A DNA stretch of 64,000 nucleotides from Adineta vaga (GCA_021613535.1 CP075495.1:10540001-10604000), one strand, 5' to 3'; counted from the stretch's first letter, positions 1 through 64,000 are shown. The notes: generated from the letters alone by a model not told the origin. Translations and numbers: made by a program.

Positions 1-1073
1 GTTGTACGTGTACATGGATCGAATGTAGAGGATGAAATCATGACTATGGAAGATAATACAAATTTAGTTGATTCAAAAGGATCTGTAGATATTCAAGATG
101 GAATTGACAATGATGATGACGATGATGATGCTAATGAATCTAATGATCAACAAGTTGGTGGAATTATTGGTTCAGCCATTCTTGATTTAGCAAAGAGAGT
201 TTTTCGTCGACCAGCTGTTCGAGATACTTTATCAACAACATCACATCCTACAACTTCGGAAAGTGTATTAAAACCAGATTGTCATCGAACAGGTTTAAAT
301 AGTTCAATAATAAATGATACAATGAATTCTTGGCATCGAAGCGATACATTTAAACAATGCATTGCGAAATTTCTTGATGGTTTATGGTCAAAAGTCGATA
401 CATGTACAATTTATTTATCACAGATTTGTTTTGATTTCAATTATTGTTGTCAATGTCCATTAATACGCAAATATATCCGATCGTTTGATCAATACGACTA
501 ATAATCGAAGAATTTCGACATTAAATATCTATGCAAATCCGTGTGGTTATTATCATATACTAACAAATCAATTTATATGTAAAAAAGAGAAAATTATTGA
601 AGTTAATAAAACCATATCAACCCATTTAAATGGTGATATTACTCAGGAGTTAATAGAAAAAAATATTACGTTTGATAAGAATGAAACTATGACGATGAGT
701 AATGAAAGTAAGTACATCTAATATGAACTTGTCCATTGTTACGAAAGTATAACTATATATTTTAGCTGAAAATACAATTAATAATCAATCGATATCAAAT
801 CTAAATAGTAGTACCATCGTCAGTGAAAATCAAACTCATTCAATAACAAATCGTTCGAATAATCAATCTTCTCCTACACATATATCTGATGAACAAACAT
901 TGATTATCGAATCACAAATACTGTCAAATAAAACCAATGAAAGTTCTTCTCAATCTTCTTCGAGTGAATCATCCAATATCGATATTGATATACCTGAACA
1001 ATCGATTGAAACAAATATCATTGATGAAACGAGTGCTCCTACTGAAACAGCAACAGTACCATCAAATTTATTC

Positions 1074-1105
<32 letters not shown>

Positions 1106-1945
1106 AGTAATACCACCACTTCTATCAAGTCCATGGTTAAAAGGCATGTTAGTCAATACAAAATCTATCCCTGAATTATTTAAAATCATCGAAAAATTGA
1201 ATTTTAATTTAACATTAAGTAATCGTTATTTACAGGAACTTAGTCAACATTATGTGTAAGTTTTTCCTCATACTTATTTTGATATTTATTCAATAAATTC
1301 GAATATTTAGAAAGAAACTAGATGAAACACAACAAACAACTGATCTTCTTCTCAAAGCATCGAAAAGTGCCGATGAAAAAGTAAGTTTTTTCCTCTTATT
1401 TTTGTTTTTCGTATGTCTTCAATTTTCATTTGATTTTAGTTCGAATATCTCGAAGATCAATTATATAAATTACAGGAAAATTTCACTGATGTTTCTTATC
1501 GTTTGATTAAACTCGAAGCTTGGATTCCTTTGATTGTGACTATTATATTTTGTCTATTTATTTGGTCTTTGTGGACAACATGTCGTTTGATGCGTGTACG
1601 ACGAAAATTGAAATTTTTTATTGCAGAATACGAAAAATTGAGAACTGGTTCGTTTACATTCTTCGATCTTACAAATCTTCTTATGCATATATTTTAGTAA
1701 AACAAATCGAGAAAGATGATGATGAAGATGATGATGATGTTGGTGATTCTCCAATACTTTGTAATGGTATGAGTAAACGAAAATTATCAACAGATTCAAG
1801 TGATTCAGTACCTAGTCGTTCTCAACGTGTACCTGATTTAACATTGAGTAAAATTCAAGAAAATGTTATTGAAAAAACTAAACATGAAACGAAAAGAAAA
1901 TCATCAAATCCAACACGACATTTATTACCACTGAGTACAATTTAA
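1..1945 (+). CDS. SUCO: SUN domain-containing ossification factor-like protein, 3' part (5' end outside window); multi-exon, with an apparent frame break near 460-470
   Basis: IEKLNFNLTLSNRYLQELSQHY-RKKLDE matches the SUCO/SLP1 coiled coil ([25 protein letters not shown]) and is followed by a TM segment (WIPLIVTIIFCLFIWSLW). GT-AG introns at about 708-765, 1256-1310, 1381-1439 and 1648-1697; stop at 1945. Confidence 0.75.
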
Positions 1946-2825
1946 TCAATTATTTCAATAATTTGTTTTTTGTTTGTTTTGTTTTATTTCTTGTGCATAT
2001 TTATTTCGAGATTTTTCTTTTCATCATTGATATTTCTGAAAGAAAACGACTTCTTCAACTTCTTGTATTATTTTGCATCTCATATCAGTTGATTTCGTTT
2101 TTCTTCTCTTCTTCGGATTGCTATTATGATCAACAATATTTTTCTTTCCTTTTGGTTCATTTGATCTGACTATTTTTGTTCGATTGACACATTTTTTTTC
2201 TTCTTCTCTTGTTTGTATGTAAATATTATTTTATTTTCTGCAACAATGTGAATATTTCACAAAGAAAAACGAATAAAATGATATTATATCATTAATTATA
2301 TTAATAAAATCTTGATTTTGAAAGAGATTTAAAAAACATATTCTTTGAATGAAAATGAACAAATGTGAGAAAAACCTTCTACGGTCAATCTTCTTCAATG
2401 GTTTCTTTTTTTCAATTTTGAATTCAATCAAGTTTTTGTATCCAAATATATATATATATGTTACGGTTAGTTATTCGTTCGACACGCTCAAATGGTTTTG
2501 AATAAATTGATAATTGAGTTTATTTGATAACGTAATTATTAATTTCAATTTTTTTAATTTTAATTTTAGTAGAAGATAAATTTCTTTCTTATCGCCATTA
2601 TTTCTCCTCCTTGAATACTATGTTAAGTAAAAATATTTTTAGACAAATGCTCCAAATTTCTCATTGGTTGTATTTGAATTACCAGTCACTTTTCGTAAAG
2701 TGGAGTTAACACACACACACAGTCCGGTACAACATTAACATATAAGAATGATAAGAAACAATGTATTTGATATTTTCTTTGTGTTTACAGATTTTCATCT
2801 TTTCATTTCATTGATTTGAACAAAA

Positions 2826-5652
2826 ATGCCTTCGAATGAAACAAATTGGACAACAGTTCCAGGAAAAACAAAAACCAAAGCAGCTCCATCTTCAACAACT
2901 AAATCAGCAGCAGCAACAGCAGCACCTATTATACCCAAAGCTGAAGTAAAATGTATGACTCAATTATTCATAAAGAAAAGCATAGTATTAAATCTTTGTT
3001 TTTCTAGTAATTAAACTTTCGGACAGTGCATTTAGTTCGATGAAAGATCGTATACCAGATGAAAATGATGAAAATCAAACCGTCGTTTCTAAAATACCAA
3101 AACCAACAGCAACTAATGAAAAACATTCGTCAGTAAAATCAACAAAATCTACAAAACCAACATCAACCGCATTAACATTAAAACAAACACTTCAAAATGT
3201 AAATTTAAGAAAATTTTATTCATGTAGTTTCATGTTTTATTTTTGTATAGCTTAATGTGGATGAATTGAAAGAATTATATTCTACATCAAAGGATAATAC
3301 ATCTGTATGGGTTGAGAAGATTTGCTATTGGTTTATTAAACAATTCAAAGAAGTAACATCTGGTTTAAATGATCCAACTTTTGCTAAAGAAGCAAATCAA
3401 GGTAATTGAATACGAAAGAAATTCTCAGAATAATTTTCTTCTTTTTTCTGTTTGATAGAATACCCATTGAATGCATTATCGTCATCAGTTCGAGCTTATT
3501 TAAAAGAAATTTTTGATACGCAATCAAAATTAAAAGCAATAACACTCTGTCGAAATGGTCTTCTTAATCCCAATGCTGGTAAATCAAAAACTAATATTTG
3601 GATTTGAATTTCTTTTTTTTTATTGTATCTTATTCAGACATTAATGGAATTGTTGGTTATCAAACATTATTGCAATATTTTCTTCGTCATCTTGATGAGC
3701 GACCAACTGATTCATTTCTTCATGATATTGATGAAGTATTTGTTACTTTTTGGAAAAAAATAATATCTAAACAAATATGTTTTCGAATTGATTTAGTTAT
3801 CGACATCACTCAAACGATATCCATCAGATAAAGTACTTCGATTACTTTGGGCTTATAATCAATTACAATATGAACATCCTGGTTTAGCATTAGATAGTAA
3901 GTCAATATAGTGAGAAATTTCTTGATGATATTATGTGGTTTTTTTAATAGTATGGTTTCGTTTGATGTTTCCATTGATTGCAAATCGAACATATAATCAA
4001 TTGGTTGTAGAAAATCTATCTCAATTAACATCGTAAGAATGTGTATTAAGTTATTTAGTATTCTTTCGATAGGATTGATCGTTTAGACGAGATGTGAAAA
4101 ACAAAAAATTTCTTCGAACAGATGAAGTATTTCCTGTTGAATCATACTTGAAACTACTTGATTTTATTGATCGACCAAATCCAGCATTAACACGAGAAAT
4201 GAGTGCATCATTGACTAAAAGTGCAAATACTTTATCCGTAAGAGAAATGAATTTTTTTTCTCGAATATAAATTTCAATTTTGAATTCGAATTTATATAGG
4301 AATTATTTGTGAATAATAAAAAAAACCTATCACAACATTCAACAGAATATTTCGAAGCTCTTTATCCACATGTTTATACTGATAAACAACGATCACCAAA
4401 GACTCAATCAATTGTAAGGAAATTAATCAATATGTTCTCGATTTTCTTCTATAAAACAATCATTTAGATTGATCGTATGATTGTTGCTTGTTTTACCGAT
4501 CAATCAATCATTAAAACATGGTTAAAACTTCATAAGAAGTATCCTCTAAGTTCATTGTACGTAGTAATATTTATCCAAATTCATATTTGAATTGCTTTCT
4601 TCTTCCTAGAAATCTTTTATCATTACTACATACGAATGAATCATCAATACCGGTTTTATCATCTTCAAAAGAATTTCGAACAATTGTTCAACAATTACGA
4701 ACGATTTCCAATGAAGAAAATGATTCTACTAATCATAAAGAATTTTTACAGGCTTACGCAAAAAATGTAAAACATAAGATAAAATTTTTCTTGAAAAATA
4801 AATTCTTATCTCTTTTACCAGGATACAGTCGTGGTCAAGAAACGACAAACACGTTCAAAATCAAGAATTGGTTCTATTCTGAAATTCCTCATTTTTCTCT
4901 TTTTTGCATACACAATCTATTCAAATTGGTTATGGTTAACAGTTGCTACTGATTATTTACTCGAAGGTTCGATGAAGGATTTTTAGAAAAAAAAAATTAG
5001 ACTTATTTCTATAGATTATATGAAGCATCCAACAGCGATTGTGATTAAAGAACATTTATCTAATGCTTGTCGAGAAACAAAGAAATTAACTACGTCATCG
5101 ATAAAGTAAGAAATATTTGTAATTGTTTTATTTTGATTTCGAAAAATATCTTGTAGACAAGGCGAAGAATTTCTTCGTACAAGTTTAATAAAAATGGAAC
5201 CGTATATTATTCAGTTTGGACAATATATACAAAAACAATGGACACTCTTATTAAAATATATTGAAGGACCTGTCTATGATAAGAGTATTGAAATAGCTGA
5301 ACAAGTGTGTTTTGAAAGATTTAATTAATTCTATAATATCTTTCTTCTTCTTCTTCTTCTTTTCATAGATTCAACAATTATCACTTATTATTTTTAATCA
5401 AAGTGTTCATTACTTGAAATTTTTCTTCGATATGGCAAGTTATTATACTGCAAATTTAGCAAGTTCAACTGAAATCTATATAAAACAACTCTATGCAATT
5501 CTTCAAGATAAATGGGAACAGTAAATAAATACTAGATTACCATTTATATAGTGTTTCTTATAATTATTCTGATTTGATGATTTAGTTTTGATTTTACACA
5601 ATTACGTGACAAATTTGATCAACTTCGCATGCGTCTCACCAAATCAGTTTAA
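2826..5652 (+). CDS. TMEM214: Transmembrane protein 214-like, multi-exon
   Basis: N-terminal WTTVPGK resembles TMEM214 WEVVKK. Also EYPLNAL and RLLWAYNQLQYEHPGLALDIWFRLMFPLI, resembling TMEM214 LWALGQ...GLKVWLGIMLP. C-terminal hydrophobic segment; ends ...RLTKSV* at 5652. Confidence 0.65.
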
Positions 5653-5947
5653 TTGAAATGGACATAACAGGAAAAAAAAACTCTCATTCGTGCGCTTATT
5701 TAAAAAATAAAGCAGAAAAATGAATTACTATAACTCTGTTTCTTTTTTCTTCTTTTTGTTGTAATCATAATCTCATCTATATGTTTCTTTGGTGGTTCGT
5801 CTCTTTCTTTTTATTCTGGATAGTCATATCACAAAGCAAAAAAAAATATCTTAAGTTTTATTTCAAATAAATGTTTTACAAAAAGAGGCACGAATGTTGC
5901 AACTAGTTGTTTACTTATTATTCTATTCGATTGTCTCTTATTTTAGT

Positions 5948-6884
5948 ATGACATTATTGCGAATTCTTTGTTTACATGGTTATCGACAAAATGGAAACAT
6001 GTTTCGAGAAAAAACCGGTTCATTTAGGAAATTACTAAAAAAACACGTGGCTGAATTTGTTTTCATTGATGCACCACATGTTATTCCTACACAGGAAAAT
6101 ATGAATGAACAGGATACAAATGCCACTGCATCAAATCGATCAAATGAACGCGGTACTCATCTCCATAAATATATATCTATATATAAGAGTTACAATAAAC
6201 ACAAAAAAGAGTAGTAATAAAATTGTACCTAAATGCACAGATCGATCTGAAATTTTACATATACGTATTATTATTAGATGAGATCTAGTCGTTAGGAATC
6301 GCGTTGTCTTTCGTATTAACGTGTGATATATATATATATATTCTGATCGCATGTTTGACTGCTTCAATTCAACTTAATTTGAAATTGCATATATAAAGAT
6401 CTATCACTTTCCTCTTTTTTCAGGTTGGTGGTTTTCTTCTTCTGATCAAACGTACGATCCATTAGTATCGACTTCATGTGATCAAGGTTTTAATGAATCG
6501 TTAGATTACGTTATGAAATACATTAATGATCAACAAGTTCCATTCGATGGTTTATTAGCTTTTTCTCAAGGTGCTGCTTTTGCCACATTACTTCTTACTC
6601 GTTTTCAAACAACAAATTATCCTTTTCGATTTGTTATATTAGTTGCTAGTTTCAAAAGTGGTCAAGAACAGCATCTATCTATGTATAACGATCTACGAAT
6701 TGATCTACCTAATTTACATGTCATTGGAACTGATGATCGTGTTATTCCTTGTCATATGTCAGAGACTTTAGCTAGAGAATATTTCAATAATGCTGAAATC
6801 TTACGACATAGTGGTGGTCATTTCATACCGACAACTCCGGAGGCGAAATCATTTTACATACAATTTCTCGATCGTTTTCTCTGA
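5948..6884 (+). CDS. OVCA2: FSH1-family serine hydrolase (esterase OVCA2); exons 5948-6152 and 6424-6884
   Basis: LRILCLHGYRQN, FIDAPH, spliced RGWWF, nucleophile motif AFSQG, LHVIGTDD and HSGGHFIP. ATG at 5948 follows a TTTTAG acceptor. Confidence 0.9.
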
Positions 6885-6939
6885 TATTTGTTTTTTTTGT
6901 TTCTAGATCATTTTCATATCTTTAACATAATCTATCAAT

Positions 6940-8645
6940 ATGCCGTAAGTGAATGTGTCTGATTCGTCTAAATAGGGTGTAAATCATTCGTTTTTGTCGA
7001 ATATAGATCATTAGCTGGTAAGACAATTTTTATTACGGGTGCATCACGTGGTATTGGTAAACAAATTGCTTTACGATGCGCACGAGATAAAGCAAATATC
7101 ATTGTTGCTGCTAAAACAACTGAACCACATCCAAAATTACCAGGAACTATCTATACAGCAGCCGAAGAAAGTAATAGTTTTTCAACATTAAAATTTAATT
7201 TATTCGTATGTCATCAATATATATCTAGTTGAAAAGGCCGGAGGAAAATGTTTACCATGTGTTGTTGATGTTCGTGATGAAGCACAAGTTATTAAAGCTT
7301 TTGAAGAAGCTGCTAAAAAATTTGGTGGAATTGATATTTTAATCAATAATGCATCGGCTATATCTTTAACTGATACACCAGCAACGCCAATGAAACGTTA
7401 TGATTTAATGCATTCAATTAATGCGCGTGGTACCTTTCTTTGGTAAGTTAAAGAATATGTTGTTTAATCAATGATTAACATCAAAGTTATGATTTTCGTA
7501 AAATACATTGACCATTCCAATATATATTTGAAATCAAACTTCTCTTTACATATGAGATTTTTTGTTGATCTACATTTCTGTCATATTTTAAGAGTTTTAT
7601 ATATAATTCCATATTCGTTTTAGCTCAAAAGTTGCAATTCCATACTTGAAGAAATCTTCCAATCCTCATATTCTCATGAATTCTCCACCAATATCATTGA
7701 ATCCATTCTGGTTCAAAAGTCACGTTGCTTATACAGTCGCTAAATACAATATGTCTTTATTTGCTCTTGGTCTTTCAGCTGAATTACGTGAATCTGGTAT
7801 TGCTGTGAATACTCTATGGCCAAAAACAGGTAAGAAACTTTCTTTTTATTCTGTTCTCTCTCATTTTTTGTCTATATAGCAATTGATACCGATGCTATTA
7901 ACTTAATCGCTGGTGAAGATTTTCGAAAACGATGTCGACGACCAGAAATTATGGCTGATGCTGCTTATGCTATTCTTACACAAGATAGTCGATCATGTAC
8001 TGGTAATTTTTTTATTGATGAAACATTACTTCGTCAACAAGGTGTTACTGATTTCGATCAATATGCTGTTGTACCTGGTACTACGGATTTTATGCTTGAC
8101 TTTTTTCTTGATGAAAATATGTCTCAATTAAAACGTGAACAATCTCCAATGGGCAAACAAAAATCAGAAGCTGGTCCAACGAGTGGAGGATCGACGAATG
8201 TCGGAGAAATCTTTGATAAAATAAAAACACTATTAAAACCTGAATTATTGAAACAAATCAATAGCGTCTATACATTTGATTTACAAGGTGAAAAAGATTT
8301 TAATAAAATGAAATTCAGTTAGAAAAAATGAATGAGTTTTTTTTTATAGGAGATAAATGGTATTTAGATATGAAGAATGATAGTGGAAGTGTTGGTCAAG
8401 GTGAACCACCATCTGGCAAAGCACAATGTACATTTAAAATGTCAAAAACTGATTTTGCATCTATGTTTGCGGGAAAATTAAAACCAACTGCTGCATTTAT
8501 GGGTGGTAAATTAAAAATTCAAGGTAGAAGTTAACAATTTCGAAATAAATTTATATCGAATATTTTTATTTTATTCTCAGGTGATTTACCTACGGCTTTG
8601 AAATTGGAAAAACTTCTCAATCAAATGGTAAAATCGAAACTTTAA
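6940..8645 (+). CDS. HSDL2: Hydroxysteroid dehydrogenase-like 2 (SDR plus SCP2 domain), peroxisomal
   Basis: SLAGKTIFITGASRGIG, AAKTTEPHPKLPGTIYTAAEE, YTVAK catalytic motif, NTLWPKTAI, SCP2 motif KPTAAFMGGKLKIQGDL, and C-terminal SKL (PTS1) before TAA 8643-8645. Confidence 0.95.
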
Positions 8646-8817
8646 CATATGAATGAGACAAATATTTTAAAGACTTTATTTACTTCTTTCGTTTTTTTAT
8701 TATTAACTTTTCATGATTAACGCAATAGAATCAGTGACGAAGAGACAAAAAGGAAACATCTTTAAGATTACATTTTCTTCATACTTTTGTCTTTCTCTAT
8801 TAAATAAATTCTTTTTT

Positions 8818-10014
8818 TTAACATTCTCCATCGTTTTCAGTTTGTTGTGGACGTGTAAGAATATCTAAATAGAAAATATCGTTCATTACTTGAGAATAAC
8901 TTGGTAAAGAATCGTTTCCAGTTGTTGAACAATAAGTAAAGTGATTTTGAAGATGTATAGAATCAGTTACTTGTAATGATTCATTGAGATGATTTTCATT
9001 CACTACTTTTTGTCTATCACATTTAAATAATATACATGCAAGTAGATCAAAACAACGACGAGCACAATAACGTAAACATAAACCAATAATGATGCCAATG
9101 ATACAACCCAAAATAAATAAACAAATGATTTGTCGAGCAAAGATTGATGATGATGATGATGATTGTTCATCATTATTAAATGTTGAATCAAAGAGAAGAA
9201 GATGATCACATACTAGTTCTTCATTGATTTTTTGTATATCAACATTTCGTAAAGATAATGGCGTTTCACATTGACCACTTAATGTTTGAGAGGGTTCATC
9301 GAGAAGAAATAATGTACGATAATGTTTTAATGAATTGAGTAGATCATTACATGCACAATGCCAATGATTATTCAATAATTGAAAACGATCAATTGATGGA
9401 CAAATACCCATGATTGTCAGTTGTAATTGTGTAAATGATAGAAGACCACGATTATGATTGAGATAGATTTGTTTTAAAAGACATGAATTGAATTCCGAGG
9501 TACTATTTTGAATTCGAATATAACCGATAGAATTAATTCCATTATGTGATAGATCAATAATATGTAATGGTATTAATAACCAAATTGGTTCAACTGTTGT
9601 TAAAAAGTTTAAGGAAAGATTTAATGAAATTAAATTTTGAAAAAATTGAAAATCACGACTATTTATAGTTATTAAACGATTTTGTGATAGATCAAGATGA
9701 TGAATAAATTTCAAATGTGACCAAAATGGTAGAATTGTTACGGATGTTAATGCATTGGTACGTAATGATACATTTTGTAGATTGGAAAATAAATGAAATA
9801 GATTATTGGACAAAATATATCCACCTGATTCAATCCATTCAAAATTGATTATATGAGAATAATTCGAATGATTATTCGATAGAATATTACTATCAATAAA
9901 AGATGTTTGACGACATCGAAGTTGTTCAATTGAAATATAATCACATGGAATGGAAGACGAAAGATATTCAGCAGTCGTGAAAGAAAAACCAACGAGAAAA
10001 TAAATGATAAACAT
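8818..10014 (-). CDS. Single-exon type I membrane leucine-rich-repeat protein
   Basis: Signal peptide; LRRs (LDLSQNRL, LNLSLNFL, IDLSHNGI); LRRCT (NHWHCAC...CETP); TM IICLFILGCIIGIIIGLCL; short cytoplasmic tail with LPSY. Confidence 0.85.
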   Translation of the reverse strand: MFIIYFLVGFSFTTAEYLSSSIPCDYISIEQLRCRQTSFIDSNILSNNHSNYSHIINFEWIESGGYILSNNLFHLFSNLQNVSLRTNALTSVTILPFWSHLKFIHHLDLSQNRLITINSRDFQFFQNLISLNLSLNFLTTVEPIWLLIPLHIIDLSHNGINSIGYIRIQNSTSEFNSCLLKQIYLNHNRGLLSFTQLQLTIMGICPSIDRFQLLNNHWHCACNDLLNSLKHYRTLFLLDEPSQTLSGQCETPLSLRNVDIQKINEELVCDHLLLFDSTFNNDEQSSSSSSIFARQIICLFILGCIIGIIIGLCLRYCARRCFDLLACILFKCDRQKVVNENHLNESLQVTDSIHLQNHFTYCSTTGNDSLPSYSQVMNDIFYLDILTRPQQTENDGEC

Positions 10015-11314
10015 GATTTATTTCAAGTGCCATATTAGTTGATAATGATGGGACTGGTCAAAGATGAGAAACGTTTCTATTTTGAACATATGAAAAAGTC
10101 ATTTAAACTTACTTGTTTCGAAGACATTCTTTCTCTAATGACACATTCCTCAATGTTCATATATGCAACATACTTTAGATTGTTGTTGTTTTTTTATCAA
10201 TGTAAAACGAGAGATCATCATTGTAAGATGTAACCAATAACCTTCTAAATGTGTATGGCTTTTTTATTTGAATACTTTCTCTCTCTTTCTCTCTTTTTCT
10301 TCTTCCTCTTTTCTTCTGTTATGTCATAGTCATAGATCTTTCAAAGGTCATTCAATTGTACAAGTTTTATGTGCGTGTGTCCAGATTGATTGTAAAGAAA
10401 GAATAGAAATGTATGTACATGTTGAGCTTAATCATTGTGATAAGCTACTAGTCATTGAAGGAGAAAAAAAAGAGATTGAAATAACACCTCAATTAATACG
10501 AATAAGAAAGTATATATATATTCATGATATGATGTTATTTAAATAGGAGATACAAATCTTTTTCTTTTCTTTGCTAATGAAAATAAACAATATGAAAATG
10601 ATTTGATGTATCTTTAAATATTGACCTGAATGGAAGAGAATGTTCAAAAAACGATTGAACTAATATTAATATTCAAGTTTAAATCAACATTAGGGTAATT
10701 AATTCAACAATGCAAATAAATAGCAACTTTTGAAGGTTAATCAATTGAGTAACTAACATGATCTTCTATTTATTACATCATTTCATTGTATATATAAGAC
10801 TTATGAAGGATTCCTTTAACATTTTCAAAAGACAAACAATATTCATGGATGTTGTTTTTATGTATTTTGAAATGTTTACGGAAAACTTGACGATTAAGAA
10901 AACCACTTTACCTAGAACGTAGTGACACACGATAGTTGAAATCTTGAATGACTTATTGCACTCTTAGATATTTGCTTCTAGCAATGCGACTTGTATCGAT
11001 CTTTACTGGATTAGAAAAAAATACTTTCTTTTAATTTCTTCTGAACCTTTTGAATGATTAAAAAGGTCTTTCATTGCTTTGGTCAACAATAATCTGGAAA
11101 TCATAATACTTGAGGATGTTTCACTAAAATAAATCGAATAACAGATTTTAGTGACATCTTTCTCCAGTCAATCAGATATCAATTGGTCTATTCAGTCAAT
11201 TTGATCGAATGACACACGCACACACATATACACACGTTCTCGCTCGCATACATACGGTTGATTAGTTAGGTCGTCTTTTTTTCATTGATTACAAAATTTT
11301 TATTTTCAATCAAT

Positions 11315-13015
11315 ATGTCTCAACAACAAACAGAAAAACAACGTTTAGTCTATTCGATATTACAATTTCTCAATGATGAAATACAAGCCGAAACTTCGAA
11401 TTCTGAACGACGTGAGAGTTTGGAAGGTATATTAACTATTTTATATACGAAAATTATCTCAGTTGTATACGAATGATTCTGCTTCTTTAGTTGCTGTTCA
11501 ATGTCTAGAAACAGCTTATGAAGTATCTTTGTCAAATGCACAAAATCAGTCAACATTTGGTCCTGGTATAGATCTTCTATCATTGGTATCGGATGTTTCA
11601 TCAACAATGACACAGACTATGAACTTTACATCATGGTTAGGTGCTGCTACTGAACAACCTGTAAGATTTACTATTTCATATGGATATTTGAAGTTCTTCG
11701 AATGAGAGTATGTTATCTTTTGTTCTAGTCAATAAATATACCATTAACTGATGATATGCGACAACAAGCTGATAGATTAAAAAATGAAGGAAATGAATTT
11801 GTTAAACAAGAAAAATATAAAGAAGCTTTAGATGCATATAATTCAGCAATTCAAATTGATAGTAATAATGCTATTTATTACTGTAATCGGTCAGTTTAAT
11901 TTCTATTCTCTCAAATAAAAATCAATTATTTCATTTTATATAGTGCTGCTGCGCATAATAAATTGAACAATAATGATCAAGCATTAACTGATTGCTTTCG
12001 TTCAATTGAAATCGATCCAAATTATAGTAAAGCATATGGACGACTTGGGTATGTATATGAAATACATTCTACTATTAAATATCAATCGGTAACCAATGTG
12101 TCTGTTTATTTAGTGTTATTTATCTTTCATTAGACAAAGTCCATGAAGCACTTGATGCATATAAAAAAGCACAGACATTAGAACCAAATAATGAGACTTA
12201 TAAACAATCTATTCGAATTTGTGAAGATCGATTAATTGGAGCACCAGGAGGTGCTGCTGCAGCAGGAGCAGCAGGTGTAAGTTACTTTACAATCGTTGAT
12301 TATATTTTAGTATTATCTTCTTTTTTTGTTTGTATCTAGGGACCAAATCTTCAATCAATGTTTGGTTCATTATTAGGTGGAATGGGTGGAATGGGTGGAA
12401 TGAGTGGAATGGGCGGAATGGGTGGTGTTGGTGCTGCTGGTGGACCCGATATGATGTCATTTTTTAATAATCCATCATTAATGAACATGGTTTGTTGGTT
12501 TTTCTTTCTTTCTTTTGAAATAGAAAATATCGATATTGTTTACGATCAATAGGCGATGCAATTTGTTCAAAATCCTCAAGTTCAAGGATTGTAAGATGAT
12601 TCACGTTACAGAATAATATCATCGCTGTATTTGTTTTTATTATTTTAGAATGGCAAATTTAGTAACAAATTTAGGTGCACAAGAGGGTGGTGATGTTGGA
12701 TTAGAAACTCTATTACAAACGTCAGTTTGAAGAGAAATAAATTGTTTTTGTTTTTTTCTCAGAATTATATCTTTGATTTATATAGTGGTCAACGTATGGC
12801 TAGTGAAATCTCAGCTACTAATCCTGAACTGATCGAATCATTGCGACGTAATACAGGTAATCGAAATCAAACTGATGGGAATAATGATTCAACATCGCAA
12901 GATCATTCTAATGAATCATCAGGTATATTTCTAAGAAAATGATCGAAAAATATTTGTTCTGTTTTCTGTAGATACACATCAAAATTCAGATCAACATAAA
13001 CCTGCACCATCATAA
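11315..13015 (+). CDS. SGTA: Small glutamine-rich TPR co-chaperone SGT, multi-exon
   Basis: [10 protein letters not shown]...[14 protein letters not shown] dimerisation domain; TPRs [30 protein letters not shown]; Gly/Met-rich C-terminus with NPELIESLR. Confidence 0.93.
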
Positions 13016-13271
13016 TCATAAACTGTTTGTTATTCATTTTTATCTTTTGACTTTTGATTTGTTTGTTTTTCTTCTACTTCCATATTCGTGTGTTAACAGT
13101 ACATTCAGTTTTTGGTTTTGTTTTCTTCTCTCTATACACATTTATGCAATTCATTTACTTTCGGTTATTTTCCACTGATTATTGAAAAGATTTTGTTTAT
13201 GGAAAGAAGAAGAAAAAATAAATGTGCACACACAATAAAAATGAACGACAAAAGAAATTAATAATATGTTT

Positions 13272-13959
13272 TTATGTTAATTTTGCATAATAAGCCATTG
13301 AAGCAATTCCACACATATTTCCTTTATCTTTTACCAAACGAAAATAACCTTTTTCACCCCATTTTTCTGCCCATGAATTTTTTATAATCCAATAAGGCAT
13401 TTTCATTGCACTATCATAACCGTAACCAACAACTACCATAGCATGATCCATATCTTGTCGACGATTCGGACAACCAGATATTGATAAAACACCCGATTTA
13501 TAAAACATAAATAATTGAGAATCAGCATCGAGACCAATAAATATTGGTCCATAATCAACAAGAGCTTTAGCCATTGCTTTTTCATCACCTTCGGGTATTG
13601 CACCATATTCGATGTTACCGAGATTGATTTGATTGATTCCACTTGTTTTACATGTTTGTTTCTTTCCAGCATATGGATAAGATGCAAGTGTTGCAATTTT
13701 ACCACCTTGTCCTAATAGATAACGAATACTTGGTGGAAAATTTCCACCATTACAACCATTATTGCCATTACTAGAACAATCAGTAATTTGTTGTGGACTA
13801 AATTCAACTACAGTTGAAGATTTTGTTTTTATAGCATAAAGAGATTCTAAGACAGAAGCAGCAGCAAAAGCATAACAACATCCACAATTTTGTTGACTTT
13901 TAACACCGCTAACAACATTTTTACTACGCCAATCGAATGAACTTGTTGACTGAGCATTA

Positions 13960-13991
<32 letters not shown>

Positions 13992-14630
13992 GTTACTGTT
14001 ACTGTTATTCGGACTGATTAAGTTCCAAAGCCAATCTGTAAATCCACGTCTATCATGATGTTTTTGATGACGTTTTCTATTGATCATACTTCGTTTCAAT
14101 CGTCGTTGATGATAATGATGTTTATAGAGTTTATCTAAACTACGACGTACAGAATTTTCATCATAAGTTTTGTCATCCAGAAGACGTCGTCGTAAACTAG
14201 TCGATACAATTAATCCTTTTTTTAATGAATTGAATTCATCTAATGTCCAATCAGCAAATTCATTTAATTCTAATTCAAATGTACGTAATGCATTGAGATT
14301 AGATTCCAAAACATATTTTAAATGATCACGAAATAAACGAAAACGTTGTTTTTCCTCTTCTAAAATAAAAGAAATGCAAATTCGAATATTAGTTTATCGA
14401 GCAATTACGTACCCAAAGATGAATAAGCACGACCATAGTTTGATTTAAAATATGACCACATACGACTGACTGCTGAATCATTCAGACTTAACATTCCTTC
14501 GAATTTAAATTTTGCCGCATCAACAAAACTATCAACGTAATCTTGAAATGATGAACTACTAAATAATCCTTGAACTGGTGCACATAAACTGATTAAACAT
14601 ATAGCTGAGAATAATCCATTGCAACTTCAT
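13272..14630 (-). CDS. Papain-family (C1A) cathepsin L-like cysteine protease with I29 propeptide; intron 14360-14412; apparent 1-nt frame break in the signal peptide near 14609
   Basis: ERFNIN-like EEKQRFRLFRDHLKYVLESN, LNEFAD, FDWR, QQNCGCCYAF (catalytic Cys), CNGG, DHAMVVVGYG (His), YWIIKNSW (Asn). Confidence 0.92.
13957..14008 (-). repeat. AAT/AAC microsatellite encoding poly-Asn at the cathepsin pro/mature junction
   Basis: (TTA)n on the plus strand; encodes [17 protein letters not shown]. Confidence 0.85.
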
Positions 14631-16513
14631 CTTATGTTACTAGAAAAACGTAAAATGATGAATAATCAGAAAATATTTAATATTTATATGACATACAGTT
14701 CTTTACATACTCTGTCATTATTATATGAGTATACGGCGAACGATTCTGTTTTTTTTTCTCTCTCATCTTATTTTCTAATATCCAGGTGTATTTTGTACGA
14801 CTAAATATTTCGCTTCCAGTGCTTGAGAAAGGGTACATATTTTTTGCAAAAAAAACAAAATGCATGATCCTCCATAACGATTACATGCTCTCTTTCATGA
14901 TATTTAATCGATCATATATCGAACAAGAACCATAGAAATACATTGTATAGCATCGATGATTGTATGATGGCTGTGCAAAGACTGATTCATATTAGTAATG
15001 GAATATAATTGTAATGATTGTTGATCAGTAATATTTATCGATGGCAGAAAAGTTATATCGTATATTTATTGTTTTTTCAATCACACATTTAATATTTGAA
15101 CGTTATTTAACGTATTTATGAAGTTACATTTCACACTGAGTACTATTTGGGTTTCTTTACTTCGTATGATAAATATTGATTGAAATATTTCTTTACTTGA
15201 TATAATTCGTCTTTTCATTCGTTAACAAGGTTGATAATACATGAAATGAAAAAATCTATATATTTTTATGGTTTCATTTATCATGACATAGTAGACATGT
15301 TAATACAATTTATTTGATATTTTTAAAACAAGACTAGAGAAAAGTCCAATATCCACGTAGTGAAATTAGTATGTCATGAAAGAGCATAATAATTTATCTA
15401 TAATTTTATTCAATATTATTGTGTGCAATTCATTACAGACGTTATTCAAGATAATATGAAGTCGACCAAGTGAAAAAAAATCATGATACTCCTCGCATAA
15501 ACTAAATAAAATATAGTTCTTGAAATCTTTCTCGTTGTGATTTGTTTCCAAAGTATCGTCGTAAATTGCACTTGCTGATGTTCTTATACTGACTTTCTCT
15601 TTTGTCAGAGTTATTGCTGCTGTCATATTTCTTACAATCGTAGCAAGATACAGAGCACGTTGAATTCTCACACTATTTCTTCTTGCAAACTTGTGATGCA
15701 CCGATCTCATAGGTTCTAAAGCGACGATTATTTACTTTTTGTTAGTTGTGCTGCATTGTTACATGTCTTTGGTACAATGTATTTATAGTTGGTACTAGAC
15801 AACATCGATACCTTCGATCATCATTCCTCCATAATTGATCGCTTTCTTATTGCCATTATCTGTTTAATCAAATATTATAATCATACTAAATAGTTGTATA
15901 AGACTAGTCTCTCTGAAAGATATTTACAGTTCTATGATGATTAATTTCAATATTACTATCCATGCTATCATTATACGAAATTACATAAGAAACAAAACAA
16001 AAATTTAGACAAAATCTCGCTGAATTATAACAAATGTGTCGAGAAATACTGATGTTAAAGCGTATTGATATACTTTTATTTGACTTGTTGATGTTTGGTT
16101 TTCCTATGCAGTGTTTTCGTTCATGCACAGCGTATAGTAACAGTATTTAGTTGTAGATCGATAGCACGTGGCATTATTTTAATATTTTTACTTGTCGCCG
16201 ATCAACAAGACAACTTCAATATATACAAATAGCCTTACCTCGTCAAAAATAAACTAGTAAATATTTCTCATATTATATCAGTCATACATGTGCTGTTTTC
16301 TAGTAATAAAGAAACTTAAAATCTGTATATTGTTGCTTTCTTAGTCAGTATAGTGAGAATATAATCCATGTCAAAGATCGACAGAAATTATTTTCATGTG
16401 GTAACGACTCTGTGAATATACTTCTGATTATAACAGATTTCATCGCAATAGTACGAAGAAAACAAAAATTAACTTGAAATTTATTTCTCTCTCAGAGATT
16501 ACAATTTATGAAT

Positions 16514-17785
16514 TTAGATTTTGTCAAATTTTTGTATACGATGATTGTTTTTGTCTGCTGCGTAGAGATTAATTTGTTGATCAAGCACGATCGATACAGG
16601 TTCATTAAGAAGAATTAAACTACTATCAGAGACTTCTGTAGTATCAACAATGGTTGCACCAGATGATTGTCCAGACAAGAAAAGTTGTATGCGATGATTT
16701 TGCGTATCTGCTACATAAACATTACATGAAGCATCGAGTGCTACACCATTAGGACTAGCCAATAAAGTCGATGCAGAACCACAGTATTAACAATGATTAA
16801 ACTATTCGTTGAAGAGTCGAAATAGAGGCCAGTAGGAGTATGCAGTTGTGAAGTACTCAATTCCTGACCATTACCACCAGCAACTAATGGTCCTGTTGAT
16901 GAAGGTGGCGAGAAACTTACTATACGATGATTCATAGTATCTGCAACATAGACAATGCCCGTAAGTGGATTGCGTGTAATACCATACGGAGTATTCAAAT
17001 GACTTAATGAATTGCCGACAGTATCTGTAAATATAAATATAAGTTAGAACAATGAAGACAATGAAGGACGAATTCCTTCTTTATAAATAACCCGATGAAA
17101 TAGTATAGAAATATACATAGAATTTTTCTCTTTGGTGTATTACTAATAGGATTATTTGTTTGATTTAAAAATCGTACTTGTCATGCCAGCTATTGTTGAA
17201 CCAGAAGTTGCTCCACTATATCAAAATTGAATTCGATGATTGCCTGTGTCCGCAACATAAACGTTTCCAGCTGAATCAACAGCTACACCTGTAGCACTAG
17301 TTAACTGATTAGTTGTTGAACCACTCACTCCATTAATTTGTCCGGCTATTGTTGTATCAGTCCATGCATTCAAAGCTTGTTTCTGAATGCGATTGTTACC
17401 AGTATCGGCAATACACAGTGTGTTTAACGAATCTATTAATAGAACAAAAGGAGAATTCAATTGATTTGCTGCAGTTCCTGACACACCGCTTGTTCCAGTA
17501 ACAGTATTTACACTGACATTCCAAGTGAGTGTGATAACAGTAGTGGCTGCAAGATATATTTTGTAATATTAAATTATAAAAATCTTCTAAAATAATCAGA
17601 GATTTCAAAGTATTTTTACTTAGAGACGTAGTTGTTGTTGTTGTAGTTTGTTCTTGGATTAGTGTAATGAGAGTATAAATAGCAATACCTAATGCTAGCA
17701 AAGAAAGCACGCCGATAATTGATAAAGCTGTTATCAATGGTATACACCATTTTTTCATTCCACTAATCAAGCTTGTTTCTGACAC
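16514..17785 (-). pseudogene. Membrane-anchored NHL-repeat protein pseudogene
   Basis: N-terminal TM and Thr-rich stalk, then repeated VYVADTGNHRIQ-type NHL motifs. In-frame TGA at 17221-17223 (NHRIQF*YSGATSG, where Trp is expected) and a frameshifting deletion near 16780. Confidence 0.8.
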
Positions 17786-20700
17786 TCTAAATCATTCAAT
17801 ATTAGTGTAAAATTAAATGATGTGATGCAAAATTTTTAGAAGCTTGTTCAGAAAGTATTTCAGATCGATCAATTGATATTCGTTTATAATCTTGTTCAGT
17901 GTGAACAGGTATGATCTTCAAAGATAATATTATTTGAGTTTACTACTTGTGAAGTATATTGAGATAGTTTCGGTTTTTGAACATATACTTGTCGAATAGT
18001 TCGATACATATTTTCATAATAAACAACCACGGCTAATGCAATGGGATAGTTGATGAAGTAAATTCGAGTGCATTTATTTTTCGTTGACAGAGAACAAAAT
18101 TATGTTATTATAACAAATTCATCCAGTAAACCTCTGCAAATATTGTAAGTTATTTATTACAAAATCATCAGGAAAAAATTTCAATACAAGTTGTTATTTT
18201 AGCCAGAAGTATTAGATTATTAGAACATCTGGTTAAATATTTTCCTATCAGAAGAAATAGAGCTTCACAAACAAAAACATTTTCCTCCATAAACTCGTCA
18301 ACTAGCTTAATTATTCTAACAAAATAGCATAGTTTCAAGAATATACAAGAAATCAACATGTCAGATTAATTTTGTTCTTTTCTATAATTGAGATAAATCA
18401 GAGCAGCATTAAAATACATCTCGCATGCATATAAATATTTTGACAGTAAAAGTGACATTAACTTAGATGTATCTTCAATCAATAGAAAATCGTCAGAATA
18501 TATTGAATAAAAAACTTTCGTACAAATAAGACTAATTGGATAACATTGAATATCGATATCTATATTTAATCATCGAATCAATTGTTGAGAAGTCATTTAT
18601 CCTGTCAGTGATCTGTATCCTCATTCCATCTAATAAGAACTTTTTTGTTTTGAATAAAGAAAGAAAAATAATATGTATCTAAGTTATGATGTAATCTCAT
18701 TTGTCACATGAACTAAGTTATCTCGAATATTCATGACTTAGAATGGCGATCTTACATCATCCATTACTAGATATCGTTTTTCTTGTTTTATTAATGATGA
18801 ACAGATTAGTTTTCATAATTATATCTATGAATATTTGTTCAATACGTTTGATATTGTTGATAACGTGTGAAATAGAATTGTCGTTGGTAATATAAAAATC
18901 GTTTTTGTTTGGGTTTTTTTTCTGATTAATTCAAGGGGTTATTTCTTTCTAAAACAACATGATTAACAATAGACAACTCAATCATTTATTCAAATGAGCC
19001 AAGTTCGACTCATTCTATTTATTGATCGATCAATATTAATGATGGAAATCTTTCAAATATGTTCTCAAGTCGTTTTGATAAGTTTTACAAATCAAATATC
19101 TGAATAGAAAGTAAGAGAATCGATTAAAACAACAACAGATAAATGACTATTGTCTATAACAAAGAGGAAATAAATGCATATAAACGACATTGAAGAAGAA
19201 CAACAACAACGACGATAATAGTTGGCAATCCAAAGAAAAGGGACAAGGACTCAGACGTTATTCTTTACTCTCACGCGCACACTAGAAGCATTCAATGTCT
19301 ATACTCTTCTAGAATATCGATAGTAGCAAACGAAAAAAACAACAATTCGAGTAGATCATTTGCATACAAAAAGAAGCCAGAGAATATATTTCTTAATGTT
19401 GTTGATGAACTCTCTTTGTCGTTTTGGATAATCAAATTTTTGTTGGCTTTAGAAAAGCTAATCACTTGTCGTTTTTCTGTCTTTTCGCGAATGTATACAA
19501 ACATATTATGACTTTTTTAAAAGTACTCAGCCATGTGTACATGATATTATTTGACAAAACAAACGATACCAGAACGCTCACATTGACATTCGTTTAGTTT
19601 TATTTTCTCTCTATATATACATATTCTTTCTTTTTAATAAAAAGAAATAAACATAGATTGATCTAGACGGTTTTGTTTGATTAGAATACTCAAAAAAAGA
19701 CACATAAGTGTCACTTATTTCTGTCGCATGCTTTCTTAGTCTATTTTCTTTGATTAATTAAACTCAAAAACATCTACTCATCGATAATCATAAGAATACG
19801 AATAAGAAAATTCATCTTCATCAAAAGTATGACTTTTAGATTGATTTTGTCTTGCCTTATCTTATTCATATCTACTAGTGAAAAGAAACTGTTCTTTTAA
19901 TCAACATCGTCATCAATGCCCTGCAGAAAAACAAGTACAGATAGAACATATATATCGAATTATTCGAGATGATGCATTTCCTTTTTTTTTGCTCTCTTCG
20001 TGGTAGATGCTTGTCTACTCTTTTCTATTTGTCCATTATGATAAGCAGACAATCATTCAAAAACATTACATATGTATATTCGAATGACAAAATCGATCAA
20101 TGAAAGTATCCATCTTGCAGATCAAAAATATAGATGAAGAAAATTTGATGCATTTGTAATGTTAGATTACGTTATGTATCCCATTCTTTCTCTTCTTCTT
20201 CTTCTTCTTCTTCTATCTTCAAGCATATTGTCTGTTTTCATTTCATTAGTTTGCCTCTAAACAATAGTAGTAATATTCTCATCTGGTTCTCTTACAGTGA
20301 TTCTCTATTACCAAAGGGAAAATTTTAGTAATGTAAGGAAATATTATTGTCGTCATCCCAGCTCATCATATGTTAAAACGAATGAGGTCAACAGGGAAAG
20401 AAGAAAAAAAGAAGACGAAGAAAATATGGATTCATATCATCATCCCGACCATGTCAGAAAATAGAGAGCAGCTGTCCTCTATTTGAACAATTGGCTAAAC
20501 GATGGGTGACGACTGAAGTATATGAGTAAGGAAGAATAGTAACTTCTGGCATGAATGACGTGCGTATGTATACATATATGTGTGTACAATTAATCTGTCC
20601 AAATAGAAATAAACATAATCAGTGAGTATGAGAGAAATGGATGAATGGTATATAACACATCAGTTTTCTTTTGTATACTATTATTCAACTTGATAATGCC

Positions 20701-22031
20701 GAGTTCGATCGATTAGCATAGAGATACATTAGTTGAAGAACAAATAACACATTAGCACAGAAATTCGTTACCTGTCTCCTAATTTATGTCCATATAACAA
20801 ATTATCTTTCTCGTCTATCTCTAAATTTCTATGTTGATATTTGAAGGTAATTGAAAGTCTATTTGTAGTTAACGATAAGACTCGAGTATGAAAAGAAAAT
20901 CTATTTCTATCTTATAATCCATCAATTTCTATCATCATCATCGTTGTCGTTCTAATGAAGATAATTCATTAATACACAGCTGTTATTCGAAGTTTTTCAG
21001 AAGACTTTTTCTTAAAAAAAAAGAAAGGAGAAGAAAGTCTTCACATCCGGGGATGTTCATTGAATCTATTCCATGTTCTAAATTAATATGATAATGAAGC
21101 ATGAAAATAATAGTTATTTTTCTCCGTGTTTTTTTTCTGATTAGAATAAAGTAAGATGGATAATCTTGTGAAAAGAAAAACTTATTCATCCACTCATCTA
21201 TCTTTTTCTCCCGAAATAAGAATTAGCTGCTCATACATTATAAGAGAAACTTCAAAAAATCTAATTATTCTTTTCTGTCGATATGATGTTTCTCGTCTTG
21301 TTTTGTTTTCCTCTTCAATTATTACTAATGATAAATACAGATTTACTATATCTAGATATCATTTGTCGAGAGATAGTTCATGCGTAGGTACATATTCAGT
21401 ATTTATATCAGATATAGATCAATTTCTAAGATAATCTAAAAAAAGAGTATATAGTTGTAAAGATATTCAAATCTCTGTCTATTGTGTTAGAAAATAGACA
21501 ACGAGTTGCTATTTTTTTCTCTTTTTCTTTCTTTTTTCCTTCTTATACAGCTCTCTGTTTCTCTTGATATTATTTCTTTCAACACTTCTATTGCTACGAT
21601 GTCTTTGTCATCCTAACAGTATGACTATTGTAATCATACCATTCGGTCTACTAATGGAATGGAAAACGATGTTCTATTGAAGACTGAGGATCATGGTATT
21701 ACTGGTGTGCATCATGTGTTTTTGACGAGCAAAATAGATATTTCTATTTTGCCCCACTCTTTCTTATACGAAAACTTCTTTCAGCATATTAAGTCTTTTG
21801 AGTAGATAGATCGTTATTTGTCTTCGTATAATTACTTAGGAACCTCGTCTAATGCATGAGAGATATTATCGCAATATAAACTATTTCTTTTTAGATTATT
21901 ATCGTCGATTTTGTTCTCTCTTCTGACTCTTTCCGTATCACGACGTCAACTAGTTTTATACTTACCTATACTTTTTCAAGACAATGTTGTGGTTCAATAA
22001 TATCAAATCATACTAGATTTCATCCAATCAA

Positions 22032-23825
22032 ATGGAAATTCATTTACACGAAAACTTCAATCAAACATCATTAGTGCAATCTCATACAGATGATATTATC
22101 CATGATGAATTAAAACTTGGTATTCTAAAAATATGTTTATTTAGTACATTTTTTGTATTGGGATTAATTGGTAATTCATTGGTACTTGTTGGCATAGGAC
22201 TTAACAAGGGCATGCAGACACCAACGAATCTATTAATATTTAATTTAGCACTTGCTGATATATTATTCATTATTGTTTGTATTCCAACAACGCTATTTAG
22301 TTTTTTTGGTCGTTGGCCTTTTGCTGAATTTGGCTGTAAATTAGGTAAAGAAATGAATAAAGACATTCATTCATTCATTCTTTTCTTATTTATTATTTAA
22401 AACGACCTGTCCTTGTTATTATTGCTTTAGCACAATTCATCAATCATCTATCTGCTTTTATGAGCATATATTTACTTGTATTCATGTCAATTGATCGTTA
22501 CCTAGCTGTCGTTCATGCTATTGATTCGATTGGAAATTATCGAACAACAAAAAACACGACCATTTGGATTATGTACGTCATTGATTTTCTTGTTTTCTCT
22601 TGAGTATTAAAACAAGAGAATAAAACGATTTATCGATAATTACATCTATAGAGTAGGGAAAAGAAAAAAGAAATTTTTTGCTTTGTTTCAGGGCTCTATG
22701 GCTGATTGGCATTAGTGTATCGATGATTATTGGTTCATTATTTACGGTGATACGATTTGGTGGAAATGGATCACCAGTATCCATGTATTGTCTTTTACGC
22801 TATTTACAAATGGATTCTGATAATAGTCCATCTGCATTAACAGCAGCATTGAATACTACAACTCATTTTCCAATACAGAATTCCTCGAGAACATTTCTTT
22901 TATATAATCATACTGTTGAAACATCTTTAAATTCGCCAACACAAGTCATACCTATTGAAGCAAGTCTATATTGGCTTGGTTTTGTTGTGTTTTTATACGC
23001 GCTTCCATTAACAATTATTGTTATTCTCTATGGATTAATGTTGAAATTTTTACGTGGAGCGCGAGGTCAATCTGTCGGAAGAAGTAAACGACGTGCTACA
23101 CGAATGATTCTAGCGGTTGTTTTGACCTATGCTTTCTGTTGGTTTTTAATGCAGTTATCCTTTATTTCAAATGTTATTCTTTCACAAAATATTAGCCACG
23201 ATTTTGCTACTTATATGGATATATTAACAACATTTGCGAATGTTTTTGCTTATCTCAATTCTGTACGTAGAAATTTTTAGAAGAAATTTGTCATTCTCTT
23301 CTGTTATTTTAGTGTACAAATCCAATTCTTTATGGTTTTATGTCGAAAAATTTTCGATCATCATTCATTGATTTACTCTGTTGTCGTTATTCAAAACGGC
23401 GTCGTTGTCGCCATAATGATAGTTTACGAAATCGACGTCCAACAGGAAATATGACAAGTATTCTCAATTCCAAACATCAACAAAGTGATTATAACATGAT
23501 TAGATCATCCGTCTCACATTATTCACAAATGAATCCAACAACTGGAATGTCAACAGCTGGTGGTGATGGTACATTTTCATCATCATCACGTTTAACTACA
23601 GAATTATTACCAAAATATGAGCAACAAGAAACTACAATCAATCATGTACAAAATTTATCAACGGATAATCATAGTTCATGTCATATTACAGTTGGTACAC
23701 AAACAAATAATACGAATGATAAATCACATCGACGACGAAAACATACTGAAAAATCACCAGTTGTCGCATATTCTTCTTTACCAACACAATTGATGGTAAA
23801 AAATACTGGAATGTTATATGCATAA
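22032..23825 (+). CDS. Rhodopsin-class neuropeptide GPCR, allatostatin-A/galanin receptor-like; 4 coding exons
   Basis: GLIGNSLV, MQTPTNLLIFNLALADILF, WPFAEFGCK, MSIDRYLAVVH, SKRRATRMI, CW, and NSCTNPILYGFMSKNFR. Confidence 0.88.
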
Positions 23826-24756
23826 AAAAAGAGAGAGAGAGAGAGAGAAAAAATGTATTTTTATTGTTATATTGTTCATTTGTTTTTCTCAAAGAAAAAA
23901 GATCGATGTTTATAATAAAAAAGAAAAACAATGTTTTGATCCGATTCTATACATTGAATAGCGAATAATTTCATTTGTTTTCGTTTTGAATGAACAAATA
24001 GAATTATATTGATAGTCTTCGATCTAACTGACAGATATTGATTATAATGATAGACATATCTGGACTAAATATCTCTTGACATTTCAATCAAAAATTAATA
24101 CGTTATCGTCAATGATGAACGACGATTTATTTTCTATACTCTATATAAAAAAATGATACTAGAATATTATGATTATTTTTAATCAAGAGATGTTATTTAT
24201 TACTCAGGATATTCTTTTAAGATACATTGTAATGAATTATCTATTAATTAGCGATAGACAGTTACAATTTGTATCATTAACTATAGTATTGATAACATAA
24301 AGACGAATACATTAGTCGATATAACCTCCACAAAAAATATTAGATTTGTATTATTTATTTATTTATTTATTTATTTTCTAAGACCTTTGTTGCAATCATC
24401 TATTGTCTTCTAACCCTTTATTGAATAATTACTATGTCATCGAATATATATAAACAAATCTTTTCTATTAACTAGATATTACCAGACTAAAAGAAATCAT
24501 ATGTTTCTACCTAACTAATATATTCTTACTGTCTCGACCACTATGATTAGGATCACTTATTCTTAATTACCTAGTATATCGTGGAATATGAGAAGATCCA
24601 TTAGCGTTACTATATTTCAAAAATATAAATAAGAAATTATTTAGTGTTGACTGCTAGTACATTCAAATAGAATGGCGATGTTTTTGAACAATTTATAGTG
24701 ATACCTATGAGTAACAACAGGTATTAAGAAAATTCAACAAAACAATAAAAAAGAGA

Positions 24757-24859
24757 CGCTGCGAGTAGGATTCGAACCTACGCGGGAGAACCCATCTGAT
24801 AACTTGTCACGACACTAGGTGATTCAAGTCAGACGCCTTAACCACTCGGCCATCACAGC
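24757..24859 (-). tRNA. tRNA-Ser(UGA) with 22-nt intron (24801-24822)
   Basis: Reverse complement GCTGTGATGGCCGAGTGGTTAAGGCGTCTGACTTGAA[intron]ATCAGATGGGTTCTCCCGCGTAGGTTCGAATCCTACTCGCAGCG. A/B boxes, long variable arm, G discriminator and a downstream T-run terminator. Confidence 0.95.
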
Positions 24860-25322
24860 ACGTTATTTATTTCAAACTACAACGATTAATAGAAGATAAT
24901 CTATGTCATTGTAACCCTTATGTCTTAGTCAATGGTTAAAATTTATACGAACGGCATTGACTAAGAATGGAATTAATGTCAAAAGCGAATGTTTTCATGT
25001 ATATTTTGATACTATGATTATTATGAAATATAATTCTATTGGTTCTGGAATAGTCGAACTTATTATCTTAATGACTGTTAAGTATGAGTCGATGTCGATC
25101 TATATTTAAAAAAACTCATTTATTCTTATAGATCTTTATTTAAAAAAGAATTTTTCAGTTCAGAAACCAATCACATCTTGATTCACTTCAAGTTCACTTG
25201 ACCATCTTTTATTATTAAAGAAAAATAAAGTTGTAATGATTTGTTTTTATTCCATCAGATTATTAATAACAGTTAACGTAAAGTTTCTACGTGTGTAAGA
25301 AAGAACGCGCAAAAAAAAGAAA

Positions 25323-25425
25323 CGCTGCGAGTAGGATTCGAACCTACGCGGGAGAACCCATCTGATAGCTTGTCATGAAACTCTATGATTCAAGTCAGAC
25401 GCCTTAACCACTCGGCCATCACAGC
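25323..25425 (-). tRNA. tRNA-Ser(UGA), second copy, with 22-nt intron (25367-25388)
   Basis: Exons identical to the 24757-24859 copy; intron diverged; followed by a T-run. Confidence 0.95.
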
Positions 25426-25600
25426 ACGTCTATAACATGATTTGGAATTGATATCAATAATCACTGCTAGTATGTTATATACAGATTTGAAACGTATTTT
25501 CAAAATATAAAATTATGGATCCTTCGAATTGGATATTTAAAATTCAACTATTTTTATTTATAATTTATACAAAAGAAATCGATAAGTGTCTTTTTTTTCT

Positions 25601-26341
25601 TTAATGTTTTTTCGAACTAATATTATGTCTTTTTAAATGCCAACCACAGTATGTTTGATTACAACATTTACATTCTTTTTGCCATGTATCTGTTCCACAA
25701 GTAAAACATTTTCGTTGAATCGATCGTGGATATTCTGGTTTCGTTGTAATTACAGGTGGTGTTATGGAAGATGGTGCTATTAATGGCTCTTGTTTTTCAT
25801 CTTTCGAATTATTATCAGTAAGAAGTTTTACTTGTATAGAACTTTTCCAATCTATTGGTTGTGAAACAACTTCAATTTGAGGATGATATTTATTATTCTG
25901 AATTCCGTCATCAATTTGATCGATTTGATGAGTTAATTTTTCAATATCTTCTTCGATAAAATTTTCGTGTTCCATTTTTTGTTGAATAATTTCAGTTATT
26001 GTATTTAATTGTTGTTCAATTTTATTTTGTGCTTGTTTAGCAATTGTATCTAATTGTTTTCTTGTTTCATCTGCAGTTCTTCTAATTTGTTCTTTCATTT
26101 CTTGTTCCCATTCATCAATCGTATTCCAAGCATCAAATTTTGTTGGATTAAATGTTGGAACAATAGTTTCATAATAATATTCTTGTAAGATATTTCGTCG
26201 AGTAACGACATTTTCTAATTCAATTGAAAGATTCTGACGATGTGTTTGAAAATGTTTAACACAAAAGATTTTTTTACATCCAAGACAAGGTACTATACCT
26301 TCTTGTTTATCACAATCGGGACATAAAGAAGTTGTCGCCAT
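25601..26341 (-). CDS. Intronless B-box-like zinc finger/coiled-coil protein
   Basis: CPDC-x7-CLGCKKIFCVKHFQTH followed by a long coiled coil; a second C/H cluster (CFTC...CKCCNQTYCGWHLKRH) at the C-terminus. Confidence 0.75.
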   Translation of the reverse strand: MATTSLCPDCDKQEGIVPCLGCKKIFCVKHFQTHRQNLSIELENVVTRRNILQEYYYETIVPTFNPTKFDAWNTIDEWEQEMKEQIRRTADETRKQLDTIAKQAQNKIEQQLNTITEIIQQKMEHENFIEEDIEKLTHQIDQIDDGIQNNKYHPQIEVVSQPIDWKSSIQVKLLTDNNSKDEKQEPLIAPSSITPPVITTKPEYPRSIQRKCFTCGTDTWQKECKCCNQTYCGWHLKRHNISSKKH

Positions 26342-26855
26342 TATGATCGATGTTGTGTAGGTAATACTAAAACAAATCTTTTGTTCGTTCTTACATATGT
26401 TTACCTGTTCTTTTTACTAAAGAAATAGAAGATAGAGGGCATTGATTGAGTATAGAAATTGTTGCTTACAATTTTGAAGAAACAACATCAAGTCATATAT
26501 TCAATATCATATAGATATGTTTGAAGTATCTGATTGAAAAATATCTTATACATTAGGTAAATAATGATTTTCGTTATACTGAACAATACTTGATGATATA
26601 CTTTCTTATTAAATCTATTTACCAAATTAAAAGGTCGATCGAAAAAAATTGATGTATTCGATATTCTGATAAGATCTTACATACAAATATAGCCTAGAGG
26701 ATTAAAATTATATCATATTGAAAATTTGCGTGATTGTTATCATTACATACATGTGCCACATAGAGCATAACAAAGAAATGAATCTCAATGGAATTTATTA
26801 GAGATGAAAAAATATTTTATTGGCGCTGTTTTTTTGTTCAAATTAATGAATTAAT

Positions 26856-27477
26856 ATGCATCACTTGGAAGAAACTTCTCTAAATCATAATAGAAGTAAT
26901 GAAGATTTGCATAGATCTGTTGGTACAGCTAAGATAATTGAACGAGCAATGAAAGTTAATAAATTAAGTGAAATGATTGATTGTATCAGAGACATGAAAT
27001 CTTATGCAAATACAATCGAAAAAGATTTACCTAATTTTTCAAATACAAAACACGCAAATAGACAAATAGAAACCAATATTAAACAATTAAAGACGGATGA
27101 TTTTCTTCACTTAGCAAAACAACGTTTACATAATAATTCCTATATTCTTCTGAGTGATTTGATAGAAACGAAAAATGTAAGTATCTTCCATATATGAATA
27201 TTAGAATCTTTATTTTTATTCGTAGAAATCAAGTGAACATCAACAGTCACCAAAATCAACAATAAAAAATCATGAAAAATCTTTATTAGAAAAACAAGTC
27301 ACTTATATGAAAGATGTGATAGCTACACAGCCATCAGCTCTTGAAGGAATTTATCTTGAAGCATTACTCGATCCCGATCAATGGCAATCCAATCATCAAC
27401 TTCTTCGAACATCTCCTATGGATACGTTAACACCAAAGGAACGAAAACGTTTGAATAAAATTCTGTATAAAACGTAA
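26856..27477 (+). CDS. Hypothetical protein, 2 exons (26856-27176, 27226-27477)
   Basis: Phase-0 GTAAGT...TAG intron joins two open frames, ending ...LTPKERKRLNKILYKT*. Confidence 0.6.
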
Positions 27478-30400
27478 ATGAAAAACCTTTTTCATCAGTA
27501 TTCTTACTGATTCAGAGAAACAAAAAGAGAGAAAGAGAAGAGAGAGAGAGAGTTGATTAGCTTTATTCTTCTTTTTATTCATGCCGTGTTCAATGCATTT
27601 CCTGTCATTTTGAACTCGTGTAGAGTTTTTCTCTTTTTTTTTGTGAATATGAATATCTTCGAGGTAGGAAACGTCTTCCGGTGATGAGCAGACAAAACCA
27701 CAGTACGTGTAATCATTTCCTCAAGATGAAAACTCGATATTCAATGTATTTCATTATAAATCAAGCAGAAAGACATAATAATCAAAAGCTAAACAAACTT
27801 ATTATTCGTATCAAGCAAAAATGAGTGAAGAGATTGTCCATGACTCCCTACTGATGAACAACATATAAATACACTCATAACGATTATACATATATATGAT
27901 GCGATTGCAAGGGATTAGAAGAAAACAATTGTCATCGAACAAGATTTTCTTTTGTTATTCATGAATTTGTCAATATACACATACATAGATTTAAGAAAAA
28001 ACACATGTTCAGCTGTTCCCTCATCTTTGAGAGCTAATTATAAATAGCAATAGTGCGCATAGACAAACTAAATTAGGATATTTTTTCTTTATCCTGCTGA
28101 CTACTTTTGTCGGACTGACATTTCTTTCTTTCTTTTACAATTGATAGACTTTTTTTACATGCTCAGTAGTCGTTGTTATTATTTGTCTCATCTCTTTCTA
28201 TCTGACATACTTCCAAGAGTGCTGAATAATGAACTTAGTAAGCAATAGAAATATACGTATATATACATATATACATACAAAGAAATGACGAATGAGAAAA
28301 TAGCCGTCGCATGAGTATGTTAATCGATTGCATAAGTTTCATGCTGAGTTTTTTGTCGACTTTTTTTTGTTTCTATTTCTTCTCCTATTTCAACGGTTAT
28401 AAATAGAAGAAAATGAATTGTCATCTAATGAACATCTCTGAATGTGTGATCTTCGAAAATTACATCTATATTTCACACTTGAAGTCGAGAAGTGAAAACG
28501 ACTCATCACCTTGTCACTAATCTTAGTCAGAAAAGAAAAACCAATATATCGATCGATTTTCATTATAAAGAATTTTATTAATACAATGATGATTGTATTC
28601 TGCCACTCCAATGATCAAACGAAAAATGTGAAGGTGTGAAATAATCATGAACTTTGTTTTTTTGTTGAAAACTAATTTTCAGATTTCTTGATTTGTTCTT
28701 TTCCATTATCGAAAAATCAGTCGACGATTTTGATGTTTAACGAGCGGCACCGATCATTATCGCAGAAAGAAAATGAATGATTATCCCTTATTACATACAT
28801 TTTATTGCGGCATCGTTGACACTTGGGTGATGGGTGAAGGCATTTTCATCATTTCTACGTTTTTCTTCTCTGTTTCAAAGAAAAGGTGTCAGAAAAAGAC
28901 CACTTTATCTCTCTGCCTCTCTCTCTCTCTCTCGCCTTGTTTTTTCTCGATAAGTTTTTTTTCTCATAAATGCTTGTTGAGAGTGTGTATAAGTTCTTTG
29001 ATCTGACAGACAGCAGTAGATCTTCTGCGAAGAAGTGTTTGTTCACATCGTGCCACTTATTTTTTGTTGTAATGCTATCTATATGCACAGTAGGTATAGT
29101 CTAATTTATAATGCAGAACAAATTTCTTTCGAAAATAAAACCGTGGTTTATTAGTTAGAATTTCTTTTCTCTACTTGCTCGAATGACAATTCGATGTTAA
29201 AGACAATTTTATTCATTGTCTGTCAATGCCATTCTCACTTTATTTCATCTAATTGTGTGAAAAAGATGTCTTGTTCAGATAGATGATGAATGTAAGAGTG
29301 GGATTGTCTGATGAATTCCGATTCTAAAATGTGTTGATGATAGAAAGGAAGAAAGAAAAAGAAATGATAATGTCTCCGTTTATACGCAAATCAGACAGTT
29401 TTCTGTTTTCTTTTGACACCCCCTACTAGCAGCATGATTCAGTATATATATATATACATACGAAACGATGATCGTCTCGTTCCAGTAATTATATGTTAGT
29501 GAAGGGGAAATCTGTGGGCGGAGTTATGTTTATTTTAAAAAGTTCGATGCCAAATAAGATGAACAATATTTATTCTTCTGAACGATCGAACGGATTAAAA
29601 AAATCTGTTTCGAATCGTGAAATGAAAATAAAATCGGATGGTATTACGTCTTTTCATATTCCCAACGGACGACTAAAATAATATACATCGACACTTGCTT
29701 TGCACAGATGAGGATGATGATGATGATGATGACTAACATTTCGTTATCTATATTTTTTTTGTAAAGTGCACAACATGACTGATAAAAAGTTTAGATTGAT
29801 CTGTTTTTCTTTTGATGAACATCGAATAGCACACTTGATAAGTATGTGTACAATTAACAATTGGATGAAAAACACACAATAAATTATAGTTAATGTGATG
29901 TAATGGGAAGACATTATTGTTATTATTATATGAATGGAATGAAATTCGAGAGAATGTCTGTTGATGATCAGATGTTTTAAATAAGAAAAAGGTGGAATTG
30001 AAAGGAATTCTTCTACAAAATTCTAGTCAATGTAATGCAATTGATATTTCTCAGCATGAATTTAATTTGTTCATTTTGGCTTTCACTTGTCATTTAAAAC
30101 ATCTGGAGCGAAACAGATCGAATTCATGTAGAATATATAGCATCAAATAGAAAATGAACTCATTCATTCACTACTAGATGATGAACGTAACGAAAAAGAC
30201 AAGGTGTAATAGTTCCTTGTTCAACTTTTCCGGCTCATCGATTATGATCAAACAACAAGAAGAGATCATCATTCAAAGTTGAGATCAAGGTTGACGATGC
30301 AACAAGATCAAACAATTCAATTCGATAGACATGAATGTTCATGACCAACAAGTGGACAATTGGGAAATACATCGAGTCACTAACAAGAAAGAGAAGAACA

Positions 30401-31332
30401 AGTCCTTATAAAGAAGACAATCTATGATTAAACTGATTTCAAATGAACAATTTCAAACATAGAACAAAATGATCTATTTGTGAATGTAAAAGTTTTATTC
30501 TTGAAAGTTTTCGATTGCTTACAAACAAATTTCTAAGGATCCATTTATCTCTGTTTTTTTTCTATTGGTCGATTTATCTATTTGAAGAAAAAAACATTCT
30601 ATTGGTTAAATCAATAGAAGAAAAACTGAAGAACATCACAGCATGTATGCTCCAATCAGTATTCTGTCGTTATTTTTCTCGCCCTTTTCTAACGATCTTT
30701 TTCTTCTGTAACAAGGAGAAAAATCGCACGGCTGGAGACGACACAGACATTTCCTTTTTCGTATCTTTCTCTACTCGTTAAAAGTAATACAACTAGACTT
30801 TCTTCAGTACACCTCAGGAGTTCTTTTCTTATCATAGTTTCCGTATAATATAAAACAGACATCGAAGAGAGCACAAATAAACAAGAAAGAAAAAAAAAGA
30901 AATATTACAATATTTTTCTCTCTTTTCTCCTATTGGAAGATTTATTTCTCTTCTTCTCTTTCTCTCTCTCACTCACTCTCTCTCATTTTCTCTCATTTTT
31001 TTCCTTAACAACGACGACAAAAAAATTCTACTACACTGCTGTGTCTGTGTCTGTGCCTGATAGGTTGCCTACTGGAGTCATTATTGCAGTATCAATAGCT
31101 AGATCCTGGTGAGCTTATAGGCACCGTACGACGCACACCTCTCCCTTCAAGTTCTCAATCCTGTGGAGCATCGCAAAAAAACCGACAAGTGCCAACCCCT
31201 ATCGAGTTTGTTGACAACAAAAAAACGACAAATCGCACAGTAAGTCGTTCACGGCATGAGAGTAATTATTAAATTTATCTGTTTAAAACTTTTTAAAAAA
31301 AAAAAGTAGTCATCAATTGATTAATCGTCTTC

Positions 31333-33220
31333 ATGTTTGATCCAACAAGTCCATCAGCAGAACGGAATGGTGGTATAGGAGAAAGTACAAATAATACAAC
31401 AGCATCATCATATCCAAGTCCATATGCGCCAGTTTCGTATCGACCATTGACATCAACTCCTTCATCGTCCTCTATTTTCAATGTACCCGGTTCAACATCA
31501 TTGAATTCTCTAGATGATCAACAGCAACAACAACAACAACAACGTCGAACAGATTTTTCATCCTATTCGGGTACATCACCAACATTTTCAACTGCACAAG
31601 ATCCATTAGCAGCTTCGAGTTTTATGTGAGTTCAATGTTTCCTATTGCTTCTCAATTTCTACATATAAATTTGTACAGGACATATCCTATGTTCGATCCG
31701 GAACAGTATGCCAATACACAATATTATTCACGTTATGTGACAGCTGGTTCACATATTGATCCGGCGACACAAACAGCATTTTTACCTTATTTTCATCCAT
31801 CATATCGACAAGGACTTGGTACAACATGTAATGTTACTAATATTCCAAATGGTAAAAATGACACCTATGTATGTAAATGGATTGATCCTGATACACATCG
31901 AATATGTAATCGTACATTTGGCTATATGCATGAGATTGGTAAGTTAAATACATACATCCAATCATAGTATTTTTAATGAAAAGAAAGAAAGAAAGAAAGA
32001 AGAAAAAGAAAAACGTCGGAAATGAGACATCCTGTGGTGCTACTGAAATAATGACGAGGTTAAACAGATGACAAAAATGTGTGTGTATATATATGTTCTG
32101 TTCACTATATATAAATGAAGCTTGTTAGTAAAGACATAATAATCATGGCATTTTGTCCCTCGATTTTCTTCTTTTAGTCACTCATCTTACTGTTGAACAT
32201 GTGGGCGGACCTGAACAATCAACACACACATGTTTATGGCTTGATTGTCCAAGACATGGTCGTGCATTTAAAGCAAAATATAAATTGGTCAATCATATTC
32301 GTGTGCACACCGGTGAAAAACCATTTCCTTGTCCGTTTCCACGTTGTGGAAAAGTATTTGCACGATCAGAAAATTTAAAAATTCATAAACGAACACATAC
32401 CGGGTTTGTTGAAAAGCTTATTTGTTTAGTAAGATAAAAACAAATGACTATTTTTCTGTCTTTTAGAGAACGACCATTTAAATGTCAATTTTGTGAACGA
32501 AGTTTTGCTAATAGTTCCGATCGAAAAAAACATCAACATGTTCATACATCCGATAAACCATATAATTGTCGTGTTAGTGGATGCGATAAAACTTATACTC
32601 ATCCATCATGTAAGATAATTTCTATTTAGTTTAGAATAGAAAATAAAAAGATTTTCATTTGATCTTATTTAGCTTTACGTAAACATATGAAAATGCATGA
32701 ATCTCAAGGTCAAGATTCTACGTCTTCAACAGCAACTAATTCATCATCCGGATCTATCAATGATTCATGTTTAAAACGAAATAATCTGCATCGACGTACA
32801 TGTGAAAATGAACGATCACCATCACCATCATCACGAATGCATCATCATTCCCAACGACGTCGTCGTTCATCTCGAGACAGTATGAATACACATCTTCATC
32901 AGCAGCAACAGCAACAACAACAACATCATCAACAACAGCAACAATTACTTCAACCAAATCATTCATCAATGAATACAACAACAACTACAGATAGTTGCTC
33001 TGAATCACCACCATCATTTGAAAATTTAACGCCAATGAAAGCCGCTTTAGCACGTATGCATCACCCTCAACAACCGACACCTCAGCCAGCTTCATCAACA
33101 GATTGGCCATTACATATGCATCCGATGAGTGCATATCATCATCCACACGTTTATCATTCTCATCATGCTGCTGCTTTACAACAACATTATTATCATCGAC
33201 AAACTGGACTTAATTTTTGA
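31333..33220 (+). CDS. ZIC: Zic/odd-paired C2H2 zinc-finger transcription factor, 5 exons
   Basis: ZF-NC-like [89 protein letters not shown]. Confidence 0.97.
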
Positions 33221-34579
33221 CTAAATTTTTCTGAATATTCTATATATTTGTGTGCGTGTGTGTGTGTGTGTCGCATTACTTGAACTTTTTTTCTTTTTTT
33301 GTTCGTTTGCTTTCATTTCAAAACACGTATTTTTTGCTTGTTATTACACAAAACGTTTTACGATATTAGAAAGAAACAAGAAACATTTGAATCTTTTCGA
33401 AATTATTTCATTCAATCGAGATATAGAGACAAGTGGAAGCGATTATCAATCGGTTCATTTGACACTAAGACGTTCGTTCATATAAATCAACACTCTAATA
33501 ACATGATGAGCTTAACATTGAATGTCTCCACCCTCAATCATACACATACCATCAACGACGATGCTAACAACATATTGTTGTTCGTTATTTCTGTTTTTTT
33601 TTCATTCCAATTGAATGAATAGAATACAACACATCCATCTCACGTTAATAATTACTTTCTTCATTCGATTTTCTATTTTATTCGATGCGAACGGATCAAA
33701 CATACAATCGTATATTGAAATAAAACTTTCTTCTTATCGGTAGCAAAAGACCTCCTAGTGCGCATTTTCTTCTTCTTTCCTCTCTCTCTCTCTTCGCACC
33801 TATTGATTTTCGTATATATACATTGAATCTATTGTTCTTCGAACTAATCGTAGTGGGGGAGCTGTGTCTGTACAGTTGGCCGTTCAATTACTGAACATTG
33901 GCATAGAATAGGAGAAGAACACACGAATGTCTGATGTCATCCTTGACTAAATTGTATAGATGTCTTCATTTCTATGTAATCAATTTTTCAATTGTCTACT
34001 TATATATCATCTATTTTCGTTTCGAGAGAGTGGAATGTCATCGTTTATCGATAGCTAGAAGGAAGATGATCATCATGATTTTCCACTGCAGGATGCGCTA
34101 ATTGTTCAATTTGTCTGTCTATCTGTACATATGTGTGTGTGAGAAAAGCTCTTCACAAACACTAGGTGGTGACAAAACTCAAATTAGAACCTCATTTACG
34201 CTCGAAAAAGGAAAAAAGACGAAAAAGAATTTTTCTCTATTTTCAACAATCAATCAATACAATGCTTAACAGATGCCTTCTTACCTGTCGCAAAGAAGAA
34301 ACAAACATACTTTTCACACCTACTTCTTCAATGATAAAAGACCCCATATGTATCACAAATGAAATAAGTTTCTTTTTGTTTAATTTTCATTCCTTCTTTT
34401 TTTTATTCAAATGAAATATACAATAGGAGATACAATGTTATTGAGATTCGTTTTGAAATAAATACAGACAAACAACAGGCAATAAACACAAATAGATGAG
34501 AGATAATAAGGATGACCATTCCATTATTGACTATGGACATCTGACCCAAATAATAAACAAGATGAATGACTATTTAAAT

Positions 34580-35254
34580 TCAATTCTTTCCTCGATGATT
34601 AAATACAATTATAACTAAAATTATTTTAGAAAAAAAAGAACCAATCGAATCTCTCAAATTTCATTAATTCAATTGACTTACTAATGATGAATAAAATAAC
34701 TCCAACAACAATACCCGCAATACAAATATTTGTCTAGAAGGAAAAAAGAAACAAAATATTCATTAGACAGAAAAATAAACTCGATATCTTTACTCGAGTA
34801 TTTTTCCACCAATATTTTCGTCGTAATTGTTTTGTTGTTTGATTATATGTTGATGCTGATGATTCTAAATCATCAGCACGTGTCATGAGATTGCTCAAAG
34901 CCACATCACGATCTAATAATCGATCGATATTTTTCTTCATTACACCAACAACTTCTTGAACTTGACCATGAAGTCTACAGAATTACGAAAAGAAATCAGT
35001 TAAAAGATAGTTAAATAAATCCATTATACTTTTTCACACTTCCACCTGCTGTTGATCGTGAAATATCACTAGATAAAAAAAGATAAATATTAAAAATAAA
35101 CACAAAATTCATTTACTTACGAATCAATTTGAATATCGAGTGCTTCATCATCATCATCTCGAATAGATGACTAGAAGTAAAAGTTTTGACGAGAAATTTA
35201 TTATTAGAATCAACTTACATAAGTTTGAGGACGTGTATAACCAGCAGTAGCCAT
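34580..35254 (-). CDS. Synaptobrevin/VAMP-family R-SNARE (VAMP4-like acidic N-terminus), 6 short exons
   Basis: QVQEVVGVMKKNIDRLLDRDVALSNL (R layer), LRRKYWWKN, C-terminal TM, DDDDE cluster. Confidence 0.88.
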
Positions 35255-35403
35255 TCGTAATTAAAAAAGAGAATCTATGAAAGGAAATTCATAATCTAGA
35301 AAACGAAATCAATATCATAAAAAATGCAAACTTAAAGAAAAAGAAAGAACGTGAAAGAGACAACATCACAAAGTCTAGTTTTTGTTTTTTGAAATTCAAT
35401 AGT

Positions 35404-36411
35404 TTAGAAACCTGGCATGCCAGCATCATCACCACCACCACCACCAGTATTCATTTTTTCACGTGATTCAGTCCAAGCTTTAGCAATTGTTCGTTTCATT
35501 TCATCATCACCTGTTTCATACATATTCTTCATCATTTGCATCAATGAATCACCTGGATCTTTGCCTTCATCCATTTTTGGTAATGATCTATCGAAATAAT
35601 TTTGAAATTATTCAATTCAATCAACTTGCTTACTTTTCCGGTGCTTTCTTTTCATCCTGATAGATACATTCCCAAGTTTTAGAATCGGCTTTTGCTAACA
35701 TTACCAGGATCATATCTTTTTTTACCTGAGAATAAAGTTTCAAATTTAACATAGACAACAAATCATTCGTTCTAATTACTTTGTAAGATGATTGATCAGG
35801 TTTTATTTCATGTAATAGACGACCTCGTTTGAAAACATAATTGATATTTTTTAAACCATTAATTTCTAATAGAAAACCACTGAAACAAGAAAAAAACAGA
35901 GATCATTCATGAAATATTTCAATAATCTTTACCGTTCTTGAAATGAACAACGAATTTGTTCAGCTGGTAAATCACTTATACCATCCAAATTTTGAACATA
36001 AATTTTCACAAATTTATCCGATTGATCCCAAGCTAAAAAGAAAAAGAAAAAGAAAACTATTTTCTAATCCAAAGCAATCTTTATTACCATAAAGTGAGAT
36101 TTCTTTCGTATATGATCGAACTGTTGATGAAGATGAAACCGTTGTTGTTGCTGTTGTTGGCTTTTTTTCTGTTGATGATGATGCGTTTGTTTGTTCGTTT
36201 TTCTCTTTAAGTGTAATCAATTCAGTTTCAAATCGACGTTGTTGAATTTCGAGAGATTGCTTTACTCGTGAACGAGTAGCTTGACCAAGTAATTGTTTAA
36301 TCTCATTAATATCCGAAGTAATCTGAAATAATAATCACACATATGTAAATTCAAATACAATAATATTTAGTTATTATTTACCTCTTGCATTTGCTGTTCA
36401 AGATTCGTCAT
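35404..36411 (-). CDS. CACYBP: Calcyclin-binding protein / Siah-interacting protein
   Basis: ATRSRVK N-terminal domain, YAWDQSDKFVKIYV CS domain, and DPGDSLMQMMKNMYETGDDEMKRTIAKAWTESREK SGS domain. Confidence 0.95.
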
Positions 36412-36469
36412 TCTCGTTGATAAATAGATCTATCTAGAATAAAATTCTCATGATTAAATTATTAAAATA

Positions 36470-37000
36470 TTACAGTAATTTTTGTTCGAATGCTTCTTTA
36501 ATTACAGAAATGACTCGTCGATTCAACTGTCTATTCTTTCCAGTATGATCTTGAGCTATAGAAGTTTTATCTATATTTGCCCAAGATTTTTTTCCTCGAA
36601 ATTGTTTCAATGGAAACAATTTTATCGAAGTTGTTTCACGATATTCATCATTATCGGGTAATTCTGTCAAATTAAAGTTTTCAAATCGTGTACATATATC
36701 ATTCTCACATGCAGTTTTGTATATATAACAACGGAAGATTTCATCATGAAATTCCAAGTCAATATAGGGACAAGATGTCAAATAATCAAGATCACAGGAG
36801 AAAAGAGTACGGGTTTCTTCATGCAATTCTTCTTTCGCAGTTTTTTCTAAACGTTGTGGATCATCAATATCATATTTGAGAAAGCCACCACAACAATTAT
36901 AATTTTGTGTATAATCGTAAACTAAAAGTACGGACGAACGGTTTGTATCAACAATGAGTACACCTGATCCTGAATAATTCCCTTTATTAGATGATGCCAT
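36470..37000 (-). CDS. Nudix hydrolase-like protein with intronless CDS (probable start 37000, directly after a TTTCAG acceptor)
   Basis: GSGVLIV...VLLV...GG...EKTAKEELHEETR is a variant Nudix box; later ETTSIKLFPL. Confidence 0.65.
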   Translation of the reverse strand: MASSNKGNYSGSGVLIVDTNRSSVLLVYDYTQNYNCCGGFLKYDIDDPQRLEKTAKEELHEETRTLFSCDLDYLTSCPYIDLEFHDEIFRCYIYKTACENDICTRFENFNLTELPDNDEYRETTSIKLFPLKQFRGKKSWANIDKTSIAQDHTGKNRQLNRRVISVIKEAFEQKLL

Positions 37001-37248
37001 CTGAAATAGAATTTCACTTCGAGTCTTTCTGCTCATTTGAGGAAAACGACAACATCAAAATGAAAACTGTAAATACTTCCTTAAAAAATTAAAAAAACCT
37101 TATGAAATCTGAAATAAAAAACAACAAATAAATTCATTTCTTTACGAAGTAAAGAAAAAGTGATCTATATGATTATTGTACAAAAGATTCTTAATTAAAC
37201 ATATACAAAAAAAACAAAATTTATCCTAGTCTTTTCCTTTTCTTTCTT

Positions 37249-37958
37249 TCAATAGATATCCGGATTGTACGGAATTAACATATTCAATCGATATGGATCA
37301 CAATAACAACGAATTATTAATGTTGCTGGATTTGCGTCAGCACTAAAAGAAAATAATTATCAAAAGAATAATTTTTGCATACGAAAAACAACAAGACAAT
37401 AAACATACTCGCATATATTATTATAATGTTTTGGAATTACTACTGCAGGAGATTTCTTTGTCATCTCATCCGTGTGTTGTATATCATTATTCGTCGAAGC
37501 TGAATCTTCACAAATCATCATCTCATCTGTGTCAGCAATGTTGTCAGTGGCCGATGAACATCGATCTGTTTCCATTGATTTAAGTTTTTTTGTATTGCAA
37601 TTTGTTGAAATCTAAATGATAAAAAGAAACTTTTCTTAGATTTCGTTAGAATTGATTTCAAAAGAACACTACGTAATCAGCATTCATCATCATCATAATT
37701 CTTTTCAATATGTTGAAGTCTATTCGATGAATGAAGACAAATACGACAAGGAGTTTTCAAGCAAATGATGTGTTGTCACAACAGAATACGTGAAGAATGA
37801 GATAGAGAGAGAAAGACATTCCTTCCACTATAAAAAATAAATTTTCATACCTCATTGGTAATAGATGAAAATCGAACAGAGGGAGGATACACCTCATCAT
37901 CTGAAAGAAATTTTCGTTTGTTGTTAAGAAAAATTTCACTAGTGGCTGTTGTTGTCAT
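37249..37958 (-). CDS. Small hypothetical protein, about 3 exons, exon structure uncertain
   Basis: MTTTATSEIFLNNKRKFLSDDE / ISTNCNTKKLKSMETDRC... / ADANPATLIIRCYCDPYRLNMLIPYNPDIY*, joined by GT-AG introns; possible bipartite NLS. Confidence 0.5.
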
Positions 37959-38031
37959 GATTAAATCTGCTTAAAAAACTTCCTATCTAGAAATAACAAA
38001 AAAAAACAAGTTTGATAATTTTATTTTTTTC

Positions 38032-40077
38032 TCAAGTTTTTTTTCGTGCAATTTCTTTTTTCAAAGCAGAAACAGCATTTATTGAATTTGACAACGGATT
38101 ATTCCGTTTCATGCGTTTAACATTGCTATGCATCGTATCCATTTTTCTCTTATTATTCATTGATGTTTGTTGTGGTTGTTCGGAATTTGTTGATGACGTT
38201 TTTTTCAATGAACTTGGAATAAGATAATCTGGTACATGTTTTAAATGTTCTTTTACTTTGACAATATGTAATGCAGAATCATGTCGAAGTAATTGTAATT
38301 CTTTTTTATTATCATTAAAATAGGTTTTTAATTTTTTTGAATTGAATATTTCTGCTTTAATTTCTTTTAAACGTGCTTCACGTATTGATATACGAGTTAT
38401 AGCTCGTAAAGCATCTGAAACTCGGTAACGAAAACCATCAACTTGTTCAGATTTAAAACGATAAAGATGAAACATATCTTCACCATATTCATTTTCCAAT
38501 TCACTACGAACAACATCGAAATAGTAGACTTCTTTTTGTGATACTAACGAAAGTGCCAATCCTGAAATTAAAAAGAAAAGAAAAGAAGATAATCATAGTT
38601 ATAAACTATAGTTTATAAGCTATCCTCGAAAACTGACCTAATTTCTATCTACATCAAAATGCTATTCACTTACCTTTCTGATCGACACGTGCTGTTCGTC
38701 CAACTCGATGAACATATGCATCGAAATCCAATGGAAAATCAAAATTGATAATATTCGCTACTCGATAGAAATCAATTCCACGTGAAACACCATATTCTTT
38801 ATCTCCTTTTCGATTAATAACGTCTGTTTTCTTCTTTTTTTCTAAAAACAACAATAAATATAATCTTCATTGATGACAAAATAGTCGATCGGTCATACTT
38901 TTTTTCGATTCTTCTTCTGTTGCTGCTTGATCTTCTCCTTCCATGTCTTGTTGCTCTTCACCATCTTCGGCTGGTACAACATTAGGTGCATCTGTTGCAA
39001 TCATTAGATCATATAATCCATCATTCTGAGAAGAAAAAAGAGTAATGGGTCATACTTATAATGAAAACTTATCATGCAATTTCTTACATATTGTTGAACG
39101 ATATGTAAACGTGAATCCATTGGTAATTCACTATTTAATAAACAAGTTTTTATATGAAATTGTTCCATTAATAATTTCAATCGATATGCTTGTTCAACTG
39201 AATTCACAAATAGAATTGTTCTTCCTACCAACAATTGTAATTTAAATATTGTAATAATTAAAACAAATTTTTGATCTTGTTCACACTGAATATAATATTG
39301 TAATAATTGTTTATTATCCGGTAAAATACTTGAATAATCATCATTTTGATTAATTTTTACAGGATTATGAAGAAATAATTGTTTTAATTGAGTAACATCA
39401 TCATTCAATGTTGCTGATATAAGAAAACATTGATAAGATTTCGATTTTGATGGTAGATATTTCGATAATTTTTTCATATCATTAGCATAACCAAGTGAAT
39501 AGAGTATATCAGCTTCATCTAATATAAATAATTCTAATGTATTTAAATTTAATGGTGATGTATGATCTTTTAAATGTTCTAATAATTTTGTTGGTGTTGA
39601 TATGATTATCTCTGGTAGTGCATTACTATTGGATAATAAAGATTGTTTTTGAATTTGTGTCGATAAAGAATTCGATAAATCATAGAGATTGATTTCTCGA
39701 CGACAATAACTTGTTAATTTCATTAGAACAGAAGCAATCTGATGACATAATTCTTTAGTTGGTGAAAGAATTAATACTCGAACATTGAGATTTGTTGGTT
39801 GTTGTTTAGTTAATAGATGTTGAATAGCTGAGATAGCATAAACACCCGTTTTACCACTACCAGTACGAGCTTTGACAAGAAGATCTTTACCCGCTAATGC
39901 ATATGGAATCGTTTCAGCTTGAATAGGCGTAGGTGAAGGCCATTGTAAATCAGCAATAGATTTTAAAAGACGATTATCAAGACCAAAATCGTAGAATGAA
40001 CGAGTTACAATTTCTTCGCCGCCGTCTTCTTCTTCACCTTCATTGATTAGCTCGGGTTCTGCAAAACGAACAGACAT
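38032..40077 (-). CDS. DDX56: DEAD-box RNA helicase DDX56/Dbp9
   Basis: [62 protein letters not shown] and HVPDYL. Confidence 0.95.
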
Positions 40078-41423
40078 CTGAAATCTACAAGAAAGAATTT
40101 GTTATTCTCAATTTAACTAGAAATTTCTCATCGAAATTATATGTTTTGTTCCGTAAAACTAAATATAATTTTCCAACTATTAGTCAACACATACAATTCA
40201 AGGAAGTTTCAAAATAATAAATAAGAGAACGAATGTACGTTTAGTTGATCTTACAACATCCAATCAACGATTACTGTTCATACCTATTGGAATGAATTGA
40301 TCCAATAAAAATTGTAACGTCTATTCAATACACTTTTTATATAATCACTTTATATCTTAATTTTCCTCTTGTTTATTTTGTTATATAAACATGATGTGTT
40401 TGTTTATTACTATTATCGGACAATAGTGACATCTATCGATCAATTTCTATATATGATTATGATCAACTAAGAGACATCGATGAAAATTATGTTTTTTGTA
40501 TCGTAATTCATAAAGATCATCTTCACTTAACTGCTATTAAAACATTGCGTGAGATTATAAATTCAAATGAATATAGTTTTCATGAAATTTTGTTTATTAA
40601 ACGTTATTTAACAAAAATAGATGCTCGATCTGTGTGAATCTTGTGTGAATCATTTTGTATAGAATGAATACTATTTATATGAAAGATCAGTGTGATATCA
40701 CCATGTGAATAGAAATGGATTTATAAGAAGAAAAAAAAAGGAAAACTTATCCTAAACAATTGTCGACAGTTATATGCTCTGGTCTGTTCTTTCTTTGCTT
40801 CTTTTTCTTTTCATCGTTCTAAAGCAAATACTTTACATTCATTATACTTACTTTTATTCTTAATAAAATCAACTGTAAAATGTCAATAATCATTACTAAA
40901 TATTTCTAAACTTTACTATTCGTATGTGTTCTGATGAAAATTTTGCTTATGGATTGTTCTTAATTATTTCTACATTCATTAAGGTAAGTATGGTACACAA
41001 AATTATATATATATATATATATGTATGCAATGCAATGCAATCCTATGTTATAAATAATCGCTGCATTCATTTTTGTCTATAAGCAATCGAGACTAGGGAC
41101 ATCTATGAACAATAAAAATTCTAAATAAAAAAGTCGTGTATTGACATTTAGAAATATACTCCATTGGAAAGTTAAAAGAACACCTAGTTTCATCAAATAA
41201 ATAAGTTAATGAATGATTGAAAATCTTTAGATTATCTCATTTTTATACCAATCAAAAAAAGTTACTTGAATCAGATGGCGTTGTTCTTTTTTGGTGAAAA
41301 AAAGTTTTGTTTTTACTGAAAATCTATCTCACAATATGTTACCCTAATTACTTTAATACAACTATTTTATAATATCATTTTTCAACGAAAATATCATTTG
41401 ATTTAGATGAAATGAAATGAAAT

Positions 41424-44400
41424 ATGTATTTTCCAATCGGTTCCTTTCGAAATTTTTCATTACCTATAGAAGAACCATATGAGATTATATTTCTACGAAC
41501 TACACGTGATCGTCTTAAACTTGTTCTACTCACACCAACTATTATAAGTGTATGGTTGACCAAGGTAAAGAAAACTTCAGAATTCAACGTTTGTTTTTCA
41601 TTTCTAATAATTCCTATTTTAGCCAACAACATTAGTTGGTCTTGTTCGACGTTCAGAAAATTCCATTGCAGTACATGGTCAAAATGTTTATGCTGAATGG
41701 CGAAGTGATACTCAAAAATTAGCAGTTTCAACAAATAAAGGTTATATAATCTATTATAAAGTGGTAGTTGACAAACCAAAATCATCATTTTTCGGTTCGA
41801 ATAATGAAGAAGATCCATGGTAATACTGATTTTTCAATTAAATATTTTATCTTATTTTCATCTATTAGTGAATTTCTCATTCGCATTAATACTGAAGCAC
41901 AATTCACATTTCCTATGGTACGAATTAAATTAATTCAAGATAGTGCTTTACATATTGGTTCTCACATTCAAGGGTATATCTCAATAATCTCTAACAAAAA
42001 AAATTAATTTCTTCTATTGATTATTTAGACTTACAAGTCTTGGTCCAGATTTACTAGTTGCTGATAATACAGGATATTTGTATCGTATATCATGGGATGG
42101 ATCTATTCATCAAAATTTAACTATATCTTTGAATGCTATAACATATACAGTTTCGTTAAATTCTGATCGAGGTTTGTTTGTTAGTTTTATTTGATTCTTA
42201 ATCAATATGAATTTTCTTTTTTTAAGTTTATAAAATTCATCAAATTGAACGTTATGCAAAATGTATTGAATTTTCACCGTTATTGAATGGTATTGGAGTG
42301 ATATTTAATGATGGAACATCAGGTTTAATCATCTGTGAAACATCGAAATTTGAACCACAGGTATGGTAGAAATCTTTTATTTAAAATTAATAAATATGTC
42401 TCTTTTTTAGCAATGTCAATGTATTGTAATTCAACCAATAAATGACGAAAAAATCTGGAAAAATCATTGTTGTGTTGCATTAAATGCCATTTATCAATTA
42501 TTAGCATTCGGTTCAACAACGTTAGTATTGAATATTGATTTATGATCGAATCATTTCTATTCTTAATGTTTGATTTGTAGTGGGCAAGGTGCAGTTTATT
42601 ATATTGATGAATTAACAGCATCATTACAATTAGCATTTAAAATACAATTATCGGTAGAAAATTTTCCAGGTATCGGATGATTCTGTTCATTTTTTTTTAT
42701 AGAAGCAAATGCATATTTTGGTTTTCTTTAATAGATTTAATAGATAATTTGGGTGCATTACGTTCAATGAAATGGAGTCCAGATTATCGTGTTCTTTGTA
42801 CTCTTTGGGAGAATGGTGCATTTGCTGTATGGACTGTATTTGGTTTACTTCTTCATTGTTCTTATTCATCAGAACAATCATTGTAAGATTGCTATTAAGA
42901 TAGAGATATATTTAGTTTGCTCTATTTCAATAGAAATCCTATGCATTCATATGGTCTTTCTCGTGTTATTGTAAGTAGCAATCTTACTGAAAGAATCACT
43001 TCGATTTGATTGAATTGTTAGGAATGGGGTCCTGATGGATATACTCTATGGATTGCATCGGATAAGTCTACTCTAAATACACCAACAACGATGAATAATC
43101 AAATTGAAACATCCAAAGAAAACAACAGTCAATTAATATTATTAAGTTTTTTAAAATCAGCTGTGATTAATAATCCTCATTCGGTTCGTTTCGATAGATC
43201 GATAATTGTTTTTATATTTTCAAATCGTATCGAATCATTTTGATCTTCTAGGGAAGCATTGAACATTTATTATTACAATCAGAAGATAAAGTTTATTTAT
43301 ATCTAAGTGGTAATCAACAATCGAGCAATGGTAACAATAATGGTTTATCAGTATCCGTTGGTACTGATGTTGGTTGGCAAGTGATTCAATTACCACAATT
43401 ATATATTCATAATAATTGGCCAATCAAAGTAAGATACACTTTTAATTTCGCAATAATAGTATAATAAGACTAATTCTGTATGTTTAGTTTGCTTGTATTG
43501 ATAATACTGGTCAATATTTAGCAGTCGCTGGTCAACATGGCTTTGTACATTTTTCGTTATTTACACGAAAATGGAAATTGTTTGGCAATGCTGGTCAAGT
43601 AAGATCCTTAGACGTAAATTGATAAGGATGAACTATTAATATTATTCTATATAAGGAACGTGATATACGTGTTGTTGGTGGTTTATTATGGTGGGAAGAA
43701 TTTATTGTATGTGGATGTACATCAACAAGTGAAAATCGAGATGAAGTAAGAAAAAGACAAATTTTTATAAGAAAAACTATTTGAGAAAATAGCATATCTT
43801 TATGTAATCTATATATATGTATGTATATTTAGCATGTTCCGAGATATGAAGTAAGAGATAGAGATACAAACAAAATAATATGACTAATGAAAAGAAACAG
43901 AGATTCAGTTCATTATGCAAGCATGTACTTAAAGATATACTATTGAGCTATTTTTTGTCTTTTTGTTTCTTTAACTAATATTTTTGCATGTCTGTTTTAT
44001 GCTATTATTTGGGATATTGTGACTATCACTTAAACAGAGAAAGAATTGAGCAACTATTTAATCTAATCATTTATAATTTACTAAAAACAAATTAGATATA
44101 TCTATATTATTCATCAAAATTTAGATTCGTCTCTATTCACGGGTAACCAATTTGGATAATCAATTTTCGTATGTTACTCGTTTACAATCGCCCATTATAT
44201 GTTTAAATATATATGATGATACATTAATTGTATTTTCGTAAGCAAACTAGATCAAGTGTCTTCGATCGAAAAATGAAATGAGAATATTTTTCTTCTATTT
44301 AGATATGATTTACATATTATGCTGTATGCTTTGGAACGAAGGGAAGGTAAACCAGGTGAGTAGAAAATACGTGAAGTAATAGAATTATCTATCTCGAAAA

Positions 44401-47400
44401 AGGATTTTGACTATTCTCTTTTGACAAAATTCTTTATTAAAATCATGATGAATTTTACAAAGTGAATTGCATATGAATATATCTTTTTTTTGCTTTTAAT
44501 GTTTAATTAAGTTCCTACAGCATCTATGATCAAATTACATGAAATATCTGTTGAATCTTATGTTCCACATGCTGTTTTTGTTCCATTTATTGGTTTAACA
44601 TCTCTACGAACCGATTCAGGTATCTATCGATGATTGTATTTCTACATCAAATCCATCCTTCTCTTTGTATTCAAATCTAAAACAGGTTTACCACTATCAA
44701 ATACTTCTTCATCCAATGATAATACTCCTCAAAGTATTCTTCTAAATGTTTGTGGTCGTCTTCTTCTTCTACAACAAGAACGAGGTGGTTCATCCTTAGT
44801 TTTACAAAAAACATCAAAAAAGAATACATCACAATCGGTGACCTTCTTACCACCAGTGATGATTGCTGCCTGGGTTGAATGTATTTGGACAATTTCGCAT
44901 CAAAATTCAACAAATCCATATCTATCGAATGCTCTATGGTTATGTTGTGGACTACATGGAATGAAAGTTTGGCTGCCATTATATCGTAAACTAGATGAAC
45001 CAATTTTTCAATCGCATCGAATTATGTTAACATTTGGTTTAACGATCTATCCATTAGGTACGAAACAGATGAAGGAAAATATTGAATATTAGAATTTTTC
45101 TGAATGATTCTATTTTTTGTTACAGCTGTTGTAGTAGAGGAAGCAGTTATTCTTGGTGCTATGTCGGAATTGGAAAATTTTAATTCAAATACATTTTGCT
45201 CAATTACAAAAACCGTAAGTGTTTTCTTTAAATTTATTTAATTACAATATAGAAAATCCCATTATTTAGACTCAAGTCTTTCTTAATCATGTCTTTCAAG
45301 AATTAATTCGAAAAAAGTATTATTAATTCTTAATTTCCTGTTTTTTTTTTGTAAAATCCATTTAAAAATATTTATAGCCTCGATTTCGATGCACTACAAA
45401 TTGCTCAAACATGCAAAAGTATTCCACATTTTTCTCATGTACTTGAATTACTTTTACATAAAGTACTAGAAGAAGAAGCAACTAGTACACAACCAATTCC
45501 AGGTAAATAAGAGTGATAAGACAATATGTTCTTTTCCATTGTTGATTTTATTAATTCTATTAGATCCACTTTTACCACGTGTAACTGATTTCATCAAATT
45601 ATTTCCTCAATTTCTGCGTATTATATCACATTGTGCACGAAAAACTGAAGTAGCTCTATGGCCATGTTTGTTTTCTACGCCAATTATTGGTGATCCAAAG
45701 AAACTCTTTCAAGTAAAGTTTAATTCATGATTTTCTTTTTTCAATTAATTTTTTTGTCTTATTTAGCAATGTTTAACGGATAATAATTTAGAAACAGCAG
45801 CATCCTATTTGATTATAATACAAAATTTAGAGAAAAGTGAAGTTAGTCAACAGGTACAAATGATAATGTTAGTTGTGATTGAAATCTTTCTGAAATCTTT
45901 TCAATTTAGTTCGCACAAGTTTTACTTGAACATTCATTAGAAAATGCCAAATGGGAATTAGCAACAGATATTCTTCGATTTATTCGTTCAATAGGTAATA
46001 ATTGCATTTTGAATGAAATGTGAAATATCAATAATTCATTTTTTTTATGTCTCAGATCCACAAGATTTGAATAATGATGAGTACATTCGTACATTAAATA
46101 CGCGATATGCTCCATCGAAAACGACTAAACGTGTTTCAAATACACTAAGTCATAAATCTCCATTATCACCTCATCGAGACACATTAAAATTTACCTATGT
46201 TCCAAATATACGACAGCGAACAGCAAGCGTTGCTAATGCTACAGGTAATCCATCCGCAATAATGACAATTCCTGAAGCACCACCATTACCATCATCGTTA
46301 ACACCTATAAAAGCAAAAGCATCATGGCCAGCAGCAACAGCTGTTTTAAATCATTCTCCAGTTAATGCGACAACATCAAATAATCCATCAGAATCATTAA
46401 ATACATCACTAAATGAAACTCGAGGGAGAAAAGCAAGCTCATCCGATAGTAAATCACCAAGAAAAGATAGTGAATCACAACAACAACACTCATTTGATTC
46501 ATCAGATATAACATTGATTCAGGCACCAATTACTTCATCAATTAATTTTATTCAACGAACTTTAAATCAACATGCTTTACAAGCAATTGCTAAAGGTCGC
46601 CTAAGACATATAGGTTATATGGCAGCGAATATTGCTGATTTTGATCTACTTAATTGGCTTAAAACTCATAAGTACGATAAATTTGTTTCTTTTTTTTTAA
46701 TCTTGAATATCAATTGAATAAATTAGACATGAATCTGCATTGATTATTTCAAACTATCCTGAATCACTCAAAACACTTCATATGGAATTTGATTGGCCAT
46801 TTCCAGTTTTTCTTTCGCCCAATGTTTATTTCAATCCATTATATCGTTTGTTGATTATACTTATTTGAAATCTAACTAACTTATTTTCTCTTCAGGAGAT
46901 AAAGATTCTACAACATCAAGTACAGACAATAATGGACATCATTCGGATTCAGGTCTTGGACCAAATGATCGCAATGGCGAACATGGTATTATTATTATTG
47001 AATTCGAATAAAATAGATCAATAACTATTCACTATTATTATTTCAGATGAAAAATATTCTGCTCAAGTATCTCGAGCAACATCTAAAGATGAAATGAATG
47101 TCAATTTAACACCCAAGAAACAAAAAGATTTTTGTAAGCATCTATGTCTAACTTAAAACTCGTTCGATTATTTTCGTGTTCTAGTGGATACATTAAGTTT
47201 AACATCTGAAGCGAGTTCCATGCCAGTGGATAATGAATTCGATGATCTTGTTCAAAATCGTGATATTGAAAGTCTGACTCAAGAATTAGCCAATCGTGGT
47301 CCACCATTATGTGAAAAGCAAATAAAGTAAAACCAGGAAGAGGAAAGCGTCTTTCTAAACTATGTCTTCTTCTAGATATCTTTATGATATATTTTTAACG

Positions 47401-48505
47401 GCTGATTATTATGATTGGGCTTTTCTGTTCTCATTGATTCTTAAAAGTCAAACAATGATTACACAAGTGATTAATGCTATTCGAATACAAGATTTGTCCA
47501 CACAAATGTTTGCTTTACAACGTGGTTTGGCAGAATTAGAAATATGGGCAGATATTGAATGGTAGTTAATTGTTTTCTATTTCATCGATGAATTACATTT
47601 TAATTGTTTATTTTCTAGTCCTGGATATAAATCTTTATTAACATTCGTACGTAATCAAGCTCAAGCTTTAATGAATCAACGACGAACATTTTTTCCACCA
47701 TCCCCTTCAAAAAAACAAATGTCATTAGATCAACGTAAGTTCATCTCGTTGTTTTTCTCGAAGATAGTCTGTATTTATTTTAGATGACGATGTGTTTTCT
47801 ATGAAAAAACCAACTATAGATAATAATCAACTGCAATCACTACGTAAGAAAAGTTCATCACGTAATCGTACAAGTTCAACAGCAGATTCCGATCTACCTA
47901 CATCAACATTTGAAACATTGCCCATCAATACACAAGTTCCAGAGAATAGAAAAACTCGTGAAACATCACCAGCTCTACGTACACGTCGTTTCAGTGGTGA
48001 TATAATCCTACCTCCTTCTTCATCATCGGAACCTATTGAACCATCGCTTTTTTCGCCAGGTTCAGTTCGTGCACGAACAGCAGGTTCATTTCATGAAAAT
48101 AGAGATCCTTCGTCATCATTGAAAAATCAAACTTCTTTTCCTACAGCAGCATCCGTCGATTGTTCACCTCCTTCATCACCATTAAAACATCTGAATATTC
48201 GTTTAAGCTCTGGTAATGCTCATAATACAAGTGATTTCATTCATACAGGTCATCAACATTTACCACATGCTAATCATTTGAATAATCCACCACATAACCA
48301 AATATCCAATCATTCCCAACAGCAACAACAACAACAACAACAACAAAATTTATTATCAAATGAAACAGCACGAGATAAACTTTTACAAACTGTTTATATC
48401 AATAATACGAATTCTAATTCTTCGGCTTTATCCGAATCGTTAACCAATGGTACCAATTCACATACTCATGCAACTGAATCTTCCTCAAATTGTGTTCTAT
48501 CATAA
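41424..48505 (+). CDS. RIC1: RAB6A GEF complex subunit RIC1, many exons
   Basis: MYFPIG start, [70 protein letters not shown]; C-terminal NCVLS (CaaX-like). Confidence 0.93.
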
Positions 48506-49469
48506 CACAAAAGTTTCTTTTTCGTTGTGAAATATATAAAAGACAATTTTTACCAAAAGAATAAGGACACATACATATTTAGTAATAAGTTGTTATCTTT
48601 CTTTTGTCTGTATGTGTGTTATTGTGCAATAGAACTTTCTTTTGATTTTGATTTTATTTTATTTTTCATTCTTCTTCGTTTATCACGATCTGAGTACACT
48701 TTTCTTTTCTTTTCTTTCTCTTTATAAAACATACATTCACAAATTGGATTAGTTTACCAAAATAAGTGAAAAAAATATGTGTGCCTTTGTTGATTACTAA
48801 CTTAACAAAAAAGAAGAAGAGAGACGAAAGAAAAACAAAGACAGTACGAACTAAATCTTTTTCTTCTTGTGAGTGTTTCCTTTTTTATTCATATTCAAGC
48901 ATTTATTTATTTATTGATATTGATTGTATTCTTTATGCGGTTCAATTAACAATTGTTACATTTATTCTGTTAATTTATTTTCTAATTTAATATCTCGTAA
49001 AAAAACGCTAATATGATGAAAGTTATCTTGTTATAGTGATCATGATACATATATATATTTCTTAGATTAGATATCGTTATTTAGTTGTTATACGTCAACA
49101 TGATGCTTTATATATGTATGTTATCTTTAATGAAAGTTTTTTTTTCTTTTCCAATGTGTATTGTACATTGATAGAAATCTATTTCTTGTAGTTATTAAAG
49201 TGTTTCTTCAGCGTAATACACATTGATCATTTGGTGACAGTTAAATAATTGTTATCTATTACATAGAATATCAAAATTTTCGTTGTTAATTGTGATAGTT
49301 GACACACAATGTCTGAAACGATAATGAGAGAAGTTTACCACTCGTTCTTGTACCAAACTGACAGTTTAAAATGTTAAATATATGTATGTTTTATTGAAAA
49401 AATTCAGAATTCTCATATAAAATACAGTAATATAATGTGTTTTTCATTAAAGAAATAATTTTGTTTTGA

Positions 49470-52400
49470 TCATTCTTTTGTATCATTCGTTGAATCTTTA
49501 CTTGTACTAGCATACAAATCATTGATATTTGAACTTTTTCGTGCAAGAAGACGAATTGTTTTATTCATTCCAGCTGTTCCATCATTGTTCACATGCATAA
49601 TATCAAATTGTTCTTCACTAGCAATTCGAGCACGAATTGGAAAGTGCATTATATCAGTTTCAGTAATAATTTCAATCGATTGATCAAGTTGATAGAGACC
49701 TTGAGATTGTTGCTGTTGCTGTTGATGTTGACTATAATTTTGTTTAATAATTGCATACAATTCGATCATTAATGGTCGACTCATGCCGGCAGCAAGCTTT
49801 AAAAAAGAAAAAATAATCTTCTGGTCAGAGAGAGAAAGTTTTGAAATTAGTATACGTACAACGCCTGGTTGAAATACAACTCGTAAACCAGTACCTAAAG
49901 GTGGTTGACGAACACGAAAACGGCATGAATCAATACCAACATTTTTAATCTCAACTTCTGCTCCATAGGTGACACCTATATTAATTTGTTTTTTTTTATA
50001 GTATTTCTATATCAATTAACAGTTACCTTCTTTCAAAATACCAAAATCAATCTTATCTGGAAAAAGTTCACAACCGCGTCTTGCTCGTAATGGCCGATTA
50101 TTGAGAACAGCAGCACCAATTGATGCATTATTAGGTCGAACCATAACAGGTTCTTCCATATCGAGAAACTAAACATTTTCTTAATAATTTCTTTTCTTTT
50201 TACTAAATAAAAGAAAATACTTACACGTGAATGAGGTTGTGCATTCGGTCGCGAACCTTTCAATGAATTAGGTACACGAACTGGATTTGCTCGTTGATTG
50301 CCATATGCATCATATTGAACAGTATTTCTTGGTGATTGAAATGGTTTAACAGGACGATACGTACCATCTTGATTACGTTCATCTGAACCATTCATTGTTT
50401 TACTCTCTGCAACTTCTAGATAAATGAAAATATATTCAATTCAATCAAATCATTCATTACAGTTTATTATTGGTAGGAAACTAAATAGTGTCTTAGAAAT
50501 ATTGGTTTTACCTGTACTAAGACTTCGATTTAATTGAGGTTTTCGAATTTCTAATAGACGATTTTGTTGTTCCGTTGGTGAATTTGGAGGAGATCTTACG
50601 AGTTTATCGTGTTTATGGGATGTTTCTAAATAAAAATCAATTATATAATACAACTGTCAAAAATGTCTTTGATCACGTGTTTTAAGAAAAGAAAATAGAG
50701 AATATTAAACTTACTCGTAGCTTCTGCACTTCTCGATTCTCTGACTGTGATAGTTTCTATTCCTTGTTGATGATTTTGTTGCTGTGTATATGCAACACCC
50801 CATTCAGTTTGAAAATAAGGTACAGCAATGCCTCTATTAATATCATGTTTTAATTTTTTATTTGCTTTTTCTTGTCGAAGTTCATCATGTAGATGACCGA
50901 GATTGAACTTTTTCGCTAGAGGTATTACTGATTGATGAGTTGCTGGTTTTTGTTTATCAGGATGAACAGTTTTAAGATATAATAAAGCTAAATCATCTAA
51001 TCAAACAAAGAAAACTGTTCCAGATGAGATGAAGAAGAAAAAAAACGTGAAGCACCTTTTGTTGTGCCATATGGTCGAGCATTTTTCCAGATCTTACTAG
51101 CTTGTTCTTTTTCAAATCGATTTCGATGATCTTGTGGAAGTAGATTTGTATGATAATCAGCTCGATTGGTAACATATTCAATGTATGCTCTGATGGAAGA
51201 ACAAAAGATAAAGTAAAAAGTGAAATATTTTTATCATACTTCAATGAGTTGAATAATTTAAAACGAATATCATCATGTAATCGTGGAAATTCCATAAAAT
51301 TACGATAATCAAGAGCTTTTGGCATTTCAAGTATAGGTTGTTGGTTTGTAAAGCCAGTTGAAAATGTTCCTGATTGATTACATTTATCGGTTTGCCGAAC
51401 GAAACTATTCTCGTGAGAATCTAAATGCATAAACGATAGAAAAAAAAATTAAATCAATTCATAATTACCAGTTGTTGCCGTGTCTGCTGTATAAGTACGA
51501 AGGCTTACAGGAACAACAGATTCATCATCAAATGTTGTTGACCAACGACGATGAATTTCATCTAAAATTATTATTTAATCAAGATTATGAAATTTCAACA
51601 AATATTTTCCTACCTTGAAATGGTCGCATTACGGTTGCACCAGTAACTTTTGGATTACTTGATAATGGTTCACGAACAACAGCTGTACTTGGATCAAGAT
51701 CCATTGTTCGTAAATATGAATAAAGATCTTTGAAACGAAGTAATTCAGTTCCACTACCATCTTCATGAACAATAAAAAATCTAGGAATAATGAATAATTA
51801 TTAGTAAGAAGTATTATTACTAATCAAATAATAACAGTTGTATTACAAGAGAAACAATTAGAGATAAACTCAATGGTATTTACCTTGGTACATGTAATTC
51901 TAATGGAAATTTTCTTGCTGGTTGCTGTTCATCATTATCTTTCGAATAGGTTTCTCCTGATGATTCAACACAATATTGTGTTTGTTCATAATCCACTGCA
52001 TCAAAAATGACATCACCATTTTGTGACATAATACATTTACTTGGTTCAATATTTGATAAAAGTTCTTGAATACGCTTTCCATAATTTGATCTAAGTAGAA
52101 ATTAAACCGAAAAACTTTGTCGAATGATCAATAAATATAAAACTTACTGTTGAAAATCAAAAAGTATATCACCATTATCATTAATATCAAATTTTTCTCC
52201 ATCACTTTCATAGACGGAATATGTACCATTGGAGAAGACATCAATTGAACTACCGTCACTAAATACTGTTCGACAATCAGTAGTTTGACTATTAAAAGCA
52301 ACTGTAGCATAACCAAATGCTTCAATTTTAACATGAGGAATTCGTTGAAAACTTGATGATGAATTATTGAACTCTCCTATTCATATATATGTAAAGAATA

Positions 52401-55400
52401 TCAACAATATCTCCATTGATTTTTACCTGTTTCTTGATCATTTTGACTATGCTTTTGTTCCATGGCTTCATATGATGTTATTCTAATAAAACGAAAATCA
52501 TTTCCCTCAAATAAATAAAAATCAATTCAAAGTAACAATTACCTTGTCCCATCAGCAAAACTAACAATTCGAGATCCATCACTACGAAAAACAATCACAA
52601 CTTTATCTTCTCGATGAATAACTTGCTAAAAATAAGAGAGAAATACTTTTTATAACTTTATTTCATTTCTCATTACTTCTGATGTTTTTGGATTTGTTTC
52701 AAGAATTAATCTTAATTGGTCAATTTTTTCATATTCATGTGTTGTTGTATTTTGTCTATATACTTGTCCATCTGATGTTACACATTTCCATTCAAAAACA
52801 AGCGGTTTAACTTCTTCATTTATAGTAGTTACATCGGTTCCTTGTTTGGAATCGACTTTCTTCTTTCCTCGACTATCACTTCTACTACCTTTTTTCGTTG
52901 TTTGAGCACTTTCAGTAGCTATTTCAATTTCCGGTTCATTTGGATATACAATCGTCTTCGTAAATATGCCACCATCAGGTTGAAGAATCTATGAATAGAA
53001 TAAACTCACGATATTTAATTCGAAAATACAAAATATAATAGACATACGATCAATTCACCATTACGTTTAAATATCATTACATGTCCTTCGCCATCAATAA
53101 TACGTGAAGATTCTTCATAAGCATTCAAACGTGATTGTTCACATGTATGAAAACCTTTCGATTGACATGCATAATATTGCTTAACAACAAGTCGATGAAG
53201 TTGTTTCGCATGTGTTGGTTTAACACCTACAATGCATCAATAGTGTACAAAACAATCTTTCGATCATTTTGCGAATTTCTTTCTCTTACCAAGAAATGTT
53301 TCTGGATAATATGTAACAACTAAACCTGTTGGTATTGATATGGTTAAACGTTGAAATGGTTCAGGATCATATTGTGGCTCTGGAGGTGGTTTTTCCTATG
53401 AAACGAAACGAAATAATCAAAAAAATGTGATGAATTGAATTGATTATATTTTGTATATATTGAAATTATTTTAAAGAGAAATCTAATCACAGACTAAGCG
53501 AATGCACTAAAAGAAGAAGAGAATGAAGTACTACCTCATCGATAAAGTTTGTATCCTACAGAATGATTATTATTTTGTTAAAAACAAACATGAGAATGAA
53601 ATGTAAAGTCAAAGATTAGATAATATGTCTTACCACTGGTGGAGCTTCAACTTCAACTGGTTTAACTTTTTTCTTGCCTTTGGTCGTATGAGCATCTTTC
53701 TTTTTCTCGTCTGTTGTTTCAGAATTGACATGTTCAACTGAAGCTGCCGGTGGTGGTGGTGGAGGAGGAGCCGGTGCTTCAACTGAAATTAAAATGGACT
53801 GTTCATAAATCAATCAAAAATGAAAAGTCTTACCTTTAGGAGCTTTCATATCATAATTACTGCAGGAAACAATCATTCCTGAATTTAATAAAGCTGTGAA
53901 GACCCCATATTGAGCAACACGTTTTTCTGATATTGAATTATCTATGATAGATAAAACTATCGAAATAGAATTTGGTTTACATAACGAAACGAACCATCTT
54001 TAGATTTACTGCTTTCATCTGTGCTGGTATGTGTCGATGATTCCGGTTGTTGTTGATTATTATCATTATTACTGCTATTATTGTTATTTGCTGATTTAAT
54101 CGGATTGATTAATTGTACCATATATGAACTTTTATTTCGATATAAACTGAAGAGAAACGAACAGTTAATTATTATTTGTATTAGTTGCATCTGAAATCGA
54201 AACAAACCTTGCTGAAACACAAGTTGATCCTCGTTTTAGTGAATCGACACGTGTACGAACAAAGCATCCGTCAGGAAGAAGTAAATGAGTTGTACTACAT
54301 TGTGCACTTAAAAGATGATTGCCTAAGCTGTAACCAGTAAACTAAATTATTATACAAAAGAAAAAGAAATCAATCAGAGAACATAAAAAGAACCTATCAA
54401 AATTACTTGCTCAACTGGTTCGTCTATTGGTGGTGGTGGTGGTTGTGTTTCCTGTGATAAAAAAAGTTTCGTTTGTTTTTCTTTTGTAAAAGTAAATATG
54501 AATAGATGATACATACGGGTGGCTTTTCAATGGATACACTGCTTGCTTGTTGTTTCAGTTTGTTATCTTTAGAAGATTTCTCTTGTGCTTTTTCAGATGC
54601 TCGAGGTGTTTTAGTTTTTCCTCGTTTTGTTGCTGATTCTGCTCGTTTTGCTTTGGCTAGTTCTTCTTCCTGAATTTCTTTATCTCGTTTTTGTTTCCAT
54701 ACTTTTAATGATGTTGGATGAGCATAATCATCACGAATTGTTTGTTCATCTTCTGCTGTCGTATTTCCTGCTTCTGAACTAACACTTGTAGATCGTGATC
54801 GTGCTGGTGGTGTTTCTAACAATAAAAATTTTTTGTTTAAAAAAAAGGGATCTTCTTCAAGATTACGAAAGTACTTTTCCCCGCTGCTTTTCCTTTCTTT
54901 CCAGCACCAGCACCTTTGGTTGCATCTGGCGTGGGTGTCGTTTGACGAACATAGGTTTGAACTTCTTGTGCGAGTACATCAGCTTGATATTTTGCTTCTT
55001 CATCACGAAGCCAATCGACAATTTCATAGGATATTTCATCAAGAAAATTTCTATAAAATACCTGATTCGAAATATCAATTATAATGAAAGTAACATACCT
55101 GAATCCAACATCGGAAAATAATTTTTTACTAGTAGTTTTATAGCCTATCGTTTTATCTGTTGGAATAGGTAATGAAAGTACCATCATATGTGTTTGATCT
55201 CGTCGATTAAAATAAATATCCACATGTGAATGCGTGAATAGAGCTTGTTCAATTACCTATTACGAAAAAAGAAAAAAAAACTATCTTATATTATCATCCA
55301 AAGAGTTTCAAACATTTCTCTTATCTATAGATATGATATGTTTAGTTTAAATGATTAGAATTCAATCAATAATAGAAACTAAACTATAAATACATACTTG

Positions 55401-58400
55401 AAGAAATATTTCTGGTTCAAAATGTTCTGCAAAATTCCAATCATTTAAATTACGTTTATGATGTTGTAAAACTGCTTGAATAGTTCCATCAACATGAACA
55501 TCTCCAACTGGTGGTAATATATGTGGCAGTTGTTGAGAGAGATCTTTATCTAAATTATCAAAATTAAAACGAATATTATTGGCTGTAGAAATCACACATC
55601 TCAGTTATCACAAAAATTAGACAAGAGAAGAATTAAAGATGTTTTTTTCGATTTACCTGGTTGTCTTGATGATTGATTGTCAGATCGCTGTGTTGATCCT
55701 GCTGATGCTAAAGGCAAACAATACATTCATTCATGAATATTTTATTGATTTAACATACAATGACTGGATGTACTTGATGAACGTGTTCGTGTTGAAAGTC
55801 CAATTCTTCCTGTTTCTTGATTTGTTCTTAATAATTCATATGGATCATCCCAAACGATGGGTTGAAAATTACTGGATAACTTCTTTTCTTCGTCATTGAG
55901 ATTTGTTAAGCGGTTTTCAAAATTAAACTGTTCATCATCTTGATTACTACTAGCTGCTGATGATGGACGACTCGTTTGTTGTTCATTTGTGTTTTCTATC
56001 ATTGGATTTAATGAAATACATTCGAAAGTAAATTGTTTCAAAATATGATCCACATCTAAATGAAGAGAAGATACAGATGAAAAAAAGATTTTTATATTTC
56101 TTTTTCGTTATACCTGTTGGAAGGAGATCATCAGCAATACAAAACTGAAGAAATTGATTAAGACGTGTTTGTCGTTCTTTTTCATCGGGATCATGCGATT
56201 TTTTTCGTGATAGTTCCGGTAGATTAACAAGAGATGAATGATTGACTAATGAATCACGTTCAATTTTAATTGGATCGAGTATAGCTAAACGATTTAATGT
56301 TATCAAACGTTGTTTAATTTCATCACCATAATAAACCATTGTTGGACCTGATCCAGTTGTTTTTGTATATGGAGATTTAGGAACAAGTTTTTCAGTTTCC
56401 TATTTCAACATAATAAATTAGACTTTTACTTTCTATATTTTCGTACACTTGCCTTTTGTTGTTGTTTTCCCATTGAAAGTGACATTAATTTGTCACGTAA
56501 ATATTGTCCAACATCATTGTTTTCATTAGATAAATTGGAATTATTACTATTTGGATTGGCAAGTTTTGCTTCCACCTAAAAACTTTCTTTTCTATTAAAG
56601 AATTCATATGGTATGGAAACAAACTTGTTCGAGAATGCCATGCAAAATAAGTGGTACACTAATCGATTCTGGTGGAATAACTGTCGTCATTTCAGTATAG
56701 ATTTTTGCATCTGATGTTGATTTTGCTATTTTTTCTTCTAGAAAAAAAACAAATTCATTGTTTGATATTCGAAGAAACGAAAAAATAATTTCTGTTTTGT
56801 TACGAACCAATCACTGGAATCGGTACAACTTTCATTTGTTGATTGAATGTTTTAAATTGTCTTTTACGAATATTTAAACGAAAGCTATTATCAACAATAT
56901 TATCACAAAGTGAATCGGCTAATCTGAACTAGAAATTTTCAAAAATGGAAAGAAAAACAAATAGTCTTATGTTTTATTGTTTTGAATTCGATTTATTCAA
57001 CTAACTTTTTGATCCGAATTGATCCATGAATCAGGTAGTTCTTCGTGTGGAACTTTTAAAGTTGTAACAATCACATCTTGTAACATCGATTGATCTGGTG
57101 CATTATCTAATATTGGCATGAGACTTGTCCAAAAATGATTTATTACTTGATCATTTCGTTGATTTTGTTCAGTAATCTGTTCCGGAGTTGCTAAAAAGTA
57201 ATAAAATCAAAATATTCTTCTTGTTTTATAAAACAATATTTGATAAGACAAGACAAATTAGTTTAGTCAGACAGATTAAACTTGCACTCAAAAACCAAAC
57301 GAATTAAATCATAACAAATCTATCTTGAGATTTGTCAATGATTTATACACAATATCATTGAAAACTCATTAAAACATAAGGTTAATTCTCAAACTAGAAT
57401 ACAAAATTCTTACGTATTGAATCTTTTTCTAAAAACGATCAAGATAGAAAGGAGATATTTTTTCTTTTCTATACGAAAGGAGTTATACATACGTATTTCT
57501 TTCAATACATCAGATTTAAGTGTTTGCTCTTGTCGATCACGTCGAATCATTTCATCAAATAATTGTTTCGTTTCATCTAAATTATCACATGATACATCAG
57601 TAATTGTATCAATGCGTATGCCAACATCATCCAATGCATGTAGAAGTCCAATTGAATAGAATCCACTTAAATATATGTATTGATTTGGTCCATCATTCGG
57701 TTCATCATCTAAATAAAATCGAATATTAATCAGCAATCATGAAAAAGCTTTGTATTTATGAAGAAGAGCAAGTTTAGAGCAAAAAGAAATAGATATGAGA
57801 GCGATAGATTTTACTTTTTTTAGCTAAACTTTCGAAATGGAATAACAATGAAAAGAAAGTTTATAAGTTTACAATGAATTTCTTACCAACATATTTGGTT
57901 TCATCAGTAATTTGATCACGTGTTTTAACACCAGGTGGTTTTTCAATATGTGTATCTGATACAGGTGGTGGAGCAGCAGCTGCAGCTTGTTTTTTTGCGG
58001 CTGCTGCTGCTTTCGGAGATTTTTTACCACCTTTACCTTTTTCTGGTTTAGCTGGTGCGGCTGCAGCTTGTCCTCCTCCCTGAAATCAGAAGAAAAACTA
58101 TAATTAATGATGTATGAACTATTCTACGAACTGTTTTCGTTATTGTTCGAGTTTGAACTTCTTTTTTCAAATCAAGTATACGACATTTGATTAATTTTGC
58201 CCATAATTGATCATCAATATCACTGCCCGCTTCTAGGAGAGTTTTTGCGTGTTCATACGCAGAGACAAATGTCGAGTTATTAAGACTATCAACGAAAGAA
58301 TTTGTTGAAACTGATTTTGCAGCATTTTTGGTTTGTTTTTCGACTTTTCTAATCTAAAGAATTAATTACAATCAAACTTTGTAAAGACACAAAAGAAATT

Positions 58401-58723
58401 GTTTTCTCTGATACGTACAGCTTCAATAAAATCACGTTTGGAAATCACATCAAAACGTCGACGAATATTATGTTGCATAGCTTTTTCAATTAAATCAACA
58501 TAAATCTGATTAATCGCACAGTCTGGTGTTAAGAAACAAACAAATGTTGTCCAATTATCCTAGAAAATGATTTCAGATCGTAGATATAGAAATAAGATGA
58601 TCTCGTATATCTTACTTGATTAATTGAACTTGTTGTTAAAATTGATTCCCATGCGATTCCTGTATCAGCTTTCGCATTTTTCGGACTTTTATTTCGCGGA
58701 CTTTTTGATCCTTTACCCGGCAT
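49470..58723 (-). CDS. SPAG17: Sperm-associated antigen 17 (central-pair PF6 orthologue), many exons
   Basis: N-terminal WESILTTSSINQDNW; ISVPLILHGILEQV; FFIVHEDGSGTELLR; C-terminal IDFGILKEGVTY...KNVGIDSCRFRVRQPPLGTGLRV...LAAGM. Confidence 0.88.
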
Positions 58724-59709
58724 TTTATATATTTATATCTAAAGCTTAAAATAGATGATGCATCTCAGAATGAATTTTGATTTATTTAGTTAGTTAATGT
58801 CTTATTTCTCTATGATATTGCCGTATTCAACAATGCAAGGTCACAAAACATAATTTATGCGATGTCCTCGATGTAAATATGTATAATATTACATAATGAT
58901 TATTTTTTTTTCTAATAAACAAACGGCCACAATAAGTAGCAATGAGTTGCAAGTTATTGATATCGATGAAATCAAATGAGTTACTTCTTTGAGAAAAAAA
59001 TTTGAACGACATCTTATCATCATATATCTTTCTCATTTAAATTCCTGTCATTTTTTTAGGTAATAAATCTCGTACAAAAAAAAAGAAAAAGACAAATTTT
59101 CAGTTTTATCTGATGCATCTCGATAATCATACTGTAAATAATGACGTGACGTTTTGTCATGTTTTATTCACGCTTGACTAATAAACAACAAACATGTCCT
59201 CTGCATACTCTTTCGTCAATGCTTTTTTTCTTCATACTACGCGTTTGTCAACAACGGTCAAATATCAAAAGAATGACAACGATTTAATCAGTCATTCATC
59301 CTATTCTTTGTCGAATATTTTTTTCTTAAATATATTACATGCAAAACTTTCTCTTTTACTATATATACATACACACAAACGTTGTTTTCATATAGAGAGA
59401 AAAACGAAGAAAAAACAATTAAATCAACAATATACCAGTAACACAGGTAAATATATCGACGTCAGATAAATGGTCACATGTTATTTTTTTATCAATCGTC
59501 AATTTTCGATACGATCGGACGAACAGCACATAGAAAGATAAAGAGACAGAGAGAAACAGGGAGGTAGAGAGAGAGAAAGAGAGAGAGAAATGCAGAGGTA
59601 GAGAGAAGGGAGAAACGATGCAACGCTTGTTATACATAGAAATAATATAAAAAGAAAACTATTTAAAATATTTTTGTACCTACGCGTGTATCAACGCTCA
59701 TAACAGTCA

Positions 59710-61055
59710 ATGCCGACTGAAGAGCAGTACCAAAATAAGTTAAGTGCCATTACACATAGTCCTTATTATGGTTGTACAGTACGAGTAATATCAAAAGCTC
59801 ATGTATCCTACGAAGGTGTTCTGGATGGAATTAGTTCCAATAAAGATCGTATATTTCTCAAAAATGTTCATGTCAACGCAAATCTAACAGCGTCATCTGA
59901 TCAAAGTAAGACAAAATGTTCTTCTAAATATTATATGAATAATTACAAATCTGATTTATTTTAGACGAATCAACAGGTACTTTAGAGAAGAGTAGCACTA
60001 GTGATACATTAAATGCTGTTATGATTGATCATTTAACAACGGACATTCATGTATATGAACAAGTATGTTTGAATGTTCGTGATATTCAAGAATTGCGATT
60101 GATTCAATTACCATCAACATTCAATGAATCCAAAAAGAAACTACGTGCTATTGATCCATGTCTTGTTGACATTCGTCTATCACCATCGGATGATTATGAA
60201 ACGCAATCAAATGGCTCACCAAATAGTCAGTCATTACGTGCACCTATTGCACGCCATCGTCGTGGTGAATCATTGGGAAGTACTGGTGATAATATATTAG
60301 TATCTTCTAGTTCTAATGAATCATCAGCATCTTCACATGATTACCGACGATCAGCTGAAAATTTTGCTGATGAAAGTAACGATGAGTCCATCGATGAACA
60401 GATTGAAAAATTCAATCGATTAACAATATCAAATTCCACTCTAAAACCAGTGACATTATTAGCAAAAAAAGTTTTACCAAAAAAAATCGAACGGCGATCG
60501 GACATTTCGTCCATAATGACCACCAATACTGACAATCAACAAACCGTTGACGATTCAACACGAGTAAATGATACTGCTAGTACTACTACCACTACTACTA
60601 ATAATAATACAGCAAAAAAAAGCTTAGTCACTCAACAAAATCAAAAAGGATTATCACCAGTACGTGTAACTATCACAAGTCAATTGAATCCTGATGCCAT
60701 TCCATTCTATACTCAACAACGAAATTTACCTGCTACACAAAATCCATCATTTACATTTTATGAAAGGCCACGTTTTCGACCACGTCTAGCAACAGTTGTT
60801 TCACCAGATCGTACACAAACGGTTCCATACGGAAGAAATACAGTCAATAACAATCAACAGCAACGCATACAACAGCATCATCAACAACCCAATTCATATC
60901 AAAAATTTGTACCTTTACGACAAATGACTATTAAGAAAAATTTTCCACAAACCAATCCAATACGAACAAATCCCAGACCTAACCGACCACCACCACCACC
61001 GATGGCTAAATATCGTTTTCATTCATCAACTACATTGAACAAACGATCATATCCT

Positions 61056-61090
<35 letters not shown>

Positions 61091-61848
61091 ACAACAACAA
61101 CAGCAACAAAAACAGAAACCATTAAATAGTGTTCAAGGTCCAGGTAAGTTTAAATTTCGATGAATTTCGTACGATTGATATTATTTACTTAGAACTCATG
61201 CGACAAACATCATTACCTCCAGAAAATCAATTACTTCCAACAGGATCAGTTCAATTAGGTCTCTTTCAACAACGAAATAATCCAATACATCAATCAACAA
61301 CAAGTATTCATTCTACTACAAGTTTACCTTATCATTATGGCAGCTCAATAGATCGTAATCAACGACTTACACCAATTTCATTTGGAGAACCAATTGGTTC
61401 ACGTCGTAATCAACGTACATGTTCAATGGCAAGTAGTTGCAGTAGTATCAGTGTTGATATTGGTCCTCATTCAATTATTCAATTTGATTCATCATCACCA
61501 AATGTTCTACCATCCTTTGACGAACAATATGATTTTGAAAAAGCTAATGAAGAATTTCGTCGATATCTTGAATTAGAACAATTAGTTACACGTCGTACTC
61601 TATCACATTGTTCAACAGGTTCAACTTCTGATATAAATTCTACGCAACAACAACAGCAACAACAATCACAAGCAAATTCATATAAAAAAGAGATTTCATT
61701 TTTCGATCACATTTCATGTACGGCTACCACTGGTACAGCAGTAGGTTATACAGAAATGGATGAAACAGAAAAAAATCTTGAAACATTTGGTGATGATGCT
61801 CTTCTTCTAACAACTTCAAAATCGATCGATAATGAATGGCAAATATAA
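59710..61848 (+). CDS. LSM14: Divergent LSM14/Scd6/Trailer-hitch-family mRNP protein, 3 exons
   Basis: YYGCTVRVISKAHVSYEGVL...LKNV and VYEQVCLNVRDIQEL (LSm14 domain), FDEQYDFEKANEEF (DFDF), YKKEISFFDHISC (FFD box), NLETFG (TFG box). Confidence 0.8.
61056..61106 (+). repeat. CAA/CAG microsatellite encoding Q17 in the LSM14-like gene
   Basis: (CAACAG)n(CAA)n tract read directly. Confidence 0.9.
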
Positions 61849-62464
61849 TATCAAACAAAACGAAATAATAATAAACTATTAACTTACTTCTATTTCTAAA
61901 CGTATATTTGCATTACACTATAATTCAACATATACTTCAACCATTAACATAAACTAGCAGCTAAGCAACGCTCACGATTTCTATTTTTTTTGCTGTTTGT
62001 ATATTTTGTTTAGTAATCCTCAACGAGGATCTTCAATACAACACACCTATTTTTTTTAAAACACTGCAGTTTTTTATAAAAAAAAAAGTATTCTTCTATA
62101 TTTCTTAATAAACACCACCTTGCATTTTAATCACATTAGTTCCTACTGACATCTATGAAGCGATTTCGAATGATGACTTTTGTCGTTTGTTGTATGTAGT
62201 AGAATTGAAATAGAAAGAGGAGCACTATTTTAAATGTAAATATACAGTAGATAAGTAATTCATACTCATGTTGTTTCTCGAATATAATATTATCGTTATA
62301 TACCAAGCTAATACTTTTTCTTTTTCTTCCATACTAAGATTTTATCAATATTTTCAACAAGGTTTTTTTCCGCCTCCTCACTGTTAACGAAATAATACTG
62401 TTATCTTATCTATTTCTCATATGAATCCTCATAAGATATAATTCATACAAAGAAAGTACGAAGG

Positions 62465-63731
62465 ATGTCCTCATCTACTTTATGTTTACTGAGTATTGCG
62501 CTGTTTGTTTCCATCCAAATAACTGAATCTGTTCATAGCATATATTCATATGACGATGGAAATGGCGGTGAAGAACATTGTTGTATTGCACGAATTCGTG
62601 AGAATTATTGTTTGGCAACACCGATTACACGTAGTTTGATTCAAGTGAATAATCAATGCCATCAATTCAATGGACCTAAAACTCATCGTTCAAACGGCAA
62701 AAAGAAAAATGCTGCATACGAAGATAGAATTCTACGTCGATTAGATGTTAAATCATCGCAAGAAATTGATGATAAAATTCTTTTTGAATTAAAAACTCCA
62801 TTAACAACAAGCGTCTTACACAGAGATCTTGTATGTTTAACATCAACAAAACATGGCATAGATTTAGATAAATGTTATTTGGAATTATCTGATGAAGTAA
62901 ATCATGATAGTGATGATGATGATAATGACGATGATTTCAAAACAAGCAAAAGTCATAGTAAGAAGAAAAAACAGAATTCTTGTCATATATTCTTTAATTT
63001 GAACTTTTTAGAACAAAGACGACAAGAGCAACGTCGTCGTCGGTTTAATAACAAAACGTGCTCATCATGATGCTAGTGAAGAAGATGAGAACATTGATGA
63101 TGAAAATGCATTAGTTGAAGAAAATATTGCTGAAAAAGAAATACGTCGAAGTGAACTTCATCAAACAGTTCGTATTCGTGAGGGTCGTGGTTTATCGATT
63201 CTTCAAACATATACACTCAATATGACACGTATTCTACAAACTCACGATGAACGTGATCGATGTGTCTCATGGTATCGTAAACAAACACGTAAAATACGTC
63301 GTAATCCTGCAAAACATATAAAATTTTGCAGAGAATTAAATGATCATTTGGAAGACTGTGTTAAAAATCTTGTATTTAGTGACATAGAAAAAGAGCATCA
63401 TTCACACAATACAATCGTTTCTCTTGCTATCGGATCAAAATTATATTGTGAAGATCAAACTGGTGCGAATAAATTACTTGGTATTCATCGTCAAGGTGTT
63501 CTATGTTTACAAGCAGAGAATCAAATGGTTATTGAACAAAAATTCAGTGATATTGCTGGTTTATCTGATATAGAAAAGAATCAAAATGTACTCGATTTTA
63601 TTGACGAAAATTCAAAATTTCGAGCAGAATTCGGTCATGATTGTCATGATACGAAAGAATTAGTGGAAGTAGATATAGATGACAAGGAATATCAAGTCAA
63701 AGTGAAGCAGCTTAAAACTAAACGAGAATAA
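62465..63731 (+). CDS. Secreted protein, probable inactive trypsin-like (S1) serine protease homologue; intron about 62958-63011; frame junction near 63042 unresolved
   Basis: Signal peptide and degenerate S1 motifs in the correct order: HCCIARIRENYCLAT, DDKILFELKTPL...VCL, CYL, LQTYTL...C..WY, IKFC, IGSKLYCE...LLGIHRQGVLC, VLDFIDEN. Confidence 0.6.
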
Positions 63732-64000
63732 AAAGAAAACAAAATGACATTGATGATTGATTTTTATTTTTAAATTGTTTTTTTTCGAATCTTTAGTTAA
63801 AATAAACAAGAAATGAAACATACGTAGTTAGGAGATTAATAATAATTATGGTACATGTTAACATAAAGATACGTGAAAAACAAAACACATGAACAGAAGT
63901 AAAAATACGAAGTTCGTGGTCAGAAAAGCAAGACTTTTTGCATTCTCACAGGACTGTTTTAGAGGCGACAAGAAGAATAAAAAGGAAAGTTAAATAGAAC

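Follow-up and report, generated by a model that had tools for sequence, protein, structure and literature searches.

Five unrelated genes lying head to tail on the minus strand of an Adineta vaga genomic window (the whole 64,000-nucleotide stretch analysed, CP075495.1:10540001-10604000) form a conserved bdelloid gene cluster, which is probably expressed in the manner of an operon of the intercistron-less (Ciona or C. elegans SL1) type. In order, the genes encode a DEAD-box helicase, a small conserved protein, a Nudix-fold protein, CACYBP and a brevin-type VAMP, with stop-to-ATG gaps of 73, 248, 58 and 149 nt; the operon hallmark of multi-gene co-orientation with very short gaps was found for all five. 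The helicase and the small gene are on one polyadenylated RNA, and CACYBP and VAMP are on one RNA. The cluster perhaps comprises two or three transcription units rather than one. Its features are as follows.

40087..41423, no strand: RIC1-helicase divergent intergenic region, a candidate shared promoter region and the largest non-coding space near the cluster (1.3 kb)
38032..40086, minus strand: DEAD-box RNA helicase gene, 4 exons, 604 aa (Pfam, RNA joints)
37959..38031, minus strand: spacer 1 (helicase to small gene), with AATAAA, a T-run and a conserved acceptor
37249..37958, minus strand: small conserved protein gene, 3 exons, 134 aa (exon conservation)
37673..37850, minus strand: alternative segment of the small gene, kept with the downstream donor 37673/37672 (RNA joints)
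37108..37110, minus strand: poly(A) site of the RNA carrying helicase and small gene, coinciding with the first Nudix acceptor AG 37110-37109
36470..37002, minus strand: Nudix-fold protein gene, single exon, 176 aa, ATG at 37000, second acceptor AG 37002-37001
36412..36469, minus strand: spacer 3 (Nudix to CACYBP), 58 nt without GT, conserved acceptor AG 36435-36434
35404..36411, minus strand: CACYBP (Siah-interacting protein) gene, 6 exons, 246 aa, introns joined in RNA contigs
35255..35403, minus strand: spacer 4 (CACYBP to VAMP), with tandem acceptors, a short uORF and an intron (35331-35275) spliced in cis in one run
34580..35254, minus strand: brevin-type VAMP gene, 6 exons, about 130 aa, introns seen in RNA

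All 15 introns in the cluster gene models appear as GT..AG joints in the RNA contigs, which come from four studies. Family and fold searches were run with single exons as queries, and the joined translations served only as a reading-frame check. The initial annotation had described five real, co-oriented and tightly spaced genes, which the gene models, Pfam matches and RNA introns confirmed, and its stop, AATAAA, AG and ATG positions all proved correct on the minus strand when rechecked. The helicase matched the Pfam DEAD (2.7e-36) and Helicase_C families, and Atlas and PDB sequence searches named it only as a DEAD-box protein; the DDX56 of the initial annotation is a putative subfamily name. 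The genome (100.8 Mb, 6 contigs) has one copy each of the helicase and the Nudix gene. CACYBP matched Siah-Interact_N (1e-16) and SGS. VAMP matched Synaptobrevin (1.7e-18), and its closest solved chains were VAMP2, VAMP3, VAMP4 and VAMP8. Upstream of the cluster, the RIC1 exons run on the plus strand from 41424, with the Pfam RIC1 propeller at 44634-45089. A bacterial promoter and terminator scan of the cluster showed no enrichment and is irrelevant to a eukaryote.

The small gene had been labelled an orphan, which was wrong: the protein sequence of all three exons, including the invariant motifs NKRKF..SD and RCYCDPYRL, is conserved in A. ricciae, in Rotaria and in bdelloids from metagenomes. 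For the same reason, the idea that it is a mere helicase 3' UTR was rejected as the whole story. Exon 2, the exon scanned, had no Pfam match. RNA contigs joined 37611 to 37673 in four runs and 37611 to 37851 in two runs, at similar depth; retention of the 37673..37850 segment places a stop right after small-gene exon 1 and yields a 37-aa ORF. The Nudix start was corrected from that of the initial annotation to ATG 37000, which gives 176 aa, the length of nearly all homologues (mostly 175-178 aa). The Pfam NUDIX match of this protein was weak (E 0.0066), and the fold predicted by its AF2 model is a Nudix fold, nearest to Dcp2, X29 and NUDT16. Exact-sequence look-ups of its 176, 188 and 112 aa versions, sought for RNA contigs, returned nothing on record.

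At the helicase junction, the stop (38034-38032) is followed by AATAAA (38025-38020), a T9 run and an acceptor AG (37988-37987), and the small-gene ATG at 37958 lies 73 nt past the stop. An acceptor AG (37110-37109) lies 138 nt on from the small-gene stop (37251-37249), and AG 35297-35296 lies 106 nt on from the CACYBP stop (35406-35404). At the Nudix junction there is no GT between the stop (36472-36470) and AG 36435-36434, and the CACYBP ATG (36411) follows 22 nt after this AG. The single VAMP acceptor proposed earlier, AG 35297-35296, does exist, but it is one of a conserved tandem pair with AG 35276-35275. Two acceptors also stand at the 5' end of the helicase gene (AG 40086-40085 and AG 40079-40078). 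Scored with a weight matrix from the 15 cis acceptors of the cluster genes, sites 37986 and 37108 ranked in the top 0.3% and 0.1% of window AGs, respectively. Shuffled spacers attained the observed best acceptor score in 4/2000, 12/2000, 100/2000 and 187/2000 trials for the four spacers. Because of the matrix scores, the shuffles and conservation over bdelloid lineages, the spacer acceptors are more than chance.

RNA evidence was taken from Logan contigs of four runs, each from a different study, with the RNA status of the runs being the tool's guess. RNA was found over two of the four junctions, helicase to small gene and CACYBP to VAMP, with the reservation that a contig spanning two genes is not proof of a single molecule; the polycistronic claim of the initial annotation has partial support from these two, and none of the four runs contained a contig bridging either Nudix junction (small gene to Nudix and Nudix to CACYBP). 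The stretch from the helicase stop to the small-gene ATG was crossed unbroken in 4/4 runs. One X4 contig of 2560 nt ran from 40011 to 37108 and then continued into 14 non-genomic A (T on the plus strand); AATGAA is present at 37138-37133, near this poly(A) site. The junction between CACYBP and VAMP was bridged in two studies, and one of the bridges was spliced: an X1 contig of 1008 nt held the whole CACYBP coding sequence and VAMP exons 1-4, joined from 35332 to 35274 over a GT..AG intron (35331-35275), and an X17 contig was unbroken over 35219-35587. Contig depth, which is not abundance, was about equal for the small-gene exons and the helicase, was higher for CACYBP and VAMP than for the helicase, and in 4/4 runs was 10-50 times lower for Nudix than for both neighbours (k-mer depth 6-10 vs 70-500).

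One message ends right on the acceptor of the gene that follows. Between the small gene and Nudix, poly(A) was added at 37108/37109, with 0 nt between it and AG 37110-37109, so that poly(A) site and acceptor abut. The Nudix contig reaches 36442, so the Nudix 3' UTR extends at least to that point, leaving at most about 6 nt before AG 36435-36434. The corresponding distance for CACYBP to VAMP, about 28 nt, is a guess from a contig end. Three contig 5' ends fell exactly on an acceptor AG (40086, 37110 and 36435), and the remainder were no more than 6 nt from one. The X17 Nudix contig begins exactly at 37110, CACYBP contigs begin at 36435 and 36431, and an X4 contig begins at 37002 with 9 unaligned, non-genomic letters. 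Exact contig ends on AGs are the expected de Bruijn branch point if leader-joined forms (the leader ends in ..GAG) and unprocessed forms coexist.

Rotifer SL trans-splicing has been known since 2005. The genome holds 59 copies of the published 22-nt rotifer SL, each followed by a GTAAAT donor (5' splice site), in agreement with the earlier reading of the organism as a rotifer with SL trans-splicing. A pattern search of the genome found a single SL family, with point variants, and no second leader family. No spliced-leader letters were seen at the cluster acceptors among the contig loose ends listed. Metagenome contig scans for the SL joined to the conserved VAMP 5' UTR and for the SL followed by ATAG gave 0 matches, and the SL tail was absent in the ten fetched loci scanned (L023-L032). 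The fetched loci L023-L039 were all genomic, with introns, and contributed no RNA evidence from another species.

The gene-order check suggested in the initial annotation showed that the layout is kept in Adineta, Rotaria and metagenomic bdelloids. In A. ricciae, R. sordida, R. socialis and metagenome bdelloids the same five genes keep their order and strand and are flanked by RIC1, which is divergent, and ZIC, which is convergent. At least eight bdelloid lineages besides A. vaga share the order, the orientation and the acceptors. Conserved order is not operon-specific, because the flanking non-co-oriented genes are also syntenic. In 7/7 lineages measured (window included), 55-91 nt separate Nudix from CACYBP, and an acceptor stands 17-25 nt ahead of the ATG. 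Spacer 1 has AATAAA at or next to the helicase stop in 5/6 lineages and an invariant YnAG/AT acceptor. In two Rotaria species, 708 and 1388 nt separate the small gene from Nudix. For CACYBP, the A. vaga genome offers no more than a 32% paralogue. On C5, the VAMP ohnologue keeps the acceptors and sits behind a different upstream gene; as only VAMP has an ohnologue, there is no second cluster copy for comparison.

In the proposed explanation, transcription would cross gene boundaries within the cluster, and the 22-nt rotifer SL would be trans-spliced at the cluster acceptors. Intercistronic DNA would be minimal or absent, as in the operons of Ciona and those of the SL1 type in C. elegans, and on each transcript upstream polyadenylation may compete with downstream trans-splicing for shared boundary bases. 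Such competition would explain the rare middle gene, Nudix, although its depth deficit fits internal promoters as well. Because the branch site and pyrimidine tract of the CACYBP acceptor are inside the Nudix 3' UTR, CACYBP transcription must start inside or upstream of Nudix. One promoter may lie in the RIC1-helicase divergent region, or extra ones may be present before Nudix or CACYBP. We put forward only tentatively that the cluster is one five-gene unit from the RIC1-helicase region, kept across Bdelloidea and resolved by the SL at competing AGs, in which competition and the alternative donor of the small gene would set the output of each cistron.

The initial annotation had proposed a strict five-gene operon, with a single RIC1-helicase promoter and every downstream mRNA derived from one precursor. 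Apart from the 1.3 kb that precede the helicase there is no sizeable non-coding space, conserved acceptors are present at 4/4 junctions, the order is kept in every lineage seen, and competition where poly(A) site and acceptor abut could, as in the Ciona model, explain the low level of Nudix. Nevertheless, the lack of RNA continuity over the two Nudix junctions, the greater depth of the CACYBP and VAMP contigs than of the helicase contigs and the 708-1388 nt Rotaria spacer make the strict form doubtful. Co-orientation, spacing, RNA over two junctions, poly(A)/acceptor abutment, 5' ends at acceptors and conservation all speak for the operon reading, whereas a uniform five-gene unit fits poorly with the Nudix depth and the Rotaria spacer.

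The Nudix depth, far below both neighbours in four runs, the two unbridged Nudix junctions and the Rotaria spacer of 0.7-1.4 kb would also be expected if the five were independent, tightly packed genes, each with its own promoter in the upstream gene or 3' UTR and a short outron that is trans-spliced off, the crossing RNAs being read-through or long-3'-UTR by-products. The same reading is favoured by the VAMP ohnologue, which keeps its acceptor behind another gene, and by the synteny of the adjoining RIC1 and ZIC. It is unlikely, as the 55-91 nt before CACYBP leave no promoter room in 7/7 lineages, the RNA of helicase and small gene is spliced and polyadenylated at one shared site with about equal depth, and spliced RNA links the CACYBP 3' UTR to the VAMP acceptor. 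Furthermore, helicase outron RNA was undetectable (no contig coverage above 40086 in any of the four runs), while two spacers are covered. That the RNA continuity is an artefact of genomic DNA in the libraries or of chimeric assembly is highly improbable. The RNA status of the Logan runs is guessed and a two-gene contig shows no single transcript, but the bridging contigs have every intron removed, one has a poly(A) tail and another a GT..AG joint inside the spacer, and the same bridges recur in independent studies. Zero cover at 36436-36495 and above 40086 means that there was no DNA background.

In SL2-type operons of C. elegans the spacers measure about 100 nt and contain a U-rich element, and SL2 is a dedicated leader. 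The rotifer cluster would be like them in polycistronic transcription and in trans-spliced downstream genes, but its poly(A)-to-acceptor distances are 0 to about 30 nt and one SL family was found; neither the SL2-type distance of about 100 nt nor a dedicated SL2 was observed. The initial annotation was right that the spacers are far shorter than those of the SL2 type (0 nt at the mapped poly(A) site). In C. elegans SL1-type operons, as cited in PMC1488885, the poly(A) site adjoins the trans-splice site, as here, and a general SL resolves messages whose upstream and downstream processing is mutually exclusive, as it may in the rotifer; only a small fraction of worm operons belong to this class.

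In Ciona intestinalis operons the '..AG' that serves as acceptor for downstream trans-splicing is also where the upstream mRNA stops and poly(A) follows (Satou et al. 2006, PMC1488885). The rotifer cluster resembles these operons in its co-oriented unrelated genes and in an upstream end at an acceptor AG with poly(A), here at 37110-37108 (PMC1488885). Further likenesses are one SL for all genes, which here would likewise be joined, no intercistronic DNA, upstream cistrons mostly without AATAAA (three of four here) and member mRNA levels that are not tightly co-ordinated (PMC1488885). Ciona belongs to another phylum, its operons mostly have two genes rather than five, and RNA reads through the first rotifer junction in spite of its conserved AATAAA. 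Short spacers (23-30 nt in Oikopleura), the lack of an operon-specific leader and housekeeping-type genes are shared with Oikopleura and chaetognaths (PMC1488885; PMC12460157), whose SL sequences are independent. Chaetognath operons, from gnathiferan relatives of rotifers, were recognised by SL reads together with gaps of less than 250 bp (PMC12460157).

A sea-squirt type operon in rotifers was not found reported in the searchable literature. If the reading is true, a rotifer intercistron-less operon would add a phylum to the operon-bearing animals, in a type otherwise dominant only in Ciona, and would bear on whether this type had repeated origins (in Ciona, in the SL1 type of the worm and in rotifers) or arises by default when all genes share one SL. 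The cluster acceptors are concrete sites for a direct test. Bdelloid annotation would also be affected: in some assemblies, gene predictors have already merged the helicase and the small gene.

Gene models placed five complete genes on the minus strand at 34580-40086 of the window, which is C2:10540001-10604000 of the assembly.

Coding regions of the five-gene cluster, 5' to 3' on the minus strand
40077-38032, minus strand: DEAD-box helicase, 4 exons, 604 aa
37958-37249, minus strand: small conserved protein (small gene), 3 exons, 134 aa
37000-36470, minus strand: Nudix-fold protein, 1 exon, 176 aa
36411-35404, minus strand: CACYBP, 6 exons, 246 aa
35254-34580, minus strand: brevin-type VAMP, 6 exons, about 130 aa

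Pfam and homology searches were run with exon-wise queries, and joined models were used only in scripts, for frame checks. Pfam matches were obtained for the helicase (DEAD, 2.7e-36, and Helicase_C), CACYBP (Siah-Interact_N, 1e-16, and SGS) and VAMP (Synaptobrevin, 1.7e-18); PDB and Atlas searches named the first of these as a 'DEAD-box helicase' only, with no subfamily. The NUDIX match of the 176-aa protein was sub-threshold (E = 0.0066), and its predicted Nudix fold is backed by a structure model (pLDDT 89.5, confident in one of five models only) whose closest solved folds, at a TM of about 0.5, were the RNA-decapping Nudix enzymes Dcp2, X29 and NUDT16. Within reach of the search, homologues were found in bdelloid records only. 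A putative decapping-type enzyme is possibly of interest in a trans-splicing animal, with regard to TMG and m7G caps. The Nudix box of this protein (36470-37000, minus strand) is degenerate. The helicase and Nudix genes are single copy in this genome. VAMP is the sole cluster gene with an ohnologue, on contig C5 (86% identity in exon 4), which follows an unrelated co-oriented gene at a distance of 363 nt and retains the acceptor and a short uORF.

The RNA data were Logan contigs, not individual reads, from four runs of four studies. All 15 introns were seen as GT..AG joints, and the four runs are therefore RNA. The interval from the helicase stop to the small-gene ATG was crossed unbroken in every run. 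A 2560-nt contig from run X4 started at 40011, covered the spliced helicase, continued across the 73-nt spacer into the small gene and ended at 37108, followed by 14 non-genomic A; helicase and small gene are therefore carried on one spliced, polyadenylated RNA. An AATGAA lies 24 nt upstream of this end, and the poly(A) site coincides with the Nudix acceptor AG (37110-37109). CACYBP and VAMP were joined in two runs. The contig from run X17 was unbroken over 35219-35587, and a 1008-nt contig from run X1 held the whole CACYBP CDS, its 3' UTR to 35332, a GT..AG joint to 35274 and VAMP exons 1-4, so that processed RNA holds both genes. Of the RNA expected to span adjacent genes in the five-gene operon proposed by the initial annotation, these two pairs were recovered, and no contig in the four runs bridged either 37108 to Nudix or Nudix to CACYBP. 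In all runs, k-mer depth was 6-10 over Nudix versus 73-362 over the helicase and 127-495 over CACYBP and VAMP; contig depth is a poor measure, and the Nudix deficit is used solely as a consistent tenfold contrast.

Contig 5' ends were found at acceptors: those at 40086, 37110 and 36435 each fall precisely on an AG, and two others are at 36431 and about 35289. There was no RNA cover above 40086 in the contigs of the four runs. The X17 Nudix contig begins exactly at 37110, and an X4 contig starting at 37002 has nine 5' letters without a genomic match. Ends exactly on an AG would be the de Bruijn pattern when leader-joined (..GAG) and genome-continuing forms coexist.

The stops, the AATAAA at 38025-38020 and the T9 run described in the initial annotation were all correct on a minus-strand check, as were the acceptor AGs at 37988-87, 37110-09, 36435-34 and 35297-96, their distances from the stops, and the lack of a GT between the Nudix stop and the following acceptor. 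Two details required revision. The Nudix ATG lies at 37000 rather than 37036, given that homologues measure 176 aa, and has a second acceptor AG at 37002-01; the VAMP acceptor at 35297-96 proved to be one of two in tandem; the X1 joint lands on the second (35274). A weight matrix was derived from the cluster genes' own cis acceptors, all 15 of them RNA-confirmed; on its scale, acceptors 37986 and 37108 match the quality of real intron acceptors, ranking within the best 0.3% and 0.1% of the AGs in the window. Shuffled versions of the four spacers reached the observed best score in 4, 12, 100 and 187 of 2000 trials. Between the tandem VAMP acceptors (35274-35295, minus strand) lies a short uORF (ATG AAT TT..), which is present in most aligned lineages, including the C5 ohnologue (L022:7357-7380), and absent in comparison locus L034; acceptor choice would keep or drop it.

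The five genes occur in the same order and on the same strand, between divergent RIC1 and convergent ZIC, in A. ricciae, R. sordida, R. socialis and one metagenomic lineage, and four more metagenomic or Logan contigs show part of this layout. The window has the same flanks, RIC1 divergent and ZIC convergent. The small gene is conserved at the protein level in each of its three exons, and its NKRKF..SD and RCYCDPYRL motifs are invariant; it is thus a real gene, not the orphan it had been called.

Stop-to-ATG spacers across lineages
Helicase to small gene: 63-192 nt
Small gene to Nudix: 152-248 nt in Adineta-like lineages, 708 and 1388 nt in Rotaria
Nudix to CACYBP: 55-91 nt in seven of seven lineages
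CACYBP to VAMP: 138-229 nt

Gene order is kept in other bdelloids, and so are the tiny gaps, with the exception of small gene to Nudix in Rotaria. A YnAG|A acceptor is retained at all junctions in the lineages aligned, and in five of six lineages the helicase stop overlaps, or lies directly next to, an AATAAA. Rotaria retains an acceptor-like site about 150 nt past the small-gene stop, with Nudix far downstream of it; in two Rotaria species (L025:5612-7001 and L029:6292-7001), 0.5-1.2 kb of extra pre-Nudix sequence lies beyond this site. Synteny extends to the flanking genes that are not co-oriented, so gene order alone is no proof of an operon; the conserved tiny gaps and acceptors carry more weight.

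The published 23-nt rotifer spliced leader (SL; PMC3795323) had 59 genomic copies at ≤2 mismatches in the 100.8-Mb, six-contig assembly, compared with 0 for the reversed control, and every copy inspected had, 3' of the leader, a GTAAAT donor and a conserved segment. The organism is therefore a bdelloid with SL RNA genes, as had been supposed. The copies lie on C1, C2, C4, C5 and C6 (for example L001, L003 and L005-L009), often as divergent pairs with some 154 bp between them, with arrays on C5 at 9.88-9.93 Mb and 10.91-10.93 Mb. A conserved box, TGTAGAGACA / TGTAAAGACA, lies about 45-55 nt upstream of the SL, and a variant with A at SL position 10 is recurrent.

Transcription would come in through the 1.3-kb divergent region that precedes the helicase and would continue across gene boundaries, and the downstream mRNAs would arise by trans-splicing at acceptors at or just after the upstream 3' ends. 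At 37110-37108, either upstream polyadenylation, destroying the Nudix acceptor, or Nudix trans-splicing would take place, and this choice may be what holds Nudix levels down, an argument made earlier for Ciona (PMC1488885). The '..AG + poly(A)' boundary of upstream mRNAs in Ciona operons (PMC1488885) is found here at the same position. The architecture matches Ciona operons and the SL1-type operon class of worms; unlike SL2-type operons, the cluster has no spacer of about 100 nt, and a pattern search of the genome found no second leader family. The literature searched contained no report of rotifer operons.

Operon-style co-transcription of at least both pairs, helicase with small gene and CACYBP with VAMP, is on balance the reading we favor. 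Since the Nudix 3' UTR, extending to 36442 or beyond, contains both the branch site and the pyrimidine tract of the CACYBP acceptor, the CACYBP pre-mRNA must begin within Nudix or upstream of it. A single strict five-gene unit is a narrower version of the same reading, which we regard as possible but doubtful, the Nudix junctions being those that no contig crosses. CACYBP and VAMP could come from the same precursor or from an internal promoter. Independent promoters with read-through would also yield RNA joining neighboring genes and leave Nudix unbridged; the Nudix to CACYBP spacer of 55-91 nt offers no promoter room in any lineage, and we consider this explanation unlikely.

Splicing of the small gene's first intron starts from either of two donors. 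With the upstream one, 37851, the conserved 134-aa ORF results; use of the downstream one, 37673, was seen in all four runs and retains 178 nt (37673-37850, minus strand), so that the ORF ends after 37 aa. Depths were similar in the two runs showing both (158 versus 135, and 56 versus 43). In A. ricciae and the two Rotaria species the intron reaches an unusual length of 190-314 nt, but it is shorter in two further comparison loci, L031 (about 130 nt) and L034 (about 55 nt).

In the public annotations of R. socialis (L028:3065-6292) and R. sordida (L026:1-4621), the helicase is merged with the small gene or extended, with products of 722 and 779 aa; an error of this kind is what operon-like spacing should elicit from gene predictors. 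Two 3' UTR blocks are kept from Adineta to Rotaria, in the small gene (37215-37248, minus strand; TAGATAAATTTTGT..TTAGTCA.GAATA) and in CACYBP (35370-35395, minus strand; AGA..TTGTGATGT), and the non-coding DNA around both is not alignable between them. Just upstream of the RIC1 start, 41242-41417 (plus strand) has a translated match to A. ricciae upstream of the annotated RIC1 start, and may be an unannotated RIC1 first exon or a conserved 5' region in the divergent promoter space.
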